Source of the DNA: an uncultured Halobacteriales archaeon
GTDB taxonomy: Archaea > Halobacteriota > Halobacteria > Halobacteriales > Hikarchaeaceae
Assembly: GCA_964510865.1 (NCBI GenBank)
Contig: CAZEDI010000004.1
Location: 249-64,248 of the forward strand
Length of the DNA: 64,000 bases
Direction of reading: 5' to 3'
Below are positions 1 to 64,000 of the stretch, in pieces; positions within the stretch are counted from its first letter, which is position 1; the number at the start of each line of letters is the position of its first letter. The notes beneath the pieces are model-generated. The model did not search any database. It was not told the origin of the DNA and was given only the letters and a program-made list of their open reading frames with translations. The position numbers and the translations under genes are program-made.

Positions 1-780
1 GGCAGGGGTACCAGTGGACCCGGAGAGCCATCGAGACACTGTGTCACGAATGCCGACGACATCGCCGACAATGGTCACCGCGGGAGGCTCGATTCCGACC
101 TCACGAGCCCGTTCGACGATTGTGTCGAGACGGGCGGTAATGGTGAACTCGTCATCACAGGTTCCACGCTCGATCATCGCGACAGGGGTATCACCAGCTG
201 CCCCATGGTCTCGGAGGACGGCAACGTTGACCGGAAGCCGCCCCACACCCATGAGAATCACGAGGGTTCCGCCAGCCACGACCGAGTGGGTGAGTGCCGC
301 CCAATCGAGCGAACTTGTTGGCTTCGCGGGGTCCTCGTGACCGGTGACTACGGTGAGTGACGATGCGTGTTCACGATGCGTGAGCGGGATGCCGGTTCGT
401 CCCGGGACACCGATTGCGCTGGTGATTCCAGGGACGACTTCAACAGGAATCTCGTGTGCGGTGAGGTATTCGAGTTCTTCTCCTCCACGCCCAAAGACGA
501 ATGGATCGCCTCCCTTCAGCCGGACGACGTCCCGGCCAGCTTGCGCGTCCCGCACCAGTCTGTCGTTGATCGCAGCTTGGGAAGCACGTTCCCCGTCGTC
601 CGGCCGCTTACCTACGTCAACGACCGTCGTAGACGCCGCTACCCGGTCCAGGATCTCGTCACTCACCAGTGAGTCGACCAAGATGACGTCCCCTTCCTGA
701 AGCAGTCGATCTGCGCGAACCGTCAAGAGAGACGGATCGCCTGGCCCGGCACCGACAAGGAAAACCGTCCCGGGCGACAT
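1..780 (-). CDS. cobA: uroporphyrinogen-III C-methyltransferase (SUMT); C-terminus runs off the window edge
   Basis: Not in the ORF track because it is open at the edge. Hand translation of the minus strand from the ATG at 778-780 gives MSPGTVFLVGAGPGDPSLLTVRADRLLQEGDVILVDSLVSDEILDRV...LKGGDPFVFGRGGEE...VVPGITSA, typical tetrapyrrole methylase motifs. The plus-strand track ORFs here are Arg/Ser/Pro-rich shadows. Confidence 0.85.
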   Translation of the reverse strand, partial: MSPGTVFLVGAGPGDPSLLTVRADRLLQEGDVILVDSLVSDEILDRVAASTTVVDVGKRPDDGERASQAAINDRLVRDAQAGRDVVRLKGGDPFVFGRGGEELEYLTAHEIPVEVVPGITSAIGVPGRTGIPLTHREHASSLTVVTGHEDPAKPTSSLDWAALTHSVVAGGTLVILMGVGRLPVNVAVLRDHGAAGDTPVAMIERGTCDDEFTITARLDTIVERAREVGIEPPAVTIVGDVVGIRDTVSRWLSGSTGTPA

Positions 781-972
781 ATCAATTCCTCACAGTTTGC
801 GGCACCACACAGTGGGTGGAACGAGCAGAGAAGACTTCCATCAGTTCGTGGACGAGCGTATCGAATTTCACAGATCAGTTGGACACGCGTGATGCATAAG
901 TGCGTTCCCCTGAGATACGTTAAATCTCCCACTCGGATTCGAGTTCCTAATATCTATTTTAGGAGAGGCCCG

Positions 973-1356
973 TCATGACACGTGTGTGGCTGAGGATTCA
1001 GGGTCGTCCGCGGGGACGAGGTGTTCTTTCCCCCACTCCTGCATCGCACCGATCACTGGTTCGAGCGATGACCCACGTTCCGTGAGCGAGTATGCAACCC
1101 GAAAGGGTTTCTCCGAGACGATATCCCGGTTTACGAGCTGCTTTTCCTCGAGATCTTCCAGGCTTTCTGAGAGCACCTTCGCGGAAACCCCGTCGACCTC
1201 GTCTTTGAGCGCGTTGAATCCAAGTGGCCCATTCTCCAGGAGCCGGTGAACGATAACCGGATGCCACTTCTTGCCCACCAAGGACGCCGTGGCTGTGATC
1301 GAACACCACTCCTCACCAGCACACCACATTTCGAGCGGTTCCGTGGAGCCACTCAT
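973..1356 (-). CDS. HxlR-family winged-helix transcriptional regulator
   Basis: CSITATASLVGKKWHPVIVHRLLENGPLGFNALKDEVDGVSAKVLSESLEDLEEKQLVNR matches the HxlR core. Start chosen at MSGSTEPLE (CAT at 1354-1356). An upstream ATG at 1383 is also possible. Confidence 0.85.
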   Translation of the reverse strand: MSGSTEPLEMWCAGEEWCSITATASLVGKKWHPVIVHRLLENGPLGFNALKDEVDGVSAKVLSESLEDLEEKQLVNRDIVSEKPFRVAYSLTERGSSLEPVIGAMQEWGKEHLVPADDPESSATHVS

Positions 1357-1396
1357 GCGTGAACCAAGACGTGCTCGCCACATAAAACAAACGTTT

Positions 1397-1411
1397 CGTA
1401 ACCTGGTTACG
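1397..1411. promoter_or_regulatory. perfect 7-1-7 palindrome CGTAACC-T-GGTTACG in the divergent hxlR / membrane-protein promoter; candidate operator
   Basis: Read directly from the sequence. It lies about 41 nt upstream of the hxlR start and 116 nt upstream of the divergent gene at 1527. Confidence 0.35.
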
Positions 1412-1526
1412 GATAGTATGTTATAGTCACCGATACCCGGGACTCTGCCTCTTACTGACCTCTAAACAGCTATATACGGAAGAAACAGACCAATACCTTT
1501 GTTGTTCCGCTCCATTCGTCCCACGT

Positions 1527-1943
1527 ATGGTCTCGAATACCCGTCTGTATGGGGCCGGGATTGCCGTCGCATCCGGTGGCTACTCGTTGTGGAGTGCAAC
1601 GTCTGGCTCGACCATGACGCCGAGCAGTTGGGTGATGTTGCTCCTCGGGTTCATTGTCCTCGTCCATGGAGGTCTCCTCCTGACCGATTATGCAACGCGA
1701 CTCGGCCGGGCAAGTGGCCATCTCATGATCGTATATGGGGTTGTGATGGTCCTCAATCAGGCCTTGCTGGCTGGGGATATCTTTGCGGACCTCCAGGGAA
1801 CGAATGGCGGGATGGGAATGAATGGAGGCATGGGCACCGTGGGCTGGGACGTTGGAATGGTCATCCTGGCCCTCCTTATGTTACTCAGCGGAGTCATCAT
1901 GCTCCGTGACGACGGCATGGTAGAGACAGACGATCGAATGTAA
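1527..1943 (+). CDS. small integral membrane protein, function unknown
   Basis: 138 aa with 3-4 hydrophobic segments and a Gly/Met-rich loop (GGMGMNGGMG). Divergent from hxlR. TATATAC box at about 1471. Confidence 0.6.
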   Translation: MVSNTRLYGAGIAVASGGYSLWSATSGSTMTPSSWVMLLLGFIVLVHGGLLLTDYATRLGRASGHLMIVYGVVMVLNQALLAGDIFADLQGTNGGMGMNGGMGTVGWDVGMVILALLMLLSGVIMLRDDGMVETDDRM

Positions 1944-2205
1944 CCTACACCGCCAGCCTGCGAGCACTGCCCTTGCTTTCGGGCACCGATCTTTCTACAG
2001 CTGGGAATAGCCCGGGCCGGGACCACTTGCACGTGAGACTTTTGACGGCTGTCCGCTTAGGGAAAGTCGGTGGCGATGACGAACAGTTACCCCCACTGAG
2101 CCCCTTGTGATGAGTCGTTCGCCCGAGCCACCACTTCTTCCAGACGGTGATCGTTGTTCTGTGTGGCCGGTATCGTCTCATGTTTACGTCCCGGTGTGAA
2201 ACAAA

Positions 2206-4218
2206 GTGACAGCGATGCCCCGGACCGGCTGGCTTGCTATCGTCGTGCTACTACTCGTGACGGCGAGCCCTGGCGTCGAGGCGCTGGACGATGCTGGGAG
2301 TTCACAAACAAGTGTCGAGGGACAGACGATCCAGCTAACACAAGAACTCCACCTCACGCCAGATCGGGCGGGAGAGATCGATGTCATCCAGTCGTTTGCG
2401 ATACCATCCTCGGTTACGCGGTTACGGACGCGGATCCCCGCAAAAGCAACACTGCTCGAGGCACGCGGCTTCAGTCATGATAGTGGGAGTACGTACGTGT
2501 GGTCAGGTGATGGTCCCACCCCATCTCTCACGTACCGTGTACCGGCGAACGAAACGATCGATGCGGGTGGGCCGATTGCGAGTCATGGGAAGTACCGCTT
2601 CGTCGACGCGGGTGAGTGGGCCCTCGTCCGTCGACCGCAAACTGCCGTCAGCTGGGAGTGGCGCGGTGAGGACGACGTCACGGTTGCTCGATCACTGTCC
2701 ATTGCCGGACAGGGAGTCGCAGGTGAGGAGATGGCATACCTCGGTGCACACCGCGTCGTTACCCATACCGCAGCCGGACAGAGGTTCGAGCTCGTCGTTC
2801 CTGCCCGTGCCGAATTAGGTGAACCTCCCGCAGAAATCTTCGACGTCGTCTCGCACGCCTCACGCGAACTTCAGGTCGGCGACCGGGACGAGGAGGTGTT
2901 CATGGTGGCTGCACCGACCACTGGGGTCGATTGGGGCGTCCGTGGTATGCAGACCGGTGCCGCGGACCTCTGGGTTCGCGATGCTGAACAGATCACAACG
3001 GCCGAAAACGTCTGGGTCCACGAATACGTTCACACTCGCCAGAACTTCTCAACCGTAGAGGCTACACGATGGGTCAGCGAAGCTGTGGCCACATACTACG
3101 CGGCATTGTTCACACTCGAACAGGGGATGATCGAGTACGACACGTTCCGTACGCGCCTCGCCGCAGGTACGGCGGATCCTCAGGCTCGGGCCATCCTTAC
3201 CGAACCCGATACCTGGTCGAATACTGCACAGTACGACAAGGGGGCGCTCGTTATCGGAGCGATCGACCGTCAGATTCGTCTCGCGACTGATCGCCGGGAT
3301 ACGTTCCAGCACGTATTCGCTAGCATGAACACAGAGAGTGACGTGGTCACCTCGGAGGTGTTCCTGGACATGGTTCAGGAGGTAGCCGGACCGTCAGTTC
3401 GAGCTGATACAGAGCAGTTTACCACGACGAGAGCAGCCCCCGAGCTATGGAGTGAAGCCGAACACACCAGGGTGTTTGAATCCGATTCCACCCAGATTAG
3501 CCATGTACTCGTTTCCGATTCCTTCGAGGTATCCGGGCCCTACCGAAACAGATCGCTTGAGAACCTGATACTCGTCCCGGGCGAGCGACTCTCGCTGGAG
3601 GCCCGCGTCACAAACACCGGTGGGAGTGCGGACACATACGACGTTGCGCTACGAGTCGATTCTGAACCTGTCGCACGATCGTCGGGTATTCTCGACGCAG
3701 GCGCAACCACCCATGTGGAATTCGGCCACCCGTTCGAATTGGTCGGGAACTATATACTCGCTATCGGAGCCCACACTACAGAAGTACGCGTCGACGGACC
3801 AGCGACAGCTCGGGTTGCCGACCTCTCGGTCGATCGTCAGTCTGTCGAGACTGGACAGCGCATCAACGTGACCGCGACGATCCACAATTCCGCTATGATC
3901 CCTGGAGAAGCACTCGTTCGATTCCGCACGGATGACCGGACCATCGCCACGCGGACCGTGCGTCTCGATGCCGAGACATCACACACCGTTTCGATTCCTG
4001 TCTCCTTCGAGTCGGGTGGAATGCATCAAATCACAGCCGGTACCGCAACGGTAACGGTCGAGGTTTACCCAGCAGGGAAGACGGAGACCAGCAGTGAGAC
4101 AGACCGAGTTCTCACGGCGAGAGAGACGCCAACGGATGGACAGCCCCTCGACGGTTTCGGGGGTATACCTGCCTTACTTGCCATCGGACTCGTCCTGCTC
4201 CTAGCCCGGCGGAAATGA
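2206..4218 (+). CDS. secreted gluzincin-like (M1-like HEXXH) metallopeptidase-domain protein with a PGF-CTERM-like anchor
   Basis: N-terminal Sec-type signal (LAIVVLLLVTASPGVEA). HEYVH followed by WVSEAVATYY, resembling the M1 WLNEGFA third-ligand region. C-terminus DGFGGIPALLAIGLVLLLARRK is a variant PGF-CTERM (DGF instead of PGF). Confidence 0.7.
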   Translation: MTAMPRTGWLAIVVLLLVTASPGVEALDDAGSSQTSVEGQTIQLTQELHLTPDRAGEIDVIQSFAIPSSVTRLRTRIPAKATLLEARGFSHDSGSTYVWSGDGPTPSLTYRVPANETIDAGGPIASHGKYRFVDAGEWALVRRPQTAVSWEWRGEDDVTVARSLSIAGQGVAGEEMAYLGAHRVVTHTAAGQRFELVVPARAELGEPPAEIFDVVSHASRELQVGDRDEEVFMVAAPTTGVDWGVRGMQTGAADLWVRDAEQITTAENVWVHEYVHTRQNFSTVEATRWVSEAVATYYAALFTLEQGMIEYDTFRTRLAAGTADPQARAILTEPDTWSNTAQYDKGALVIGAIDRQIRLATDRRDTFQHVFASMNTESDVVTSEVFLDMVQEVAGPSVRADTEQFTTTRAAPELWSEAEHTRVFESDSTQISHVLVSDSFEVSGPYRNRSLENLILVPGERLSLEARVTNTGGSADTYDVALRVDSEPVARSSGILDAGATTHVEFGHPFELVGNYILAIGAHTTEVRVDGPATARVADLSVDRQSVETGQRINVTATIHNSAMIPGEALVRFRTDDRTIATRTVRLDAETSHTVSIPVSFESGGMHQITAGTATVTVEVYPAGKTETSSETDRVLTARETPTDGQPLDGFGGIPALLAIGLVLLLARRK

Positions 4219-4227
4219 TGAGACGAG

Positions 4228-4845
4228 TTAGAAAAACTGGAAGAGGTCGTCTCGGTTTGCGTCGTGGAGGTGAACGCGCACTGCATCCTCCAGCGCTTCG
4301 AGGTCACCTCGTGTGGCGGAAATCGGAGCGATAGTGTCCCGCCATTGACGCCAGGGCGGGAGGAGACCGAATCGGTCGGCGATCTCGTCCAGGCGCTCGT
4401 CTCGGTCAGATACCTTGTCCATCTTGTTGACGGCCAATACAACTGGAATATCCAGCTCACTGAGAACAGCGTACATGTCGAGCACGTACGGCACGTCGTT
4501 GTCACCCTCGTGGCGATCGATGATATCTACCGCACTCTTCCCGTCGAGGACGATCACCGCGACAAAAATCTCATCGGCATGTTGCTCGAGATATCTGACG
4601 ACGTCGGTTTTGATGGTCTCTCGTCTATCCTCTGAGATGCCAGCCATGAATCCGAATCCTGGAAGGTCGGTGAGCAGAAAATCCGCAGACGCCCAGTCGT
4701 AATAATTCGGCTCGAGCGTCACGCCTGGACGGCTCCCGGTATCGAAATCATGACCGGTGAGTTGTCTCATCAGCGTGGTTTTACCGACGTTGGAACGCCC
4801 CACGAGAACGACCTCTGCCTCGCGATCGGGCCGGTCCGCGAACAT
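4228..4845 (-). CDS. engB: GTP-binding protein EngB/YsxC
   Basis: G1 [10 protein letters not shown]3 DLPGFG, G4 NKMDK. Size and layout are typical of archaeal EngB. Confidence 0.9.
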
Positions 4846-4964
4846 GGCTTCGATTGACTGCGTGCGGGGAAGGACCTCACGGTTCGAACCCGTCCGGGTG
4901 TGTCCACACCATTCTTCCCGTGAAATCCACTGTCTATTTGGGCCACGACGACGACCACTCGGCC

Positions 4965-6284
4965 GTGCGGTTCGTCGAGATCACAATTCCAACTGGCAAA
5001 CGAGACGCGGTCCTTCGGGTACTCGAGGACGAGGGGATCGACTACGTGCTCACCGAGCAGACGGGCAGTCGTGAGTACACTGCTGTCGTTTCGTTTCCGC
5101 TTCCGCAACCTGCCGTCGAACCAGTCCTCGATAGACTCCGGAATGCGGGTCTCAGCAGTGAAGCCTACACTGTCGTTCTCGAAGCAGAGACCGTTATCTC
5201 GCGACGCTTCGACGAACTAGCCGAACGCTACGAGGAATCTGATACCGGCACGGATCGGATCGCTCGCGAAGAGATCAGTTCGCGGGCCGACGATCTTGCT
5301 CCGACACTGGCAACCTACACAATGATGGTGAGCGTGAGCGTCGTCATCGCGACAGCGGGAGTCCTCCTGGACTCGGCGGCGATCGTCGTTGGATCGATGG
5401 TTATCGCGCCCCTCATCGGGCCAGCAATGGCTACGAGCGTCGGGACGGTCCTCCAGGATCGGGGACTGTTCCTCCGTGGGACGAAGCTCCAGCTCCTGGG
5501 GTTCCTGCTCGCGATCGCGACAGCCGCGGGTTTCGCGTGGCTGCTCAAAGTCACGTATCTCGTCCCGATTTCCTCCGTCGAGCTCGTGGGGATCGACGAG
5601 GTCCGCCAGCGCCTCGCGCCGGACATCCTATCACTGGTGGTCGCACTGGGCGCCGGCATAGCCGGTGCATACAGCCTGTCCTCGGGCGTCTCGACATCGC
5701 TCGTTGGCGTGGCAATTGCTGTCGCTCTCGTTCCTCCGACTGCAGTCATCGGCATCGGAATCGCGTGGGGATTGCCCGGAGTCGTGATTGGCTCGACCAT
5801 TCTCGTGCTGGTGAACTTTCTCTCGATCAATTTGGCCGCACTCGCCGTGTTTTGGTACCAGGGCTATCGCCCAGAACATGGATTCCACATCTCGGAGGCG
5901 CGTTCGGATACGATCAAACGTGTTGCCGCGCTCGGGGTCGCTATCCTCGTGCTCTCGTCATTCCTGGGTGCGGTGACCGTCTCATCTTATCAAACAGCGA
6001 CCATCGAAGGAGATGCGCAGACGGCAGTCGAGACGGTCCTTGACCGTGACAGGTACGAAAATCTTACACTGATCGAGGTGTCCTTCGAGACGGATACCGG
6101 CCCACTATTTCGGACACCAGAACGCGTGATTGTCACAGTCGGCAGACCGTCACAGAACGCCTACCCCACCTTTGCGACCGACCTCGCCGACCAGCTAGAG
6201 AGCGGCATCGCCGTCGAGGTGCGGTTTGTCGAGGTCGACAGGGTTGGCGGTGAAGGCGTCCCACCACTTCCACAGCAACCGTGA
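4965..6284 (+). CDS. TIGR00341/DUF389-family membrane protein
   Basis: N-terminal [29 protein letters not shown] is the usual start of this family, here a GTG at 4965 in frame with the track ORF 4854-6284. A multi-TM Gly/Ala-rich core follows. Confidence 0.8.
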
Positions 6285-6307
6285 CGTACTCCCGAAATTG
6301 ATCGTTA

Positions 6308-7363
6308 TCAGCCTTCCTCGAAGGGAAGTGTAGGCTCGTGGCCCGTGTGTTCGATCGCTGCCGTGAGTGCTACTTCCAGAGAGACGACGTGCTTGCCGGC
6401 ATCGGCCGATTTCTTGCCGGCGACCTCGTCATTCGCGGTAATACTGATATAGTAATCCGCTTCGACGTCCGTCGATAGATCCGCCTTGTTGCAGACGGTC
6501 ACGACGGGTGCATCAAAGCGATCTTCGATCGAATCTCGGAGCGCGAGTTGGTCCTCGAGAGGATAGCCACACGTCTCACTCGCGTCGACGAGAAAGAGGA
6601 CTGCGTCCGCAGCATGAACGAGCGCGCTCACGGCCTGTTCTTCGATCTCGTTACGTTCATCGGCCGGCCGATCAAGCAATCCGGGAGTGTCCACGAGTTG
6701 GTACCTGACGTGGTCGCGTTCGACGTGTCCGACGTTGACTTCACGGGTTGTGAACGGGTACGCAGCAATCTCGTTGCTCGCGCGGGAGACGGCGTTCACG
6801 AACGACGATTTACCCACGTTCGGGTATCCCGCAACAACGATCGTCGGCTCTTCCGGTCGGACATCGGGGAGCGTCCGGAGCGCATTCCGAGCCGCCCCAA
6901 CCCGTGTCAAGTCGTCACCCACCTCCCCCACGACGTCTGCCATTCGTGCGAAGGCCTGCTTCCGGAGTTTCCTCGCTGTATCGGGGTCGGTCCTCCGGAT
7001 CCGACCCATGTACTCCCGACCGAGGTCGTGGGTTTTCTCGGCCGCCCAGCTGAGCTCGTTGAGGCTCTCCCGGAGCGCATCGATCCCGTTGGTGCCGCCG
7101 GCATCTGCCCCTGACCGAAAGGCGGGGATGTCGGAGACGACGGCATCCGCGAGGTCGTAGTAGAAGGGATCGACTGTCCCGAAATCTGGCCACGCAGTGA
7201 CAACGTTCCGGAGGTTGTCAGAGAAGACGTTCGACGCCGTCTGTAGCATCGACTCCTGGGCCGCTACGCCCTCTTTCGCCCGGCCGGCCCGGGCGGCCCG
7301 GGAGAACGCTTGGTCCGTGAGTTCCTCCGCCGTCGGTGTCGTCGGGAGGCCCTCGAAAATCAC
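6308..7363 (-). CDS. NOG1-family GTPase
   Basis: GYPNVGKSSFVNAVS...AAYPFTTREVNVGH...DTPGLLDRP...CNKADL, with a helical N-terminal NOG1-type domain. Confidence 0.85.
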   Translation of the reverse strand: MIFEGLPTTPTAEELTDQAFSRAARAGRAKEGVAAQESMLQTASNVFSDNLRNVVTAWPDFGTVDPFYYDLADAVVSDIPAFRSGADAGGTNGIDALRESLNELSWAAEKTHDLGREYMGRIRRTDPDTARKLRKQAFARMADVVGEVGDDLTRVGAARNALRTLPDVRPEEPTIVVAGYPNVGKSSFVNAVSRASNEIAAYPFTTREVNVGHVERDHVRYQLVDTPGLLDRPADERNEIEEQAVSALVHAADAVLFLVDASETCGYPLEDQLALRDSIEDRFDAPVVTVCNKADLSTDVEADYYISITANDEVAGKKSADAGKHVVSLEVALTAAIEHTGHEPTLPFEEG

Positions 7364-7514
7364 TATGGCGTATTACCCTCCCGGCGCCTATAAGGTCGTC
7401 CGTTCTGGATCGGGGCGGATATCGCTCCAGGAGCCACAGTCTTGACCCAATCAGTGATCTGAGTCGAACCGTTCCGGCAGCGTGTTTATCGGTGTCCACG
7501 TCATAGGACGTCAT

Positions 7515-7856
7515 ATGACCGACTGGAGTGCGATTCTCATCGGAGTCGTCGTCGCGATCGTTCTCGGTGCGGTCGCACCGGGACTGGGCCATGTCGTCGG
7601 TGGCTTGCTCGCCGGACTCGTCGCGGGATACATCGCCGGCGGCGGGCTCGGTCGGGGAGCGTGGCATGGCCTTCTCGTCGGGATGATCGGGGGAATCATA
7701 CTAGCCATCGTCCTCTTTTTCGTGAGCGCTGGCTTCGGCCCCATCGGTGCGGCAATTGGCGGGGGCCTCGCGATCGTTGTCTTGCTCGCGACGTTCTTAC
7801 TTGCGCTCGACAGTGCCATTGGTGGCGCTATCGGTGGCGTGCTCGCCGAGAGTTGA
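7515..7856 (+). CDS. small Gly-rich membrane protein (possibly DUF5518-like)
   Basis: Four Gly/Ala/Ile-rich TM segments. ATG at 7515 preferred over the upstream GTG at 7482. Confidence 0.6.
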   Translation: MTDWSAILIGVVVAIVLGAVAPGLGHVVGGLLAGLVAGYIAGGGLGRGAWHGLLVGMIGGIILAIVLFFVSAGFGPIGAAIGGGLAIVVLLATFLLALDSAIGGAIGGVLAES

Positions 7857-7881
7857 GACGCGGACCACGCGGCTGCTTCGA

Positions 7882-8181
7882 CTACCGGCGATCCCGGAGT
7901 TCCGCCTTGAGATCGTCGACGTGCATGTCCTTTTGTGCGAGTAAAACAAGAAGATGATACACCAGATCTGCACTTTCATGTGCGAGTGCGCTCCTCTCGT
8001 CGTCCTTCGCCGCGAGGATGAGCTCCGCCGTTTCCTCGCCCAGCTTCTCGAGGACGGCATTCTCCCCCTTGTCGTGGGTGAGGAGTGACGTGGTGTAGGA
8101 CCCCTCGGGGAGTGTCTCTTTTCGGTCCTCGATGACGGCAAAGAGCTCGTCAAGAACGTCTTCGCGCGCCTCTCGCGTCAT
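7882..8181 (-). CDS. hisE: phosphoribosyl-ATP pyrophosphatase
   Basis: SYTTSLL...KLGEETAELILAAKD...ESADLVYHLLVLL is the canonical HisE motif set. Confidence 0.9.
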   Translation of the reverse strand: MTREAREDVLDELFAVIEDRKETLPEGSYTTSLLTHDKGENAVLEKLGEETAELILAAKDDERSALAHESADLVYHLLVLLAQKDMHVDDLKAELRDRR

Positions 8182-8729
8182 TCCACGTCGACCCCCATTG
8201 ACGTGATTGGAGCCTCGAGGACCGCCCGGATGTCGTCGAGCTCCTCGAAGTCTTCTCGCGGTCGCCTGCCGTGGTCAAATACCTCATCATCGATCTCGAT
8301 AGGGGCGTTTGTGCGCGTTGCAAGGGCAAGAGAATCACTTGGACGCGCGTCGATCACCGTATCCTCTCCCCGGGGCGTGTTGATGTACAGATCAGCGATA
8401 TATGTGTTCTCGACAATTTCACTGACGACCACGCGTTCGACACGGCCACCGAGTTCCTCAACGAGGTCTAGGGTGAGATCGTGAGTGAGTGGTCGATCGA
8501 TCCCTGCTGCGTCCATCCCCCGTGCGATACTGATTCCCTCGTCAAAGCCGATAAAGATAGGGAGCACATCGTCCTCCTGTGTCTCCTCGTCCCTCTCATC
8601 TGCTGTGCCCCCGGTCGCTTCCGTGCCGTTTTCGGGCGCGAGAAGAACGACGGGAACCGGGCCCTCGGGCGTGCCAGCAACCCGGACAGCGTCGATGATT
8701 GCGTCCATAGTCCGATCGACGTGAGCCAC
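8178..8729 (-). CDS. bifunctional nuclease family protein (DUF151)
   Basis: PIFIGFDEGISIARG...RPLTHDL...ARPSDSLALA is the DUF151 core. 4-nt overlap with hisE suggests an operon. Confidence 0.8.
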   Translation of the reverse strand: MAHVDRTMDAIIDAVRVAGTPEGPVPVVLLAPENGTEATGGTADERDEETQEDDVLPIFIGFDEGISIARGMDAAGIDRPLTHDLTLDLVEELGGRVERVVVSEIVENTYIADLYINTPRGEDTVIDARPSDSLALATRTNAPIEIDDEVFDHGRRPREDFEELDDIRAVLEAPITSMGVDVE

Positions 8730-8799
8730 GTAGAAAAGGCTGCCTTCCGTATCGATGTCTTGCCACTACGTGAGTAGTCTCACCTCGTGATAGATCCGC

Positions 8800-9051
8800 G
8801 TCCACTACGTAGATATCTCGATTCCCCGGATTCTCGAGAGTAGAGGGATCAATATGATTTTATGTAATATATTTAGTATAATCTGGCTACACCACCCACA
8901 ATATTGTCCGTATGTCGACTACATCATTTTGGTAATAAATCACCGACAATATACGGACTAGTCCGACTATATACTATCCACTTAGGGTTTGTGGGAGAAG
9001 TGATAATTATGCTATATTTTGCACTATTACTATGTAGTTTGCCGTGGTACC
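8800..9051 (+). promoter_or_regulatory. about 250-bp AT-rich leader/promoter region of the protease gene, with a repeated 27-nt motif
   Basis: Sharp GC drop. ACAATAT-N-GTC(C)GACTAYAT occurs twice (8898-8924 and 8946-8972). GTCCGTAT (8906-8913) and ATACGGAC (8951-8958) are inverted. TATA-like TGATAATTAT / TATATTTT at 9001-9021. Confidence 0.4.
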
Positions 9052-11163
9052 ATGAACGTCATGAACGACCATGATATTACGAGGCGCGAAGCATTGGCAA
9101 AAATCAGTGCTGGGGGCGTTGGCGTAGTTACGCTCAGCACAGGTGTTGTGAGCGCCCGGGATCATGATCGCTACATCGTCGGTACGACCGGCAGGCGGGG
9201 GACACGTGCAGCACGGCGCGGTGCAGATTCCATCTACCGACAGCTCGACTTCGGGTCTCGTGGACAGGCCGTCGTCGGACGGTTTAGTACCAAAGTGCTC
9301 GAACGGTTGCGGAACAGGCGTGACGTCAGATACATCGAAGTCGACGGTACGATGCACGCTATCGAGCAGACGCTTCCATGGGGGATCGACAAGGTAGAGG
9401 CGGAGAAAGCGCACGCGAACGGCGAAACAGGTGGCGACGATGAGGGATCAGACATCGCCATTATCGATACCGGAATCGACAGTGATCATCCGGATCTGCA
9501 GGCCAACATCGGTGAGGGAGAAGCGTTTGTTGGGTGTAGAGGCGGTCCACAGACCTGTCGATTCGCGTGGGACGACGATCACAACCACGGGACGCACTGT
9601 GCAGGCATCGCGGATTCGAGTGACAATGACATCGGTGTCGTCGGAGTGAGCACGGAAGCGACGCTGCACGCGATAAAAGTTCTCGACAATAGCGGAAGTG
9701 GATCTTTCAGCGACGTCGCCGCAGGAATCACGTATGTCGCCGACCAGGGCTGGGATGTCGGGTCAATGAGCCTCGGCGGCGGTAAATCGGCGGCTGTCGA
9801 AGACGCGGTCGAGTATGCATATGATAAGGGTGTCCTCCTCGTCGCGGCAGCGGGCAACAATGGTCCATGTTCGGACTGCGTATCCTATCCAGCAGCTGAG
9901 CCCGAAGTCATTGCTGTGAGCGCGACCAGCGAGGACGATTCGCTGGCGAGTTTCTCCTCGACGGGCCCGGACGTCGAACTTGCTGCTCCCGGTGAAGACA
10001 TCTACTCGACAGTGATCGGGGGGTACTCTACCTTCTCGGGGACGTCCATGGCCTGTCCTCACGTCAGCGGCGCTGGCGGCCAGCTGATGGACAACGGATA
10101 CACGAACACCGAAGCCCGCGATCGCCTCAATTCGACCGCGACAGACATCGGTCTCGGAGACAATGAACAAGGGAACGGATTGCTCGACGTCGAGGCTGCA
10201 CTCGGATCGGCTGAATTACGTGTGGACAGTCTCTCGGTCGAGGAGGTCGAAACAAGTACGAGTAACGCAGAGTTCGACGTGACCTGGAGTGTGTCCGACC
10301 CGGAAGGCGAACTCGCGAGTGTCGATCTCGTCCTGCAAGACACGACGGATGGTGAAGAGGAAGATACTGAAACGATTGACGTGAGTGGCGATACGGCGAA
10401 TGATACTACGTCACTCGTTGCCAGCGGTGACGAAGGAAGTGGTAACAGTTACGAGGTCACTGCCACGGTCACAGACGGAGATGGTAATACTGCCTCGAAG
10501 ACAGTAAGCACAGCCGAGACTGAGTCTGTCCCCACGGTCGACAGCCTCTCCTTGTCCGAAGTCGAGGCAGACGACACTGACGAGGATGCAATATTTGACG
10601 CAGACTGGGCCGTGAGCGACGACGATGGTGATCTCGACACAGTGGACCTTGTGATGTGGGAGCTCGATACCAACGGAACCCGTGTTGAAGAAGAAACATC
10701 CGTCACGGAATCCATAGCTGGAGACTCCGCACGCGGGACGACCAGGCTCGTTGCCGTGGGCGATGACGGGGAGGGCAAAACCTACGAAGTAGACGCAGTC
10801 ATCACCGACACAGACGGAGATACGGGAACCGATACGGCGACCATTACCGAAACTGAGAGCACGTCGTCCGCACCGGTCATCGATCAATTCGACCTGACCG
10901 ATACCAGCAATCCGCACTGGGCACGTGTCGAGGTCGACTGGGGTGTATCGGACGTGGACAATGACCTCTCGGCAGTGATGTCCGAGGCCATCTTCGCCAA
11001 CGGAGGGACAGACACCAAAACCTCTACGATCAGCGGTGATTCGGTAACTGGGGAGCACGAACACCGTGAAGTCTCCGGACATGGCGATGTCGATGTGACC
11101 CTCACGGTCACCGATAACGAAGGCAACAGCACGACCGATACGAAGACGATTACCCTCGACTAG
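9052..11163 (+). CDS. Tat-secreted subtilisin-family (S8) serine protease, halolysin-like, with three C-terminal tandem modules
   Basis: Tat motif TRREALAKISAGGVGVVTLSTGVVSA. Catalytic D (IAIIDTGID), H (HGTHCAGI), S (SGTSMACPHVSG). Start at MNVMNDHD (ATG 9052) rather than the track start at 9019. Confidence 0.9.
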   Translation: MNVMNDHDITRREALAKISAGGVGVVTLSTGVVSARDHDRYIVGTTGRRGTRAARRGADSIYRQLDFGSRGQAVVGRFSTKVLERLRNRRDVRYIEVDGTMHAIEQTLPWGIDKVEAEKAHANGETGGDDEGSDIAIIDTGIDSDHPDLQANIGEGEAFVGCRGGPQTCRFAWDDDHNHGTHCAGIADSSDNDIGVVGVSTEATLHAIKVLDNSGSGSFSDVAAGITYVADQGWDVGSMSLGGGKSAAVEDAVEYAYDKGVLLVAAAGNNGPCSDCVSYPAAEPEVIAVSATSEDDSLASFSSTGPDVELAAPGEDIYSTVIGGYSTFSGTSMACPHVSGAGGQLMDNGYTNTEARDRLNSTATDIGLGDNEQGNGLLDVEAALGSAELRVDSLSVEEVETSTSNAEFDVTWSVSDPEGELASVDLVLQDTTDGEEEDTETIDVSGDTANDTTSLVASGDEGSGNSYEVTATVTDGDGNTASKTVSTAETESVPTVDSLSLSEVEADDTDEDAIFDADWAVSDDDGDLDTVDLVMWELDTNGTRVEEETSVTESIAGDSARGTTRLVAVGDDGEGKTYEVDAVITDTDGDTGTDTATITETESTSSAPVIDQFDLTDTSNPHWARVEVDWGVSDVDNDLSAVMSEAIFANGGTDTKTSTISGDSVTGEHEHREVSGHGDVDVTLTVTDNEGNSTTDTKTITLD
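10216..11160 (+). repeat. three tandem protein-level modules of about 100 aa (10216-10527, 10528-10869, 10870-11160) forming the protease C-terminal extension
   Basis: Each module has the pattern VDSLS/IDQFD ... (F/A)xVxW(S/A/G)VSDxxG(E/D)L..VDLV ... ending T(V/I)TD(G/T/N)(D/E)GN. Aligned by eye. Confidence 0.7.
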
Positions 11164-11492
11164 GACCGGCAGTACCCAGTGGCTGTAGCTATCGTCGCGA
11201 CTTCCCGTGCTACCAGAAGTGAACGGACCTACGACAGCTCGACGCTAGTGATATCGAATCGCATGCCTGAAGGTAACAGGTCAAGCACAAGGAGGAAGCA
11301 GCGTGAAGCCAGAGAAGAACCCATTCCGATCGTTGATTTGAAGCAATTCATCACAACGAACCCGGCGTCCGTGAGCACGCTGAATCCGAAGGCAGCTGCG
11401 TCATGTATATCTGAAAGACAGAGTCTGTCAATGTATGTTATACACGAGCGATCGCTCGAAACACGACAGCGGGGCAACTTGTCCGGTCGTCG

Positions 11493-12080
11493 TTACCGGT
11501 CGTCGAAGAACGCGAGCCAGTGAATTCGACTGTCATCCGTTAGTTCCGGATGGAAGGCAGTCCCGACAATGGGTCCCTGACGAACGGCCACAGGGCGGCC
11601 ATCGTACGAAGCCAGCACCTCGACGTCGTCCCCGACCTCGTCGATGACAGGTGCGCGGATGAATACCGCGTGAAAGGGGTGGTCAAGTCCGACGATAGCT
11701 AGGTCGGTCTCGAAACTGTCTGCTTGTCGGCCGAATGCGTTTCGGTCGACAGTAATATCCAAGATGTCGATTGTCGAGACTCGCTCATCTTTTGCATCAC
11801 GTGAGGCGACGATCAGCCCTGCACACGTCGCGAGCAGCGGCTTTCCCTTAGTGACGTGCTCGCGGATCTCCCCAGCGATCCCCTCACGCTCGAGGAGCCG
11901 GGAGATGGTCGTTGATTCACCTCCTGGCATCGAGAGGATGTCGCACGCCGGGACGAGTCCTGCGTCTCGGATCTGGATGACCTCGACCGAGACGCCGTGG
12001 CCGTCAGCCGCGCGCTCGATGGCAGCTGCGTGCTCGGAGACATCGCCTTGAACACCGACAACGCCGGCTCGTAGGGTCAT
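11493..12080 (-). CDS. pdxT: pyridoxal 5'-phosphate synthase glutaminase subunit
   Basis: AGVVGVQGDVSEH...PGGESTT...ATCAGLI...FIRAP...TAFHPELT is the canonical PdxT motif set. Confidence 0.9.
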   Translation of the reverse strand: MTLRAGVVGVQGDVSEHAAAIERAADGHGVSVEVIQIRDAGLVPACDILSMPGGESTTISRLLEREGIAGEIREHVTKGKPLLATCAGLIVASRDAKDERVSTIDILDITVDRNAFGRQADSFETDLAIVGLDHPFHAVFIRAPVIDEVGDDVEVLASYDGRPVAVRQGPIVGTAFHPELTDDSRIHWLAFFDDR

Positions 12081-12113
12081 TGATACACCAAGAGGAAGGG
12101 ACGGAACCGGGTG

Positions 12114-12275
12114 TTACCCCATTGCATTCAGCAGCTGAACCATGACGCCGAAGAGGACACAGAAGGCCATCACGGTCTTCGGGTCGATCTGGATCGCGTT
12201 TCGATCCTCGGCGTCGAAGTACCGGACTAACCCGGCACTCGACATAAGCCCTGAACCGCCGCCTGAACCACTCAT
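12114..12275 (-). CDS. secG: preprotein translocase subunit Sec61beta (SecG), 53 aa
   Basis: Below the track length cut-off. Hand translation: [53 protein letters not shown]. It has the conserved archaeal Sec61beta GLxRYFD motif plus a C-terminal TM. Confidence 0.8.
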
Positions 12276-12433
12276 ATATGTATGTGGCAGAGGGAGTGGC
12301 CTAAACCTTTCGTCGCGGGACCGGGGATAGCCACGATCTGTCTGGTTCAGACGGAGTCATGGGTAGCGGCAAGACGCGGCACGTAGGAAATCCTTATTCT
12401 ACGGGGTCATCTACCACCGCCAGTGACCCAGCA

Positions 12434-12703
12434 ATGACGGTGACGCTCAAGGACTTCCATGCAGACTGGTGTGGGCCGTGCAAGACCCAGGATCCGATCC
12501 TGGAGGAAATGAAGGAAGACTGGGGAGACCGCGTCACATTCGAGAAGATCGATGTCGATGAGAACCAGGACGTCGCAAACGACTATCAGGTGCGCTCCAT
12601 CCCCACGATCGTCGTGGAGAACGACGATGGCGTGGTCGAGCGATTCGTCGGCGTTACGCAACGTGACGATCTCGAGAACGCGCTCGAGCAGGCCGGCGCC
12701 TGA
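12434..12703 (+). CDS. trxA: thioredoxin
   Basis: WCGPC active site. Start taken at MTVTLKD (ATG 12434). The track ORF starts upstream at 12359. Confidence 0.9.
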   Translation: MTVTLKDFHADWCGPCKTQDPILEEMKEDWGDRVTFEKIDVDENQDVANDYQVRSIPTIVVENDDGVVERFVGVTQRDDLENALEQAGA

Positions 12704-12714
12704 CTCACACTCCC

Positions 12715-13377
12715 TTACCGGAAGACGACACCGATGTCGTCCATGTCCGAGTTCTCCGCGATGTTGAGGAGGAGTGGAACCATCATCTCGAGCTCTTGGG
12801 CATTCGCGAGACTCCCTGCATCGAGGCCCCGGAGTCCCTCTATCTCGTTGATGAGCCGTTGTATGGTATCCTTCGCATCGGGATCATCTCCGACGATAGG
12901 CGTATCAAGGCCGATGTCACGGTCGAGATCGGCCAGGCGGGCAGCGGGAAGGTTGTGAAACGTTCCGACTAGCGGGACTCCGTCAGGAATTGTGCGAGCC
13001 GCGAGCTCGGTAACACTACCCGTCGGTGGGGGATTGTAGTGAAACCCATCCTCGTCGCGCTCGATCCCGACAGCGGGAGAAACGAGGATGGCGTCGCCGA
13101 TCTTGTCGGCGATCGCCTCGACGCTGTCGGCAACATAGTACGGTGGTACGGCAAGGACGATCACGTCGCCACGGTCAGCTGCCATCTCGTTCGCGAAGCC
13201 CGAAAGGTCAGATTCGATCCCTCGATCCTCGAGCGTCCGTTCATATCCGTCCGCGGATTCGCGGGCTCGATCAGGATCGCGAGAGCCCACGATGATCTCG
13301 TGATCGGTGTCACGGGCCCACCGGAGGGCAAGGCCCTCTCCGATGTCGCCCGTGCCACCGAGTATTGCGATGCGCAT
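12715..13377 (-). CDS. npdG: NADPH-dependent F420 reductase
   Basis: MRIAILGGTGDIGEGLALRWA Rossmann N-terminus. Length and conserved central region are typical of NpdG. Confidence 0.85.
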   Translation of the reverse strand: MRIAILGGTGDIGEGLALRWARDTDHEIIVGSRDPDRARESADGYERTLEDRGIESDLSGFANEMAADRGDVIVLAVPPYYVADSVEAIADKIGDAILVSPAVGIERDEDGFHYNPPPTGSVTELAARTIPDGVPLVGTFHNLPAARLADLDRDIGLDTPIVGDDPDAKDTIQRLINEIEGLRGLDAGSLANAQELEMMVPLLLNIAENSDMDDIGVVFR

Positions 13378-13447
13378 GCCCCGAGTCTGCGGCGGTCAGG
13401 ATAAGGCTCCTACGGTCCAGCATTCCACGTGGGTACTGCAGAACCGT

Positions 13448-14311
13448 TCAGCTCGGGGAATCGAGGAATTCAGGTAAATCGTTTACCGACTCGAGCACTG
13501 TGTCCGCCCCGACGTCCGCATATCGACGACGCCCGGTCGCGCCACTGAGCCCACCTGTCAGGACACCGATCCCGATAAACGTTCGATCATCTCGCTTGGC
13601 TGCAGTTACCGCGGTACGCACGTCGTCCAGGGTATCGCCCACGAACGCGACCGTGTCCGCCGTCAACCGATCGGCTAGAACGAACAATCCCTCCGGATCC
13701 GGTTTTCCCGGGAGTGCATCATCCATCGTGAGGACGTGCTCAGAAGGGAGGTCGAGACCGACCCGATCCAGTGCGATATCTGCCTCGGCTGCCGGCCGAC
13801 CCGTGAAGACCCCCACATCGACAGACGAGTGCATTGTCTCCAGTGTTCCTGGGGTGACAAGCACCGGTTCGTCGTGAATATATCCTGAAGCCTCGAACGG
13901 GGGTTCGCCCCCTTCGATTTCGCGGTAGTAGTCCGACCCGAGATAGAGTGCCTGGAACGTCTCTCGCACGGTCGTCGGCTCCCATCCCGACTCCGCTATC
14001 CCGGCATACCCAGCCTCGCGAAGAATGTCACGAGCTGCGTCGAGTCCCCCGCCCCGCTCGTGTATGGCTTCGGCAAACGCATCGACAGGGATAGTGAACC
14101 CAGCGTCTCGAGCCCGGACATAGAGCACACCGACGTCCGTCAGTTCCCAATCGTTGTTGAACCCGCCGGCGTCCTTGAACGCCTGAATGTCATCCCGGGA
14201 GATAGTCTTCCCGCAGCATCGCGTTACCGTCTCGATGATGGCCCGGCGATAGGAGTCCGCCACGTCGACGAGGACCCCGTCGACGTCCAGCACGACCGCA
14301 TCGACTCGCAT
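13448..14311 (-). CDS. HAD-superfamily hydrolase (TIGR01548-like)
   Basis: Motif I VVLDVDGVL, motif III/IV GKPDPEGL ... FVGDTLDD. Confidence 0.8.
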   Translation of the reverse strand: MRVDAVVLDVDGVLVDVADSYRRAIIETVTRCCGKTISRDDIQAFKDAGGFNNDWELTDVGVLYVRARDAGFTIPVDAFAEAIHERGGGLDAARDILREAGYAGIAESGWEPTTVRETFQALYLGSDYYREIEGGEPPFEASGYIHDEPVLVTPGTLETMHSSVDVGVFTGRPAAEADIALDRVGLDLPSEHVLTMDDALPGKPDPEGLFVLADRLTADTVAFVGDTLDDVRTAVTAAKRDDRTFIGIGVLTGGLSGATGRRRYADVGADTVLESVNDLPEFLDSPS

Positions 14312-14398
14312 GGATCAATGGGACGCCGTCCCGACGTATGACGGTTACGAGACTGTCTGGCGGGACGTTTATGACCCCACCCCCGCTAGGGGGGTCAC

Positions 14399-14920
14399 AT
14401 GCTCGTCGACGTGGTGCCGATCGGCGAGGTCACGGGTCAGGTGAAGCGAGAGGTCTCCTCTTCGCTGCGCTCTGTCTATGCCGCCGACGTGACTCTCCAC
14501 GACCCACAGCCCATTCCCGAAGATGCCCACGACGATTCTCGGGGACAGTACCGCGCAGAGGACTTTATTGAACTCGCTGAACGGGTCGGTGATGGCGAAA
14601 AGAACCTCGCAGTCACCCCGGAGGATCTCTATTACCGCCGCCGGAACTACGTCTTTGGCCTCGCCTACCTGGACGGGAGAGCGAGTGTCGTCTCGACCTA
14701 CCGGTTACAAACATCGTCCGACGGGGGGTTCTCCAACAAATCGGCAAACGAAATATTCGTCGATCGGGTGCGAAAAGAAGTTGTCCACGAGCTGGGGCAC
14801 ACGGTCGGGCTCGAACACTGTGACAACAACCGCTGTGTGATGAACTTCTCTCCGACGGTTCGTGAGGTCGACGTCAAGGAGGAGACACTCTGTGGCTCCT
14901 GTCAGCGAACCCTTGATTAA
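14399..14920 (+). CDS. amzA: archaemetzincin
   Basis: HELGHTVGLEHCDNNRCVM plus a C-terminal CGSC zinc site. Confidence 0.9.
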   Translation: MLVDVVPIGEVTGQVKREVSSSLRSVYAADVTLHDPQPIPEDAHDDSRGQYRAEDFIELAERVGDGEKNLAVTPEDLYYRRRNYVFGLAYLDGRASVVSTYRLQTSSDGGFSNKSANEIFVDRVRKEVVHELGHTVGLEHCDNNRCVMNFSPTVREVDVKEETLCGSCQRTLD

Positions 14921-14974
14921 TCACCACGGTGCCAGAATCGCGTTTTTCACCGATTACTCAAACCGGTGGAGCGC

Positions 14975-15163
14975 ATGTCATCTTCTATGGATAGCTTTCA
15001 ATGTACTCGGTGTGAACGTCTGTTCTCGCTCGAGGAGAATCATACCGAGATCGTTCGCCGAGATTTCGTTCGCGTCCCTCAACCCTCCCGGATCGAGTAC
15101 CTCTGTTCGGACTGTCTGCGGGACTACGAAAACTTCTTAATCGAGCCTGTCATCGAACGGTGA
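14975..15163 (+). CDS. small CxxC...CxxC zinc-finger protein
   Basis: FQCTRC ... LCSDC. 62 aa from the ATG at 14975. Confidence 0.5.
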   Translation: MSSSMDSFQCTRCERLFSLEENHTEIVRRDFVRVPQPSRIEYLCSDCLRDYENFLIEPVIER

Positions 15164-15164
15164 C

Positions 15165-15407
15165 TTAATTTCCTTCGTCGATGAGTCGGTCAGGAGTAAT
15201 CGCATCGAGTAAATCCGCGGGCGGTTCTGCATCTCCACGCGCGGATTCGAACTCGGCGAAACAGTCGGTGCATAGCGGCATCGAAAGCCTGCCGACCGGC
15301 TCGGGGACGTCATGTTCGGCTTGTAGGTACGAGACCCAGTCGCCGGGCAACGCGAGTTCGCGACCACGACCGGCGAACGAGTCACAGCGGGCGCATCGTT
15401 TGGGCAT
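15165..15407 (-). CDS. small zinc-finger protein
   Basis: MPKRCARCDSF ... PLCTDC. Convergent with the previous gene, with the stop codons 1 nt apart. Confidence 0.5.
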   Translation of the reverse strand: MPKRCARCDSFAGRGRELALPGDWVSYLQAEHDVPEPVGRLSMPLCTDCFAEFESARGDAEPPADLLDAITPDRLIDEGN

Positions 15408-15527
15408 GCGTACTCCCTCCATCCGGTGAGACGGGGACCGGAGTGAAATATCCCCGGTCGAAAACCCGATATCCTGAGAAAAGCGAGTCGCTGGTCCATG
15501 GGGGACCGACGGCCGCCCCGAGAAGGC

Positions 15528-15722
15528 TCAGAGTCGTGTGACGTTCTTTGCCCGGGGGCCCTGGTCAGCCTGTTCGATCTCGAACTCCACTTCCTCGCCC
15601 TCTTCGAGGTCTGGACCGCCGACGTCCTCCATGTGGAAGAACACGTCGTCGTCGGAGTCGTCCGTTTCGATGAATCCGTAGCCCTTCCGATCGTGGAAGA
15701 AGGCAACCGTACCTTGTGACAT
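15528..15722 (-). CDS. cspA: cold-shock protein
   Basis: GTVAFFHDRKGYGFIE (RNP1-like) ... VFFHMEDV (RNP2-like). 64 aa. Confidence 0.9.
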   Translation of the reverse strand: MSQGTVAFFHDRKGYGFIETDDSDDDVFFHMEDVGGPDLEEGEEVEFEIEQADQGPRAKNVTRL

Positions 15723-15893
15723 ATCCGTCTAACTCCGGATCGGCAGACGTGAGCACCAGTTATAATACTGCCGTTCGACCGTGCAGCGACGATGCGGGCC
15801 CGAACACTCCCTGTTCATAGACCCGAAATCGTCGTACTGAGAGCACTGAGATAGGTTTTCGATCGACGAGGAGACGCGGCGGTCGAGGGATCT

Positions 15894-16451
15894 TCACTCG
15901 TTCTGCTCAACACGCACGTCACCGCCACATTCACCACACGTATAGTGCTCTGGATTCCGCACGAGTTTCGACCGACGGTAGCGGGCAGCCCGGGTCCCGC
16001 AATCCACACACATGATCCACCATGTCGGTTCGGTGAACCGCTCGCAGTGAACGTGTGTCTCGAGCGCCTCCGCCAACTGCTGGAATGCCGGGCCGTGGCT
16101 CCCATCCCCGTCCTTGTTTAGGAGGTGCACGTGGGCGAGTTCATGCCGAATCGTCGACGCTGTTGCCGACCACCCACGCTCGTCGAACTGTTTCCAGGCA
16201 AGCACGATTGCCTCGGGGTCACCGTCGGTGTGGCGGACAGCACCTGCGCGTCGTTTCGCTCGGGCACTCACCTCCCAGTCGAGGTTGGAGACATCGACGT
16301 CGAGTCCGTGGGACACGACGACGTCCCTCGCATAGAGCTTCGAAGCGGCGAGGAACTCCTGACGTGAACAATCGGCATCGACGGCGTACGTGGTTTCAGG
16401 ATCCGGAGCGTCGTCACCAGTCGACTGCTCGAATCTATCTGTCACGGTCAC
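15894..16451 (-). CDS. SprT-like zinc metalloprotease-domain protein with a C-terminal zinc ribbon
   Basis: HELAHVHLL motif. CVDCG...CGECGG ribbon. The GTG start overlaps the ABCE1 stop (GTGA). Confidence 0.8.
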   Translation of the reverse strand: MTVTDRFEQSTGDDAPDPETTYAVDADCSRQEFLAASKLYARDVVVSHGLDVDVSNLDWEVSARAKRRAGAVRHTDGDPEAIVLAWKQFDERGWSATASTIRHELAHVHLLNKDGDGSHGPAFQQLAEALETHVHCERFTEPTWWIMCVDCGTRAARYRRSKLVRNPEHYTCGECGGDVRVEQNE

Positions 16452-18277
16452 GGTGCATAGTAATACTCGCCCTCACGCTTTTGTTCACGATCGAGCTGAC
16501 TGCCCGGTTTGTTCACGCGGGGGCGCTTCGTTCGCTCATCCCGCCGGAATGTCACGTCGAGGTTCGCGAGAAACTCGTTCATTCCCGAGCGCATGTCCTG
16601 GGGCTGGCTCGCGTGGCCGTGAACCGCAGGTTCGCCGTCGAAGACCAGCAAGCGATCCGCGAGCAGGTCCATCATATAGATGTCGTGGTCGATAACGAGG
16701 ACCGTAGCGTCCTCGTGCTCGGCATAGCGCCTGATCGACCGGGTCGCACGCACGCGCTGTTCGACGTCGAGGTGGGCGGACGGTTCATCGAGGACGTAGA
16801 GATCTGCGCTTTCCGACAGCGCTGCGGCGATGGCCACCCGCTGGCGCTCACCTCCCGAGAGGTCAGTCAGCGCTTGCTCCATGATCTGGTCGAGTTGGAG
16901 GGGCGTCGCGATCTCCGTATTCCAGTAGGACGAACCGAACTCGCTCGTGATCGAAGAGAGGAATGCGTCGACGCGCATCGGCTGATCGATCTCCACGTAC
17001 TGTGGTTTGTATGAAACGTCGAGCTCGATGTCGAGTTCACCGTCGTCGGGCTCAAGCCGTCCGGCAATCAACTGCGCAAACGTTGATTTTCCGATCCCGT
17101 TTGGACCGACGACGCCGAGGACCTCTTCCTCACGGATGTCGCCGCCATCCACCGTCAACGAGAACTCCTCCTCGCCATAGGATTTCGTGAGATCCGGATA
17201 CTCGACGAGGGTTCCTTCTGTCGCCGTCGACCGCGGGGCATGCTCTTCGAACTCGATCGCATCTTGGCGGATGCGCATATTCTCGTTGTCGAGATATCCG
17301 GCCAGATACTCGTTGATCCCGTTACGAGTTGACTTCGGGTCCGTGACGACTCCGAACGCACCCGGACGCCCGTACGTGACATGCAGTGTATCAGCGAGCA
17401 AATCCAAAATGGCTAGATCGTGTTCGACAACGAGCATAGAACGCTCTTCTTCCTCTGCCAGATCACGGATCAGGCGAGCGGCTGTCACGCGCTGGGAAAT
17501 GTCGAGATAGGGCGTGATTTCGTCAAGGAAGTAGAAGTCCGCGTCGCGAAGTAACGCGGCCGCGAGAGCGACCCGCTGGAGCTCGCCACCGGATAGCGTG
17601 CTAATGTCCTGATCGAGGACCGCGTCGATCGAGAGCCGCGCTGCCATCGAATCGAGGGCATCCCGTTCGTCGGCGTTCGCGAGAAGTCCCCGGGTCTCTC
17701 CTGAATACCGATCGGGGATGTGATCCACGTATTGGGGTTTCCGAGCGACGCTGATTTCGCCCTCCTGCAGCGCTTCTACGTAGTCCTGGAGCTCGGTGCC
17801 ACGGTATGTCTCGAAGACTGCCGACCAGTCGGGATCCTCCTGGAAGTTTCCAAGGTTAGGAGTAACGTCGCCCGACAGGATCTTCACCGCGGTGGACTTC
17901 CCGATGCCGTTCGGGCCGAGGATACCGGTGACCCCACCCTCGGTAGGGACGGGAAGTCCATAGAGCGCGAAGGCGTTTTCGCCATACCGGTGGATCGGGT
18001 CCTCCACGAGTTCCTGTGGGAGGTTGACGATCTCAATAGCATCGAAGGGGCACTTCTCGACGCAGATTCCACAGGTCTCGCCGAGGCAAATCTCCTCCGA
18101 GATGTGGATCTGGTCGGCTCGCCCTTCGTAGGGCTCGTCTTCCCCGAAGCGTTCATCACGCGTTACGATACACTCCTTACCCGTCCGGTTGGGCGGGCAG
18201 AAGTTCGCGCACTCGTAATTGCAGCGGTCGGGTTGACACCGGGCGAGGTCGACCACCGCGATGCTGTCGTCGGCCAT
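16448..18277 (-). CDS. abce1: ABCE1 / RNase L inhibitor-type ribosome-recycling ATPase
   Basis: N-terminal double 4Fe-4S motifs (CQPDRCNYECANFCP, CLGETCGICVEKCP). Two ABC cassettes (GPNGIGKST twice, LSGGELQR/LSGGERQR). Confidence 0.95.
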   Translation of the reverse strand: MADDSIAVVDLARCQPDRCNYECANFCPPNRTGKECIVTRDERFGEDEPYEGRADQIHISEEICLGETCGICVEKCPFDAIEIVNLPQELVEDPIHRYGENAFALYGLPVPTEGGVTGILGPNGIGKSTAVKILSGDVTPNLGNFQEDPDWSAVFETYRGTELQDYVEALQEGEISVARKPQYVDHIPDRYSGETRGLLANADERDALDSMAARLSIDAVLDQDISTLSGGELQRVALAAALLRDADFYFLDEITPYLDISQRVTAARLIRDLAEEEERSMLVVEHDLAILDLLADTLHVTYGRPGAFGVVTDPKSTRNGINEYLAGYLDNENMRIRQDAIEFEEHAPRSTATEGTLVEYPDLTKSYGEEEFSLTVDGGDIREEEVLGVVGPNGIGKSTFAQLIAGRLEPDDGELDIELDVSYKPQYVEIDQPMRVDAFLSSITSEFGSSYWNTEIATPLQLDQIMEQALTDLSGGERQRVAIAAALSESADLYVLDEPSAHLDVEQRVRATRSIRRYAEHEDATVLVIDHDIYMMDLLADRLLVFDGEPAVHGHASQPQDMRSGMNEFLANLDVTFRRDERTKRPRVNKPGSQLDREQKREGEYYYAP

Positions 18278-18305
18278 TGTGGGCTAGGTACTGGAAGGGG
18301 AACGA

Positions 18306-18662
18306 TCAGGCGGTCGTGAGAAGGATTGTCCAACTCACGAACCAGAGAGAGAACGTCATGAAGACGACGTAGAGATTGTCCTTCGTGGAGAAGTCGGTGA
18401 CGTCGACACCAGCGAGATACATGAGTGCGTATTCCACAGCAACGACACCCGCAAGTACGAGGAAGCCAACCGTATCTGTCGCCTGGAGTGCAGGCGTGGC
18501 TCCACTCGCGACCATCGATGAGATGACTCCCGCGAGGAGTCCGCCGAGGGTGGCGATCGTGGTGACCACGAGACTCCGCCGGTGAGCCGCACCACTGTCG
18601 GTGTCAGCCGCCCCTCCGTCTGTTACTTCGGCGGACCCGCTGTCGGCCGTCTCCGTCGCCAT
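18306..18662 (-). CDS. small membrane protein, function unknown
   Basis: Acidic N-terminus followed by three TM segments. Start chosen at MATETADSG (CAT 18660-18662). Confidence 0.55.
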   Translation of the reverse strand: MATETADSGSAEVTDGGAADTDSGAAHRRSLVVTTIATLGGLLAGVISSMVASGATPALQATDTVGFLVLAGVVAVEYALMYLAGVDVTDFSTKDNLYVVFMTFSLWFVSWTILLTTA

Positions 18663-18894
18663 ATCTGTGCCTGCGTGAGCAGCCGTGAAAAGCCGTTCGT
18701 TCCCGAGCGCGACTGTCGATCCCGCTCGTTCGTCAGTGCGGTCCGTCGGGTCTACGGGATTTGATCGGTACTGAGCCCGGCTGTATTCGCCTCCTCCACT
18801 GATAAAACTGCCCATCAACCCGGCTGATTTCCCCCTGTCCTAGGCTTTTTGTTTGGTATAAGGCTTTTATACCGTGCCGTTCTCGGTACCATCG

Positions 18895-19167
18895 ATGACG
18901 AAGGACGAAGAACTCGCCGACCTCCCTCCCAGCGCGAAGTTGGTGTACAAGGTCCTGGAGTATAATGGGGGATTAACACAGAAAGAGATCGTACAGGAGT
19001 CGATGCTATCGGCGCGAACAGTCCGGTATGCCCTGGAGCGCCTCGAGGAAATCGGCACGGTCACCGAGGACGTGTATTTCGCTGACGCCCGACAAAGCAT
19101 CTACGAGTTGCGGTGTCCCAGCGAGGAAGAAGAGTCGGCCGAAGCTGACGCGACTGCACTCGAGTAA
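18895..19167 (+). CDS. winged-helix (MarR/TrmB-like) DNA-binding protein
   Basis: LPPSAKLVYKVLEYNGGLTQKEIVQESMLSARTVRYALERLEEIG. TTTTATA box about 25 nt upstream of the ATG at 18895. Confidence 0.7.
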   Translation: MTKDEELADLPPSAKLVYKVLEYNGGLTQKEIVQESMLSARTVRYALERLEEIGTVTEDVYFADARQSIYELRCPSEEEESAEADATALE

Positions 19168-19202
19168 TCGTTTTTCCTCGGCGGCCTATTCGGTTCTCCT
19201 GC

Positions 19203-21065
19203 CTATGATGGAACGACTGTTATCTCACGACGCTGGTCAATCGCTTCCTCTAGTTCTTCCGCGATTGCGCTTCCGCGAGAGACTTGTATCTCGCCACCGC
19301 GACCGACCGTCGCGGTGAACAGATACTCACCATCGGCGCGCACTTCGACAGTCTCGCCGGCGCTTCCATCTACCGGAACAAGCACGTGTTGACCCGTGAT
19401 TTCCGGCGTGACCATCTGCCCCTGACTGTGCGATACGGATCCCGACGGTGCAGGAGAATTGCCGCCTGACGATGCCGGTCGTTCGTCGTGTGTACGTACG
19501 TCAATATCGATGCCCAATCGATCCTCGACGTCGGCAATCCGTCCGCCGCCCTTGCCGATCACGGCGGAAATATCGTCGTCGTCGACATACACGACAGCCC
19601 GTTCCGAACTCGCGAATTCGACATCGACGTGCCCTCTCGCGATCGATCGGATTTCTCGTTCGACTTCCTGTCGCGCGAGGCGCTCGGTGCCACTTTCGCG
19701 AGGCTCCGTTTCACTTTCCTCCCCGATAGGGACCGTGACGACCTGGCGGTTGAACGTGTAAATCTCGTACGCTGGATTGCCGGTCTCGAAGTCGGAAATG
19801 ACGATAACCGGACGTGCGAGATCCTCCTCGGTGAGCCCCTGGGGAACCTTAACCTCGGTGTGAACATCGTACACCGTCGTGACTTCTCCCGCCTCGATGT
19901 AGATCACGGTATCGACCACTTGTGGGATCAGGCCAAGCTCGACGCGCCCGATGAGTCGCTGGAGGGCGTCGATGGCCCGTGTCGCGTGGACGACACCGAT
20001 CATCCCAACCCCCGCGAGCCGCATGTCGGCGAACACTTCGAAGTCCTCGGTCTTCCTGACCTCGTCGTAGACGGTATAGTCGGGGCGGACCATCAGGAGG
20101 GAGTCCGCAGTCTTCGCCATGTCCCCGCCAAGTTCCGTGTACTGTGTGATCTCCGGGCCGACCTGGAGGTCACGTGGCTTCTCCATCGTCTTCACCGCGT
20201 AATCGTTGCCGACGAGAAATTCCGCGACCGCCTGCGCAAAGGTGGTTTTACCGGCACCAGGAGAACCTGCGATCAGGACACCCCGTTGTCGCTCTAAGAG
20301 CCGCTCTTTTAGCTCGTCGGCGTGGTCGTAGTTCTCGAGGTCCGTCTCGACGATCGGGCGGACGGCCGTGATCTCCCAGCCGTCGGCAAAGGGCGGGCGT
20401 GCAATAGCGATCCGGTTATTCTTGAACTGGATGATCTGCATCCCGGGCTCATCGAGCTCGATGAAGCCTTCGTGATGCTGCTTCGCGGCATTGACGATTT
20501 CCTCTGCCCAGGTGGTGAGCTCCTCCTCGGTAGCCACCTCATCCCGGATCGGTTCGTAGTGCATGTCACCGATGTCACCGCGCTTTGCCATCGGGGACGC
20601 ACCCGTTCGCAAATGGACGCTCATCGTTGACGCGTCGAAAAACTCCTCGATAGGCAATTCACCGATCTCTTCGGTCTCCGGGGAAACGTACTCCACCTCG
20701 AGGCCCTTCGCCCGAGCGACCTCGCTTTGGACGCGGTCGGATGTGAGAATGGACGCACCGTGCTCCTCAGCAAGTTCGCGGATCAGCGCATCGATCTCAC
20801 CACTTGCAGCTTCACGACGCTCGCCCTCCGTCGGTCGACGGCCGATATACTCGACGGAGATGGCTCCCTCGTCCGCCAAATCCGCAAGCTGTTGAAGTTC
20901 TTCGAGTCCGTGCCACCCCGTATCGATACCGTTGTTCGCCTGCGCTTCGAGTTCGGCGACGACTGATTCCGGAATGAGTACCGTGGCGTCTGCGTACTCG
21001 CCGGACGAGACGCGCTCGGAAACACGCCCGTCGATAATCACGCTCGTGTCCGGCACTAGTTTCAT
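19203..21065 (-). CDS. PIN-domain / PilT-like ATPase / KH-domain protein (PINc/VapC-family ATPase)
   Basis: MKLVPDTSVIIDG (PIN), Walker A GSPGAGKTT, C-terminal KH-like VIGKGGGRIADVE. Start taken at MKLVPD (21065). Confidence 0.85.
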   Translation of the reverse strand: MKLVPDTSVIIDGRVSERVSSGEYADATVLIPESVVAELEAQANNGIDTGWHGLEELQQLADLADEGAISVEYIGRRPTEGERREAASGEIDALIRELAEEHGASILTSDRVQSEVARAKGLEVEYVSPETEEIGELPIEEFFDASTMSVHLRTGASPMAKRGDIGDMHYEPIRDEVATEEELTTWAEEIVNAAKQHHEGFIELDEPGMQIIQFKNNRIAIARPPFADGWEITAVRPIVETDLENYDHADELKERLLERQRGVLIAGSPGAGKTTFAQAVAEFLVGNDYAVKTMEKPRDLQVGPEITQYTELGGDMAKTADSLLMVRPDYTVYDEVRKTEDFEVFADMRLAGVGMIGVVHATRAIDALQRLIGRVELGLIPQVVDTVIYIEAGEVTTVYDVHTEVKVPQGLTEEDLARPVIVISDFETGNPAYEIYTFNRQVVTVPIGEESETEPRESGTERLARQEVEREIRSIARGHVDVEFASSERAVVYVDDDDISAVIGKGGGRIADVEDRLGIDIDVRTHDERPASSGGNSPAPSGSVSHSQGQMVTPEITGQHVLVPVDGSAGETVEVRADGEYLFTATVGRGGEIQVSRGSAIAEELEEAIDQRREITVVPS

Positions 21066-21235
21066 GCCCTCATATCGGGCAGGGATCGGTAAAAGGGTGT
21101 TCAACCGGGGAACGAACGCGTTCTCGAGGGTGGCTGCACGTTTGGCGGGTGAAACGCACCCCCGCCACGACACTGACACCGTATCATCCTATCGTGGCAT
21201 CCAGGTAGCAGGCTCCGGTAGCTTCACGAACGGGA

Positions 21236-22303
21236 TTACTCAACTGCGGAATTGCCGATATCGAGCGGGTCTGTCACCTCGCCCATGATCGCTTCGAACG
21301 CGTCAGTAGCCGTGAGAAGGCCGACGACGGTCCCATTCGAGAGAATGAGTGCGAGCTCCTGTCCTTCGTCCTGGAACTGATCGATCGCATCGCTCACAGT
21401 CGTGTCCGCAGACAACGTCATCGGTGGTGCGGCGATGTCCGAGAGGTGCAACTCGCCGTCACGGAGATCATCGACGTGATTGACGACGGAGGGGACATAG
21501 ACAATTCCCTGGAAGTCCTCACGCGTTTCACCCACGAGGGGGTACCGAGTGTGTGGAGAGTTGGTCATTCGCCGAATATTCTCGTCGATCGACTCGTCGG
21601 TCGAGAGGAACACGACATTATCAACGTGGACCATCTCTTCGTCGATCGTCCGTGTGCCGACGGTAAGCGCGTTGAGGACCTCCTGGTACCGCTCCTCCGA
21701 GAGCCCCCCTCGGTCGAGCAATGACTTCAGGCGGTTCCGGAGTTGGCCACGCGATTCGATGACATCCTCCTCTGTTTCGAGCCAGGCGCCAGTCATCTTG
21801 ACGCCGAAGAGTCTGAGCGTTCCCTTCGCGACGGTATCGCCAATTCGCATGATCGGGGAGATGAGCCATGCGAACCAGTACAATGGCCGCGCGCCGTATC
21901 GGCAAACCGTCTTCGACCGCTCGACGCCGAGGTACGTGGGCGTTTGTTCCCCGTGGGTGAGGTGGAGCAAATTGATGATCGCGTAGGCGATGAGTGCGCC
22001 TGCACCGATCGAAGCCAGCGCACTGTTCGCAAAGAACGGTTCGAACAGGGACGCGAGTGCCGGCTCGGCCACGATGCCGACCGCGATACTCGATGCAGTA
22101 ATGCCAACCTGACAACTAGTGAGGTAGATTTCGAGATCGTGCGTCATCTCCCATGCCAACCGAAGTGCGGGTGTATCAAACTCCGACTCGGGATATTGCC
22201 TGACCCGTGTCAGGGCGAACTCGATCGCGACGAAGAACCCGTTCGCCAAGATGAGAAGGATTCCTGCGACGAGCCGAATTCCGATCTCGAGCGGCGTCAT
22301 CAA
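21236..22303 (-). CDS. CNNM/DUF21 transmembrane plus CBS-pair protein (hemolysin-family), without a CorC_HlyC tail
   Basis: LILANGFFVAIEFALTRVR is the DUF21 signature. A CBS-like region follows. Confidence 0.85.
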   Translation of the reverse strand: MMTPLEIGIRLVAGILLILANGFFVAIEFALTRVRQYPESEFDTPALRLAWEMTHDLEIYLTSCQVGITASSIAVGIVAEPALASLFEPFFANSALASIGAGALIAYAIINLLHLTHGEQTPTYLGVERSKTVCRYGARPLYWFAWLISPIMRIGDTVAKGTLRLFGVKMTGAWLETEEDVIESRGQLRNRLKSLLDRGGLSEERYQEVLNALTVGTRTIDEEMVHVDNVVFLSTDESIDENIRRMTNSPHTRYPLVGETREDFQGIVYVPSVVNHVDDLRDGELHLSDIAAPPMTLSADTTVSDAIDQFQDEGQELALILSNGTVVGLLTATDAFEAIMGEVTDPLDIGNSAVE

Positions 22304-22420
22304 CCGGACCTATGGAGGCTTTACGGGAAAGATGTCCGGATGGCAGGTGTACGATGATCCATCTCGTTCGCACCGCGTGTAGATATCGCCGCTGCTCGGC
22401 ACGAACACGCGGATCGTCGA

Positions 22421-23398
22421 CTATTCCTGAGCTGCCTCTCGTTCCCCACCTGGGTCGATCTCGACGTCGATTGCGTAGTAATCGAGGGTGTAGAGGACGA
22501 TCGCACCGACGATAGCCACGAGTGAAAACTCCATCATCGTAGCCTGTGTCCACCCAATTGCCTCCCGGCCGCCAATCTCGGCGATCGGTGCGCGGAGTGC
22601 CCCGACAACCAGCGCAACGAGAAACGCCATCGTCGTTTCCGGGTCACGATCGAGGGCGTGATCGACAAGCCGGGCGACGGAGAGGAGACCTATTACTGCG
22701 CCTGCGATGAAAATCAACACGACGGTTCCGGGATCGACAAGTCTGTCGATCTCGTCGCCGGAGGCCACGCCACCGATTCGGTCGATGAACTCGCTGAGCA
22801 CGCCGATCATGTAGGTATACTGGCCGAGAATGATGAGGAGGAGAGATCCTGAAATCCCCGGGAGAATCATCGCGCTGACCGCGATCATCCCGGCGACGAA
22901 CACGATAGGCAACGCATTCCCCGTGAGAACCGTGTGGTTCCCCGAGACGACGAATGCAATGAGAAACCCGACGAGTGTGGCAGCGAAGTGGCGGGGTGCG
23001 GTGAGATTGACCTGTCGGGCGAGAACGACGACCGACGCCGCAATGAGCCCGAAGAAGAATCCGAAGAGCGCGACGGGATAGTGTTCGTTCGCGTAGTCCA
23101 CAACGCGGGTCACGAGCACGATAGCAGTAATGACGCCCACGCCCAGTGGAAGGAGGAAGACCGCATCGATGTCTGCGAGGACGTCGCGAATTGCGTCACG
23201 GTCGGGTGGGAGAAACGCCGAAAGAAACCGAATGCCGTTTCGTGGTGTCAGCGCAGTGATCGCGTCAATGAGGCGCGAGTAGACACCGGCAATAAGGGCG
23301 ATCGTCCCGCCGGAGACGCCGGGGACGCCGTCCGCGGTTCCCATACAGAAACCGATGACGTACGTCCGGAGGAGGTCTCGCGGCGCAGTACCGTCCAT
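22421..23398 (-). CDS. DUF368-family membrane protein
   Basis: GFCMGTADGVPGVSGGTIALIAGVY and a second ILPGISGS motif. Start at MDGTAPRD. Confidence 0.85.
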   Translation of the reverse strand: MDGTAPRDLLRTYVIGFCMGTADGVPGVSGGTIALIAGVYSRLIDAITALTPRNGIRFLSAFLPPDRDAIRDVLADIDAVFLLPLGVGVITAIVLVTRVVDYANEHYPVALFGFFFGLIAASVVVLARQVNLTAPRHFAATLVGFLIAFVVSGNHTVLTGNALPIVFVAGMIAVSAMILPGISGSLLLIILGQYTYMIGVLSEFIDRIGGVASGDEIDRLVDPGTVVLIFIAGAVIGLLSVARLVDHALDRDPETTMAFLVALVVGALRAPIAEIGGREAIGWTQATMMEFSLVAIVGAIVLYTLDYYAIDVEIDPGGEREAAQE

Positions 23399-23457
23399 GG
23401 GAGGTCGATTCACCGATACCGGACAAGTCTCTTGTGAAGTCCGACCGCAGGAGGGGT

Positions 23458-24561
23458 ATGACAATCGCCGATCTCGCCCGCGACCTCGTGTCGATCCCCA
23501 GCCACGAAGACGAGATGGAGGTGGGAGACGTCATCGAGGAGTGGTTGCACACGCATACGGACGCGACCGTGACACGTGATGGTGGGGTGCCGGACGGTGA
23601 CGGTGGGGGAAACGTGATTGCCAGGAAAGGGACGGGTTCTGCGTCGCTTGCACTCGTCGGGCACCACGACGTGGTCCCACCAGACCAGTCACAGGTCGAC
23701 GATGAGCAGTACGTAGTCTTCGACCAGGATGGCCGTCTGTACGGCCGTGGCTCGGCGGATATGAAGGGCGCCGTCGCCGCGATGTTGTACGCTTTCCGGG
23801 ATGCCGACCCGGCGGATGAACTCGTTTTCGCGTCCTTTGTCGCGGAGGAGCAGGGCGGTCTCGGTGCACAGGCTGCGGTCGATCGCGGGTTTACCCCAGA
23901 CTACGCCATCGTCGGGGAGGGCTCGACAGGGTACTCCGCACCAGGCGTTACCGATGTCGCGATCGCTCACAAGGGACGACGAGGGAGTACGATCACCGCC
24001 ACGGGGTCTGCCGCTCACGCGAGCGAACCTGACGCCGGCGAGAACGCCATCTACCGTGCGTGTGAGGCTATCGACATCGTCCGTGAGCTTGAATACCCCC
24101 ATACAACCGTTCTCGGGCACGCCGTGTCGGGGAGCGTCGTTGTCACAGAAATTGAAGGCGGCTCTGCATGGAACGTGATTCCCGAGACCTGTGAGATAAC
24201 CGTCGACGAACGAACTGTCCCCGGTCAGCGTGTGTCGCTCGACGACGTCGAGGCTGTCGACGGCGTGTCCTGGCACGTCGACCAGGACCTCCCCCCGATG
24301 GCCTGCGACAACCGTGCATTCGCAGATGTGGTGCGTCGGGCTGCTGACGGAGCCCAATCGGGTAGCCCCGAAGCAGTCGTCAAACCCCATGCAACCGACG
24401 CGGGGTGGCTCGCTCGAGGAGGAACGACATGTGTCATCTGTGGGCCAGCGGAGCTGGGCGAAGCGCACACTGCTGAGGAGAGCGTTTCGCTAGAGGTGCT
24501 TGAACGATGTAGCGAGATTTACCGTAGCGTGGCGGAGACATGGACGGCTACGGACACCTGA
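23458..24561 (+). CDS. M20-family metallopeptidase (ArgE/DapE-like deacylase)
   Basis: LVGHHDVVPP ... GRGSADMKG ... EEQGG ... GEAHTAEE. Confidence 0.85.
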   Translation: MTIADLARDLVSIPSHEDEMEVGDVIEEWLHTHTDATVTRDGGVPDGDGGGNVIARKGTGSASLALVGHHDVVPPDQSQVDDEQYVVFDQDGRLYGRGSADMKGAVAAMLYAFRDADPADELVFASFVAEEQGGLGAQAAVDRGFTPDYAIVGEGSTGYSAPGVTDVAIAHKGRRGSTITATGSAAHASEPDAGENAIYRACEAIDIVRELEYPHTTVLGHAVSGSVVVTEIEGGSAWNVIPETCEITVDERTVPGQRVSLDDVEAVDGVSWHVDQDLPPMACDNRAFADVVRRAADGAQSGSPEAVVKPHATDAGWLARGGTTCVICGPAELGEAHTAEESVSLEVLERCSEIYRSVAETWTATDT

Positions 24562-24731
24562 CGTTTCTCGGCTCCCTCGATCATTCGTGACTGATTCGAC
24601 ACAGAGGACGATCGAGAAGTAGGAACCTCGCCAGACACGGAAGACACGTTTCGGTCATTCTCGAATCCTGAGAATGTGCAACCCCTCCTTTCCCTCGTGA
24701 TCGCGGACCATCATGTGTGGAGGGAGTTCCA

Positions 24732-26186
24732 ATGACAACGATCCCAGAAACGACACGTCGTCGTGTCCTGACAGCCCTCGGTCTCGGTACCGTGGGATCG
24801 GTTGCCGGCTGTATCAGTGCGCCAACCAATACTGGAACCGAGGAGCCGACTGCAACACGTACCCCGACGCAACCAAATATGAACACGGTTGCCACCACGG
24901 ACGTCGATCGCATCGCGGCAGATCCGACAGATATCCCTGGCCCGATAGACAGGGACGGCCCTGCAGAATTGTCGGTTGAACTTACGACCCGAGAACTCGT
25001 TGCCGAGGTCGAACCCGGCGTTACCTACACGTATATGACGTTCGACGGGCAGATTCCGGGGCCGATGCTCAGGGCCCGGGTCGGGGATCGCGTCACTGTG
25101 TCCGTTACCAATCACGAATCGAATTCGATGCCGCACAATGTCGATCTGCACGCGGTTCGTGGTCCGGGCGGCGGAGCCGAGGCGTCACTCGTCGCCCCAG
25201 GTGAGACGAAGTCATTTCGCTTCACGGCCACCTATCCAGGGCTGTTCATCTATCACTGTGCCGTCCCGAATCTAGACTACCACATCTCGAGTGGGATGTT
25301 CGGCGCGATCCTGATCGAGCCCGAAGACGGCCTCCCATCCGTCGACCACGAGTTCTACCTTGGCCAGCACGAACTCTATACGACCGGCAATCCCGGTGAT
25401 GAAGGGCATCACGACTTCGATTTCGGCGGCATGCAGCGCGAGAATCCGACCTATGTCCTGATGAATGGTGAGAAGTATGCAATCGGACCCGATGGCTACA
25501 ACGAGTTGCAGATGCAACGGGGCGAGTCGGTGCGGATCTACTTCGCCGTGGGTGGTCCAAACCTCACCTCGAGTTTCCACCCCATCGGGTCGGTCTGGGA
25601 TGAGGTCTGGCCACAAGGAGCGATCGAGAGTGACCCCCACCGGAATGTCCAAACCACGCCCGTCCTCCCTGGCTCGACCTGTATTGCGACGCTACATACA
25701 CCCGTTCCCGGGCCAGTGAAACTGGTCGATCACGCGCTTTCACGTGTCGCCCGCAAAGGCTGTATGGCTATCATCGACGTCGAAGGTGAACCGAATCCAG
25801 ACATCTTCGACCCAATGGAAACCGCGTCGGGACCTCCGGCGAGTGACGACGACTTCGATGGGTGGTTCGATAATGTTGACAACTTCGACGGCGTCGTCGA
25901 CCGAACAGGTGAATCAGAGATCGTCGTCGAGGTCGGATCGCAAGCCAATGGTGGCCCGTACGGATTCGACCCTGCAGCTGTACAGGTGAGTCCAGGCACG
26001 ACCGTTACCTGGGAGTGGGTCGCAGATATGCACAACGTCGTCGCACAGGATGGATCGTTCGAAAGTCAGCTGACCGACGAGGTTGGTCATACATTCAGCC
26101 ACCGATTCGACACTACTAGGACCCACAAGTACGTCTGTGTCCCCCACGAAGCAATGGGGATGAAAGGAGCAGTTGTCGTCGAGTAG
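24732..26186 (+). CDS. nirK: copper-containing nitrite reductase (NirK) fused to a C-terminal halocyanin-type cupredoxin domain; Tat lipoprotein
   Basis: TRRRVLTALGLGTVGSVAGC (Tat plus lipobox). MPHNVDLHAV, YHCAVPNLDYHISSGMFGAILIEP, FHPIGSVWDEVW, VDHALSR (T1Cu/T2Cu ligands). C-terminal FDGWFDNVDNFDG...GTTVTWEW..DMHNVV...YVCVPHEAMGMKG is a halocyanin fold (about 25851-26183). Confidence 0.85.
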   Translation: MTTIPETTRRRVLTALGLGTVGSVAGCISAPTNTGTEEPTATRTPTQPNMNTVATTDVDRIAADPTDIPGPIDRDGPAELSVELTTRELVAEVEPGVTYTYMTFDGQIPGPMLRARVGDRVTVSVTNHESNSMPHNVDLHAVRGPGGGAEASLVAPGETKSFRFTATYPGLFIYHCAVPNLDYHISSGMFGAILIEPEDGLPSVDHEFYLGQHELYTTGNPGDEGHHDFDFGGMQRENPTYVLMNGEKYAIGPDGYNELQMQRGESVRIYFAVGGPNLTSSFHPIGSVWDEVWPQGAIESDPHRNVQTTPVLPGSTCIATLHTPVPGPVKLVDHALSRVARKGCMAIIDVEGEPNPDIFDPMETASGPPASDDDFDGWFDNVDNFDGVVDRTGESEIVVEVGSQANGGPYGFDPAAVQVSPGTTVTWEWVADMHNVVAQDGSFESQLTDEVGHTFSHRFDTTRTHKYVCVPHEAMGMKGAVVVE

Positions 26187-26289
26187 ATCGTATCGTGGAC
26201 CCTTGTCGTTCGCAACGGTTCGGCCACCACTCTCCTGACGGTTTCACCGGGGGGCTGAGATACTTGACGTGCCCGTCCCAAGAAGTGGT

Positions 26290-27804
26290 ATGGCAGAAGC
26301 CGAATCAGCTGAGGCGCCTGACGCCTACGAGCAATTGCTCGAACACTATCGCAGGATTTCGTACCTCCAGTCTGCATCGGGTGTCCTCAGTTGGGACCAA
26401 CAAGTGACGATGCCGGACGCTGGAACCCCGGCGCGATCGAAACAACAATCGACGATTTCGGGACTCAGTCACGAACTCCTAACCGACGACGACGTCGCGG
26501 ACTGGCTCGATACGCTGGATGGTACCGACCTCACGGGCAAACAGGCCGCCGTCGTTCGGGAGATCGATCGACAGCACCGCCGAAACGACCGTGTGCCACA
26601 AGAGGTAGTCGAGGAAATCTCCCGGAAAAGTTCGGAGGCCCTCCCGGTCTGGGAAGAGGCGAAGGAAACGGACGATTTCGAGTTATTTGCTCCCACTCTA
26701 GAGGAACTCATCGAACTCAAGCGGGAGTACGCCGAGCACATCGACCCGGACAAAGACCCATACGAGGTACTGTTCGATGACTACGAGCCCTATATAGATC
26801 TCGATACGGCTGAACGAATTCTCACCCGCTTGCGGGATGCTCTCGTCCCACTCATCGACGACCTCAATAATGCCGATGCCGACCTCGCATCCCTGTTCGA
26901 AGGCGAGACTTACCCCGAGGCAGCCCAGGAAGCGGTGTCGCGAGCGATCTTGGATGACCTTGGCTATGACTGGGGCCGTGGTCGTCTCGATACGTCCTCA
27001 CACCCGTTTACCTCGGGGAATCAGTTCGACTGCCGAATCACGACCCGCTTTGACGAATCCGATCCGCTTGGCGCGCTCACGGCGACAATCCACGAGTTCG
27101 GTCACGCGAGTTACACTCTCGGTCTTCCACAGGACGCGTTCGGAACACCACTCGGGTCGTCGCGGGATCTCACGGTTCACGAATCCCAGTCCCGGTTCTG
27201 GGAGAACCATGTCGGACGAACGACGGCATTCTGGGATCGCCATCTCGACACCCTCCGAGAGCACTTTAATGGCCTCGACGCTGCCACGTCCCGCGAAGCC
27301 TACGAAGCGGCGAATCAGATCTATCCCGAGAACCTCATCCGCGTTGAAGCGGACGAGCTGACGTATCACATGCATATCGTCCTCCGATTCGAGATCGAAC
27401 GCGATCTCATTCGTGGTGATCTCGACGTTGCCGAAGTCCCACAGGTCTGGAATGACACCATGGAGGAGTACCTTGGCGTCCGTCCCGAAACGAACGCGGA
27501 GGGATGTCTCCAAGACATCCACTGGAGCCATGGGTCATTCGGTTACTTCCCGACCTATTCGCTCGGAAGCGTCCTCGCTGCCCAGCTCGATCACCACCTT
27601 CGCCAGGACCTCGGGAATGTCGATAGCATGGTCCGGGCAGGGGAGTTCGACCCCCTGCGTGAATGGATGGGCGAAAAGGTCCACCGCCATGGCTGTCGTT
27701 ACACCACCCCGGACCTGATCGAAGAAGCGACGGGTGAGGAATTCACGGCTGATTACTTCATCAAGTACGCAACGTCGAAATTCGGGGACCTCTACGATAT
27801 ATAG
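26290..27804 (+). CDS. carboxypeptidase M32 (Taq-type)
   Basis: HPFTSG, HEFGHASY, IRVEADELTY, DIHWSHG motifs. Confidence 0.9.
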   Translation: MAEAESAEAPDAYEQLLEHYRRISYLQSASGVLSWDQQVTMPDAGTPARSKQQSTISGLSHELLTDDDVADWLDTLDGTDLTGKQAAVVREIDRQHRRNDRVPQEVVEEISRKSSEALPVWEEAKETDDFELFAPTLEELIELKREYAEHIDPDKDPYEVLFDDYEPYIDLDTAERILTRLRDALVPLIDDLNNADADLASLFEGETYPEAAQEAVSRAILDDLGYDWGRGRLDTSSHPFTSGNQFDCRITTRFDESDPLGALTATIHEFGHASYTLGLPQDAFGTPLGSSRDLTVHESQSRFWENHVGRTTAFWDRHLDTLREHFNGLDAATSREAYEAANQIYPENLIRVEADELTYHMHIVLRFEIERDLIRGDLDVAEVPQVWNDTMEEYLGVRPETNAEGCLQDIHWSHGSFGYFPTYSLGSVLAAQLDHHLRQDLGNVDSMVRAGEFDPLREWMGEKVHRHGCRYTTPDLIEEATGEEFTADYFIKYATSKFGDLYDI

Positions 27805-27895
27805 AGGGATCGACCCGTCAGTGTCTCGCACTGGTGGTCGCAGATTTGGCTCCATGGTGAACTTTTATGTTATGCTGTACCATACCATAGCCTGT

Positions 27896-28087
27896 ATGGC
27901 GACCGCATCCGGGGACGATATGTTTGATCGGTTCCTCGAACAACGTGGACACGACGTACCGGAAACCTGGGACCGGAGCTATAACAAGAAACAGTGTCCA
28001 GACTGCGGTGGTATCCACGACCTCGACGCTGTAGAGTGTAGTGTCTGTGGCTGGCATTCTCACGAGACAGACGTGGTCGGGGATTGA
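27896..28087 (+). CDS. small CPxCG-type zinc-finger protein
   Basis: QCPDCGG ... CSVCGW. TTTTATG box about 27 nt upstream of the ATG at 27896. The track ORF's N-terminal extension overlaps the M32 gene. Confidence 0.6.
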   Translation: MATASGDDMFDRFLEQRGHDVPETWDRSYNKKQCPDCGGIHDLDAVECSVCGWHSHETDVVGD

Positions 28088-28232
28088 GCGAACCTCGACC
28101 CGGCACACGGTAGAAAGTGGTAGCCTGTGACAGGTGTCTCTCCTCACAAGTTGCCGGGATCGATAGCAGGAACGCCAACCCATGACTGGAATGTCAAATC
28201 CTTTATGACGTTCCGCGGCCTGTGACTGTGCA

Positions 28233-30068
28233 ATGACCGATGCCGACGTGGGCAAGACACATACAGTCAGACTCTTCGGCGGGCCGGGAAGCGGGAAGAC
28301 GACTGCTCTCTTGAACCGGGTCGACGAGCTCCTGGAGTCAGGTGTCGAAATCGATGACCTTCTCTTAGTCTCCTACACTCGAGCAGCAGCGGCGGAGGTG
28401 CGCGAACGACTCGCCGAGCGCTTGGACCGTAGCCCCCGATCGCTCCGCGGTAATGTCTGTACGATGCACGCCAAGGCATACGATCTGCTCAACCTCTCTC
28501 GTGGAGACGTTGTTGACGAAGACGACAAGGAGGCGTTTTGTGAGGAGTTCGGGCTGGAATACGAGGACGAGTATAAAAGCGGTGGTCGCCGGACGGCTCG
28601 ATCGACCGCGCTTGGTAACAAGGTGATCGCAACGAGCCAATGGCTTCAACGGACTCGCCGTGACGTGGGAGGGTGGTACGACGTTCCCTTTCAGTGGAAC
28701 GTCGATGAAGTGCGACTCCCACCCGACATAGATCCGAATGCCCAGGAAGGAAACAAGTACACCCCGACCTGGCCGTCTGACGACGACAGGCTATCGGTGC
28801 CGGAAGCGATCCGCGGGTGGCGGACCTACAAAGGAGAAAACGACGTCATCGGGTTCGCGGACATGCTAGAGCGGGTGAAGCAGCGATCCTTATTGCCCGC
28901 TGTCAGTCATCTCGTGATCGACGAATTCCAGGACATTACGCAACTACAGTACGACGTGTACGAAGAGTGGAAGCCGCACATGGAGAAGACGCTAATCGCA
29001 GGCGACGACGACCAGGTCGTATATGCGTGGCAAGGCGCCGATCCGAAGCTCCTCCTGAATGAGGGAGGAGAAGACGTCATTCTCGATACGTCCTACCGCC
29101 TTCCATCGAAGATCCTCCGCGTGGTCCAACGAACCATCCGCCACATCGATGAACGCCAAGAGAAGAACCTGTCACCTCGTAAAGACGGAGGGGAGGTGGA
29201 ATTCATCCAGGATCCCTCTATCCTCGATCTCTCGCGAAACGTCCAGCATACGGTCGAAAGTGATGATGGGTCCGTGATGGTACTATTCCGGGCGCGCTAT
29301 CAGATGTTTGACTTCATTGACGAGTTTGTCAAGTCTGGTATCCCATTCCAGGTGATGACTGATGGACGAATGTGGACTGACCGGCTCGCGGACTACGTCG
29401 AGGCAGTCGAGCGAATCGAGAGCGACGAATCAGTAACTGGTCTCCAAGCCAGACGGGTGGCGGACATGCTCGTCGACTCCGCATTCGGTTCGAACGAGCG
29501 TGACGAACTCTTTGACCTCGTTGACGACCGCGAGGAGGAATCCGACGCCGACGGGCTCGAGGAAATCGAAATCGCACCTGACACCATCAAGGATATCGCC
29601 CCGTTCATGCCCGGTCCTGGTTCTGCAGCGGACATGGTTCGGAAAGTTACGAACGTCCAGAAGAAGAGTATGCGGGCGTATTTCACCGGTGAATTTCAGG
29701 ATACGCCGAAGGACCGCGTCCGTGTGGGAACCATTCACTCCGCGAAGGGCCGCGAAGCCGACCACGTTTTTGTCGCGACGGATCTCACCGAGAAGGTCGT
29801 CGAGCAGATGTCCGCAACCGCAGACCCGGACGATCTCCCAGCAGGGACGGAGTTCCAGTCGAGGGGAGGGAGTGTACCTATCCTCACCGACAACGAACGC
29901 CGCGTGTTCTACGTGGGGATGAGTCGTGCACGCGAACGTCTGGTCGTGCTCGAGAATCTCATCAACGGGGCTCCCACACTCCCGCTCGACGTGCTGCTCT
30001 GCAACGAACCTCGCGAGGAGACAATCGAGGAACTCCTCGCGGCGACGGTCGAGGTCCCCACGCCGTGA
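28233..30068 (+). CDS. UvrD/REP-superfamily ATP-dependent helicase
   Basis: Walker A GGPGSGKTT, VIDEFQD (motif II), SYR, TIHSAKGREADHVF, YVGMSRARE. Confidence 0.8.
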   Translation: MTDADVGKTHTVRLFGGPGSGKTTALLNRVDELLESGVEIDDLLLVSYTRAAAAEVRERLAERLDRSPRSLRGNVCTMHAKAYDLLNLSRGDVVDEDDKEAFCEEFGLEYEDEYKSGGRRTARSTALGNKVIATSQWLQRTRRDVGGWYDVPFQWNVDEVRLPPDIDPNAQEGNKYTPTWPSDDDRLSVPEAIRGWRTYKGENDVIGFADMLERVKQRSLLPAVSHLVIDEFQDITQLQYDVYEEWKPHMEKTLIAGDDDQVVYAWQGADPKLLLNEGGEDVILDTSYRLPSKILRVVQRTIRHIDERQEKNLSPRKDGGEVEFIQDPSILDLSRNVQHTVESDDGSVMVLFRARYQMFDFIDEFVKSGIPFQVMTDGRMWTDRLADYVEAVERIESDESVTGLQARRVADMLVDSAFGSNERDELFDLVDDREEESDADGLEEIEIAPDTIKDIAPFMPGPGSAADMVRKVTNVQKKSMRAYFTGEFQDTPKDRVRVGTIHSAKGREADHVFVATDLTEKVVEQMSATADPDDLPAGTEFQSRGGSVPILTDNERRVFYVGMSRARERLVVLENLINGAPTLPLDVLLCNEPREETIEELLAATVEVPTP

Positions 30069-30179
30069 ACAACCGGATTCACGAACGCGTCGTTCCTGCG
30101 GCCTCGCCACGTCCTTACCCGTTGCGAGTCACTCGCCGGTGGCGGAACGCTTTCGAGCCGGGCACCCAGTAAGATCACT

Positions 30180-30761
30180 ATGTTCACCGGTATCATCGAG
30201 GCGGCTGGCGAGATAGCAGCCGTCGATACCACAGCGGATGGGCGTCGCCTCTGGATCACAGCGCCGTTCACCGAGGAGCTAACGCAGGGGCAGAGTGTCA
30301 GCGTGGACGGTGCCTGTCTGACCGTCGAGGACACGGCAGCGGACCGGGGATTCGAGGTGTTCCTGTCTGCGGAGACGATCGAACGGACGACGGTAGGTGA
30401 GCGATCTGTCGGTGATCGCGTCAACCTCGAACGAGCCATGCCCGCGGACGGTCGGTTCGATGGTCACCTGGTCCAGGGCCACGTCGACGCCAGAACCGAG
30501 GTTCGATCGATCCAATCAATTGGTGAAGACTGGATGTACGTCTTTGCCCTCGATACCAGGTGGGATCAATACGTTGTCGAGAAAGGGTCTGTCTCGCTCG
30601 ACGGCGTGAGCCTCACCGTTGCCTCACGTGATGACGACACATTCTCGGTGGCCATTGTCCCTGCGACGTACGAAAAAACGACGTTTTCCGCACTCGAGCC
30701 TGGAGACATGGTCAATGTCGAGGTCGATGTCCTCGCAAAATACGTCGAACAGCTGTGTTGA
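30180..30761 (+). CDS. ribE: riboflavin synthase (alpha chain, bacterial type)
   Basis: MFTGIIE start. Duplicated GxSVSxDGxCLTV / GSVSLDGVSLTV lumazine-binding repeats. Confidence 0.9.
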   Translation: MFTGIIEAAGEIAAVDTTADGRRLWITAPFTEELTQGQSVSVDGACLTVEDTAADRGFEVFLSAETIERTTVGERSVGDRVNLERAMPADGRFDGHLVQGHVDARTEVRSIQSIGEDWMYVFALDTRWDQYVVEKGSVSLDGVSLTVASRDDDTFSVAIVPATYEKTTFSALEPGDMVNVEVDVLAKYVEQLC

Positions 30762-30794
30762 ACGGTTCTTCGATCGAGATGGCGAGGTGGATCG

Positions 30795-31970
30795 TTAGGT
30801 TCGATCAACCTCATCCATGTCCCCACCATCGGGAGTATCTCCTTCCGCTGAAACTCGATCGACAGATGCTGTCCCCGTCTTGTGTTGCGGCGTTCCCGCG
30901 CCGCTCTCCCGATACGCAGCCCGATAGCGCCTGATTTTCCTGACGAGCACGTAAGCGATCGCACCGTCGTAAACAAGAACGAACCCGATGAACGCGATAC
31001 CGTGGCCGGTCGGATTACCGGTTAGCGCCAAGATCGGGCCAAGGTGCGTGACCACCGTGTTGTATATGGCGTGAAGACCGACGGCGATCACCAGCCCTTT
31101 GACGATGATTGGACCCCTGTCCCCGGGATTGAACTTTGCGAGGCCGAGGTAGTAGCCCGAGAACGCCGCGTACAAGACATGGCCCGGACCCGCGAACGTG
31201 CGGAGGGCCGCGATACCGATGACGGCCCCCACGCCAGCCTCTGGCGACCCCATCTGTTGGGTTTCGAGGTACCGCTGGACGATGTATAGCGAGTTCTCGA
31301 TGGTCGCGAAGCCGAGACCGGCGATTGCCCCGTATACGGCCCCGTCGATGACCGAGTCGAAACTCCTGCTCGGATAGGCGTACAACCGAATGGCGAGCCA
31401 CTTCACGAATTCCTCAACGGGAGCGACCACGATGAAGAAGAAGAGGATGAGGCCGATCCACGGAATGAACTGGAAATATCCTTGCAAGACGGTGTTGACG
31501 ATCGCTGCGAAGCCCGCGAAGAGGAAGCCGAACAGAAACGTGACGACGAGATTCCCCAACGGTTCACGCTTCGTGACGTCGGCCCGCCAGACGTACGCAG
31601 CGATACCAAAAGCTGGAACGACGGAGAGGAAGACGTAGAGACCGACGACTGGCTCGTCCGCGATAGAGACTGCAACGAGCGCAAACTCGGCGATAACGAT
31701 CGCCAAGGCCATCACGACTAACACAGTGCGCCCGCGGGAGAGCAGCGCGGTGTGGAGTCCCACGGCAAAGCGATCGAGGACCGATCGGGGTTCCCACGTC
31801 GCAATGTCGTAGAGATCATGCGTCTCGTCGGCTGCTGCCTCGATCGGGTCTCGCGTATCACGGTGAACATCCCCCTGATACTCACCGTCAGGCCCGTTAT
31901 TCTGGAAGGATTCGGCCGACTCGTTATCCGTTGAATCGTCTCCAGGAACGTCACCGCCCATGACGTTCAT
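30795..31970 (-). CDS. PrsW-family intramembrane metalloprotease
   Basis: PVEEFVKWLA, GFATIENSLY, HAIYN motifs. Multi-TM. Acidic N- and C-terminal tails. Confidence 0.8.
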   Translation of the reverse strand: MNVMGGDVPGDDSTDNESAESFQNNGPDGEYQGDVHRDTRDPIEAAADETHDLYDIATWEPRSVLDRFAVGLHTALLSRGRTVLVVMALAIVIAEFALVAVSIADEPVVGLYVFLSVVPAFGIAAYVWRADVTKREPLGNLVVTFLFGFLFAGFAAIVNTVLQGYFQFIPWIGLILFFFIVVAPVEEFVKWLAIRLYAYPSRSFDSVIDGAVYGAIAGLGFATIENSLYIVQRYLETQQMGSPEAGVGAVIGIAALRTFAGPGHVLYAAFSGYYLGLAKFNPGDRGPIIVKGLVIAVGLHAIYNTVVTHLGPILALTGNPTGHGIAFIGFVLVYDGAIAYVLVRKIRRYRAAYRESGAGTPQHKTGTASVDRVSAEGDTPDGGDMDEVDRT

Positions 31971-32107
31971 TTCGTCTGGTCGGACTGTAAACGTTCCCCA
32001 GCATGGTGATAAGAGCGCGTTTTGACCACACACCGCCAGTCAGCGATCGTCGTAGTCGACCGATTCAAACCCCCTGACATCAAACCGAAATCCATGGGTG
32101 GCAGTCA

Positions 32108-33523
32108 GTGGAGGATGCTAGCGTGATCCGTATCCGACTCCGGGGTATCTACGCCACTGCGCTCACTGAACGTCTCTCCGGTCCTTTCGAGGTCGTCCAG
32201 GCATCCGATCCTATCCAGCAACGGTTCGACGAGACGTTCGTCCCTGCACCACATGACGTTTCGATCGAGACGACTAGTGACCGGCAGGGTGTCGGGATCA
32301 TCGGCGACACTGCCGGCGTCGAACAGGTCGCAGAGACTCTCGGGAGTATAGACCTCGATACATTTGCGTGGGAGGATACTACTCCGCTCGGAACGATCGT
32401 TGAAGCCGACGTGATCGATACGCTGGGGAGCGGGGCGATCGTCGACATGGGACAGCGCCAGGGCTTTCTTTCGTATGATGACGCCGATGATTATGTCGAT
32501 GAAGGGAAGACGTACGTCGTCCAAATCCACGAACCGAGATCCCCCTGGGGTGACCGACGGCCCGGCGTTAGTACAGAAGTACGTGCCTTCGGCGGGATCG
32601 TCGATCTCGTCCGGGGTGCCAGTGGTGTCATGGCGGACGTTGACGAGGAGGAGCGTGCGGAAGAACTGTCAAGAATAACGGAGATGCTGCCGACAGAGAT
32701 TCCCGAGGAGTGGGGTGTCCGCTGGAACCAAGGGGCGTCGAATGCAAGCCTCGAAGATCTCGATGCAGCGCTGTCGTCGACTGTCACCCTTGTCGAAGAG
32801 TGTGATGACCAAGACGACGGACTCGGTCGTGGGACTACCTGGATCTGGTTCGGTCGCGAGTCGCGGTTCGCGCTCGACGAACACCGGCGAGAGGTCACAC
32901 CGACGATGACCGGGCACCACCGGATCAAGGCCGGGGGTCGTGGAGCGAGTACCGCCGTCGACTTCGTCGAACGGCTCGCTGGACAGGCTGATGAGGAGTC
33001 AGCGAACATTCTGATCGGCGACGGGACATTCCCCGCTGAAGCGACATTCGGGCAATTCGGCCCGTCACGTGGTGAAGAGATCGAGATCGTTCACGGAAAA
33101 CCCGACGGGAGCGTCATTTCCCTCGGGCAAGGTACAGTGAGCGACCGTGACGGTGAGACGGTGATCGTGAAACGCGAACTGCGCGGAGGTGGCCGATACG
33201 ATGCGCTCGGAACACCAAAAGAAGCCGGGGACGTGGCGACCACGACGTTCCGAGAAGGCCGGTGGTGGTATCCAACAACGTACCACAGTGATGCAGGAGA
33301 GACGAAGGGTACCTATGTGAACGTCTGTACACCAGTAGAAGTATTCCCAACAGAGGCCAGGTACGTTGACCTGTACGTCGACGTCGTACAGCGACCCGAC
33401 GGGATGGTTGAACGTGTTGACCACGACGAGCTTCGCGTGGCTGTTACCCAGGGTGACGTGAGTGAACCACTCGCGAGGAAAGCAGAGCAGGTTGCCGAGG
33501 CTGTCGGGGGAGCACTCAGCTAA
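32108..33523 (+). CDS. FAU-1 / RNase E/G-like RNA-binding protein (DUF402 C-terminal domain)
   Basis: IRIRLRGIYATALT N-terminus typical of FAU-1, about 470 aa. The start is either the GTG at 32108 or the GTG at 32123. Confidence 0.8.
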   Translation: MEDASVIRIRLRGIYATALTERLSGPFEVVQASDPIQQRFDETFVPAPHDVSIETTSDRQGVGIIGDTAGVEQVAETLGSIDLDTFAWEDTTPLGTIVEADVIDTLGSGAIVDMGQRQGFLSYDDADDYVDEGKTYVVQIHEPRSPWGDRRPGVSTEVRAFGGIVDLVRGASGVMADVDEEERAEELSRITEMLPTEIPEEWGVRWNQGASNASLEDLDAALSSTVTLVEECDDQDDGLGRGTTWIWFGRESRFALDEHRREVTPTMTGHHRIKAGGRGASTAVDFVERLAGQADEESANILIGDGTFPAEATFGQFGPSRGEEIEIVHGKPDGSVISLGQGTVSDRDGETVIVKRELRGGGRYDALGTPKEAGDVATTTFREGRWWYPTTYHSDAGETKGTYVNVCTPVEVFPTEARYVDLYVDVVQRPDGMVERVDHDELRVAVTQGDVSEPLARKAEQVAEAVGGALS

Positions 33524-34996
33524 TTACGAGCGCACATACTGCAAGACGGCACCGATCCCGAGCGCGGCAATAATCGCATCTACACCGAACCCAGGCTGGC
33601 CATCAGTGACAGTCGGTGAGCCGGGGGATGCAGTCGACGTGGACGGAGCGTCGGGGGTAGGCGTAGCGACAGGCGTCGTGTGGGAAGACACATGCGGGTT
33701 ACTCGTCACCGAGCTTTCGGCTGTGTGTTCAGGTGTCGTTGGCGACGCAACAGAGCGGGTAGGTGTCCCAGTAAGTGACGGGGGATCCGGCTGGGTCCCG
33801 GGGCGATCGGGGAACGTGTAAATCGATCCAATGCTCCCAGAAATACCCATATTGCTCGCGACGACACACGTGTCGGCACGCTGGGCGGTCCAGAAGCGGG
33901 AGACGGTGGGCTGGCGCCACCATGCTAGCTCTACAGGCATCTCCGGGTTACTCACATCGTGTATCTTCACCCCGCCCTGATACCACGAGGAGTAGAGGCG
34001 CCCGTCCTCCAGATCGAAGTTGTGTGCTGTTGTCCACGTTCCCCCTATGGAGGGGTCAGCCGTTTGCGGAGGGGCTATCTCCCCCAGTCGCGCTGGGGCC
34101 GTCAGTGTCGAGACATCCCAGAGTGCAATCCCTCCTGGCGCACGGTCAGGGTCAGGGGACCACGCTTCCCGTCCGATCGCGAGGAGGTCCCCCGCAGGGT
34201 TGAGACGGGCGTAGTGGTGGTTACCCGGGAGGACGTTAGCCTCGGTCTCATCGACATCAGCCAGGTCCGCTGGTTCTCGCTCGCCGATGCGGGTGAGAAA
34301 TGACGGGGAGCCAGGATCGGAGACGTCGAGGAGAACAGTTCCCGCATCCCAGTAGGCGAGTACGGCTACCTCATTGCCGACCCAGACGTCATGAACTGTG
34401 CGAAGTGGTGACGGGACGTCGCGCCATCCAGCGTCGCGATCGACGATCGACCACCGACTCACTTCCGTCGGCACTGTCACGTCGACGATGACGACACTAT
34501 TCGTCTGTCCATCGTTCTCGGTGAGGTAGGCGAAACTACCGTTCAAGAAGGCGTTGTGGATCGCGTAGTCGGTCTCGTATACGACCTGGATCGCGGGGTT
34601 TTTGGGATTGCTCACGTCGAAAACGAGCGCCGCATTGAGGGAGTGAGACCCGTGTGCAGGCCCCACGACGAGCAGACGATTGCCAGCGGCCGCGACATCG
34701 TACACCTCCCGGAGCGGACCAGTCTCACGGTCAGCGAGGAGATCACGATGCTCGGCAAGGAGTGTTGGGTTCGACGGGTCGCCAACGTCGACCACGGCGA
34801 ATCCATCCGTTGTCGCGACGAAGACAGTCTCGCCGTCCTCACCCACGACCGCCTCCTTGGCGCCGTCGACGTCGAGTGTACCGAGAAGGCGGAATGGTGA
34901 GTCTGAAGGTGTGCTATCAGCGGCCAACGCCGGTCCGAGAGAACAAACAGACCCTGTACCGGCGACAGCGAGCGAGAGAAAGACACGGCGGTTCAC
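33524..34996 (-). CDS. secreted LVIVD-repeat beta-propeller protein with a Thr/Pro-rich linker and PGF-CTERM anchor
   Basis: Signal peptide MNRRVFLSLAVAGTGSVCSLGPALAA. Repeated xVVDVxDPxxP units (AVVDVGDPSNP, VIVDVTVP, LLDVSDPGSP, IHDVSNPEMP). C-terminus GQPGFGVDAIIAALGIGAVLQYVRS. Confidence 0.8.
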   Translation of the reverse strand: MNRRVFLSLAVAGTGSVCSLGPALAADSTPSDSPFRLLGTLDVDGAKEAVVGEDGETVFVATTDGFAVVDVGDPSNPTLLAEHRDLLADRETGPLREVYDVAAAGNRLLVVGPAHGSHSLNAALVFDVSNPKNPAIQVVYETDYAIHNAFLNGSFAYLTENDGQTNSVVIVDVTVPTEVSRWSIVDRDAGWRDVPSPLRTVHDVWVGNEVAVLAYWDAGTVLLDVSDPGSPSFLTRIGEREPADLADVDETEANVLPGNHHYARLNPAGDLLAIGREAWSPDPDRAPGGIALWDVSTLTAPARLGEIAPPQTADPSIGGTWTTAHNFDLEDGRLYSSWYQGGVKIHDVSNPEMPVELAWWRQPTVSRFWTAQRADTCVVASNMGISGSIGSIYTFPDRPGTQPDPPSLTGTPTRSVASPTTPEHTAESSVTSNPHVSSHTTPVATPTPDAPSTSTASPGSPTVTDGQPGFGVDAIIAALGIGAVLQYVRS

Positions 34997-35061
34997 GGGT
35001 CCTCCCGAGGAAGCGACGGCAAAAACCCTGTCGACGATCGATGAGGTGAGACCACGGGAAC

Positions 35062-36033
35062 CTACCGCGCGGCGTCACCGCTAAGGCCGCCGGTTAGCGC
35101 ACTGGCAACCGCGCCGTAGAGGATTACGTCGTCGCCGAGTTCCGTTGCACGGATCTCCGGGACATTGCTCATCACCATGTCCGGGACGCGTTCCGTGATC
35201 GGTGTGATCACTTGGTCGGGATTATTCAGCGCGACCGCGCCTCCGAAGGCGATTACGAGCGGCGCGTAGGCGTGGACCAGGTTAGCGACGCCGATTGCGT
35301 TCCACTCCGCAACACGGTCGATGGTCTCTGTCGCGAGTGGGTCGTCGGAAGCCGCAAACACGTCAGGGGCGGCGAAATCAGGATCGTCGAGCGGGAGCCC
35401 CGTTTCGATCCCTTCTTCTTCGTGGATCTGCCGGGCATAGCGATGGATATGGCTCCCAGCGCAGTACGCCTCCCAGTGACCATCCTTCCCACAACCACAG
35501 GTCCGGCGACGCTCGGGGTCCACCACGAAGTGGCCGACTTCGCCCGCGTTGCCGTCCCAGCCCATGAGAACCTTCCCGTCCACGGCGATACCGGCACCAA
35601 TCCCGGAGGAGATAGTGACGTACACCATATCGTCGGGGTTGGGCTCGCTGTAGTATCGCTCACCGATCACGCCCGCCGTCGTGTCGTTGTGAAGATACAC
35701 ATCCTCCGTCCCTAGCATATCGCGTACGGGATCGCGGATCGGGATGCGATCGATCTCGTCGGGGAGGTTCGCCGGGTTTTCGACCGTTCCAGCGGCGAGG
35801 TCTAAGGGGCCGATGCTCCCGATGCCAGCTGCCGTCACCGAGGTAGGATCGATACCGACCTCGGCGCAGACCGTCCGGAGTCCTTCGAGGACAGCCTCAG
35901 TGACATCCACGCCGCGAGGTCCCTGGGGAGTTTCACGCCGATCTATCGCGAGGAGTTGTCCCTCGTCGTCCGCAACGGCCGCACGGACGTGCGTCGCGCC
36001 GAGATCGACTCCAGCGTAGTAACCCATTGCCAT
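35062..36033 (-). CDS. ROK-family sugar kinase (glucokinase-like)
   Basis: YAGVDLGATHVR, ISSGIGAGI, zinc motif CGCGKDGHWEAYC. Confidence 0.85.
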   Translation of the reverse strand: MAMGYYAGVDLGATHVRAAVADDEGQLLAIDRRETPQGPRGVDVTEAVLEGLRTVCAEVGIDPTSVTAAGIGSIGPLDLAAGTVENPANLPDEIDRIPIRDPVRDMLGTEDVYLHNDTTAGVIGERYYSEPNPDDMVYVTISSGIGAGIAVDGKVLMGWDGNAGEVGHFVVDPERRRTCGCGKDGHWEAYCAGSHIHRYARQIHEEEGIETGLPLDDPDFAAPDVFAASDDPLATETIDRVAEWNAIGVANLVHAYAPLVIAFGGAVALNNPDQVITPITERVPDMVMSNVPEIRATELGDDVILYGAVASALTGGLSGDAAR

Positions 36034-36200
36034 CGTTTCTCGGTGTATCACGCAAGTCTACGACCTCCCCCGCACAAAACATCACCTGTTTTCCCCGAGC
36101 ACTTACTCGGGTCCGTGTGACTCATTCGCTCAGGTGCCTGTGCGATATGTCACTGCAAGCCACCCAAAGGAGAAAGCACCCTGGGCGCCTGCCCAGATGC

Positions 36201-36878
36201 ATGGATCACCAGATCACGCACCAGCCGTCCTACGCGCTTGCCACTATCGACCTCGAACACGGAGAACGCCTCCGAGCCGAGGCAGGAGCAATGGTGAGCC
36301 ATTCACCAGGCATACAGATCGAAACGGAGTCGAGCGGTGGCATCGTATCCTCGCTGAAGCGTTCCGTGTTCGGTGGCGAGAGCTTTTTCCAAAATGTGTT
36401 CACCGCAGAGAATCCTGGACATGTTTCCGTGGCCCCAGCCCTGCCAGGCGACGTGATCCACGAACGACTCGACGGTCGTCTGCTCGTCCAGTCCGGGTCA
36501 TATTTGGCCTCCGACCCAGCACTCGAACTCGATACGAGTTTTGGTGGCGCGAAGACCTTCTTCGGGAGCGAGGGGCTCTTCCTGCTCGAACTCAAGGGGC
36601 ACGGCAATGCGTTTCTCTCGAGTTACGGTGCGATCGAGGAAGTCGAGCTAGGACCAGGTGAAGAGTACGTCGTGGACACGGGACACATCGTCGCATTCGA
36701 TGGAAGCACGGACTTCACGGTGAACCGGGTTGGTGGGCTGAAATCCACGCTCTTCTCGGGAGAAGGGCTCGTATGCCGGTTTACTGGGCCCGGACGCGTA
36801 TGGCTGCAATCCCGGAGCCAGGACGCCTTCCTCTCCTGGCTCATCCCCCACCTGCCGTCATCCAACGATCGGAGCTAA
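36201..36878 (+). CDS. TIGR00266 / AIM24 (DUF124) family protein
   Basis: MDHQITHQPSYALATIDL...AEAGAMVS...GGESFFQNVF...GLFLLELKG...GEGLVCRFTGPGRVWLQSR. Confidence 0.8.
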   Translation: MDHQITHQPSYALATIDLEHGERLRAEAGAMVSHSPGIQIETESSGGIVSSLKRSVFGGESFFQNVFTAENPGHVSVAPALPGDVIHERLDGRLLVQSGSYLASDPALELDTSFGGAKTFFGSEGLFLLELKGHGNAFLSSYGAIEEVELGPGEEYVVDTGHIVAFDGSTDFTVNRVGGLKSTLFSGEGLVCRFTGPGRVWLQSRSQDAFLSWLIPHLPSSNDRS

Positions 36879-37032
36879 CGGTCGGTCGATTTCTGTCCCG
36901 TCTCCCTCCGAGGTCTTGCTGTGGTTGGGGGCACTGGCGCACCTCGAAACCTCGCTCAGGGAGAACGAAATGGGGGAGTATGGATCCTCAACCGACAATG
37001 TTTCACCCCCGGGAACCATGAGGATGGAGTAG

Positions 37033-40029
<2,997 letters not shown>

Positions 40030-40080
40030 CGCGTCCGAAAACTGCCCACCTTTTTCGTCGTCTCGCCCCTACTGGGAACC

Positions 40081-41136
40081 GTGACTACCATCCATATCGC
40101 AACACGCGACGGGTTTCTGATCGTCGACGAGCCAACGGGCATCCCCACCGTTCACGAGCGCCTCACAGAACAGCACCCGGAGTGCCTGGCAGTCCACCCG
40201 GATACACCGGACCGCGTGTTCTGTGGAACGTTTGATACTGGGTTGTTCCGCTCGATCGATGGCGGTGATACATGGGACCGCGTCGGTGACGAAGCTATCG
40301 ACCCCGGGGAAGACTCGGAAACCGCACGGCGACGCGGCGTCGAGGACGGGGTGTCGGTCATGTCCGTCGCGATTGATCCGAATGATCCCGACACGATCTG
40401 GGCAGGAACCGAGCCGAGTGCGCTCTTTCGTTCGGCTGATGGTGGTGACAGCTGGGAACGGATCGAGGGGATCATGGACCTCGAATCGGCGAGCGACTGG
40501 TCGTTCCCCCCGCGACCATACACCCACCACGTCCGGTGGATCGAGATCGACCCGCACGATGCAGAGCGCGTCTATGTCGGGATAGAGGCTGGTGCGCTGC
40601 TCGTGACCCCCGACGCTGGGGACTCCTGGATCGATCGTCCCCCGGGGAGCAACTTCGATAATCACACGCTGGCGACCCACCCGGACGCCGCTGGAAGAGT
40701 ATATTCGGCGGCAGGCGACGGCTACGCCGAATCCCACGACGGTGGCGAATCGTGGACGCAGCCACAAGCGGGCCTCGACCACCGCTATGTCTGGGGACTC
40801 GCTGTCGACCGAGGCGATCCGAATCGCGTGCTCGTATCGTCGGCACATGGCGCAGGTGCGGCTCACGGACATGGCGGTGCGGAGACTGCCGAGGCGTATG
40901 TGTACAGACGCCAGGGCGAACATTGGGAGCGCATCGATGGCCTCCCGACGGGGGATGGCGTCCTCCGCGCGGTGCTCGCCGCCGGCGGTCCAGGTGAGTT
41001 CTACGCGGCCACTAACAAGGGACTCTACCACTCGACGGACGGCGGAGACTCCTGGACCGAACTCGACGCCGCTCTGGACGCTCTCGCTGGCGATCATGGG
41101 GCACGAGCGATGACTGTCGTCCCCGGTGGTCGGTAG
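40081..41136 (+). CDS. BNR/Asp-box repeat (beta-propeller) protein
   Basis: Four SxDxGxxW boxes: SIDGGDTW, SADGGDSW, SHDGGESW, STDGGDSW. GTG start. Confidence 0.8.
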   Translation: MTTIHIATRDGFLIVDEPTGIPTVHERLTEQHPECLAVHPDTPDRVFCGTFDTGLFRSIDGGDTWDRVGDEAIDPGEDSETARRRGVEDGVSVMSVAIDPNDPDTIWAGTEPSALFRSADGGDSWERIEGIMDLESASDWSFPPRPYTHHVRWIEIDPHDAERVYVGIEAGALLVTPDAGDSWIDRPPGSNFDNHTLATHPDAAGRVYSAAGDGYAESHDGGESWTQPQAGLDHRYVWGLAVDRGDPNRVLVSSAHGAGAAHGHGGAETAEAYVYRRQGEHWERIDGLPTGDGVLRAVLAAGGPGEFYAATNKGLYHSTDGGDSWTELDAALDALAGDHGARAMTVVPGGR

Positions 41137-41425
41137 CTTTATTCTCGTGACCTCGAAAGGAGGTCACAACTGGGACCCTCTCGTGGCGCTAAACCCACTC
41201 GCAGCGATACTGGCGCTGACGCTATTCGGGAGCGCTGTCTGGCTCGGCATGGTGGGCTTATTCATGGGGAAAGTACCGCTCGTGCAGACAGCACTTGCGT
41301 TTGTCGGGCTTGGCATCATCGCGCTGGTTCTCGAGCCGATCGCAACCGGTGCGCTGTATCTCGTCGTCGTCGTGATCATCGGCGTCGGAATGATCGAAGT
41401 CATTCGATTCTTCGAGCTGGCGTGA
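41126..41425 (+). CDS. small membrane protein (start uncertain; GTG at 41183 is possible)
   Basis: Three hydrophobic segments. Overlaps the end of the BNR gene by 11 nt if started at 41126. Confidence 0.4.
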   Translation: MVGSFILVTSKGGHNWDPLVALNPLAAILALTLFGSAVWLGMVGLFMGKVPLVQTALAFVGLGIIALVLEPIATGALYLVVVVIIGVGMIEVIRFFELA

Positions 41426-41478
41426 CTCGCCATCCAGGAGCGGGAAGCTATTTGGTTGCCCGACATCGATCGAACCAC

Positions 41479-42558
41479 ATGCACGATTTCGTGGTCGTCG
41501 GCGCCGGACCGGCGGGCTCGCGATTCGCGCGGGCGGCCGCCGAGGGAGGACACGACGTGCTGGTTTTCGAGCAAGGTGAGATCGGCGAACCACTTGCGTG
41601 TTCGGGACACGTTAGCCTCGATCTCTGGGAGTACGTTCCTGAGGACGCCCGGGACACCCTCCACCAGAACACAATCTCCGGAGCCCGGTTCCACCCGGGA
41701 GGGCCCGAGACCGGATCCTATCGCTTCTATAAAGATAGAGCCGTCTCGAATGCGATCAATCGGGTCGGTCTCGATCGTGTCCTCGCGACGGCAGCTGCTG
41801 ATGCTGGCGCGGACGTCCGAGACGGGCACACAGTGACTGGCATCCACGAGTATCCCGACGAGGTAGTCGTGGAGGTCAAGGGAGCGCGCGAGATGACGGT
41901 CGAGACTCACATGGTAGTCGGGGCTGATGGTCCCCGCTCGCGCGTTCGAAGCGAGCTGGGGCTTCCGGAACCCACTGAACTCCTACATGGTGTCCTCGGA
42001 TTCGATCCCGATCCAGACCACGACAACTTCGTCGACGTCCACCTCGACGTGCCGGGCTTTTTCTCCTGGCGAATCCCCCGTGGCGAGGCTGGCGTCGAAT
42101 ACGGTCTCGCAGCTCCACCCGGGGAAGACGTCGCACGCCGGTTTGATGCCCTCGTCTCCAGCTACGGGGCTGCTATCGAACGCCGGTGCTCCGGTGCCAT
42201 TCCCATCGGCCCACCGTATTCCGTGACGAGTCACCGGGGATTCCTCCTCGGTGACGCCGCAGCGCAGACAAAACCGTTCACCGGCGGTGGCATCCTCTAT
42301 GGGATGACGGCAGCCGACATCGCCGCAACGACGATCGATCCAAGGGTCCCAGGCACGCTCACTGACTACGAAGATGCCTGGCGACGGGAACTTCGCCGCG
42401 AGCAACGTCTCGGCGGTCTCGTTCGGACCGCATACGGGTTACCCACCCCACTCCAACGACTGGGACTCTGGCTGTTCTCGGGGAAAATCGGCGTGCACAT
42501 GGATCGGCCCAGTTCGCTGTTCTCGGTCGATCAGCTCAAGGCCCTGTTTTCCCGCTAG
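41479..42558 (+). CDS. geranylgeranyl-reductase-family FAD-dependent oxidoreductase
   Basis: MHDFVVVGAGPAGSRFA dinucleotide fold. GADGPRSRVR and GDAAAQTKPFTGGGI motifs. Confidence 0.85.
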   Translation: MHDFVVVGAGPAGSRFARAAAEGGHDVLVFEQGEIGEPLACSGHVSLDLWEYVPEDARDTLHQNTISGARFHPGGPETGSYRFYKDRAVSNAINRVGLDRVLATAAADAGADVRDGHTVTGIHEYPDEVVVEVKGAREMTVETHMVVGADGPRSRVRSELGLPEPTELLHGVLGFDPDPDHDNFVDVHLDVPGFFSWRIPRGEAGVEYGLAAPPGEDVARRFDALVSSYGAAIERRCSGAIPIGPPYSVTSHRGFLLGDAAAQTKPFTGGGILYGMTAADIAATTIDPRVPGTLTDYEDAWRRELRREQRLGGLVRTAYGLPTPLQRLGLWLFSGKIGVHMDRPSSLFSVDQLKALFSR

Positions 42559-42593
42559 CCTCGATCCCGCGTACGGTGAAGAATGGACCTCTA

Positions 42594-42776
42594 TCAGGTC
42601 TTCTGATAGTAGAGGTAAAAAGCGAGAGCACCGCCCATGCCGAAGAGAAATCCGACAGTTGTGGCACGAACCAGTGGTGTGTCGAAGACCAGCCCCACGA
42701 AAAGTGCTGGAGCCATCGCCCCGAGGAAGGCGGCGACGGCCACCCGTCGAGGGTTCGGCGTGCGATCCTGCGGCAT
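42594..42776 (-). CDS. small 2-TM membrane protein
   Basis: 60 aa, two hydrophobic helices, sits alone in an intergenic gap. Confidence 0.4.
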   Translation of the reverse strand: MPQDRTPNPRRVAVAAFLGAMAPALFVGLVFDTPLVRATTVGFLFGMGGALAFYLYYQKT

Positions 42777-42827
42777 GGAGTACCCGTCGATCCCGGAGGA
42801 GAAAAAGCTAGAGGAGACGGCGTGACC

Positions 42828-43901
42828 TCAGTCGTATCGTGGAACTCTGGCCGACTGCTGGCTGCCCTCGACAAATGGGAGGTCCACCATCGCTGTGGAA
42901 ACCTCCTCTCCCGCAACTCGCACTGAGAGGTCTCCATCGACATCGTACATGACAACAGCTAACGCGATCGGACCACGATCCCGGCTCTCGACTGCACGCG
43001 TCACTTCGCCAACTGCTGTGTCACCCGCGAACACTGCTGCACTGGGCTGAGGGAGAGCGTCGGGCGCAAGGCCGACGATTCGTTCCGGGGGACGGCCACG
43101 GTTCTCGATGCGCGATACGACCTCTTGTCCAGGATAGCAGCCCTTCTCGAAATCGACTGCGTTGTCCAACCCGAGCGCGTTTGGAATACGACCGTGAAGT
43201 TCGGTCTCGAACAGTGGCGTTCCGGCCTCGAGCGTCAGCGCATTCCAGACCTCGCGACCAAACGGCACGGCGTTTCGACCATGGTTGAGGAGCGCGTCGA
43301 ACACCTCGACTGCTGACGCTCGTGCACAGATCACCTCATAGCCAACCTCGCCTGTCGGGGCGTCGGTTCGAACCACCGTAACACCCACGTCCCCGATAGA
43401 TCCTCGAACGAACGAGAGTGCCTCCTCAGGTGCACTCGCCCCGGTGAGAACGCTGGCAACCTTCTCCGTCGCCTGTGGTCCGTGCACCCCGAAGATGGCA
43501 AATGAATCCGTCGCGACGGTGAACTCTACGTCCTCGATAAAGACCTCCCAGCCCTCCGTGATCGACGCTGCTCGACCCGGCGGCGTGAACAGGAGGACGC
43601 GATCTCCGGTGGTATAGACGTAGAGATCTGCTTCGATACTCCCCTGAGGGTCGAGGAGAAGCGCATAACATCCCTCGCCGTCGGATTCGGGGACCCGATT
43701 TGTGAGGACGTCGTCTACGTACGAGATCCTGTCGTCACCCTCGACAGTGATCACGCCGTATGGCATTTCCCGGACGCCGACCCCGTTCCGTACAGCTTGA
43801 CGGGTACGGTCTGGACGACGGTACCGCTCCACGACCCGCCGCCCGCCGACATCGGCGAACGCAGCCCCGTGGTCCTCATGGATCGATTCGAGATCACTCA
43901 T
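42828..43901 (-). CDS. aminomethyltransferase-fold (GcvT/YgfZ-like) folate-binding protein
   Basis: MSDLESIHEDHGA...GVITVEGDDRISYVDDVLTNRVP...FEKGCYPGQEVVSRIENRG. Confidence 0.8.
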   Translation of the reverse strand: MSDLESIHEDHGAAFADVGGRRVVERYRRPDRTRQAVRNGVGVREMPYGVITVEGDDRISYVDDVLTNRVPESDGEGCYALLLDPQGSIEADLYVYTTGDRVLLFTPPGRAASITEGWEVFIEDVEFTVATDSFAIFGVHGPQATEKVASVLTGASAPEEALSFVRGSIGDVGVTVVRTDAPTGEVGYEVICARASAVEVFDALLNHGRNAVPFGREVWNALTLEAGTPLFETELHGRIPNALGLDNAVDFEKGCYPGQEVVSRIENRGRPPERIVGLAPDALPQPSAAVFAGDTAVGEVTRAVESRDRGPIALAVVMYDVDGDLSVRVAGEEVSTAMVDLPFVEGSQQSARVPRYD

Positions 43902-43949
43902 GTTCTGTCGGTGACTTACCTTGGCCGGCGAATAAGCCCACCCCTTCAC

Positions 43950-44246
43950 TTAGAAGGGAAATCGATTGCGGAGTTTGTCGACCAGGGATTCTTCGTTCCG
44001 ATCCCCCTCATCCTCCGGAACGACACGGTCTGCAGGCGTGAGGACCGCGCTATCAGTTCCTTCCTCGACCTCGATGAGACCGTCATCCTTGAGGTCGGTC
44101 AGTGCCGTCTCGATAGTGTCGATGTCCGCGTCCACGGAAGCCCGTAGCTCGAGGACGGTCATGCCCTCATCGCCCCGTTCGACGAGCGCGTCGAGCACCG
44201 CTACTTCGACCGTTCCGCGGTCACGGTACTCGCCCTTCGCGTCCAT
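43950..44246 (-). CDS. small acidic winged-helix-like protein
   Basis: VAVLDALVERGDEGMTVLELRASVDADIDTIETALTDLKDDGLIEV. Stop-to-start adjacency with the upstream gene on the same strand. Confidence 0.6.
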   Translation of the reverse strand: MDAKGEYRDRGTVEVAVLDALVERGDEGMTVLELRASVDADIDTIETALTDLKDDGLIEVEEGTDSAVLTPADRVVPEDEGDRNEESLVDKLRNRFPF

Positions 44247-44412
44247 ACGGCGTCGTTCGCCGTCCCGATCCTTATACTAGTCGCCCGAGATGGGTCGGGG
44301 GAACGCTCTTGCGAATCGCAGAGTATCCGTCCTCTGTGAAGATTGGCGCGATGTATGCGGCGCGTCAGACACAGGGGCAGGCTTTTTGCCATACAGCAGG
44401 AACACCTCTCCA

Positions 44413-45255
44413 ATGAGCCTCAGGTGTCTCATCGGGCACAATTTCGACCCGCCGGAGACCGAACACGAACGCGAAGAGCGTGGCGCCGAAGTAGTCGTCA
44501 CCGTGCGCGAGTTCAAAGCGTGCAGCCGGTGTGGTGAACGACAGATCATCTCGGAAAATAAAGAAGTCCGAACCACATCAACGCCACAGTCAGATACGCC
44601 GGATACGGCCGAAATCTCGCCAACAGCCGATCCTGTTTCACCTCCGACGGAGGATGCACATCACGAGGACGTGACCGCAGCCGAAGACGACGGTATCATT
44701 CTGCCCGACGAGGAGCCCGACGAGCGACGCGAGGGGGAGTGGCCAGAAGACGAGGAAGAACCAGAGGAGTCGGATGTCGAACCAGCTGCGTGGCCGGACA
44801 GCGGTCAAGACCCGTCTCCGGAACCAGAACCGTCAACCACAGCAGCGTGGCCTGAACGAGAGGATATCGAGGAACGGCCGTCCGATGCAGGGGAAGGACG
44901 TCCGTGGCCTATCGCCGACGGAGAAGACGAGGGATTCGATGCCGTGGCTGGTGATGACGCATCCGTCGAGGACGTCGAGTTCGGCGGGGGCCTCACCCCA
45001 CAGCGAACAGACGAGACGAACACAGGAGCTGAGTCGTCGACGTCAGACGACAGCGATACTGCCGAGATTGCACCCGCGGGTATCACGAGCGTGTCACCCG
45101 GACCCGAACCGACAGGTCCCCAGCTATCGGAAGCGAGTGGGGGTTCGCTGCTTGTCTGTCCCGAGTGTGACCACGAAGCCTCTGGCGAAGTAACGTCGCA
45201 CCGTCCGGGAGATATCTGCCCGGAGTGTCGCCGGGGCTACCTCACCGAAAAATAG
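44413..45255 (+). CDS. highly acidic low-complexity protein bracketed by N- and C-terminal zinc-ribbon motifs
   Basis: MSLRCLIGHNF...CSRCGERQ at the N-terminus. LVCPECDHE...ICPECRRGY at the C-terminus. About 200 aa of Asp/Glu/Pro-rich linker. Confidence 0.6.
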   Translation: MSLRCLIGHNFDPPETEHEREERGAEVVVTVREFKACSRCGERQIISENKEVRTTSTPQSDTPDTAEISPTADPVSPPTEDAHHEDVTAAEDDGIILPDEEPDERREGEWPEDEEEPEESDVEPAAWPDSGQDPSPEPEPSTTAAWPEREDIEERPSDAGEGRPWPIADGEDEGFDAVAGDDASVEDVEFGGGLTPQRTDETNTGAESSTSDDSDTAEIAPAGITSVSPGPEPTGPQLSEASGGSLLVCPECDHEASGEVTSHRPGDICPECRRGYLTEK

Positions 45256-45366
45256 GACTGCGGGCATTCCGGCCGGCGCCAGTTCGGGTGAGCAGCTGTA
45301 CGATCATTCCTATCTGGACGAGTCGAGGGCGAAACAGGTAAACCGCTTTCCGGACAACCCCGGGGC

Positions 45367-45747
45367 ATGAAGGAGTACAAGATGCGCAGGGGAGAATATC
45401 TTGAAGACCGTATTCCGGACCTGAAAGGAACGATCGAGGAATACTTTGGTCCCGTTTCGGGGGCAGAAGACTACAAGGGAAGTGATCTCTACGTCATCAC
45501 CGAACCCTCGAACCCTGTATTCGAGCGCATTGTTGTCGGAGCCGTCTCCTATGACGGGAAGAAAGACACGCTAGCTGTCGATTTCGTGGAGGCAGATCCG
45601 ACGGAGCTCTCCCCGGACGAACTCGAGACCGCAGGGGAGGCTGTTTCCCTCAAAAACGAGTTCCTGTTGGAAGCGACGGGCCGGGATGCCAAGTCACGCC
45701 GAGAGTCGATGAAGCGCGCCGTCGAAGACGAGTCTCCTGACTTCTAG
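45367..45747 (+). CDS. conserved-looking acidic cytoplasmic protein, function unknown
   Basis: 126 aa, halophile-type composition, clean ORF with no competing frame. Confidence 0.65.
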   Translation: MKEYKMRRGEYLEDRIPDLKGTIEEYFGPVSGAEDYKGSDLYVITEPSNPVFERIVVGAVSYDGKKDTLAVDFVEADPTELSPDELETAGEAVSLKNEFLLEATGRDAKSRRESMKRAVEDESPDF

Positions 45748-45817
45748 ACCTATACGGACATCCTGAGTCGAAAATCCGCGACGAGCTACATTCACCGACG
45801 AGTAGCGATAGATCCGA

Positions 45818-46174
45818 CTACTGGTCTTGACCGAGCTTTCGACGGCTGATCCCCACGCCTGACGGTGTGACGATTAGCTGGTCGTCCCCTTTCTGGACGA
45901 TATCGCCTCCGACCTCTCGGGCAACCTGTCGAAGCTCGTCGGTGACACGCTCGACTGTCTGGTCCCCCGTGCGTAGGCGGGTGATGTCCGCGACGACGAG
46001 ATCCCCGTCGTAGACTGCATCCTTGATCGCGATCACGTCTTCTTGATCGCTGATCTCGGCAACGTGGACCTGCATCGTCGTTGCGCTAGTCGTCTCGACG
46101 TCGTCGATATCGAGTTCGACGTACTCGTCGGTGCTCCGCGACTCGCCGCCGAGGATCCGCTCCATGAAGCCCAT
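45818..46174 (-). CDS. sepF: cell division protein SepF
   Basis: MGFMERILGG...EYVELDIDD...VHVAEISDQEDVIAIKDAVYDGDLVVADITR...LRQVAREVGGDIVQKGDDQLIVTPSGVGISR closely resembles the haloarchaeal SepF pattern. Confidence 0.9.
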   Translation of the reverse strand: MGFMERILGGESRSTDEYVELDIDDVETTSATTMQVHVAEISDQEDVIAIKDAVYDGDLVVADITRLRTGDQTVERVTDELRQVAREVGGDIVQKGDDQLIVTPSGVGISRRKLGQDQ

Positions 46175-46319
46175 TTTCTGGTAGAAATGCCGGTCGGTAC
46201 GGGCATAGTTCTTGCGTCTGACGACGTTTCCAGCGGCCGATAGAAGAAATGGATTACTGTAATCCGGTCGAGCGGTCCCGACGATCCCCGCAGTCGACCG
46301 AGTCAACGGATATTCGCCG

Positions 46320-48677
46320 TTATTGTGATTGCATCTCCTTCGTTTCTGTTGTCTCGTTTAACTCCTCGTCCTGTACGATCAGGTCGATCTTGTAGGTCGT
46401 GTGATGGCTGTCATCGGAGAGCAGGTCGTCCGAACCTGAAGCACTACTTCCGCTGACGTCGGTCGTCGAGCTGTCGTGAATACGCCCGTCGTGGCGGATC
46501 TGTGTCGTCACCTGATTGAGGTCGCCTTCATTGTCCGAGACTGCCCAGTCTACGCCGAACTTTGCTTGATTCGGATTGCTGTTGTTCTGGACGTCGAACT
46601 GGTCGATGATCGGTGCGCCTGTACCCTCTGCGGCCGTGGTGACGGACACCGTATTGCTCATCCCCGACTCGTTGTCGGCACCGTCGACTGCAGTCACTTC
46701 GAAGTCGTACGTCGTGCTGGGCGACAATCCACGGACGGTCGTCTCAGTTTTCATCGGGTCGATCACCTCTTTCACCTTTGTCCCATCCTGGTAGACGTGG
46801 TACTGATCGATGCCCGTCGCGTTGTCCGTCGATGGGTCCCAGTCGAGGTCGACCGAATCATCAGAGTGGTTCGGCGAGGTGAGGTTCTGGGGTGTCGATG
46901 GTGCGGTGGCGTCACTCGGTCGGCCGTTCCGGACGAACCGGAACCGCTCGATGTCGGCAACTCCCGATCCGCCGACGAACCGGAGGTAAACGTCGTGGAC
47001 ATTTGACGCAGATGAGACAGCAATGGCTTGTCGCGAGAACGTGTCGTACCCGCCCGTGTCCTCGACCGTGAGGGTGCCGAGAAGCGTTCCGCTCGGACCG
47101 TCAAGCCGTACCTCAACGTCATTTCCGGGAGAGCCACTCGACAGAATCGCTTCGAACCGGTCTACACCGTCGCCGAAGTCGATACCCGCATACTTCGCCC
47201 AGTCGCCGTCGTCCGCGCTGGTGAGCACGCTACCACTGGCGTCGACGCCCGAACCGTCGTCAATGTGCTCCGCCTGGATGACATCAGTCGCGGAAACTCC
47301 AGAAGTATCCATCTGGACCGTAATACTCCTCGTGTGCGTAGGATCACGAACGGTAACGTACTTGGCCCCACGTTCGCCGTTGCCGCGGGCTGTGATCTGG
47401 TAGGTTCCGAGGAACGCATTCGTCGAGTACGAGCCACTCCCGTCGGTGGACCCCGACGTGTTCGTCCACCACTGGTTGAAGAGCAGGTCAATGTAGTTGT
47501 AATAGCCGGGTTTCTTCGTCCAATCGGTTTCGAAGAGCGGTGCTTGGTCCTGCCAGTGACGGCCGCTATAGAAGCCCCACATCTGGAATCCAACGGTGGC
47601 GGGATGACTGTAGATCACCTTCATGAACTTATAGAGATAGTCACCGGCGTGGTTGTCGTTGTTCATATCAGCAGTATCGTACTCCAAAATCTGAATGGGG
47701 TGCTCGTCGATGGCGTGGAATTCGTCGAGAATAGACAATAGCGTACTCGCGTCCTGCTCGGGACGCGAGCCCCAGTGGTGACCCTGCATCCCGATCGCGT
47801 CAAGCGGGGCGTCGTTATCGACGAGGTGATTGATGAAGGTCTTGTAGTTGTCGTTGCCATCCTGGTTGATGACGTTGTAATCGTTCGTGTAGAGATCCGC
47901 GTGACCCGCTTCCGACGCTGCTTCCTCGAACCAGCGGAGTGACTCCGTTGGCTGATACTGCGGGTCCTCTTCGTTGATCTCGTCCGTCACGGCGGTCTCG
48001 TGTGACGGCTCGTTCTGAACACAGAACTCAGTAAACCCGACCGTGTCGGCCCAGTAACTCGTGAAATCCCGTTGACGTTGACGGGTCTCGTCCTGCAAAT
48101 ACTGATCATCCGGGTTGTCCTTATTCAACTCATCCACGATCCGCTGTGGGAGCGAAAAGTCAGTGTGCTGCCAGATGTTCGTGTGGCCGTGGATGTTGAG
48201 ACCTCGGTCGATCAGCCAGTTGATGGTATCTATCGCTTCCTGCTGGTCGTCATCCTCCCACTCGTTTTCCCAGGGTGCCCACTTGTTTCGATTCTCAAGT
48301 TGGGACTTGTTGAACAGATCTCGAAGGAACCGTCGGTAGTTCCCGCCGGGACTCGTCTGATCGATGAAATACTGCGCATTCGCTGCCGATCCGAATCCGA
48401 ACTCGTGCTCGACCATCGCGACGTCGACGTCAGCGTTGGAGACCGCGTTGCCCGAGGAATCGAGGACAGTTACGTCGATATCAGTCGTTCTGTACTGCTG
48501 GATCCGATTATCTGCGTCTGCCTCCCAGGCAGAGGCGAGGCCGGTGAACGCGCCCAACCCAGCGAGCCCGATGGCCGCCGGTATTGCCTTGAGCGCAGTC
48601 CGTCGCTCGATGGGGAGATACCCCTTCGAGTCATCATCAGTCGGTTCAGCGTCCGCTGTATGGTTATTGTCACTCAT
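46320..48677 (-). CDS. Tat-secreted GH10 endo-beta-1,4-xylanase with CBM6-like, FN3 and a C-terminal shared module
   Basis: RRTALKAIPAAIGLAGLGAFTGLASA. GH10 motifs LENRNKW, GHTNIW, VQNEP (acid/base Glu), TNDYNV, GMQGHH, ILEYD (nucleophile Glu). CBM-like IQAEHIDDGSG...RFRFV. FN3 PSTPQNLTS...YDFEVTAVDGADNES. Start at MSDNNH (48677). Confidence 0.85.
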   Translation of the reverse strand: MSDNNHTADAEPTDDDSKGYLPIERRTALKAIPAAIGLAGLGAFTGLASAWEADADNRIQQYRTTDIDVTVLDSSGNAVSNADVDVAMVEHEFGFGSAANAQYFIDQTSPGGNYRRFLRDLFNKSQLENRNKWAPWENEWEDDDQQEAIDTINWLIDRGLNIHGHTNIWQHTDFSLPQRIVDELNKDNPDDQYLQDETRQRQRDFTSYWADTVGFTEFCVQNEPSHETAVTDEINEEDPQYQPTESLRWFEEAASEAGHADLYTNDYNVINQDGNDNYKTFINHLVDNDAPLDAIGMQGHHWGSRPEQDASTLLSILDEFHAIDEHPIQILEYDTADMNNDNHAGDYLYKFMKVIYSHPATVGFQMWGFYSGRHWQDQAPLFETDWTKKPGYYNYIDLLFNQWWTNTSGSTDGSGSYSTNAFLGTYQITARGNGERGAKYVTVRDPTHTRSITVQMDTSGVSATDVIQAEHIDDGSGVDASGSVLTSADDGDWAKYAGIDFGDGVDRFEAILSSGSPGNDVEVRLDGPSGTLLGTLTVEDTGGYDTFSRQAIAVSSASNVHDVYLRFVGGSGVADIERFRFVRNGRPSDATAPSTPQNLTSPNHSDDSVDLDWDPSTDNATGIDQYHVYQDGTKVKEVIDPMKTETTVRGLSPSTTYDFEVTAVDGADNESGMSNTVSVTTAAEGTGAPIIDQFDVQNNSNPNQAKFGVDWAVSDNEGDLNQVTTQIRHDGRIHDSSTTDVSGSSASGSDDLLSDDSHHTTYKIDLIVQDEELNETTETKEMQSQ
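46323..46619 (-). other. 99-aa C-terminal module of the xylanase, homologous to the protease tandem modules
   Basis: GAPIIDQFDVQNNSNPNQAKFGVDWAVSDNEGDLNQV aligns with the protease third module APVIDQFDLTDTSNPHWARVEVDWGVSDVDNDLSAV. Confidence 0.7.
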
Positions 48678-49150
48678 AGTAGGTACTCTATCGCCGGTGT
48701 AGCGCACGACCGGAGTATCCGCCGTCAGGGTCGTGCTAACACACGGCGGAGTCTAGAAACAAAATCATACGATATAAGCCTAATTATTTCACGACTAGAT
48801 AAAGGATCTCACTGGAGTAATCATCAAATGAAAACGTAATTATGATCGAATTAATCCTTTAAAAGTTGTAGGTAATATTGACTAATTCGACAATCTTTTC
48901 AGTATAGATAAGGATGTATTCGGTGAAACGATTGAAACAGTAGAGGACGAACATGACCACGCGAGTTTGGGCAACCAGAGTGTACTGATGACGGACGCTA
49001 CATACACACGCGTTAGTCAGGATAGATCACGTTTTCAGGACATGGTGTGTTGTAGTTCGAGGGCTGTGGTACCTCATTACAGCTCTCTGTCGGGAGACAA
49101 CCAGCCTTATGAGGGGGAACTATGTGGCTCGCGGGCGAGTTATCCAACCC
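48678..49150. promoter_or_regulatory. about 470-bp non-coding, partly very AT-rich divergent region between the xylanase and DUF1028 genes
   Basis: GC collapses between about 48760 and 48950. No convincing ORF. Confidence 0.4.
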
Positions 49151-49858
49151 GTGACATTCAGTATATGCGTCCGCGAGTCCTATCAGGACGCCGATGGCGA
49201 TGAGCAGATGCGCTTTGGTGTCGCCGTCACAACGAGGCTTCCGGCTGTCGGCTCATTATGTCCATTTGCAAATGAACACGGCGCGATCGCGACACAGAGT
49301 CTCGTAAACGTCGATCTCGGGGAGCGTGGGATCGAATACCTCGCCGAGGGGCTAGCCATCGAAGACGCCCTTCAAGCACTACTCAACGTGGACGATGGAA
49401 GTACCGAGCGACAAGTCCACGGTGTCGATGCGAACGGCGAGTTTGCGTTCTCCGGAGACGACTGCAACCCGTGGTTCGGCCACCGAGTCGGCCTAAATTA
49501 CACGGTGGCTGGCAACCTGCTCACTGGCGAAGACGTACTCGACGCAACAGAACGGGCCTATGAGCAACGGGCAGCGGATGGGGTGCATATGACCGAGGCT
49601 GCACCGCTCCCCGAGCGACTGATCGATGCACTCGAGGCAGGCCACGACGCCGGGGGAGACAAACGCGAGGAGCTCAGTATCCAGAGCGCCGCACTACTTG
49701 TCACGACCACCGAAGACCGGGAGGTCGACCCATATTACGAGGATCTCCGGGTTGATGCGACGGAACAGCCAGTCGCCGACCTGAGAGAAACCTATGAGAC
49801 CGCAAAGCGGGGCTTCGAGCAAGCGCTCGAACGCCACGATGCGAAAACCGAGGAGTGA
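49151..49858 (+). CDS. DUF1028-family (Ntn-hydrolase fold) protein
   Basis: (V)TFSICV N-terminus typical of the family (GTG 49151, in frame with the track ORF 49109). GVAVTTRLPAVGSLCPFA...AIATQS. Confidence 0.75.
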   Translation: MTFSICVRESYQDADGDEQMRFGVAVTTRLPAVGSLCPFANEHGAIATQSLVNVDLGERGIEYLAEGLAIEDALQALLNVDDGSTERQVHGVDANGEFAFSGDDCNPWFGHRVGLNYTVAGNLLTGEDVLDATERAYEQRAADGVHMTEAAPLPERLIDALEAGHDAGGDKREELSIQSAALLVTTTEDREVDPYYEDLRVDATEQPVADLRETYETAKRGFEQALERHDAKTEE

Positions 49859-49864
49859 GTCCAA

Positions 49865-50344
49865 CTAGACGTCGAACTCGTAGAGGTCATCCCCGACGTG
49901 GTGAATCGAATCGACAACCTTCCCCGAGTCACCGAGCATGTCATCGCCAGCAGTTCTCGCCCGACCAATCGCGAGGATCTTTCCATGCGTCTCCTCCGCC
50001 ACGAGAACCAGGTCTCCCGACGAAATTCCCTCATCAGCGTCAACAATTCCGGGTCGCATCACATCGGCTCCGTCGGAGACAAAAGAGACTGCTCCCGCGT
50101 CGACAGTGACCACGCCAGCGGTTGGGGGAGAGACGTTCGCCCCACGGACTGTCGGCGCGGGTTCATCATTGATGAAGCATGCGAGCGGTTTACCATCAAC
50201 AAGCACCAGATCGATTTCGATCCCGTCGATGTCGACGAGTTCGTATGCATCCCCATCAAGATCGATGCCAAATTTGGAGAGGAGAGTATCTTCTAACCCC
50301 CGAACCCGGTCGCTTCGGAGATGGTGCCGTGAACTGATCTCCAT
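49865..50344 (-). CDS. PUA-domain RNA-binding protein
   Basis: C-terminal GADVMRPGIV...GDLVLV...GKILAIGRA PUA signature. Start at MEISSRHH. Confidence 0.75.
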   Translation of the reverse strand: MEISSRHHLRSDRVRGLEDTLLSKFGIDLDGDAYELVDIDGIEIDLVLVDGKPLACFINDEPAPTVRGANVSPPTAGVVTVDAGAVSFVSDGADVMRPGIVDADEGISSGDLVLVAEETHGKILAIGRARTAGDDMLGDSGKVVDSIHHVGDDLYEFDV

Positions 50345-50487
50345 GAGTGAACGGTGAGGGACGCCGCGAGTTAAAGCGCCCGTTCGTGTCTCGCCACGTC
50401 CGTGGCCGACAGTCGTCTGCGGCATGTCTGACAACGGTGGTGTCCCTCCCGGCAAGGGCTAAGTGGCTTGCCGTGGTCTATTCTAGT

Positions 50488-50763
50488 ATGCCCGTCGACG
50501 CTTCCGATGCGGTCACGTGCGTCGCGTGTGGTCGAGAGCTACCGCGCGTCGATGCTCGGGAGTACGACAAACATGGTGACCGATGGGAGCGCCGCGGAAA
50601 GGACTTCGAACACCTCTGTAAAACATGCCACGAACAACTGTGTCACCAGAACCGAGCCGGCCTCGAAGACCTCCTGGTGGACATCGGCGCAGGAACCCAC
50701 GATGACGGGGAATTCCTTCGGCGGTATGTGCAGGCAGTCGAAGACGGCGAAGAAGTAGAGTAA
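50488..50763 (+). CDS. small zinc-finger protein
   Basis: VTCVACGRE ... HLCKTCHEQLCH. 91 aa from the ATG at 50488. Confidence 0.55.
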   Translation: MPVDASDAVTCVACGRELPRVDAREYDKHGDRWERRGKDFEHLCKTCHEQLCHQNRAGLEDLLVDIGAGTHDDGEFLRRYVQAVEDGEEVE

Positions 50764-50883
50764 CTCATCAGTTGACGTCTGTCCGTCGGGATCATTGCCC
50801 GACACTGAATAGTACGGGAGGTCCTCCCTGACGGAGTACGGTTGTCCACGAATTTCACGTCAGTTCGTTCGTCGAACCGGCGA

Positions 50884-51672
50884 TTAGATTGGTCCGGTGA
50901 TCGACGTCCCGCCATCCACCGGGAGGTTTATTCCCGTGATATACGACGATTCATCGGAAGCGAGGAAGAGGATCGCGTTGGCCTGTTCCCGGGGGGTCGC
51001 CCGTCGCTTCATGATCCCCGAATCCGTCGCGCCAGGTGTCGTCACCTCCTCGATGTGGTCATCTGCCTCCTCGGGGGAGAGCCCCTGGAGATGATAATCG
51101 GTGATCGTCGCCCCCGGCGAGACGGCATTGACCCGGATACGGTCCTCGACGTGATCATGGGCCATGTCTTGGGTCATCGAAATGATGGCGCCTTTGGTCG
51201 CGTCGTACTGACTCCAGTTGGGCCGACCCACGTGGCCCCCGACGGAAGAGACGTTCACGACCGACCCACCCTCTTCCATCAGCGGGATCAGATGCTTCGA
51301 GCAAAAGGCCACGCCTTTGAGGTTGATAGCTAAGATCTCGTCCCAGCTGTCTTCGGTGGCCTCAGTCACGGGCACTGCGTCAACCCGAATGCCAGCGTTA
51401 TTCACCAGCACGTCGATCGTCCCAAACGCCGCCTCGATCTCCTCGGCAACCGATTCGACCATAGCTTCGTCGCCCACGTCGGCTTCGAGGCCCAACGCCC
51501 GCTGGTCGTACTCGGCTTCGATGGTCTCCGCTGTCTCTTCGGCGGTATCGCCGTTCCAGTCGATTGCGACGACGTCAGCCCCTTCTTCGGCGAATCGGAG
51601 ACAGGCTGCCTCACCGATACCTGCCCCGCCACCGGTGACGACTGCCGTCTTTCCGTTGAGTCTATCGCCCAT
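50884..51672 (-). CDS. SDR-family oxidoreductase
   Basis: TGGGAGIGEA cofactor motif, NNAG, YxxxK (YDATKGA). Confidence 0.9.
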   Translation of the reverse strand: MGDRLNGKTAVVTGGGAGIGEAACLRFAEEGADVVAIDWNGDTAEETAETIEAEYDQRALGLEADVGDEAMVESVAEEIEAAFGTIDVLVNNAGIRVDAVPVTEATEDSWDEILAINLKGVAFCSKHLIPLMEEGGSVVNVSSVGGHVGRPNWSQYDATKGAIISMTQDMAHDHVEDRIRVNAVSPGATITDYHLQGLSPEEADDHIEEVTTPGATDSGIMKRRATPREQANAILFLASDESSYITGINLPVDGGTSITGPI

Positions 51673-51792
51673 GCAGTCGGATGAACGCTACTGCCTCAAA
51701 GAGGTGCGGATCCCGGGGAATTCTTCGTAGGGGAGCGAGAGCACGATGCATCCGTCGACACGACTAATTACCCGACGAACATATCCTGTTAC

Positions 51793-53079
51793 ATGACAGA
51801 CGGCGAGGCGCAGGCTGAGGCGGGAACCGCCGAGGGGCAGGGGCCGATCCAGATCGACGAGGAGCTGGCGCGCCACATCGAGAACAAACGTGAGGAGCTC
51901 CTCGAGAAGTTCGACCTCCACGATGAGCTCCCTCCCGCGGTCCTGGAGGAAGCTGAGCGGTGGACCGGTGATGTCACCGAGGAGGTCGCGGCAGAACTCG
52001 ATACCCGACGGGATCTCCGCGATCGCACAACATGGACGACTGACCCCATCGACGCACAGGACTTCGACGACGCAATCTCCGTCGAGGATCGAGACGACGA
52101 GTATGTCCTCTGGGTGCATATCGCGGACGTAAGCCACTACGTCACACCCGAAACAGAAGCATGGACTGCGGCAGTCGACCGTGGGAACTCGATCTATCTC
52201 CCGGGATACACGATCCATATGCTCCCGCGCATATTGGCCGAGACGGTCTGTTCACTCGTCCCCGAGGAGGATCGACTCGCACATACTGTCGAGATGCACC
52301 TGGACCGGGAGACGCTGGGGTTCGAAACCATCGAGATCTACAAGTCGGTGATCCGCTCCGATGAGCGGTTGACGTACACTAATTGTGAAGACCGGCTGGA
52401 AGACCCCGACACCCCGCTCCACGACGAGTGCTCACTCGCCTTCGACCTCGCGGAGCGGATGCACGAGCAACGCAAGGAGGACGGCTCGCTGGTGCTCAAC
52501 CCGAAACGGGACCGGGCCCACACCATCATAGAGGAGTGCATGCTGAAAGCGAACAAAGCTGTCACACACGAGCTGATGTGGAACCGCGGGGTGGAAGCGA
52601 TGTACCGCGTCCACCCGCAGCCGAGCCCCGAGGAGTGGGACGAAGCGCTCCGAGAGATTCAGGAATTGGATGACGTGTCAATCCCGGGAGAGGCGTGGGA
52701 CGATCCCCGAAAAGCGGTGAACGCGACGCTCGAACAGGCGCCCGAGCGACAGTTGGGAAAGATCCAATGGGCGGTGATGAAGGTGATGCCGCGGGCACGC
52801 TACATGAGCGACCCGTTTGGAGGTCACCACGCGCTAAACTTTGAAATCTATGGCCACTTTACCTCACCAATCAGGCGGATGTCCGATCTGGTCAACCACT
52901 GGATCGTCCACACGAACGATGTGCCGGAGGACCTTCCCGCACTCTGCGACCGGGCATCGGATCGCCAGAAACGCGCAGAGAACTGTGAGCGGGAGTATCG
53001 ACAGTTCCTGGAGGAGATCGGGTTGGATCCGGACGGCGTGAACAACCGGGGGATCGAAATCATCGAGACCGAGGATTGA
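51793..53079 (+). CDS. rnr: RNB-domain exoribonuclease (short archaeal RNase R)
   Basis: DPIDAQDFDDAISVE, HIADVSHYV, SIYLPGYTIHMLP, HHALNFEIYGHFTSPIRRMSDL. Confidence 0.9.
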   Translation: MTDGEAQAEAGTAEGQGPIQIDEELARHIENKREELLEKFDLHDELPPAVLEEAERWTGDVTEEVAAELDTRRDLRDRTTWTTDPIDAQDFDDAISVEDRDDEYVLWVHIADVSHYVTPETEAWTAAVDRGNSIYLPGYTIHMLPRILAETVCSLVPEEDRLAHTVEMHLDRETLGFETIEIYKSVIRSDERLTYTNCEDRLEDPDTPLHDECSLAFDLAERMHEQRKEDGSLVLNPKRDRAHTIIEECMLKANKAVTHELMWNRGVEAMYRVHPQPSPEEWDEALREIQELDDVSIPGEAWDDPRKAVNATLEQAPERQLGKIQWAVMKVMPRARYMSDPFGGHHALNFEIYGHFTSPIRRMSDLVNHWIVHTNDVPEDLPALCDRASDRQKRAENCEREYRQFLEEIGLDPDGVNNRGIEIIETED

Positions 53080-53090
53080 ACGGACACCAA

Positions 53091-53246
53091 CTACCGATCT
53101 GCCCTGTCCGTGTGTGACCGAATACTCGTTGGGACGACTCGGTGTCCACACGGGGCTGCCCAGTGAGTCGATGGGCCCGCAGTCGTAATTGCCACAACCA
53201 CGGTAGTGCATTGAGGACAGTGTCGTTCATCAGTGGATGTGTTCAT
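53091..53246 (-). CDS. small CPxC...CGH zinc-finger protein, 51 aa
   Basis: Below the track cut-off. Hand translation: MNTSTDERHCPQCTTVVVAITTAGPSTHWAAPCGHRVVPTSIRSHTDRADR*. Convergent with rnr, with the stops 11 nt apart. Confidence 0.5.
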   Translation of the reverse strand: MNTSTDERHCPQCTTVVVAITTAGPSTHWAAPCGHRVVPTSIRSHTDRADR

Positions 53247-53497
53247 ACTGAATCGTTTGGCAGAGAGAATACGCTGTCAGGTCGGACCATAATTACTCGC
53301 CGGCTACTGGTACCCCAGAACGTGATAATCACCGTTTGTGAAAACGATGGAATCCCGTCGATCGGGATCATGTCACCAAACATACGCCATTTCGCCGACT
53401 CGATCGACGATATCGCTCACCCCGACGTGTCAATCATCGACTCTCAATGCGTGCCATCCTTCAGTCCTGGTAGTCGCTACGCACCCTCCGTGGTGAT

Positions 53498-53929
53498 TCA
53501 GTTCGTTAAGGAGTGGACATGCTCGTGGACGGAAGTCGTATCGAAGCCGTCGGGGAAGGCGTTTTTCTCTCCATGCCCGTCTCCGACGCTGGCCAGGACG
53601 TGTGCTCGAATGGCCTTCACGGCGCGATCGACCATGATTGATTCATTGACCGACTCCGAGTCTGCGGTGATCACTCTCGAGTGGTCGCAGTATGGACAGG
53701 TCCACTCGTGGGGCAGGGGTTCGTCGGGAAGATTGGATACATTCACTGAGGGCGACGCGTCACGGTCGTTCGAATCGGGGTACGGAGATGGTGGCACGGG
53801 GGTGTCAACTCTGGAAACGCAGTAGTCCGTCTCTGCACCCAACGTCCCAACCACGCAATTAACGAGACCGGAACCGGCCGACACGTCCCGTATTGTCCCT
53901 ATTCCAGGAGAGACGGATGCACAGGGCAC
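53498..53929 (-). CDS. hypothetical protein with a CPYC...H...H zinc-finger-like C-terminal half (start uncertain)
   Basis: EWTCPYCDHSRV...AIRAHVLASVGDGHGE. The N-terminal third looks non-coding-like. Confidence 0.3.
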   Translation of the reverse strand: MPCASVSPGIGTIRDVSAGSGLVNCVVGTLGAETDYCVSRVDTPVPPSPYPDSNDRDASPSVNVSNLPDEPLPHEWTCPYCDHSRVITADSESVNESIMVDRAVKAIRAHVLASVGDGHGEKNAFPDGFDTTSVHEHVHSLTN

Positions 53930-54178
53930 ACAATGCGATTCGAGATAGAACCATGCCCAACGGGATAAACCTAGTGTCCATGACGGGAGTGATTCCGGGA
54001 TCGAAGAGGTCTACCAATAGATGTGAGCCAGCGACGTAGCCGAGCGACTAGTGTCTACAAATATGCGTTCATCATCTCCCATCGAATGATCGCGGGGACG
54101 GTGTTCAGAAACAGGGAGGAGATCTTCCTCGTGGCTTTCCGAGGGCGAAATAGTCGTGAGTGTCTGTGGCCGCGTGTC

Positions 54179-54829
54179 CTACGCGATAATCACTGAGCCC
54201 CGACGTTCGTATTCCATCTCGGCTGCGACGTCGTGAGCGACACTGGAATCGAACTCCCGTTCGACGAGGTAGAGCGCAAGATCGAGACCAGCCGTGATGC
54301 CGCCGGCGGTTAGGAGATCACCGTCGTCGACGACTCGTGCGTCGACCACCTGCGCACCCATATCGCGGAGATCGTCAACCGCACCATGATGAGTTACTGC
54401 AGGTCGGCCGTCCGTAAGTCCCGCGTGCGCGAGAAGGAGCGCCCCCGTACACACGGAGGCAACTGTTGCGCCCGTTGTGTATAGTCGCTCGAGTATAGCA
54501 GGGAGGTCCCCCCGCTCGACCTGTGCCCACGCCCCCTCCTCGGCGCGATTTCCCCAGCCGCCGCCTGGGACGACAACCACGTCCGGGACTCTGTGGGCCC
54601 CGTCGTCCTGGTCTTCGTCTGACGATACCTCTACTGTCCCCGTATCGTCGAGTACCCCATCCGGTTCGACGCGGAGTCCGTGGCTCGACGTGACGCTCGT
54701 CTGTCGAGCAGTCGTGTACAATCCGACGTCGATTTCGGCCCCACGTGCACGGGCGTGATTGAATACCTCGAACGGGCCGATCGCATCGATGTTGTCGAAC
54801 CCGTTGAACAGGACAATGGCGATGTGCAT
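54179..54829 (-). CDS. DJ-1/PfpI-family protein
   Basis: MHIAIVLFNGFDNIDAIGPFEVF ... nucleophile elbow ASVCTGALLLAHAGL. Confidence 0.85.
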   Translation of the reverse strand: MHIAIVLFNGFDNIDAIGPFEVFNHARARGAEIDVGLYTTARQTSVTSSHGLRVEPDGVLDDTGTVEVSSDEDQDDGAHRVPDVVVVPGGGWGNRAEEGAWAQVERGDLPAILERLYTTGATVASVCTGALLLAHAGLTDGRPAVTHHGAVDDLRDMGAQVVDARVVDDGDLLTAGGITAGLDLALYLVEREFDSSVAHDVAAEMEYERRGSVIIA

Positions 54830-55033
54830 AGCAGACGTTTGCTGCCTGCAGCCAAAACGATTCGTTCCATCGGATACGGAGTGACACCCGCGTCACAGAA
54901 TATGGCATGCATGACCGGGCCTTACCCACCGAGGATGGGCAGGTTCGATATTTGTGTTGACCACCCGCTGAGGCGGTCTCCATCACCCGCAAAGCAAGGT
55001 CTTTATGGATCGGTTCCTATCCAACGAAGACCT

Positions 55034-55699
55034 ATGACAAAAGTCTGCATGTTCCATACGGGGGCTAGCTTATCGGAAACGTTCACCGATCTTGCGAGAG
55101 AATACATCCCGGACGCAGAGCATTACCACATCGTCGACGAGAGCGTGATCAACGATCTCTTGGACATCGGAGAATTGACGCCGGACATCAAACAACGAAT
55201 TACCGTACAACTCTCCTTGGCCGAGCGGGGAGGGGCTGACATGATCTTAGACACCTGTTCCAGTACGTCTCCCGCCGTCGATGTTGCTCGGGAAGTGGTA
55301 GATATTCCGATCATAAAAATCGACGATCCGATGGCCGAGCGTGCAGTCGAACTCGGTGACCGCATCGGCGTTCTCGCGACAGCAAATTCCACCCTCGGGC
55401 CGAGCACCGAACTCGTCGAACGCAAGGCCGAGCAGGTCGATGGAGAGAACACAATAGAGTCGGTCCTCGTTGAGCACGCGTTCGAGGAGCGAACGAGTGG
55501 GAATATCGACAAACACGATGAACTCGTTACGGAACGGGCTCTCGAACTCGCCGAGACCGTGGACGTGATCGTTCTGGCGCAAGCATCGATGAGTCATCTC
55601 GAGGCAGCACTTGACGAACAGCTTGCGATTCCAGTGTTATCGAGTCCGGATCTTGCAATGGAGCGTATCGCCACGCTCGTCGATGAGGAGTCTTCATAG
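55034..55699 (+). CDS. Asp/Glu/hydantoin-racemase-superfamily protein
   Basis: Two-lobe layout: ADMILDTCSSTSPA (first catalytic-Cys position) and VDVIVLAQASMSHL (second position, no Cys). Start at MTKVCMFH (ATG 55034). The track ORF's N-terminal extension overlaps the DJ-1 gene antisense. Confidence 0.75.
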   Translation: MTKVCMFHTGASLSETFTDLAREYIPDAEHYHIVDESVINDLLDIGELTPDIKQRITVQLSLAERGGADMILDTCSSTSPAVDVAREVVDIPIIKIDDPMAERAVELGDRIGVLATANSTLGPSTELVERKAEQVDGENTIESVLVEHAFEERTSGNIDKHDELVTERALELAETVDVIVLAQASMSHLEAALDEQLAIPVLSSPDLAMERIATLVDEESS

Positions 55700-55762
55700 G
55701 TCACTAACGAGTAATTCCGTCGATCGCATACAAACTGACACCGAATCGAAAACTCGATATAC

Positions 55763-57025
55763 ATGTCACGGGTGCACGCTTCCTACCGAATTGAGACGCC
55801 ATTCCCGCCTGAGGATGCAGCCGCGGCGATGGCTGGAGAACAATCCTCCGGGACATTCACCGACGTTCCCGACGAAACCACTGAACTCATCGAACGGCAT
55901 GGTGCGACAGTCCAAGAGATAGAACTCATAGACGAGGTCTCCGAACCGTCCTTACCAGGTGCGATACCGGTCACCGAGGTAGGCGACGCAGAGACGTATC
56001 ACCGGGCAACCGTCGTCCTGTCGTTCCCAGTTGAAAACGTCGGGGCGTCGCTTCAGAATCTGCTCACAATGGTTGCCGGGAATCTCTTCGAACTGCGTCA
56101 TTTTTCCGGCCTCAAACTCATTGATGTCGAGATCCCGGCCGAGATAGCGGACGCATATCCTGGTCCGCAGTTCGGTATCGCGGGGACCCAAGCTATCGTC
56201 GATATACACGATCGGCCGGTGATCGGGACGATCATCAAACCGAGTGTCGGGCTCTCGCCATCGGAAACAGGCAGTCTCGTGGAGACGCTCGTAGATGCTG
56301 GTGTCGATTTTATCAAAGACGACGAACTGATCGCGAGTCCACAGTATTCCCCCGTGACAGAACGAGTGACCGAGGTAATGGACGTCATCCGATCCCACGA
56401 GGAACAGACCGGCAAGGAAGTGATGTATGCGTGTAACATCACCGGGGATATCGACGAGATGAAGGATCGACACGATTCGGTCGTCGAGGCTGGCGGTAAT
56501 TGTGTCATGGTCAGTATGAATAGCGTCGGACTCTCCGCTGTCCATGAACTCCGAACACACGCGGACGTACCCATCCACGGCCATCGAAATGGCTGGGGGG
56601 CGTTATCCCGGTCACCTCTCTTAGGCTTCGAATTTCAAGCCTACCATGCATTCTTTCGACTCGCTGGTATCGATCATATGCACGTGAACGGGATTCGCAA
56701 CAAGTTCTGTGAGTCTGATGAGTCTGTTATCCGTTCCGCACAATCGCTACAGACGCCCATCTGTTCGGAGGACGACGTCTGTATGCCCGTCTTCTCTTCC
56801 GGCCAGTGGGCGGAGCAAGCACACGATACCTATCGCGCCATGAAGAACACCGATTTCATGTACCTCGCAGGCGGTGGCATTCTCGGCCATCCCGGTGGCC
56901 CTGCCGCAGGCGTCGCTCATCTCAGACAAGGATGGGATGCCGCGATGAAGAATATCCCTCTGGAGGAGTATGCACGGGATCATGACGAACTACGTGTGGC
57001 ACTCGAGCATTACGAAAAACGATGA
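55763..57025 (+). CDS. RuBisCO large-subunit-like protein (form IV-like RLP)
   Basis: AGEQSSGTFT, GNLF, GTIIKPSVGL (Lys177 position is Ser), GVDFIKDDE, PIHGHRNG, HVNGIRNKF, SSGQW, AGGGILGHP. Confidence 0.85.
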   Translation: MSRVHASYRIETPFPPEDAAAAMAGEQSSGTFTDVPDETTELIERHGATVQEIELIDEVSEPSLPGAIPVTEVGDAETYHRATVVLSFPVENVGASLQNLLTMVAGNLFELRHFSGLKLIDVEIPAEIADAYPGPQFGIAGTQAIVDIHDRPVIGTIIKPSVGLSPSETGSLVETLVDAGVDFIKDDELIASPQYSPVTERVTEVMDVIRSHEEQTGKEVMYACNITGDIDEMKDRHDSVVEAGGNCVMVSMNSVGLSAVHELRTHADVPIHGHRNGWGALSRSPLLGFEFQAYHAFFRLAGIDHMHVNGIRNKFCESDESVIRSAQSLQTPICSEDDVCMPVFSSGQWAEQAHDTYRAMKNTDFMYLAGGGILGHPGGPAAGVAHLRQGWDAAMKNIPLEEYARDHDELRVALEHYEKR

Positions 57026-57229
57026 CATCCTCCCTGTTCTGACGGGCAAGGTTGCGCTATTGCACATCCTGTCCTGCTGTCTATCCAGTATGTGGACGGA
57101 CGAGAGGCGCTTCATCATCTGTGACGAATGGGTCGCGTGAGGAACCACTCGCAGTGGCCCGTGACGGTGTCCCCCTGAATGGCGGTCTTCAGAGACAACC
57201 GTTAACCGTCTGCTCTCACAGAATATACT

Positions 57230-57376
57230 ATGCCGAGGTGCCGGAACTGTGATTCCTTTGTGACTGAATCGTATGTCCGAGTGTTTGCGCCGAATGGGAT
57301 GACCCGACCTCGTGTGTGTCCCCAGTGTGAAGACAAGACGCGAGCGAAAGGGGAAATACGTTCGAAACGGAGCTAA
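57230..57376 (+). CDS. small CxxC...CPQC zinc-finger protein, 48 aa
   Basis: Below the track cut-off. MPRCRNCDSFVTESYVRVFAPNGMTRPRVCPQCEDKTRAKGEIRSKRS*. Confidence 0.6.
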   Translation: MPRCRNCDSFVTESYVRVFAPNGMTRPRVCPQCEDKTRAKGEIRSKRS

Positions 57377-57467
57377 CATCGATACCGGGGAGTCTGCATC
57401 CGGTGAGCCAGTATCCGGGTGAAAGACCTGTTTGATAGGCGGGTGACCAGAAGTTTTCTTTGACGCG

Positions 57468-57889
57468 TCACTCGACCGACGAGGACGCAAGTGGATATCG
57501 GAGATAGTAGGCGAAGGCTGGCGTGATTACGACGAAGAGCGGAACGAGAAGCCAATCAGCGTTCAAGGTTCCCGACGCCCACATGTACAGAACCGCTAGC
57601 AACCCGACAACGGCTTCGGTGAGAACCGTGATATAAAGGAACCACACCTGTTCCCACGTCTCGGCGTTGTAGGCAAATCTCTGCCCGAGGGCGAGTCCCA
57701 CGGGAATGCACCGGCCAATCGACTCATGACTGGGTCGAACGGTTCGCCCCATCCGAGAAGCGCAGCTAACACGCCAGGCATGCCAACGAGTGCGAGTCCG
57801 AATCCTGCCTGCAGGACACCGTGGATCAAGAACAGAAGTCGGAGTCGATACGGGACCGGAGTTGATGTCAATTGTCTTTCTATTCCCAT
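57468..57889 (-). pseudogene. membrane-protein gene apparently split by a frameshift near 57700-57720
   Basis: Track ORFs 57596-57889 and 57468-57752 overlap in different frames. TM-like sequence runs in frame A up to ...VMSRLAGAF, then continues in frame B as ...IPVGLALGQRFAY.... The out-of-frame tails are Arg/Pro/Gly-rich. Confidence 0.4.
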
Positions 57890-58144
57890 ATCCCTCGATA
57901 CTCCGAGGGTGTACTTAGTGATTTCTCCGTTTGTAGCGTGTTTACGGAGTATTTTTCACTATGGGATTCAGATAATGACTCCGCAAGATACACAGTATAT
58001 TCGATTTATGTCACGTATCGACTACGACATGGGGAACGCTCCTCTCCTGAGGACTGTGAACACCACACATAGAACCGCCACGAACGAGTGGGACGGCGTG
58101 CTTCGGCCAGCCCCTACAAGTCCCCCACGCTGGTAGAAGTGAGT

Positions 58145-59482
58145 ATGGTCGATTTGATCACCGTGGGCGGGCTGCTCCTGGCGTTCTTTCTTGTGGTCAT
58201 GAACGGACTGTTCGTGGCTGCGGAGTTCGCATTCGTCAAGGTCCGCCCAACGCAGGTGAATAGCCTCGTCGAACGCGGGAAACCTGGCGCGACCCTCGTG
58301 CAAGACGCTATCGAGAACTTGGACGACTATCTCGCGGTTAGCCAACTCGGCATCACGCTCTCCTCGCTTGGACTGGGTTGGATCGGCGAACCTGCCGTCG
58401 CATCGCTCATTGAACCGGTCATCGGGCAGTTCGTTCCCGCGGGTACGCTTCACCTGATCGCGTTCGCGCTTGGTTTCGGCTTCATCACGTTCCTCCACGT
58501 CGTCTTCGGTGAACTCGCGCCGAAGACGTTTGCCATCCAAGAGGCCGTTCGGATTGCACTCCTCGTCGCGCCGCTGATGAAGTTCTTCTACTATGCGTTC
58601 ATGCCCGGCATCATCGTCTTCAATGGAACCGCGAATTACTTCACACGCCTCGTCGGCGTCTCACCAGCATCCGAGAGCGAGGAGACACACACCGAAGAGG
58701 AGATCCTGATGATCGTAACGAGGTCGGAGGAAACCGGGCACATCGATGTCGACGAGGTCGAGATGATAGAAAGCGTCTTTGAACTCGGGGACACGATCGC
58801 CCGGGAGATCATGGTCCCACGTCCAGATGTCGAGACCATCCCCGAATCAGTGACGCTCGATGACCTCCAAACCATTGTTGCTACGGGGACATACACGCGA
58901 TATCTCGTGCTGGACGATGATGGTGAGCAGCCGATCGGGTTCGTTCACGCCAAAGACATCTTACGGGCGATCGATGCAGCCACTGACAGTGATGAATTAC
59001 CCACTGCTGCAGACCTCGCCCGGGAAGTGCTAGTCGTCCCAGAGACGCGACGGATCGATGAGATCCTGGCGGAGTTCCAAGCCCGAGGTGGACAGATGGC
59101 AGTGGTGATCGACGAGTGGGGAGTCTTCGAGGGGATCGTGACGATCGAGGACATCCTCGAAGAGATCGTGGGCGATATCCGCGACGAGTTCGACAGGACT
59201 GCCGAAGAGCCCTCTATCGAAAAGCGAGAGGACGGGACCTACATCGTCGACGGTGGCGTGTCCATCGAAGCGGTAAACGAACGGTTGGATGCGGCGTTCA
59301 CGCGTGACGACGTCGAGACGATCGGCGGCTTCGTCTTCAGCAACCTCGGTCGAGTGCCTACCGTTGGTGATGAAATCGAACGAAACGGGTACACCTTTCG
59401 CGTTGATGCAGTTGAAGATGCCCGGGTTGCACGAGTGGTCATTCACCCAAGACAGCCTTCTCGGGATGTGGCTGAGACCTGA
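58145..59482 (+). CDS. hemolysin-family CNNM/DUF21 plus CBS pair plus CorC_HlyC protein
   Basis: VVMNGLFVAAEFAFVKVR (DUF21), CBS region, C-terminal transporter-associated domain (GYTFRVDAVEDARVARVVI). Confidence 0.9.
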   Translation: MVDLITVGGLLLAFFLVVMNGLFVAAEFAFVKVRPTQVNSLVERGKPGATLVQDAIENLDDYLAVSQLGITLSSLGLGWIGEPAVASLIEPVIGQFVPAGTLHLIAFALGFGFITFLHVVFGELAPKTFAIQEAVRIALLVAPLMKFFYYAFMPGIIVFNGTANYFTRLVGVSPASESEETHTEEEILMIVTRSEETGHIDVDEVEMIESVFELGDTIAREIMVPRPDVETIPESVTLDDLQTIVATGTYTRYLVLDDDGEQPIGFVHAKDILRAIDAATDSDELPTAADLAREVLVVPETRRIDEILAEFQARGGQMAVVIDEWGVFEGIVTIEDILEEIVGDIRDEFDRTAEEPSIEKREDGTYIVDGGVSIEAVNERLDAAFTRDDVETIGGFVFSNLGRVPTVGDEIERNGYTFRVDAVEDARVARVVIHPRQPSRDVAET

Positions 59483-59488
59483 CATCCT

Positions 59489-59508
59489 CCCACGACTGAA
59501 GTCGTGGG
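59489..59508 (+). terminator. perfect 8-bp stem / 4-nt loop hairpin (CCCACGAC-TGAA-GTCGTGGG) followed by CTTTCT, 7 nt after the stop codon
   Basis: Read directly from the sequence. Also marks the point where composition starts to change. Confidence 0.3.
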
Positions 59509-59755
59509 CTTTCTCCCTGCCTCCGTGTGAGTACGGTATTCACCTTTCCTATCTACTGGCATTGGAAGGCGAGATCACGACTGGAATTCTATCGTCGATC
59601 GCCTATCACGCGGTGTATCGGGGGGAGTCGGTTAACGGGTATTGCGAACGATTTGCGTGAATAGTCAGCCAGCTGGGCTCGTCAGAGATGAAGAGGTCGG
59701 TTAAGAAGGTTACCCGTCCGAAGGATTTTCTCTGTGTCTGCGCAATTTCACTACC

Positions 59756-60016
59756 ATGGCCACCCAAACCTACGACGATTCCAACGAGGAGGGGGTCGAG
59801 TTTATTCATGAGGACGACGGCTCCATCACGGCCAGGGATAAGGAGATTGGGGTGGCCTCGTTTGGGCATACAAAGGCCGAGGCATTGCGAATGCTCGCCG
59901 AAGCTTTTACGCTCCTTGAAGGCGGTGGGGAGCCAGTGACTGAGGAAGGTCTCGAAGAGTGGGGACTAGACTCCCAGGAAGAAGGGGACAAAGAACTGCC
60001 CGAATTCATGCAGTAG
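59756..60016 (+). CDS. hicB: HicB-family antitoxin-like protein
   Basis: EFIHEDDGSITARDKEIGVASFGHTKAEALRMLAEAFTLL is the HicB/UPF0150 fold pattern. Acidic C-terminal tail. Confidence 0.7.
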   Translation: MATQTYDDSNEEGVEFIHEDDGSITARDKEIGVASFGHTKAEALRMLAEAFTLLEGGGEPVTEEGLEEWGLDSQEEGDKELPEFMQ

Positions 60017-60262
60017 GCGTCGATAGCCAGTACGCAATTATCCGGTCACGAGATAGCCGACGTCTTGTATAACCATGGTTTTCGGGAAGCAGGCCGGACT
60101 AGAAGTCATCTCAAACTACAGTGGGGGAGTTTTGAAACCGACGAAGTACGGATCGTGTCAGTGCCTATGACTTCAGAGGACGATATCCCGAGGAATTTGA
60201 GGACCCCACCATCGACAAATGACGGACTGCGAAGTTACTCCACCGCCGGACCGTCTCGCTGA
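60017..60262 (+). pseudogene. hicA: HicA-like toxin reading frame with no canonical start, in frame with hicB across a single TAG
   Basis: LSGHEIADVLYNHGFREAGRTRSHLKLQW...RIVSVPMTSEDDIPRNLRT matches the HicA pattern (LSG..GF....GSH....VP.H...). The only start candidate is a TTG at 60065, inside the conserved N-terminus. Confidence 0.45.
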
Positions 60263-60400
60263 TCGAGTTTAGATTAGAACTGCTTTCTCACCCGAGAAAG
60301 GCAAAGGTATCCGCTTCATGATCCAACTAGAGTACTGGCTGGACAGTGATTTGGACCGAAGTTGTTCGATATGATCATGACGCCACTGCAATAGGAGGTC

Positions 60401-60692
60401 ATGATGTCTCGAAATAAGGAATACATCGCGATGTTTCCCGAGATGGAGAAGAACTTCGTTCCGAATCCATTACAGGACTGATTCCGGCCAATGCGACATT
60501 CAATCACGCCGAAGAAAGCTCACATGAGAACGCCGAACGTTTCATCAAGGGATTTGAACAGTGACACGGCATCAGGAACAGGACCGACCTGTGAGAGAAG
60601 ACAAGTTTGACTCGATGCCCGAGCGAATCAGTGAGAACTTCAACCGAGTTCGGGAGCGCTTGGCAGAAGAGCTCGGTGACGACAGCGAGTAA
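60401..60692 (+). pseudogene. possible decayed small gene read through three frames
   Basis: AGGAGG then ATG at 60401. MMSRNKEYIAMFPEMEKNFVPNPLQD* / IPANATFNHAEESSHENAERFIKGFEQ* / TRHQEQDRPVREDKFDSMPERISENFNRVRERLAEELGDDSE*. The segments abut at 60481 and 60564. Confidence 0.25.
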
Positions 60693-60879
60693 CTTTCAAG
60701 ATCAGTTTATTCAATAAACGGCCGTCCGCACCTGCAAGGAGCGTCGGGCGGCCTCAGCTTCCAGCGGGAGCGGGGGTGATTAGAGTCATATATTTCCCGA
60801 ATTAAATAGAATTATCACAAAAATAACTATTTGAATAAATTAGACAATTTCTTATGGTGGTGCTAAGTAGGCTGATGAC

Positions 60880-62193
60880 ATGAAACAAACCTCTTCGGAT
60901 ATTCAAGAGATCATCACCGGTGAGCCGTTCCAAGAACTGGATGAAATCCTTAAAATTGCTGATGAGGATGGATTCGTTCTTGAAGCAAATGAGTATGAAC
61001 TCAAGGAGGCGATGGCAGATCTTGAACAATTGTTAGAGTATTTAGAAACTGCTATCGAGAGTGAAATATTAGATAATTTCACCCACCCAGAGCGCCAGAG
61101 TATCATTGAGCGATTGAAGAAAATTCGAGGAGAGTTAAACAATATAAAAAATGACAGAAATGACCACGTGGCTCAACTGATTAATCAGACTGCTGACTTA
61201 AAGAAACTTGTTCTCCGTGAGCTGAATCTGAAGTACGAAGTTGCTGATCATATTGACTATTCAGAACAAATACAGGAAATCCAGGAATTGACAGAAGAGC
61301 AAATTGAGCTACTCAGTGTCTTACGAGATGCCGAAGATATTGTGAGTGAAATTTCTGAGTTCGAACAACGATTAGAGGAAATGTCCTCTAATGCGCAAAC
61401 TGAGTTGTCCAATATTCAGGATTTGCGGTCAGATGTTGAATCTGAAGTAGATCAATTCAAAAGCTTTCTCGATCGACAAAACGACGAGTTATCGAATAGA
61501 CGAGATGAGGTGGACCGACTAACAAATGAAATCGAATCGGACCACGAACGAGCCAACCAGATGACTAATAATATTGAGAACTTAGAAGAACAACTTTCTA
61601 ATAATATAACGAAGGTAGACCGTCTTCGAGAAGAACTCAATAATTTGGTTAATCGAGCTTCATCTCTTCAGGACGATGTGGATGATCTTTTATCTGGAGC
61701 TGTTAGTGGAACTCTAGGCAAACGATTCGAAGAGAGGAAAATGGAGCTGGAAAATTCCTCGCGGTATTGGAGCCATATGACCTTGGTCGCAGTGATATTA
61801 TTAATTGGATCGGCATACCTAATTTTCCAAGACATCGTTGGACGAAGCGAGGTAGGATTCACAACAATTTCAAAATTGGCACTTTTGCTTCCAGTCTCGG
61901 TTGCGGTTTGGTTCACAGCAAGTAACTATGGAAGGGAAAGGAAACTTTTGGAAGAATATGCCTTCAAAACAAGTGTATCACTTTCATTAGACGGATTTAG
62001 GGAAGTTTTGGAAAAACAAGTTCCAGAAGAAGAAGACTCGACGATTAGTGACTTCCTTATTTCTTCAATGGCCACTATCTATACAAATCCCCTGTTTAAT
62101 CTTGCTAAATCTGATAGTGATGAGAATCCAGAGGATGGTACAAGTTTCGGGACCATGAGAAAACTAGCGGATTCTATACGTAATAGGAATTAG
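60880..62193 (+). CDS. AT-rich foreign gene: about 290-aa acidic coiled-coil N-domain, 2-TM hairpin, about 90-aa cytoplasmic tail; no family recognised
   Basis: Long clean ORF in the most AT-rich stretch of the window, with AAA/AAT/TTA/GAA-rich codon usage unlike its neighbours. Heptad-like E/L/N/Q-rich sequence to about residue 290. TM1 MTLVAVILLIGSAYLIF, TM2 ISKLALLLPVSVAVWFTA (about 61768-61920). No signal peptide. Confidence 0.75.
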   Translation: MKQTSSDIQEIITGEPFQELDEILKIADEDGFVLEANEYELKEAMADLEQLLEYLETAIESEILDNFTHPERQSIIERLKKIRGELNNIKNDRNDHVAQLINQTADLKKLVLRELNLKYEVADHIDYSEQIQEIQELTEEQIELLSVLRDAEDIVSEISEFEQRLEEMSSNAQTELSNIQDLRSDVESEVDQFKSFLDRQNDELSNRRDEVDRLTNEIESDHERANQMTNNIENLEEQLSNNITKVDRLREELNNLVNRASSLQDDVDDLLSGAVSGTLGKRFEERKMELENSSRYWSHMTLVAVILLIGSAYLIFQDIVGRSEVGFTTISKLALLLPVSVAVWFTASNYGRERKLLEEYAFKTSVSLSLDGFREVLEKQVPEEEDSTISDFLISSMATIYTNPLFNLAKSDSDENPEDGTSFGTMRKLADSIRNRN

Positions 62194-62391
62194 TAACTAG
62201 GTCTGGGTTATAGTTATACTTAGATTGGAATCGAATCCGATTTGTTCCCATTATCTGCCGGAGCTAAGCTCGCCAAGTTTGGTGAGGAGTACGGACTAAT
62301 CGAGATCGCGTATGAACAGCTCGGGGCGAGGTCCCACGACTACGGTGCGGCGTCATCTGGATCATAGTCCGCACCAGACGCGTCTAGATCC

Positions 62392-62886
62392 ATGACAGAG
62401 TCACCGAGGAGGCTGTCGACAGGCCGATCAGCGTCAGCAGGCCAGCGTTCGTATAAACAGCGCGGCGAGCGGTTCATCGCCCTGGACGACGAGACCTGCG
62501 CTGTGCTCGATGACTGGATTGCCGACCAACGGCCAGATGTCGAGGACGAGGACGGCCGGAAACGGGTCGATCGGCAATCCGAGCAACCGGCGGACGCGAT
62601 CCATTTCGGAAGCGAGATCCACGACGTTCTCGGAGGTGGCATTGCGGTGGATGCGAAGGTAGTGCAGGACGACGTGTTTCCAGCCAGCGAAACCGTGACC
62701 TGACGGGTTACTGACCTGTGCTCGTCCAGCGTCCCATTGCTTTCGCGCGAGACTCGCCACGCGCGTGATGAAGTGGAATTGAGAGGTGTCGATTGGCCGT
62801 ACCCATCTCGAATTCAGGAACTTCTGGGCTACGCTCCTCCTTAGAAGCCGCCTCCTCGCCGCGCCCGATGGGGCCACCGCCAACAC
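62392..62886. pseudogene. possible tyrosine-recombinase (integrase) remnants; strand and frame ambiguous
   Basis: Plus strand 62467-62559: GERFIALDDETCAVLDDWIADQRPDVEDEDGR resembles the haloarchaeal integrase segment GER.v.L....C..L.DYI...R.DV.D..GR. Minus strand 62593-62886 has a weaker N-domain-like stretch (VVLHYLRIHRNATSENVVDLASEMDRV). No intact catalytic domain was seen. Confidence 0.3.
62776..62831. repeat. imperfect direct repeat, copy A (partner at 63706-63763)
   Basis: gaattgagaggtgtcgattggccgtacccatctcgaattcaggaacttctgggcta versus copy B. About four-fifths identical by hand alignment, with single-base gaps. Confidence 0.55.
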
Positions 62887-62969
62887 CTGGGCCTAGCTTG
62901 GCGGCAAGCAGGCAAGGCCGTTCACGCCGATAGTGGCGGATAACGCGTGAAGAAAATTCCTCAGTTAGT

Positions 62970-63584
62970 TCATTCCGGTAACTCGGATTCCCTTGGCATG
63001 ACAGAAAGCGCGCCGGAGTCGTCGATTGTTATCAACACGGTGAGAGTCATTTCCAGAACATCAGTATCTAACCGGACTACATCCTGAAACGTGTACTCTC
63101 CGGGCGGATAACAAGTTTCGGAGTCGGCCTCGTTATACAGGGAAAAGGTAGCCGTGGCGCTTTCACCCGGTGCCAACGTTTCCCCTCTCAAGACGGCATT
63201 CACGGTGACCTCTTGGCTCTCCTCGAACTGCCAACAACCATCCATGGGTCCCGTCGGTTGGTTGTGGATGTCATCAGCTGCAGGCACGACGATTAGCCCT
63301 TCAGGTTGTTGGGTACTGCCTGCCGTAAACATCAGCGATTGACCATAACCCACGGTTACCGCCTGCTCTCCCTCGTTGGTTAACGAAACACGGAATTGTG
63401 GAGGGGAGGACTCCGACGGCTGTGTGACCATCGTCGAAATGAACGAAAACTGGTAGTCTGAAGGTGAAGGGGTCGAAGTCGTTGTTGGAGATTCCTCTCG
63501 GAGTGAGGTCACGCAACCAGCCAACCCGAACAAGAGGGATGAACCGCCGTAGTGGAGAACCTTTCTACGAGTGACGGAGGGCAT
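62970..63584 (-). CDS. Tat-type lipoprotein, function unknown
   Basis: MPSVTRRKVLHYGGSSLLFGLAGC (RR motif plus lipobox), Ser/Thr/Pro linker, beta-rich mature domain with two Cys. Confidence 0.65.
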   Translation of the reverse strand: MPSVTRRKVLHYGGSSLLFGLAGCVTSLREESPTTTSTPSPSDYQFSFISTMVTQPSESSPPQFRVSLTNEGEQAVTVGYGQSLMFTAGSTQQPEGLIVVPAADDIHNQPTGPMDGCWQFEESQEVTVNAVLRGETLAPGESATATFSLYNEADSETCYPPGEYTFQDVVRLDTDVLEMTLTVLITIDDSGALSVMPRESELPE

Positions 63585-63705
63585 GTACGAAAGGGTATTC
63601 GGGATCATACATATGCCTTCTGTGAGTTTATTCGGAGATCGGTACGCAGGTCCAGAAATTCACCAAGATCCCCACACAGTGCCGAGCAGCTTACGGCGAC
63701 CGCAA

Positions 63706-63763
63706 GAATTTAGAGGTGTTGATTGGCCAGTATCCATCACGAATTCAGAGAACCACACGGCTA
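63706..63763. repeat. imperfect direct repeat, copy B (partner at 62776-62831)
   Basis: gaatttagaggtgttgattggccagtatccatcacgaattcagagaaccacacggcta. Lies about 70 nt from the tRNA-Ala 3' end. Confidence 0.55.
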
Positions 63764-63830
63764 TCTGCTTACAGGGTAGTTACAAGATTCCCCACTCCGT
63801 CTAATCCTTTTTCGGCGTGAGGTTCGCGCA

Positions 63831-63902
63831 TGGACTCGCCGGGATTTGAACCCGGGGCCTCTTCCTTGCGAAGGAAGCGATCTGCCGCTGATCTACGAGC
63901 CC
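63831..63902 (-). tRNA. tRNA-Ala (anticodon CGC)
   Basis: Hand-folded from the reverse complement: GGGCTCG TA GATC AGCGGCA GATC G CTTCC TTCGCAA GGAAG AGGCC CCGGG TTCAAAT CCCGG CGAGTCC A. All stems pair. G3:U70 is the Ala identity pair. U33 and purine-37 are present. CCA is not encoded. Confidence 0.9.
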
Positions 63903-64000
63903 GCATCCAGTCGTACCGCATTGCGTTATTTCAGCGTTGCGTTCTCTACACGGAGCAGCCGCGCTCGCCCGGAAAGCATTCCGAGGACGAGTCCCACGAA

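Follow-up and report, generated by a model that had tools for sequence, protein, structure and literature searches.

The window, that is, the whole stretch of 64,000 nucleotides analysed here, carries a gene of a RuBisCO-like protein (RLP) directly downstream of a gene of a racemase-like protein. The two genes and the features around them are the following:

54179-54829, minus strand: DJ-1_PfpI gene, by Pfam
55001..55008, plus strand: TATA-like element CTTTATGG, about 30 bp 5' of the ATG of the racemase-like gene, read from the sequence
55034..55699, plus strand: gene of the Asp/Glu/hydantoin-racemase superfamily, 221 aa, Pfam PF01177 (Asp_Glu_race)
55700..55762, plus strand: intergenic spacer from the racemase-like gene to the RLP gene, 63 bp, read from the sequence
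55763..57025, plus strand: RLP gene, 420 aa, RuBisCO_large and RuBisCO_large_N
57230-57376, plus strand: DUF7563 ORF of a small zinc-ribbon family, by Pfam

These coordinates agree with the first-pass annotation, which had reported a 420-aa RLP ORF on the same strand as, and 63 bp 3' of, a racemase-fold gene, and the Pfam assignments bear out its divergent DJ-1/PfpI gene and its tiny zinc-finger ORF after the RLP. Both ORFs of the pair are full-length with no frameshift, and the start of the racemase-like gene is the ATG which agrees with the N-termini of its homologues. The spacer shows no oligo-T run, nor any TATA-like element some 27 bp 5' of the RLP ATG, so that co-transcription of the two genes is plausible. 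Haloarchaeal TATA boxes are usually spaced at -27, and CTTTATGG would suit a leaderless haloarchaeal transcript which starts the two-gene unit. The flanking genes are of the housekeeping kind (among them RNB exoribonuclease, UvrA, ABCE1 and CNNM/CorC). The DJ-1/PfpI gene, earlier counted as part of the setting, is not conserved with the pair: none of the related loci holds a homologue of it, and we rejected it as a pathway member. The DUF7563 ORF was also dropped, as the gene calls tabulated for the related loci that were inspected do not list it.

The RLP belongs to the RuBisCO large-subunit superfamily, with both Pfam domains above their gathering scores (PF00016 RuBisCO_large, 2e-69, 234.6 bits at a cutoff of 30.1; PF02788 RuBisCO_large_N, 9e-11, 42.5 bits at a cutoff of 20.7). 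It has more than 120 haloarchaeal homologue clusters with 60-72% identity. Its motifs are AGEQSSGTFT, GNLF, IIKPS, DFIKDDE, HGHRNG, HVNGIRNKF, SSGQ and GGGILGHP, and spinach numbering was assigned via these standard motifs. The protein retains E60, T65, N123, K175, K201, D203, E204, H294, R295, H327, K334, S379, G380, G403 and G404 and carries the substitutions K177S, G381Q, L335F, W66F and H298W. The complete signature thus reads E60 T65 F66 N123 K175 S177 K201 D203 E204 H294 R295 W298 H327 K334 F335 S379 G380 Q381 G403 G404. All residue calls made earlier are confirmed, W66F and H298W being further substitutions which had been omitted. All 20 positions are identical in four RLPs whose genes have ApnO-like and OiaK-like genes next to them (L043, L007, L018 and L004). 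The signature, with N123 and H327 intact, is common to racemase-type and ApnO-type relatives, and the active site, phosphate-binding residues included, is identical to that of the kinase-linked relatives.

The best NCBIfam match of the RLP is OiaX (NF042437), with a full-length alignment and 489.6 bits, and its best PDB match is 3nwr_A (414 bits, residues 4-417 aligned), followed by a Chlorobium RLP (204 bits) and form III enzymes (189 bits). The RLP is not foreign to the known partner systems, as had been thought, but belongs to the DUF1537-kinase-linked, OiaX/OiaT-related family. Characterised members of this family degrade 3-oxo-isoapionate-4-phosphate in D-apiose catabolism. No curated family scores higher than OiaX, which shares its fold and its kinase linkage with the RLP; however, the RLP is below the OiaX cutoff of 700 bits and lacks the OiaX active-site signature. 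Only a rhizobial clade exceeds this cutoff (777-788 bits; L083 777, L078 788), and it has D60, G123, A177, Q327 and Y335, against E, N, S, H and F in the RLP of the window. Assignments as the methionine-salvage enolase MtnW (197 and 155 bits, cutoffs 409 and 514) and as form II RuBisCO (147 bits, cutoff 489) were rejected. The closest solved structure, 3nwr, is titled 'A rubisco-like protein' in the PDB, with no function assigned there. We take its source to be Burkholderia fungorum and presume that it has no published function. It resembles the RLPs of those Burkholderiales-type loci in our set which have neither a racemase-like gene nor ApnO nearby, and these RLPs, unlike that of the window, carry N177 and Y298 or F298.

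The racemase-like protein matches PF01177 with 80 bits (2.8e-22, cutoff 31). Its AlphaFold2 model (pLDDT 94.9) retrieves glutamate, aspartate, hydantoin and allantoin racemases in Foldseek (TM 0.7-0.78, probability 1.00, identity 13-19%), and the protein is assigned to the Asp/Glu/hydantoin racemase superfamily with a predicted two-domain racemase fold. In two sets of homologues, of 34 and 30 sequences, C75 of the TCSS motif, which is the first catalytic Cys, is invariant or nearly so. The position of the second catalytic Cys falls in the LAQASM motif, equally invariant or nearly so, and alignments to 1jfl and 3qvj place Gln183 or Ala184 there. Thus the protein has the fold of the PF01177 racemases and arylmalonate decarboxylase (AMDase) and the first catalytic Cys, but in its family Gln-Ala-Ser replaces the second, which is not compatible with the usual two-thiol mechanism of racemases. 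In AMDase the situation is reversed, with the second Cys kept and the first not. A classical two-base racemisation is therefore unlikely, and with just one of the two cysteines kept the enzyme probably works as an isomerase and not as a racemase. We know of no aldose-ketose or 2-oxo/3-oxo isomerase in this superfamily. The protein is 69% identical to its orthologue in Halorarum halobium, which itself lies upstream of an RLP-kinase pair. Homologues near RLPs have identities of 38-47% in bacteria and 64-69% in haloarchaea, and homologues are found also without any RLP.

The pairing proposed from this single locus does recur, in bacteria as well as in haloarchaea: of 87 loci, 32 carry a racemase-like gene no more than 10 kb from the RLP. 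In 29 loci it occurs without ApnO, 21 have ApnO only and 3 have both; hence the two genes tend to be negatively associated but are not strict alternatives. Tight RLP-kinase-racemase operons occur in three loci (L144, L154 and L157), and the pairwise identities of racemases and RLPs co-vary (r = 0.86, a value reached by 0 of 2000 Mantel permutations). The racemase-type variant is widespread, with representatives among Acidobacteria, Sphingomonadales, Planctomycetes, Chloroflexi, Paenibacillus, Bacteroidota and Halobacteria. A neighbour-joining tree of the RLPs is not split by partner type, so the partner is not predictable from the RLP sequence. At least three recurrent variants are seen in the DUF1537-linked RLP branch, with ApnO, with the single-cysteine racemase-fold enzyme or with a VOC/glyoxalase protein, and the ApnO one alone is already described. 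Our literature search found no description of the three-gene module or of an RLP pathway with a racemase-fold partner, in line with the earlier statement that none was known.

The third gene of the module is a DUF1537 kinase. It is present in 76 of 80 related genome loci, in 71 of them directly downstream of the RLP with its start within 500 bp. It is found in all 3 loci with both the racemase-like gene and ApnO and in 28 of the 29 loci with the racemase-like gene only, the sole exception being the window. Here tblastn finds no DUF1537 kinase in the whole 64 kb, which extends the earlier remark that none is nearby, and low-stringency tblastn for a kinase pseudogene 3' of the RLP gave noise only. 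The missing kinase is thus a peculiarity of this contig and not a property of the clade. The kinases of the relatives best match OiaK, and their OiaK scores, as well as the OiaX score of the RLP of the window, are at about 65-70% of the respective cutoffs. Nor does the window hold ApnO or any of the transporters and glycosidases which belong to the module.

The ApnO-like neighbours of related RLPs score 255 bits to PDB 5t57, the D-apionate oxidoisomerase (PMC8518648). No conserved dehydrogenase is seen in the racemase-type loci, and the GFO_IDH_MocA dehydrogenase family appears only in ApnO-type loci (5/21). GH127 or GH127-like genes are present in 23 of 29 racemase-type against 1 of 21 ApnO-type loci, and GH78 genes in 17 of 29 against none of 21. 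GH42, GH2, fucosidase and SGNH/GDSL esterase genes also occur in the racemase-type loci, and the transporters there are of anion-carrying types. The residues which separate racemase-type from ApnO-type RLPs and kinases are conservative, lineage-driven differences, with no specificity-determining ones among them. The racemase-like enzyme may thus make the same substrate as ApnO or a homologue of it, or act after the RLP.

The window therefore holds an incomplete copy of the module, two of its three genes. We suggest, with somewhat more confidence than doubt, that the pair is two-thirds of a conserved racemase-fold / DUF1537 kinase / RLP catabolic module which serves an OiaT-like acid-sugar route, and we infer the following order of steps.

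In the first step, an MFS, SBF or ABC transporter would import an anionic sugar.

In the second step, the single-cysteine racemase-fold enzyme would perform a redox-neutral isomerisation by proton transfer, taking the role which the oxidoisomerase ApnO has in the D-apionate pathway. The product would be a branched 2-hydroxy-3-oxo acid sugar, presumably 3-oxo-isoapionate or a close analogue.

In the third step, an OiaK-like kinase would phosphorylate the terminal CH2OH adjoining the keto group.

In the fourth step, the RLP would decarboxylate the beta-keto acid to an enediolate via its carbamylated Lys201/Mg2+ site. It would then re-carboxylate and hydrolyse this intermediate, as an OiaT-type transcarboxylase/hydrolase, with the formation of 3-phosphoglycerate and a short hydroxy acid. 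Re-carboxylation and hydrolysis are probable, since N123, H327, K175 and K334 are kept, while these residues are partly lost in the simple decarboxylase OiaX.

The closest known parallel to the fourth step is OiaT, described as the 3-oxo-isoapionate-4-phosphate transcarboxylase/hydrolase, an RLP of Xanthobacter autotrophicus (Carter et al. 2018, as cited in PMC6302742). OiaT and the RLP of the window share the DUF1537-linked family, and we infer an OiaT-type reaction by exclusion and by active-site logic. RLPs with exactly the same signature sit in ApnO-RLP-OiaK-like clusters, and N123, H327, K175 and K334 would suit a repeat of the carboxylation and hydrolysis steps of RuBisCO. However, the window has neither ApnO nor the kinase, and its partner is a racemase-fold gene, of which we found no description for the OiaT pathway.

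The order of chemistry also resembles the OtnI/OtnK/OtnC route for four-carbon acid sugars, reportedly described by Zhang et al. in 2016. There an isomerase forms a 3-oxo acid sugar, which receives a phosphate from a DUF1537 kinase and then loses CO2 by the action of a decarboxylase. Unlike in the module proposed here, with its racemase-fold protein and RLP, the isomerase is a xylose-isomerase-like TIM barrel and the decarboxylase a class II aldolase.

As to the substrate, we put forward only tentatively that the module degrades L-aceric acid (3-C-carboxy-5-deoxy-L-xylose), a branched acidic sugar unique to rhamnogalacturonan-II (RG-II), in three steps which are not yet described as a pathway. 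In this case the single-Cys enzyme would isomerise the aldose to the 2-ketose, a methyl homologue of 3-oxo-isoapionate, and the kinase would phosphorylate C1. The RLP would then yield 3-phosphoglycerate and lactate, or 5-deoxypentulose-1-phosphate. The enrichment of GH127 and GH78, the GH42, GH2, fucosidase and SGNH/GDSL genes, the want of a conserved dehydrogenase and the anion-type transporters all fit such a substrate, and we take the glycosidase/esterase set of the racemase-type loci to match side chain B of RG-II. We also count in its favour one locus where the module adjoins an apparent transketolase route for apiose. Against it we count the RLPs and kinases, which show no specificity changes relative to the ApnO-type loci, and a GH127 domain protein which resembles PDB 5opj more than 5mqo. 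The former is, as we assume, a GH146 arabinofuranosidase and the latter the aceric-acid hydrolase BT1003, so that the PDB matches did not favour GH127 as an aceric-acid hydrolase. The haloarchaeal GH127-like protein of 570 aa has no PDB match.

Because the pair stands alone in a housekeeping region, it must either act together with a kinase from another place in its source genome or be a stranded fragment. The latter, a remnant of a racemase-RLP-kinase-glycosidase cluster left by deletion or rearrangement, non-functional or decaying and supporting no pathway, we consider rather unlikely. It would account for the only kinase-less locus among the 29 racemase-type loci, for the lack of any kinase trace downstream of the RLP and for the housekeeping neighbours. 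In the closest relatives (L001, L088 and L174) ABC transporter, GH78 and GH127-like genes surround the pair, and all of them are missing in the window. The RLP also deviates by R143Q and Q295H where 82 of 85 relatives agree. However, these are its only exceptions among the 81 family columns which are at least 95% conserved (79 are kept), the 20 canonical active-site residues typical of its family are all intact, and the racemase-like protein is off-family at just one column with at least 90% conservation. Both ORFs are undamaged, which also argues against decay. Moreover, some relatives (L041, Natronococcus) have their kinase several kb off or without linkage to the pair, and the source record is a 65.4-kb contig, so the kinase may be on another contig.

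A further alternative, that the pair is a self-contained two-enzyme pathway without a dedicated kinase, was suggested by its isolation in the window and by the close spacing of two adjacent, co-oriented genes with a TATA-like element upstream of the first gene only. The racemase-fold enzyme and the RLP would then isomerise, epimerise or (de)carboxylate an acid or a sugar phosphate between them, and enolate chemistry is indeed common to RuBisCO-type and racemase-superfamily enzymes. We regard this as improbable: nearly all racemase-type loci carry the kinase, the RLP active site has the same phosphate-binding residues as in the kinase-linked relatives, and no second kinase-free racemase-RLP pair is found in about 170 loci inspected.

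That the RLP is a bona fide form III RuBisCO carboxylase of the archaeal AMP/pentose-bisphosphate pathway, which some other haloarchaea have, is scarcely credible: the organism is an archaeon, the catalytic residues are mostly retained and form III enzymes match significantly, but the score to the form III model TIGR03326 (rubisco_III) is 259.4 bits against a cutoff of 497.45, K177, G381, H298 and W66 are replaced, the similarity of the RLP to 3nwr is double that to any form III enzyme, its close relatives are all kinase-linked RLPs, and no AMP phosphorylase or ribose-1,5-bisphosphate isomerase is seen among the neighbours and large ORFs scanned. The first-pass call of an RLP and not a carboxylase therefore stands, as does its statement on missing partners, since no AMP phosphorylase, ribose-1,5-bisphosphate isomerase, PRK or methionine-salvage gene is seen up to about 15 kb from the pair or among the ten largest ORFs of the remaining window.

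Finally, RLPs are the main view on the evolution of RuBisCO chemistry, and few of them have assigned functions. The haloarchaeal protein moves from an orphan RLP to the acid-sugar branch of the D-apionate type. RLPs of the DUF1537-linked group keep nearly the whole catalytic set of RuBisCO and thus bear on the question which RLPs still carboxylate, and the racemase-type module may indicate a new type of reaction in the Asp/Glu racemase superfamily. As the copy in the window is incomplete, Halorarum halobium (CP134949) or Telmatobacter bradus is better suited to experiment. The racemase-type variant lies in clusters of pectin-side-chain glycosidases, and this makes it a concrete, testable clue to the missing catabolism of a rare plant sugar.

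ORF and Pfam searches bear out the arrangement described in the first-pass annotation, in which the RuBisCO-like protein (RLP) gene and the Asp/Glu-racemase-fold (racemase-like) gene form a pair with DJ-1/PfpI and zinc-finger ORFs as neighbours. The two genes have the same orientation and are separated by 63 bp. The window is haloarchaeal DNA of about 59% G+C, its encoded proteins are acidic, and the relevant genes are as follows.

46320-48707, minus strand: GH10 xylanase with CBM6 and fibronectin-III domains, 795 aa, about 7 kb upstream of the pair
51793-53079, plus strand: RNB-domain exoribonuclease (RNase R/II-like), 428 aa, highly acidic N-terminus
54179-54829, minus strand: DJ-1/PfpI gene, upstream of the pair, opposite strand
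55034-55699, plus strand: racemase-like gene, 221 aa, PF01177 (Asp/Glu/hydantoin racemase family)
55763-57025, plus strand: RLP ORF, 420 aa, uninterrupted, both RuBisCO large-subunit Pfam domains
57230-57376, plus strand: DUF7563 zinc-ribbon ORF, 48 aa, downstream of the RLP gene

The racemase ATG is preceded at about 30 bp by a TATA-like element, CTTTATGG, and neither a terminator-like T-run nor a second TATA is seen in the spacer, which makes the predicted two-gene transcript plausible. The surroundings are housekeeping genes (SDR, RNB exoribonuclease, PUA-domain protein, CNNM/CorC, UvrA, ABCE1, UvrD). The G+C content drops to 39-49% in the neighbourhood of an ORF for a 437-aa coiled-coil/membrane protein (60880-62193, plus strand) with a tRNA-Ala(CGC) gene close by (60000-62500 and 63831-63902); this region may be a foreign insert.

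The racemase-RLP pairing, noticed in this one stretch, recurs. In 87 loci including the window, a partner was scored if it lay within 10 kb of the RLP gene.

Partners of RLP genes in the surveyed loci
racemase-like gene only (racemase-type): 29 of 87
gene like D-apionate oxidoisomerase (ApnO) only (ApnO-type): 21 of 87
both: 3 of 87
neither: 34 of 87

The ApnO-like genes are PGDH_C/F420_oxidored neighbours scoring 255 bits to PDB 5t57, which is ApnO (PMC8518648); the published D-apionate route is the set of ApnO, the DUF1537 kinase OiaK and the RLP decarboxylase OiaX (PMC12994016). Pairwise identities of the RLPs and the racemase-like proteins co-vary (r = 0.86; 0 of 2000 Mantel permutations as high). 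GH127 or GH127-like genes are strongly enriched at racemase-type loci (23/29 versus 1/21 ApnO-type), as are GH78 rhamnosidases (17/29 versus 0/21); an MFS transporter is present in 19 of the 29, and GH42, GH43-like, GH2, fucosidase and SGNH/GDSL esterase genes also occur. GFO_IDH_MocA dehydrogenases, expected from apiose oxidation, are confined to ApnO-type loci (5/21), and no conserved dehydrogenase family was found at racemase-type loci. Racemase-type loci are found in Sphingomonadales, Acidobacteria, Chloroflexi, Planctomycetes, Paenibacillus, Bacteroidota and Halobacteria. A sample taken with the racemase as starting point covered 80 metagenome loci; among the 38 of at least 8 kb, a kinase is present in 16 and an RLP in 11. 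Tight RLP-kinase-racemase-SBF transporter operons occur. Some solitary racemase-like copies occur in haloarchaea. Full-text searches returned no paper joining an RLP or DUF1537 kinase to an Asp/Glu-racemase-family partner, in line with the earlier remark that no such pathway was described.

The third member of the module is a DUF1537 kinase. In 80 loci, one genome per species, with RLPs 46-71% identical, it is present in 76, and in 71 it lies on the same strand and starts at most 500 bp downstream of the RLP gene. Kinases of relatives have OiaK as their best match, at 448-457 bits (cutoff 700). In Halorarum halobium, whose RLP is 72% identical to that of the window, the genes follow one another as ABC sugar transporter, Asp_Glu_race, RLP, DUF1537 kinase (which overlaps the stop of the RLP gene), epimerase-family gene and GH78 rhamnosidase, with ApnO-like and GH127-like genes upstream. 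In Paenibacillus lautus (L027, 737-12666) the GH127-like, racemase-like and RLP genes are flanked by an FGGY kinase and by a pair of genes for DUF1537 kinases (5212-6534 and 11260-12666).

The window is the only one of the 29 racemase-type loci without a kinase. The reported absence of a kinase held when two haloarchaeal kinase queries gave no tblastn match in the 64 kb; queries with ApnO, GH127-like and transporter binding proteins gave none either, and no kinase remnant was found downstream of the RLP gene. This gap could mark the pair as a stranded remnant, which we consider rather unlikely: both ORFs look healthy, the RLP keeping 79 of 81 columns conserved at 95% or more (exceptions R143Q and Q295H) and the racemase-like protein deviating at one conserved column. 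The kinase may be encoded elsewhere in the genome, the source being a contig of 65.4 kb. The kinase-independent two-enzyme path proposed in the first-pass annotation agrees with the kinase-free window and is quite improbable given the kinase at 28 of the 29 racemase-type loci. We favour, as the fairly probable explanation, an acid-sugar module of racemase-fold enzyme, DUF1537 kinase and RLP.

The RLP motifs quoted earlier were all found, and with spinach numbering assigned via standard motifs the protein keeps E60, T65, N123, K175, K201, D203, E204, H294, R295, H327, K334, S379, G380, G403 and G404. The substitutions K177 to Ser, G381 to Gln and L335 to Phe are as claimed; beyond these, W66 is replaced by Phe and H298 by Trp. 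Despite this nearly intact site, a true form III carboxylase is hardly credible, the score to that model being 259 bits against a cutoff of 497, in agreement with the earlier argument against a carboxylase. MtnW and form II identities were rejected with scores far under the model cutoffs. Among NCBIfam models the best match is OiaX (NF042437), with an alignment that is full-length at 489.6 bits and does not reach the 700-bit cutoff. The nearest solved structure is 3nwr (414 bits), whose deposited name is only "a rubisco-like protein"; the Chlorobium RLP (204 bits) and the form III enzymes (189 bits) score about half as high. Haloarchaeal homologues at 60-72% identity form more than 120 clusters, several of them on megaplasmids. 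The window RLP adds a new member to a family that is already known. A truncated homologue on Natrinema sp. plasmid NZ_CP082248.1 (148550-149647, 87% query coverage, annotated only as a C-terminal-like domain protein) possibly represents a decayed member of the same family.

According to the summary in PMC6302742, Carter et al. 2018 found that RLPs act on 3-oxo-isoapionate-4-phosphate in two ways, as a decarboxylase (A. radiobacter K84) or as a transcarboxylase/hydrolase (X. autotrophicus; OiaT). Scores above the OiaX cutoff were seen only in a rhizobial clade (L078, 788 bits; L083, 777 bits), whose active site carries D60, G123, A177, Q327 and Y335. All other RLPs tested, among them the window RLP and those of racemase-type and ApnO-type relatives, score 412-516 bits and keep N123 and H327; L043, L007, L018, L033 and L016 have the residues of the window RLP at all 20 active-site positions compared. 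A transcarboxylase/hydrolase has to repeat the carboxylation, hydration and cleavage steps of RuBisCO, and this would account for an active site that is nearly intact. With N123 and H327 kept, the window RLP is placed, by its active-site residues, in the non-OiaX, probably OiaT-like group. RLPs and kinases of the two locus types interleave in the tree, and the comparison found no specificity-type differences between them; the substrate of the RLP-kinase core seems to be the same, or closely similar, regardless of the third enzyme.

The AlphaFold2 model of the racemase-like protein (pLDDT 94.9) gives TM 0.7-0.78 to racemases of glutamate, aspartate, hydantoin and allantoin, with sequence identities of just 13-19%, and the family profile does not detect the hydantoin and allantoin enzymes better than about E = 1e-6. 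Of the two catalytic cysteines, the first is kept (C75 in TCSS). The second position falls within the invariant LAQASM motif (Gln183 or Ala184, by template), so the protein is not a standard two-thiol racemase; judged from these residues, a single-base proton-transfer reaction is more likely than two-thiol racemisation. A sister subfamily, about 45-50% identical, adjoins an Amdase-family (PF17645) gene and a TRAP transporter without RLP or kinase (L085, L086, L094, L099, L105, L109).

From the observed gene associations and residues we infer the following pathway. Step 1: an anionic sugar would be imported. Step 2: the racemase-fold enzyme would isomerise it, redox-free, to a branched 2-hydroxy-3-oxo acid. 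Step 3: the DUF1537 kinase would phosphorylate this acid. Step 4: the RLP would decarboxylate it, then probably re-carboxylate and hydrolyse it to 3-phosphoglycerate and a hydroxy acid.

A tentative candidate for the substrate, on balance doubtful, is L-aceric acid, a branched acidic sugar unique to side chain B of rhamnogalacturonan-II (RG-II). Racemase-type modules are surrounded by GH127, GH78, beta-galactosidases, a fucosidase and acetyl-esterases, a set that we take to resemble the enzymes needed to dismantle this side chain. The lack of a redox step in the gene set fits, because the 2-ketose isomer of aceric acid would be the methyl homologue of 3-oxo-isoapionate and its formation is redox-free. 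A TARA marine contig (L154, 10-15262) carries, in this order, GH2, GH2, RLP, kinase, racemase-like, SBF transporter, DeoR, fucose-isomerase-like, split transketolase and RbsB-like binding protein genes, where the module looks to adjoin a transketolase route for D-apiose. Against aceric acid, the GH127 domain protein is nearer 5opj than 5mqo, and the RLP and kinase are without specificity changes. Full-text searches found no paper on aceric acid catabolism.

Other forms of the module exist. On haloarchaeal plasmids (L002, L006, L089, L090) and at L082 and other Burkholderiales loci, the RLP gene has a gene for a VOC/Glyoxalase_4 protein close to it or immediately upstream; in haloarchaea these two are separated by a gene for a 267-aa protein without Pfam match. 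Genes for an SDR, an HpcH aldolase and a TRAP transporter are often alongside, and we found no description of this third form. In a Halobacteriaceae MAG (L087, 8531-14088) an Apiosidase-domain (PF13204) gene is immediately followed by RLP-kinase and then by an enolase-superfamily (MR_MLE) gene, with neither ApnO nor racemase-like gene within 10 kb.

The racemase-type module is a new version of the known RLP/DUF1537 acid-sugar system, and the window holds an incomplete copy of it. Judging by the GH10 xylanase, the source organism appears to be a plant-polysaccharide-degrading haloarchaeon.

Follow-up and report, generated by a model that had tools for sequence, protein, structure and literature searches.

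An AT-rich gene between a HicA-like pair and an integrase remnant

The window, i.e., the whole stretch of 64,000 nucleotides that was analyzed, contains a complete open reading frame (ORF) for a protein of 437 amino acids, which is preceded by an AT-rich leader and lies between a toxin-like gene pair and remains of an integrase gene (Table 1). The GC content of the ORF was 0.397 vs 0.585 for the window (z = -5.3, 1314-bp windows), the lowest of any segment; the second-lowest region, near position 48000, had a GC content of 0.52. In addition, GC3 was 0.37 in this ORF vs 0.54 to 0.76 in all other window ORFs of at least 100 aa. Because roughly 6% of random codons are stops at the composition of the ORF, the chance that 437 codons stay open is, by our own arithmetic, ~5e-13. 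The preliminary description of this DNA had named the segment the most compositionally deviant of the window and noted a codon usage unlike that of the neighbors and a long, uninterrupted frame; all three observations were reproduced. The gene is a horizontally acquired, AT-rich gene in a haloarchaeal chromosome.

The upstream 180 bp had been described as almost pure A/T. This turned out to be an overstatement: positions 60700 to 60879 have a GC content of 0.43, the AT-rich part comprises only the leader (GC 0.20 in 60782 to 60850), and positions 60720 to 60781 are GC-rich, with a hairpin. A TATA-like ATTTCTTA is centered ~29 nt 5' of the ATG, a spacing that would fit a leaderless archaeal transcript. 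At the DNA level, similarity to the locus of the nearest relative (L011) begins 35 nt 5' of the ATG and stops within the ORF. A scan for sigma-70 promoters and terminators was set aside, since the host is an archaeon and the model does not apply.

Table 1. Features at the locus of the AT-rich gene (window coordinates)
Feature	Position	Strand	Details
Gene pair with HicA-like toxin	59756..60262	+	DUF7387 gene, 59756-60016; HicA-like remnant, 60020-60262
AT-rich leader, probable promoter region	60782..60879	+	GC 0.29; composition and sequence
437-aa ORF	60880..62193	+	ATG start, complete, coordinates include stop codon; AT-rich foreign single-gene cassette
N-terminal helical head domain (aa 1-117)	60880..61230	+	AF2 model, jackhmmer
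Acidic stalk helix (aa 128-298)	61261..61773	+	Heptad coiled coil at ~aa 125-265, then pre-TM helix (aa 264-298)
TM1 (aa 299-321)	61774..61842	+	Direct extension of stalk helix; hydropathy peak 2.25, AF2 models
TM2 (aa 329-349)	61864..61926	+	K332, invariant P338, F345; hydropathy, AF2 models
Juxtamembrane helices, predicted cytoplasmic (aa 350-412)	61927..62115	+	Conserved; AF2 module model, alignment
Haloarchaeal tyrosine-integrase remnant, ~35 aa	62455..62562	+	tblastn
tRNA-Ala(cgc)	63831..63902	-	ARAGORN; Rfam tRNA, 67 bits

The first gene of the upstream pair matches Pfam DUF7387 (E = 6.7e-33). The second matches HicA_toxin under the gathering score (E = 6.8e-4), in a frame without a canonical start codon. 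Over ~35 aa, the integrase remnant was 53 to 69% identical to site-specific integrases annotated on haloarchaeal plasmids, and it also matches a gene in L006, the locus of the relative P0003. The degraded element was probably once integrated at the tRNA-Ala(cgc) gene. Among the features of a genomic island, the tRNA gene and the integrase remnant are present; no flanking direct repeats (att) and no att-like duplicate of the tRNA 3' end were found in the window. As no such duplicate marks an island border, the tRNA linkage is positional only. The locus had been pictured as a tRNA-linked island beside TA-like genes and integrase debris; the neighbors are as described, but no island border was found.

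Head, stalk, and C-terminal membrane module

The predicted protein consists of a conserved helical head of ~115 aa, a heptad stalk of ~140 residues, and a conserved C-terminal module of ~175 aa. In the module, a pre-TM helix leads into TM1; a short outer loop connects TM1 with TM2, which contains an invariant Pro, and the motif RERxLxEEYAFK follows. In the AF2 model, the head forms helices at residues 2-13, 17-29, 41-60, 69-91, and 96-115, with pLDDT values mostly of 85 to 94. It had no match in Pfam; a role in sensing or interaction is proposed.

The N-terminal 290 residues are acidic (D+E 73 vs K+R 31; pI 4.3). They had been taken for one acidic, heptad-like coiled coil. The acidity was borne out, but strong heptads are limited to the stalk (heptad contrast 0.56 to 0.81 over residues 121 to 260), and the first 117 residues are a separate conserved domain. 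In database searches, the stalk matched coiled-coil proteins alone (SMC, Rad50, LmuB, and JetC). The pre-TM helix is conserved, with L279, F283, R286, and W297, and in the AF2 model a single unbroken helix spans residues 128 to 321, the stalk running into TM1.

The N terminus has no hydrophobic segment, in line with the reported lack of a signal peptide, and the tight two-helix membrane hairpin was recovered. TM1 is weakly conserved (1.4 bits per column), and the outer loop of ~7 residues is the least conserved segment (0.78 bits per column), while all 219 sequences have P338 of TM2. Conservation is highest in the juxtamembrane helices (2.71 bits per column). In their motif, Y350-x3-R-x-L-x-EEYAFK, Y360 and F362 are invariant and K363 occurs in 98%; S369, L370, F392, and P404 belong to the same pattern. 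The tail YGRERKLLEEYAFK..., which had looked conserved, is the best-conserved part of the whole family. Together, TM2 and the juxtamembrane helix form the conservation peak, which excludes the outer loop. The AF2 model of the C-terminal module had a pLDDT of 84 and a pTM of 0.68.

A large family that was never described

We defined the head-stalk-2TM family by two alignments (A4 and A7), with a module of the form L..F..R....W, TM1, short loop, TM2 with Pro, and Y..RER.L.EEYAFK...SL. Every invariant or near-invariant residue is present in the window protein. A head of ~115 aa marks the long-form subfamily, and the window protein has it. Using jackhmmer seeded with residues 1 to 125, we detected the head in 93 of the 219 collected family proteins, from bacteria and archaea and including the R-M-embedded L046; a search for the head in other architectures returned short fragments alone.

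A word-index search yielded only four relatives of the window protein, with identities to it that include 60%, 49%, and 35%, and the homologues P0002 to P0005 are 60 to 24% identical to it. That the protein could not be assigned had hinted at a rare or orphan family. An exhaustive profile search contradicted this, with 2,199 cluster representatives from bacteria and archaea at E <= 1e-3 (641 at E <= 1e-10), all with the module in C-terminal position. The family is therefore large, but it has never been described. For the genome scan for relatives, we used the alignment of a bacterial subset (A5), as A4 lacks a sufficiently conserved stretch. Scans of IMG/VR with two alignments gave no locus and one locus, respectively; such pattern-based scans are insensitive for this family.

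Profile, Foldseek, and PADLOC checks, which the preliminary description had already suggested, recognized no curated family. In particular, the C-terminal module had no family match in Pfam, NCBIfam, PADLOC, or PDB. The full-length protein matched SMC, Rad50, LmuB, JetC, tape-measure, and HBL models (Pfam, NCBIfam, PADLOC, and PHROGs), which we attribute to coiled-coil composition. The SMC/Rad50-type matches were rejected because they are confined to residues ~30 to 290, lie far under the cutoffs (Rad50, 27 bits vs a curated cutoff of 1000), and disappear when the C-terminal module is used alone. They cover only the coiled-coil parts of the SMC, Rad50, LmuB, and JetC models, and the ABC-ATPase head (Walker A/B) is absent. 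The match to Pfam DUF4407 (19 bits, E = 9.5e-4, vs a gathering score of 31.3 bits) covers only the coiled coil and TM1 and was found in 4 of 54 members.

PADLOC-DB v2, which includes 2TM effectors, PycTM, CorA-like proteins, and PDC candidates, recognized no family in three close modules. With 34 modules, the best E value was 0.0016, and each model was matched by a single member; the weak matches to AbiZ, PycTM, and CorA (1 of 34 members per model, E >= 0.0016) were regarded as noise. As a counterpoint to an effector reading, PADLOC gave coiled-coil noise alone with the full-length protein and nothing with the module. Neither Foldseek (full model vs PDB and BFVD, module model vs PDB) nor a profile search among PDB sequences gave anything with E < 0.01. 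Fold matches to ESCRT-III and Vipp1 (E = 0.3 to 0.5, rmsd > 30 Å) reflect generic long hairpins. Helical-hairpin membrane proteins can also be scaffolds, a further counterpoint to an effector reading. In the literature, we found no described system with a head-stalk-2TM architecture or at a position between pglX and pglZ.

Relatives in R-M and BREX operons, mobile elements, and ordinary neighborhoods

In Acinetobacter plasmids, a homologue is located between pglX and pglZ in two divergent BREX-1 cassettes, with 4-nt overlaps on both sides; the search yielded 24 plasmid records with a match. The order hsdS-X-hsdR or hsdM-hsdS-X-hsdR was found in the metagenome loci L007 to L009 and in L046 and L070; the position between hsdS and hsdR is occupied in three or more type I R-M operons. 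A gene for a ThsB-type TIR protein lies directly upstream of hsdS in L007 and L009.

Other relatives are carried by mobile elements. In a Riemerella temperate phage, the gene is part of the lysogeny module, between early genes and an HTH/integrase block. A close long-form relative (P0041) adjoins Tyr_recomb_halo_N in a haloarchaeal integrated element (GC 0.46 vs 0.64), P0005 lies amid IS elements and a Fic gene, and a relative on Vibrio plasmids adjoins an integrase gene and a gene for an Abi family protein. Furthermore, relatives were present on mobilizable and conjugative plasmids and beside a T4SS, and one adjoins an RT-trypsin fusion gene. In most loci, the gene is AT-rich vs its flanks. 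The earlier view of a recently acquired, functional gene of an unrecognized family is supported by this composition, by the identities of 60, 49, and 35% to relatives, by the restriction of shared DNA to the ORF plus ~35 nt, and by the absence of any curated family that covers the protein.

Among 57 bacterial loci, mainly of Acidobacteriota, most had ordinary neighbors (ribonucleotide reductase, gyrase, CTP synthase, and ABC transporters), and R-M, Fic, AbiEii-like, or transposase genes made up ~1/10 of the nearest neighbors. There was no conserved partner gene: no neighbor family occurred in more than 6 of the 57 loci, and the 150 nearest neighbors belonged to 128 Pfam families, which supports autonomy of the gene. 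Some short-form relatives have housekeeping-like contexts, a counterpoint to an effector reading. P0157 adjoins a class II aminoacyl-tRNA synthetase gene (tRNA-synt_2b), with a downstream gene order common to the three contigs shown, and P0156 lies amid housekeeping-type genes.

The preliminary description had proposed a defense, abortive-infection, or provirus membrane effector. The association with BREX-1, type I R-M, a lysogeny module, an integrated element, and an Abi neighbor speaks for this proposal, but no defense model recognizes the protein, and many relatives are located in ordinary chromosomal neighborhoods.

Comparison with known systems

AbiZ from Lactococcus lactis pTR2030, a single-gene abortive infection protein, reportedly exerts its effect at the membrane, probably in concert with the phage holin, and causes premature lysis; according to a FEMS review, it has no fold match in PDB (PMC13064643). 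AbiZ resembles members of the family described here in being encoded by a single gene that lies next to R-M on mobile DNA, and in having two predicted TM helices and no recognizable enzymatic domain. However, no homology was detected by comparison through the PADLOC model PDLC02354 and by tblastn. PDLC02354 did not match the window protein, either at full length or as a module. It matched 2 of 54 full-length members (best E = 5.4e-6, among coiled-coil noise) and 1 of 34 isolated modules (E = 0.0017), and tblastn with two modules returned no Lactococcus plasmid.

RonA of the Ronin system is a membrane-active effector that is restrained by HsdMS and freed by anti-restriction proteins (bioRxiv 10.1101/2023.04.06.535777). 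Ronin and PrrC, which are cell-death effectors, share with our family a genomic logic known as decoy immunity, in which hsdM/hsdS or BREX genes enclose or adjoin the gene for a toxic effector; the corresponding positions here are hsdS-hsdR and pglX-pglZ. RonA, with 61 aa and a single TM helix, and PrrC, a soluble anticodon nuclease, lack head, stalk, and 2TM module. Moreover, unlike Ronin and PrrC, most of the family has no linkage to R-M or BREX, and this holds for the window copy as well.

CorA-type channels, among them the CorA-like effectors of type III CRISPR, and ZorA of Zorya likewise have a long coiled coil or helix in the cytoplasm that continues into a TM helix. Through this continuity, a signal from the cytoplasm can be transmitted to a small pore in the membrane. 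The two-TM hairpin of the family, with its short outer loop, additionally resembles CorA. Nevertheless, CorA and ZorA showed no match in sequence or fold: PADLOC matches were noise or coiled coil only, and Foldseek gave none. The family has neither a GMN motif nor a MotA-like four-TM core, and TM2 is followed by ~90 conserved residues.

The C-terminal module has two true sequence relatives, the PHROG families phrog_30912 and phrog_34659, phage proteins whose function is unannotated. They were matched by 11 and 5 of 34 modules, respectively (best E values, 5e-7 and 8e-8). The full-length window protein matched phrog_30912 over residues 143 to 387 (E = 4e-7), while its isolated module did not reach E = 0.001 with either family. 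Since both lack annotation, they add a phage distribution but no mechanism.

Candidate antiviral membrane effector and alternative explanations

Since relatives are located in R-M and BREX operons, prophages, and integrated elements, the window gene is a good candidate for an antiviral effector of a new kind, encoded by one gene and acting at the membrane. The anatomy is effector-like: the modeled stalk helix would continue into TM1, and conservation peaks at TM2 and the juxtamembrane helix. For the product of the window gene, a mobile, autonomous membrane effector of the abortive-infection or exclusion type is the best explanation, to which we give an even chance. The gene would then be a stand-alone accessory gene, acquired horizontally and left next to tRNA-Ala by a degraded integrative element. 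The C-terminal hairpin would anchor the protein in the cell membrane with both termini in the cytoplasm, into which the acidic coiled-coil stalk (~20 nm) would extend, bearing the small helical head. Head and stalk may keep an oligomer closed and sense a trigger, such as a viral protein; in relatives that lie within R-M or BREX operons, the trigger may be inhibition of the neighboring restriction complex. The signal would pass along the stalk helix into TM1, and TM2 and the juxtamembrane helices may then rearrange, so that the membrane is depolarized or permeabilized and the infection is stopped.

A broader reading is tentative, and we rate it as possible though doubtful. According to it, the whole family is an unrecognized, pan-prokaryotic, coiled-coil-gated membrane effector, whose head would detect a viral cue or R-M/BREX inhibition and whose stalk would open a two-helix pore of a fold without solved relatives; it would serve as a stand-alone abortive-infection gene here and as a second-line guard in restriction operons. 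No R-M or BREX partner of the window copy was found within 64 kb, and the guard mechanism is therefore inapplicable to this copy as such.

Alternatively, the proteins could be non-immune membrane scaffold or membrane-stress proteins that organize or repair the envelope like EzrA, PspA/Vipp1, or ESCRT-III, with the location on mobile DNA being incidental. The mostly ordinary neighbors in Acidobacteriota and the subfamilies among or beside housekeeping-type genes are consistent with this. The best, nonsignificant fold matches of the module were to the helical-hairpin membrane remodelers CHMP1B (E = 0.33) and Vipp1 (E = 0.47), and weak Pfam matches were to EzrA and DUF4407, but all of these are at noise level. 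We consider a scaffold unlikely, given the patchiness of the family (only four relatives of the window protein by word index), the AT-richness vs flanks, the repeated occurrence in type I R-M and BREX operons as well as in mobile elements, and the lack of a conserved partner gene.

Rather improbable is a superinfection-exclusion or addiction factor of a mobile element, which would keep competing viruses from entering, delivering their DNA, or leaving, without death of the cell, or would stabilize the element. The location within the lysogeny module of a temperate phage, the relative that adjoins an integrase gene in a haloarchaeal integrated element, the relatives on mobilizable and conjugative plasmids and beside a T4SS, the PHROG matches of the module, and the remains of an integrative element around the window copy all point in this direction. 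However, the protein is predicted to be almost wholly cytoplasmic, and its sole external part is the outer loop; as this loop has only ~7 residues and is poorly conserved, masking of a surface receptor or entry site is unlikely. The position inside R-M and BREX operons also fits a host defense module better than a phage-specific exclusion gene. Finally, that the intact ORF is silent, decaying cargo without current function, like the ~35-aa integrase remnant and the start-less HicA-like frame nearby in a degraded setting without att repeat, is very unlikely, since a frame of 437 codons at 40% GC would not last by chance, all family-invariant residues (W297, P338, Y360, and F362) are kept, and the 35 nt closest to the ATG on the promoter side are shared with L011.

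Significance for antiviral defense

Haloarchaeal antiviral defense beyond CRISPR and R-M is poorly known. Even if the prediction of a defense function fails, the family is still a widespread, uncharacterized membrane protein that merits a Pfam entry. If the membrane effector proposed here is confirmed, a family of more than 2,000 cluster representatives that current defense finders miss would join the immune repertoire, and the window gene would be one of few defense candidates directly testable in haloarchaea. The C-terminal module would represent a new type of minimal membrane effector without a solved structural relative, and the recurrent position in BREX and type I R-M operons would offer a further example, new and tractable, of immunity that is layered or based on decoys. 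Should the pan-prokaryotic gated-effector reading also hold, the family would be among the few defense genes common to haloarchaea, bacteria, and their temperate viruses.

Composition and surroundings of the AT-rich ORF

As the preliminary description had claimed, the analyzed ORF is strongly AT-rich and the most deviant segment of the window. Its GC content of 0.397 (window, 0.585) is the lowest among all 1314-bp windows (z = -5.3), the second-lowest region having 0.52, and its GC3 is 0.37 versus 0.54-0.76 in all other window ORFs of ≥100 aa. Since random codons of this composition would include ~6% stops, a frame of 437 open codons (chance ~5e-13 by our own arithmetic) did not arise by chance. 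The upstream 180 bp had been called almost pure A/T, which was overstated: GC is 0.43 at 60700-60879, and only the last ~100 bp are AT-rich. Directly 5' of this leader, at 60720-60753, is a GC-rich hairpin with a 9-bp stem (GGCCGTCCG ... CGGGCGGCC; RNA fold of 60700-60790, z = -2.2), which could be a terminator of decayed upstream genes or an element-boundary remnant.

Similarity between the window and the locus of the nearest relative was confined to the ORF and 35 nt upstream. Furthermore, family genes are AT-rich compared to their flanks in most loci (e.g., 0.38 versus 0.60, 0.46 versus 0.64, and 0.33 versus 0.45-0.50). Judged by sequence, the family gene is an AT-rich cassette that appears to move alone.

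Features of the window and of a haloarchaeal element carrying a relative
Feature	Position	Strand	Remarks
DUF7387 gene and HicA-like frame	59756-60262		DUF7387, E = 7e-33; HicA_toxin, E = 7e-4
AT-rich leader of the target gene	60782-60879		GC 0.29
Target ORF	60880-62193	+	ATG start, 437 aa
Haloarchaeal tyrosine integrase remnant	62455-62562		~35 aa
tRNA-Ala(cgc)	63831-63902	-	
Integrated element with P0041 (locus L086)	490377-507666		GCA_003781945.1, RJJW01000001.1

The neighbors noticed earlier, namely toxin-antitoxin-like genes, integrase debris and a tRNA, are indeed present. The DUF7387 gene and the HicA-like frame, which has no canonical start codon and a HicA_toxin match below the gathering score, probably represent a toxin-antitoxin pair in decay whose toxin is of the HicA type. 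No duplicate of the tRNA-Ala end was found within the 64-kb window; the island is degraded, with no defined borders. The remainder of the window looks like an ordinary haloarchaeal chromosome, and restriction-modification (R-M) or BREX genes were not found in it.

Three further segments were inspected. The ~440 bp at 60263-60700, of intermediate GC (around 0.47-0.55), hold only short ORFs (26-63 aa) without a Pfam match and are probably gene debris from the former element. A 212-aa ORF (62970-63608, minus strand), situated between integrase remnant and tRNA, has a lipobox-like N terminus (LFGLAGC) and a Thr/Ser/Pro-rich linker, predicted features typical of a haloarchaeal secreted lipoprotein; its Pfam matches, BsuPI and DUF4232, are both subthreshold. 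Just past the CNNM/CBS gene (59489-59518, plus strand), a subthreshold match to the Rfam Acido-Lenti-1 RNA (23.5 bits versus a gathering score of 37; E = 0.03) is most likely due to chance.

Predicted anatomy of the protein

An AlphaFold2 model based on a 54-sequence alignment (mean pLDDT, 82.7) has a head of five helices (aa 2-115), a short, disordered linker (aa 118-127), and a single unbroken helix comprising the stalk and TM1 (aa 128-321). After a turn of ~5 residues, a second long helix (aa 327-380) begins as TM2 and is followed by three shorter helices. Strong heptad periodicity is limited to about aa 125-265, and therefore the coiled coil of ~290 residues proposed previously corresponds to a head domain plus a coiled stalk of ~140 residues. 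The first 290 residues are strongly acidic, as stated before (73 D+E versus 31 K+R), which is normal in haloarchaeal cytoplasmic proteins. Hydropathy analysis gave two TM segments (aa 299-321 and 329-349), in line with the proposed two-helix membrane hairpin, and no N-terminal signal was found, in agreement with the proposed lack of a signal peptide. Since, in addition, the TM helix ends facing the stalk and the tail are bordered by basic residues, the topology would most naturally be read as in-in, the outer loop comprising ~7 residues. We conclude that the feature is real and that the anatomy first described is largely right once corrected.

The protein belongs to an uncurated family

Full-length searches of Pfam, NCBIfam, PADLOC and PHROGs returned coiled-coil matches only, far under the cutoffs, the exception being the phage protein family phrog_30912 (E = 4e-7; aa 143-387). 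Neither Pfam nor PADLOC had a match for the C-terminal 176 residues alone. No curated family was common to 54 diverse members in Pfam and PADLOC, or to 34 isolated modules in PADLOC; 11 of these modules matched phrog_30912 and 5 matched phrog_34659. These two phage families, to which no function is assigned, are the only true sequence relatives bearing a database name, and neither a sequence nor a fold match was found in the PDB. The suggestion that the family is unrecognized thus holds for Pfam, NCBIfam and PADLOC, which gave no specific match.

A word-index search retrieved only four relatives (60, 49, 35 and 36% identity). An exhaustive HMMER search with a profile of the C-terminal module yielded 2,199 cluster representatives at E ≤ 1e-3, 641 at E ≤ 1e-10, and 50 at E ≤ 1e-30. 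In every family protein found (146-581 aa), the module is C-terminal. Among 219 sequences, conservation peaks in the cytoplasmic helix right after TM2 (2.71 bits per column; Y-x3-R-x-L-x-EEYAFK, with Y360 and F362 invariant), followed by TM2 (2.14 bits; P338 invariant) and the pre-TM helix (L279, F283, R286 and W297); it is lowest in TM1 (1.38 bits) and the outer loop (0.78 bits). The head is a conserved domain that 93 of the 219 proteins possess; they come from Acidobacteriota, Bacteroidota, Ignavibacteriota, Proteobacteria and archaea. Shorter members consist of stalk and module only. Head domains also occur in short stand-alone ORFs of 111-215 aa (P0159-P0168, one on a 280-kb contig), which could represent split or truncated genes or else a small protein in its own right.

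Relatives in defense and mobile loci

We surveyed 57 bacterial loci in GTDB species genomes. There was no conserved partner gene: the commonest neighbor family occurred in at most 6 of the 57 loci, and the 150 nearest neighbors were spread over 128 Pfam families. A recurrent minority of contexts points to defense. In Acinetobacter plasmids (24 records with a match), the family gene is located between pglX and pglZ in a BREX-1 operon and overlaps each by 4 nt, an arrangement checked in two divergent cassettes on separate replicons. A published account of these plasmids reports the BREX segment and omits this ORF (PMC9455709). In type I R-M operons, the order is hsdS-X-hsdR or hsdM-hsdS-X-hsdR, X being the family gene, as seen in the metagenomic loci of P0004 (L007, L008 and L009) and again in L046 and L070. 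The P0004 loci are composite defense loci, with genes for a MarR-type HTH protein and a ThsB-type TIR protein, hsdS, the family gene, ORFs of 357, 102 and 73 aa, and hsdR; the 357-aa ORF, without a Pfam match, starts 107 nt past the family gene stop.

Mobile elements also carry the gene. It lies at the lysogeny-module boundary of the temperate Riemerella phage vB_RanS_GDF21 and adjoins genes for an integrase and an "Abi family protein" in Vibrio plasmids. Further neighbors of relatives include P-loop NTPase and DUF4041, T4SS, Fic, IS200/TnpB and DDE transposase genes. A short-form member is located two genes away from a gene that fuses reverse transcriptase and trypsin (L082:3704-5311); such fusions are defense-associated reverse transcriptases. 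P0041, a close long-form relative, is encoded on a 594-kb contig next to the integrase (Tyr_recomb_halo_N) of an integrated haloarchaeal element that may be a provirus and has many small ORFs, two Dam-like methylase genes, and one HNH and one ParA-like gene. There, too, the gene is an AT-rich cassette (GC 0.46 versus 0.64).

Proposed function

The effector-like positions in restriction operons, the cargo positions in prophages and integrated elements, and the foreign composition best support a mobile, autonomous accessory gene acting in virus or mobile-element conflict. The earlier proposal of a defense or provirus membrane effector gains support by association in relatives (BREX, R-M, phage and element loci). 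Second-line effectors are known from such positions: a type I R-M locus harbors PrrC, RonA is linked to hsdS-hsdM and, in a subset of genomes, to BREX, and BrxU (GmrSD) resides within a BREX system (bioRxiv 10.1101/2023.04.06.535777). That the family gene occupies the same positions, and that its composition is foreign wherever found, supports the conflict role; we give an abortive-infection or effector function an even chance. The protein would convert an event in the cytoplasm, at its head or stalk, into a rearrangement of the small membrane hairpin, which might depolarize or permeabilize the membrane. Such a device fits the continuity of the stalk helix with TM1 and the concentration of conservation in TM2 and the cytoplasmic juxtamembrane helices; oligomerization, trigger and membrane damage are all parts that we infer.

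Some contexts speak against a defense role: neighbors in most Acidobacteriota loci are unremarkable, and the short-form relatives P0156 and P0157 lie among housekeeping-type genes, the latter adjoining a class II aminoacyl-tRNA synthetase gene with a downstream gene order common to the three contigs shown. A nonimmune membrane scaffold or stress role is unlikely, and a nonlethal exclusion or addiction factor slightly more so; within the latter, surface masking is disfavored by the tiny, variable outer loop. Silent cargo is very improbable.

Among known systems, the nearest functional analogue of this candidate effector is AbiZ, likewise a single gene product with two predicted TM helices and no recognizable enzymatic domain. 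AbiZ is reported to act at the membrane level, probably with the holin, and to have no PDB fold match (PMC13064643). PADLOC searches with the full-length protein, its module, 54 members and 34 isolated modules found no homology to AbiZ. Ronin and PrrC resemble the family in genomic logic and differ in protein; CorA-like and ZorA proteins also couple a long helix to a TM helix, but differ in sequence and fold. In the literature searched, whose coverage is incomplete so that an earlier account is possible, no description of the family or of the pglX-pglZ ORF was found. In summary, the family, its domain organization and its fold are uncatalogued, and single-gene membrane effectors of conflict systems are known in kind.
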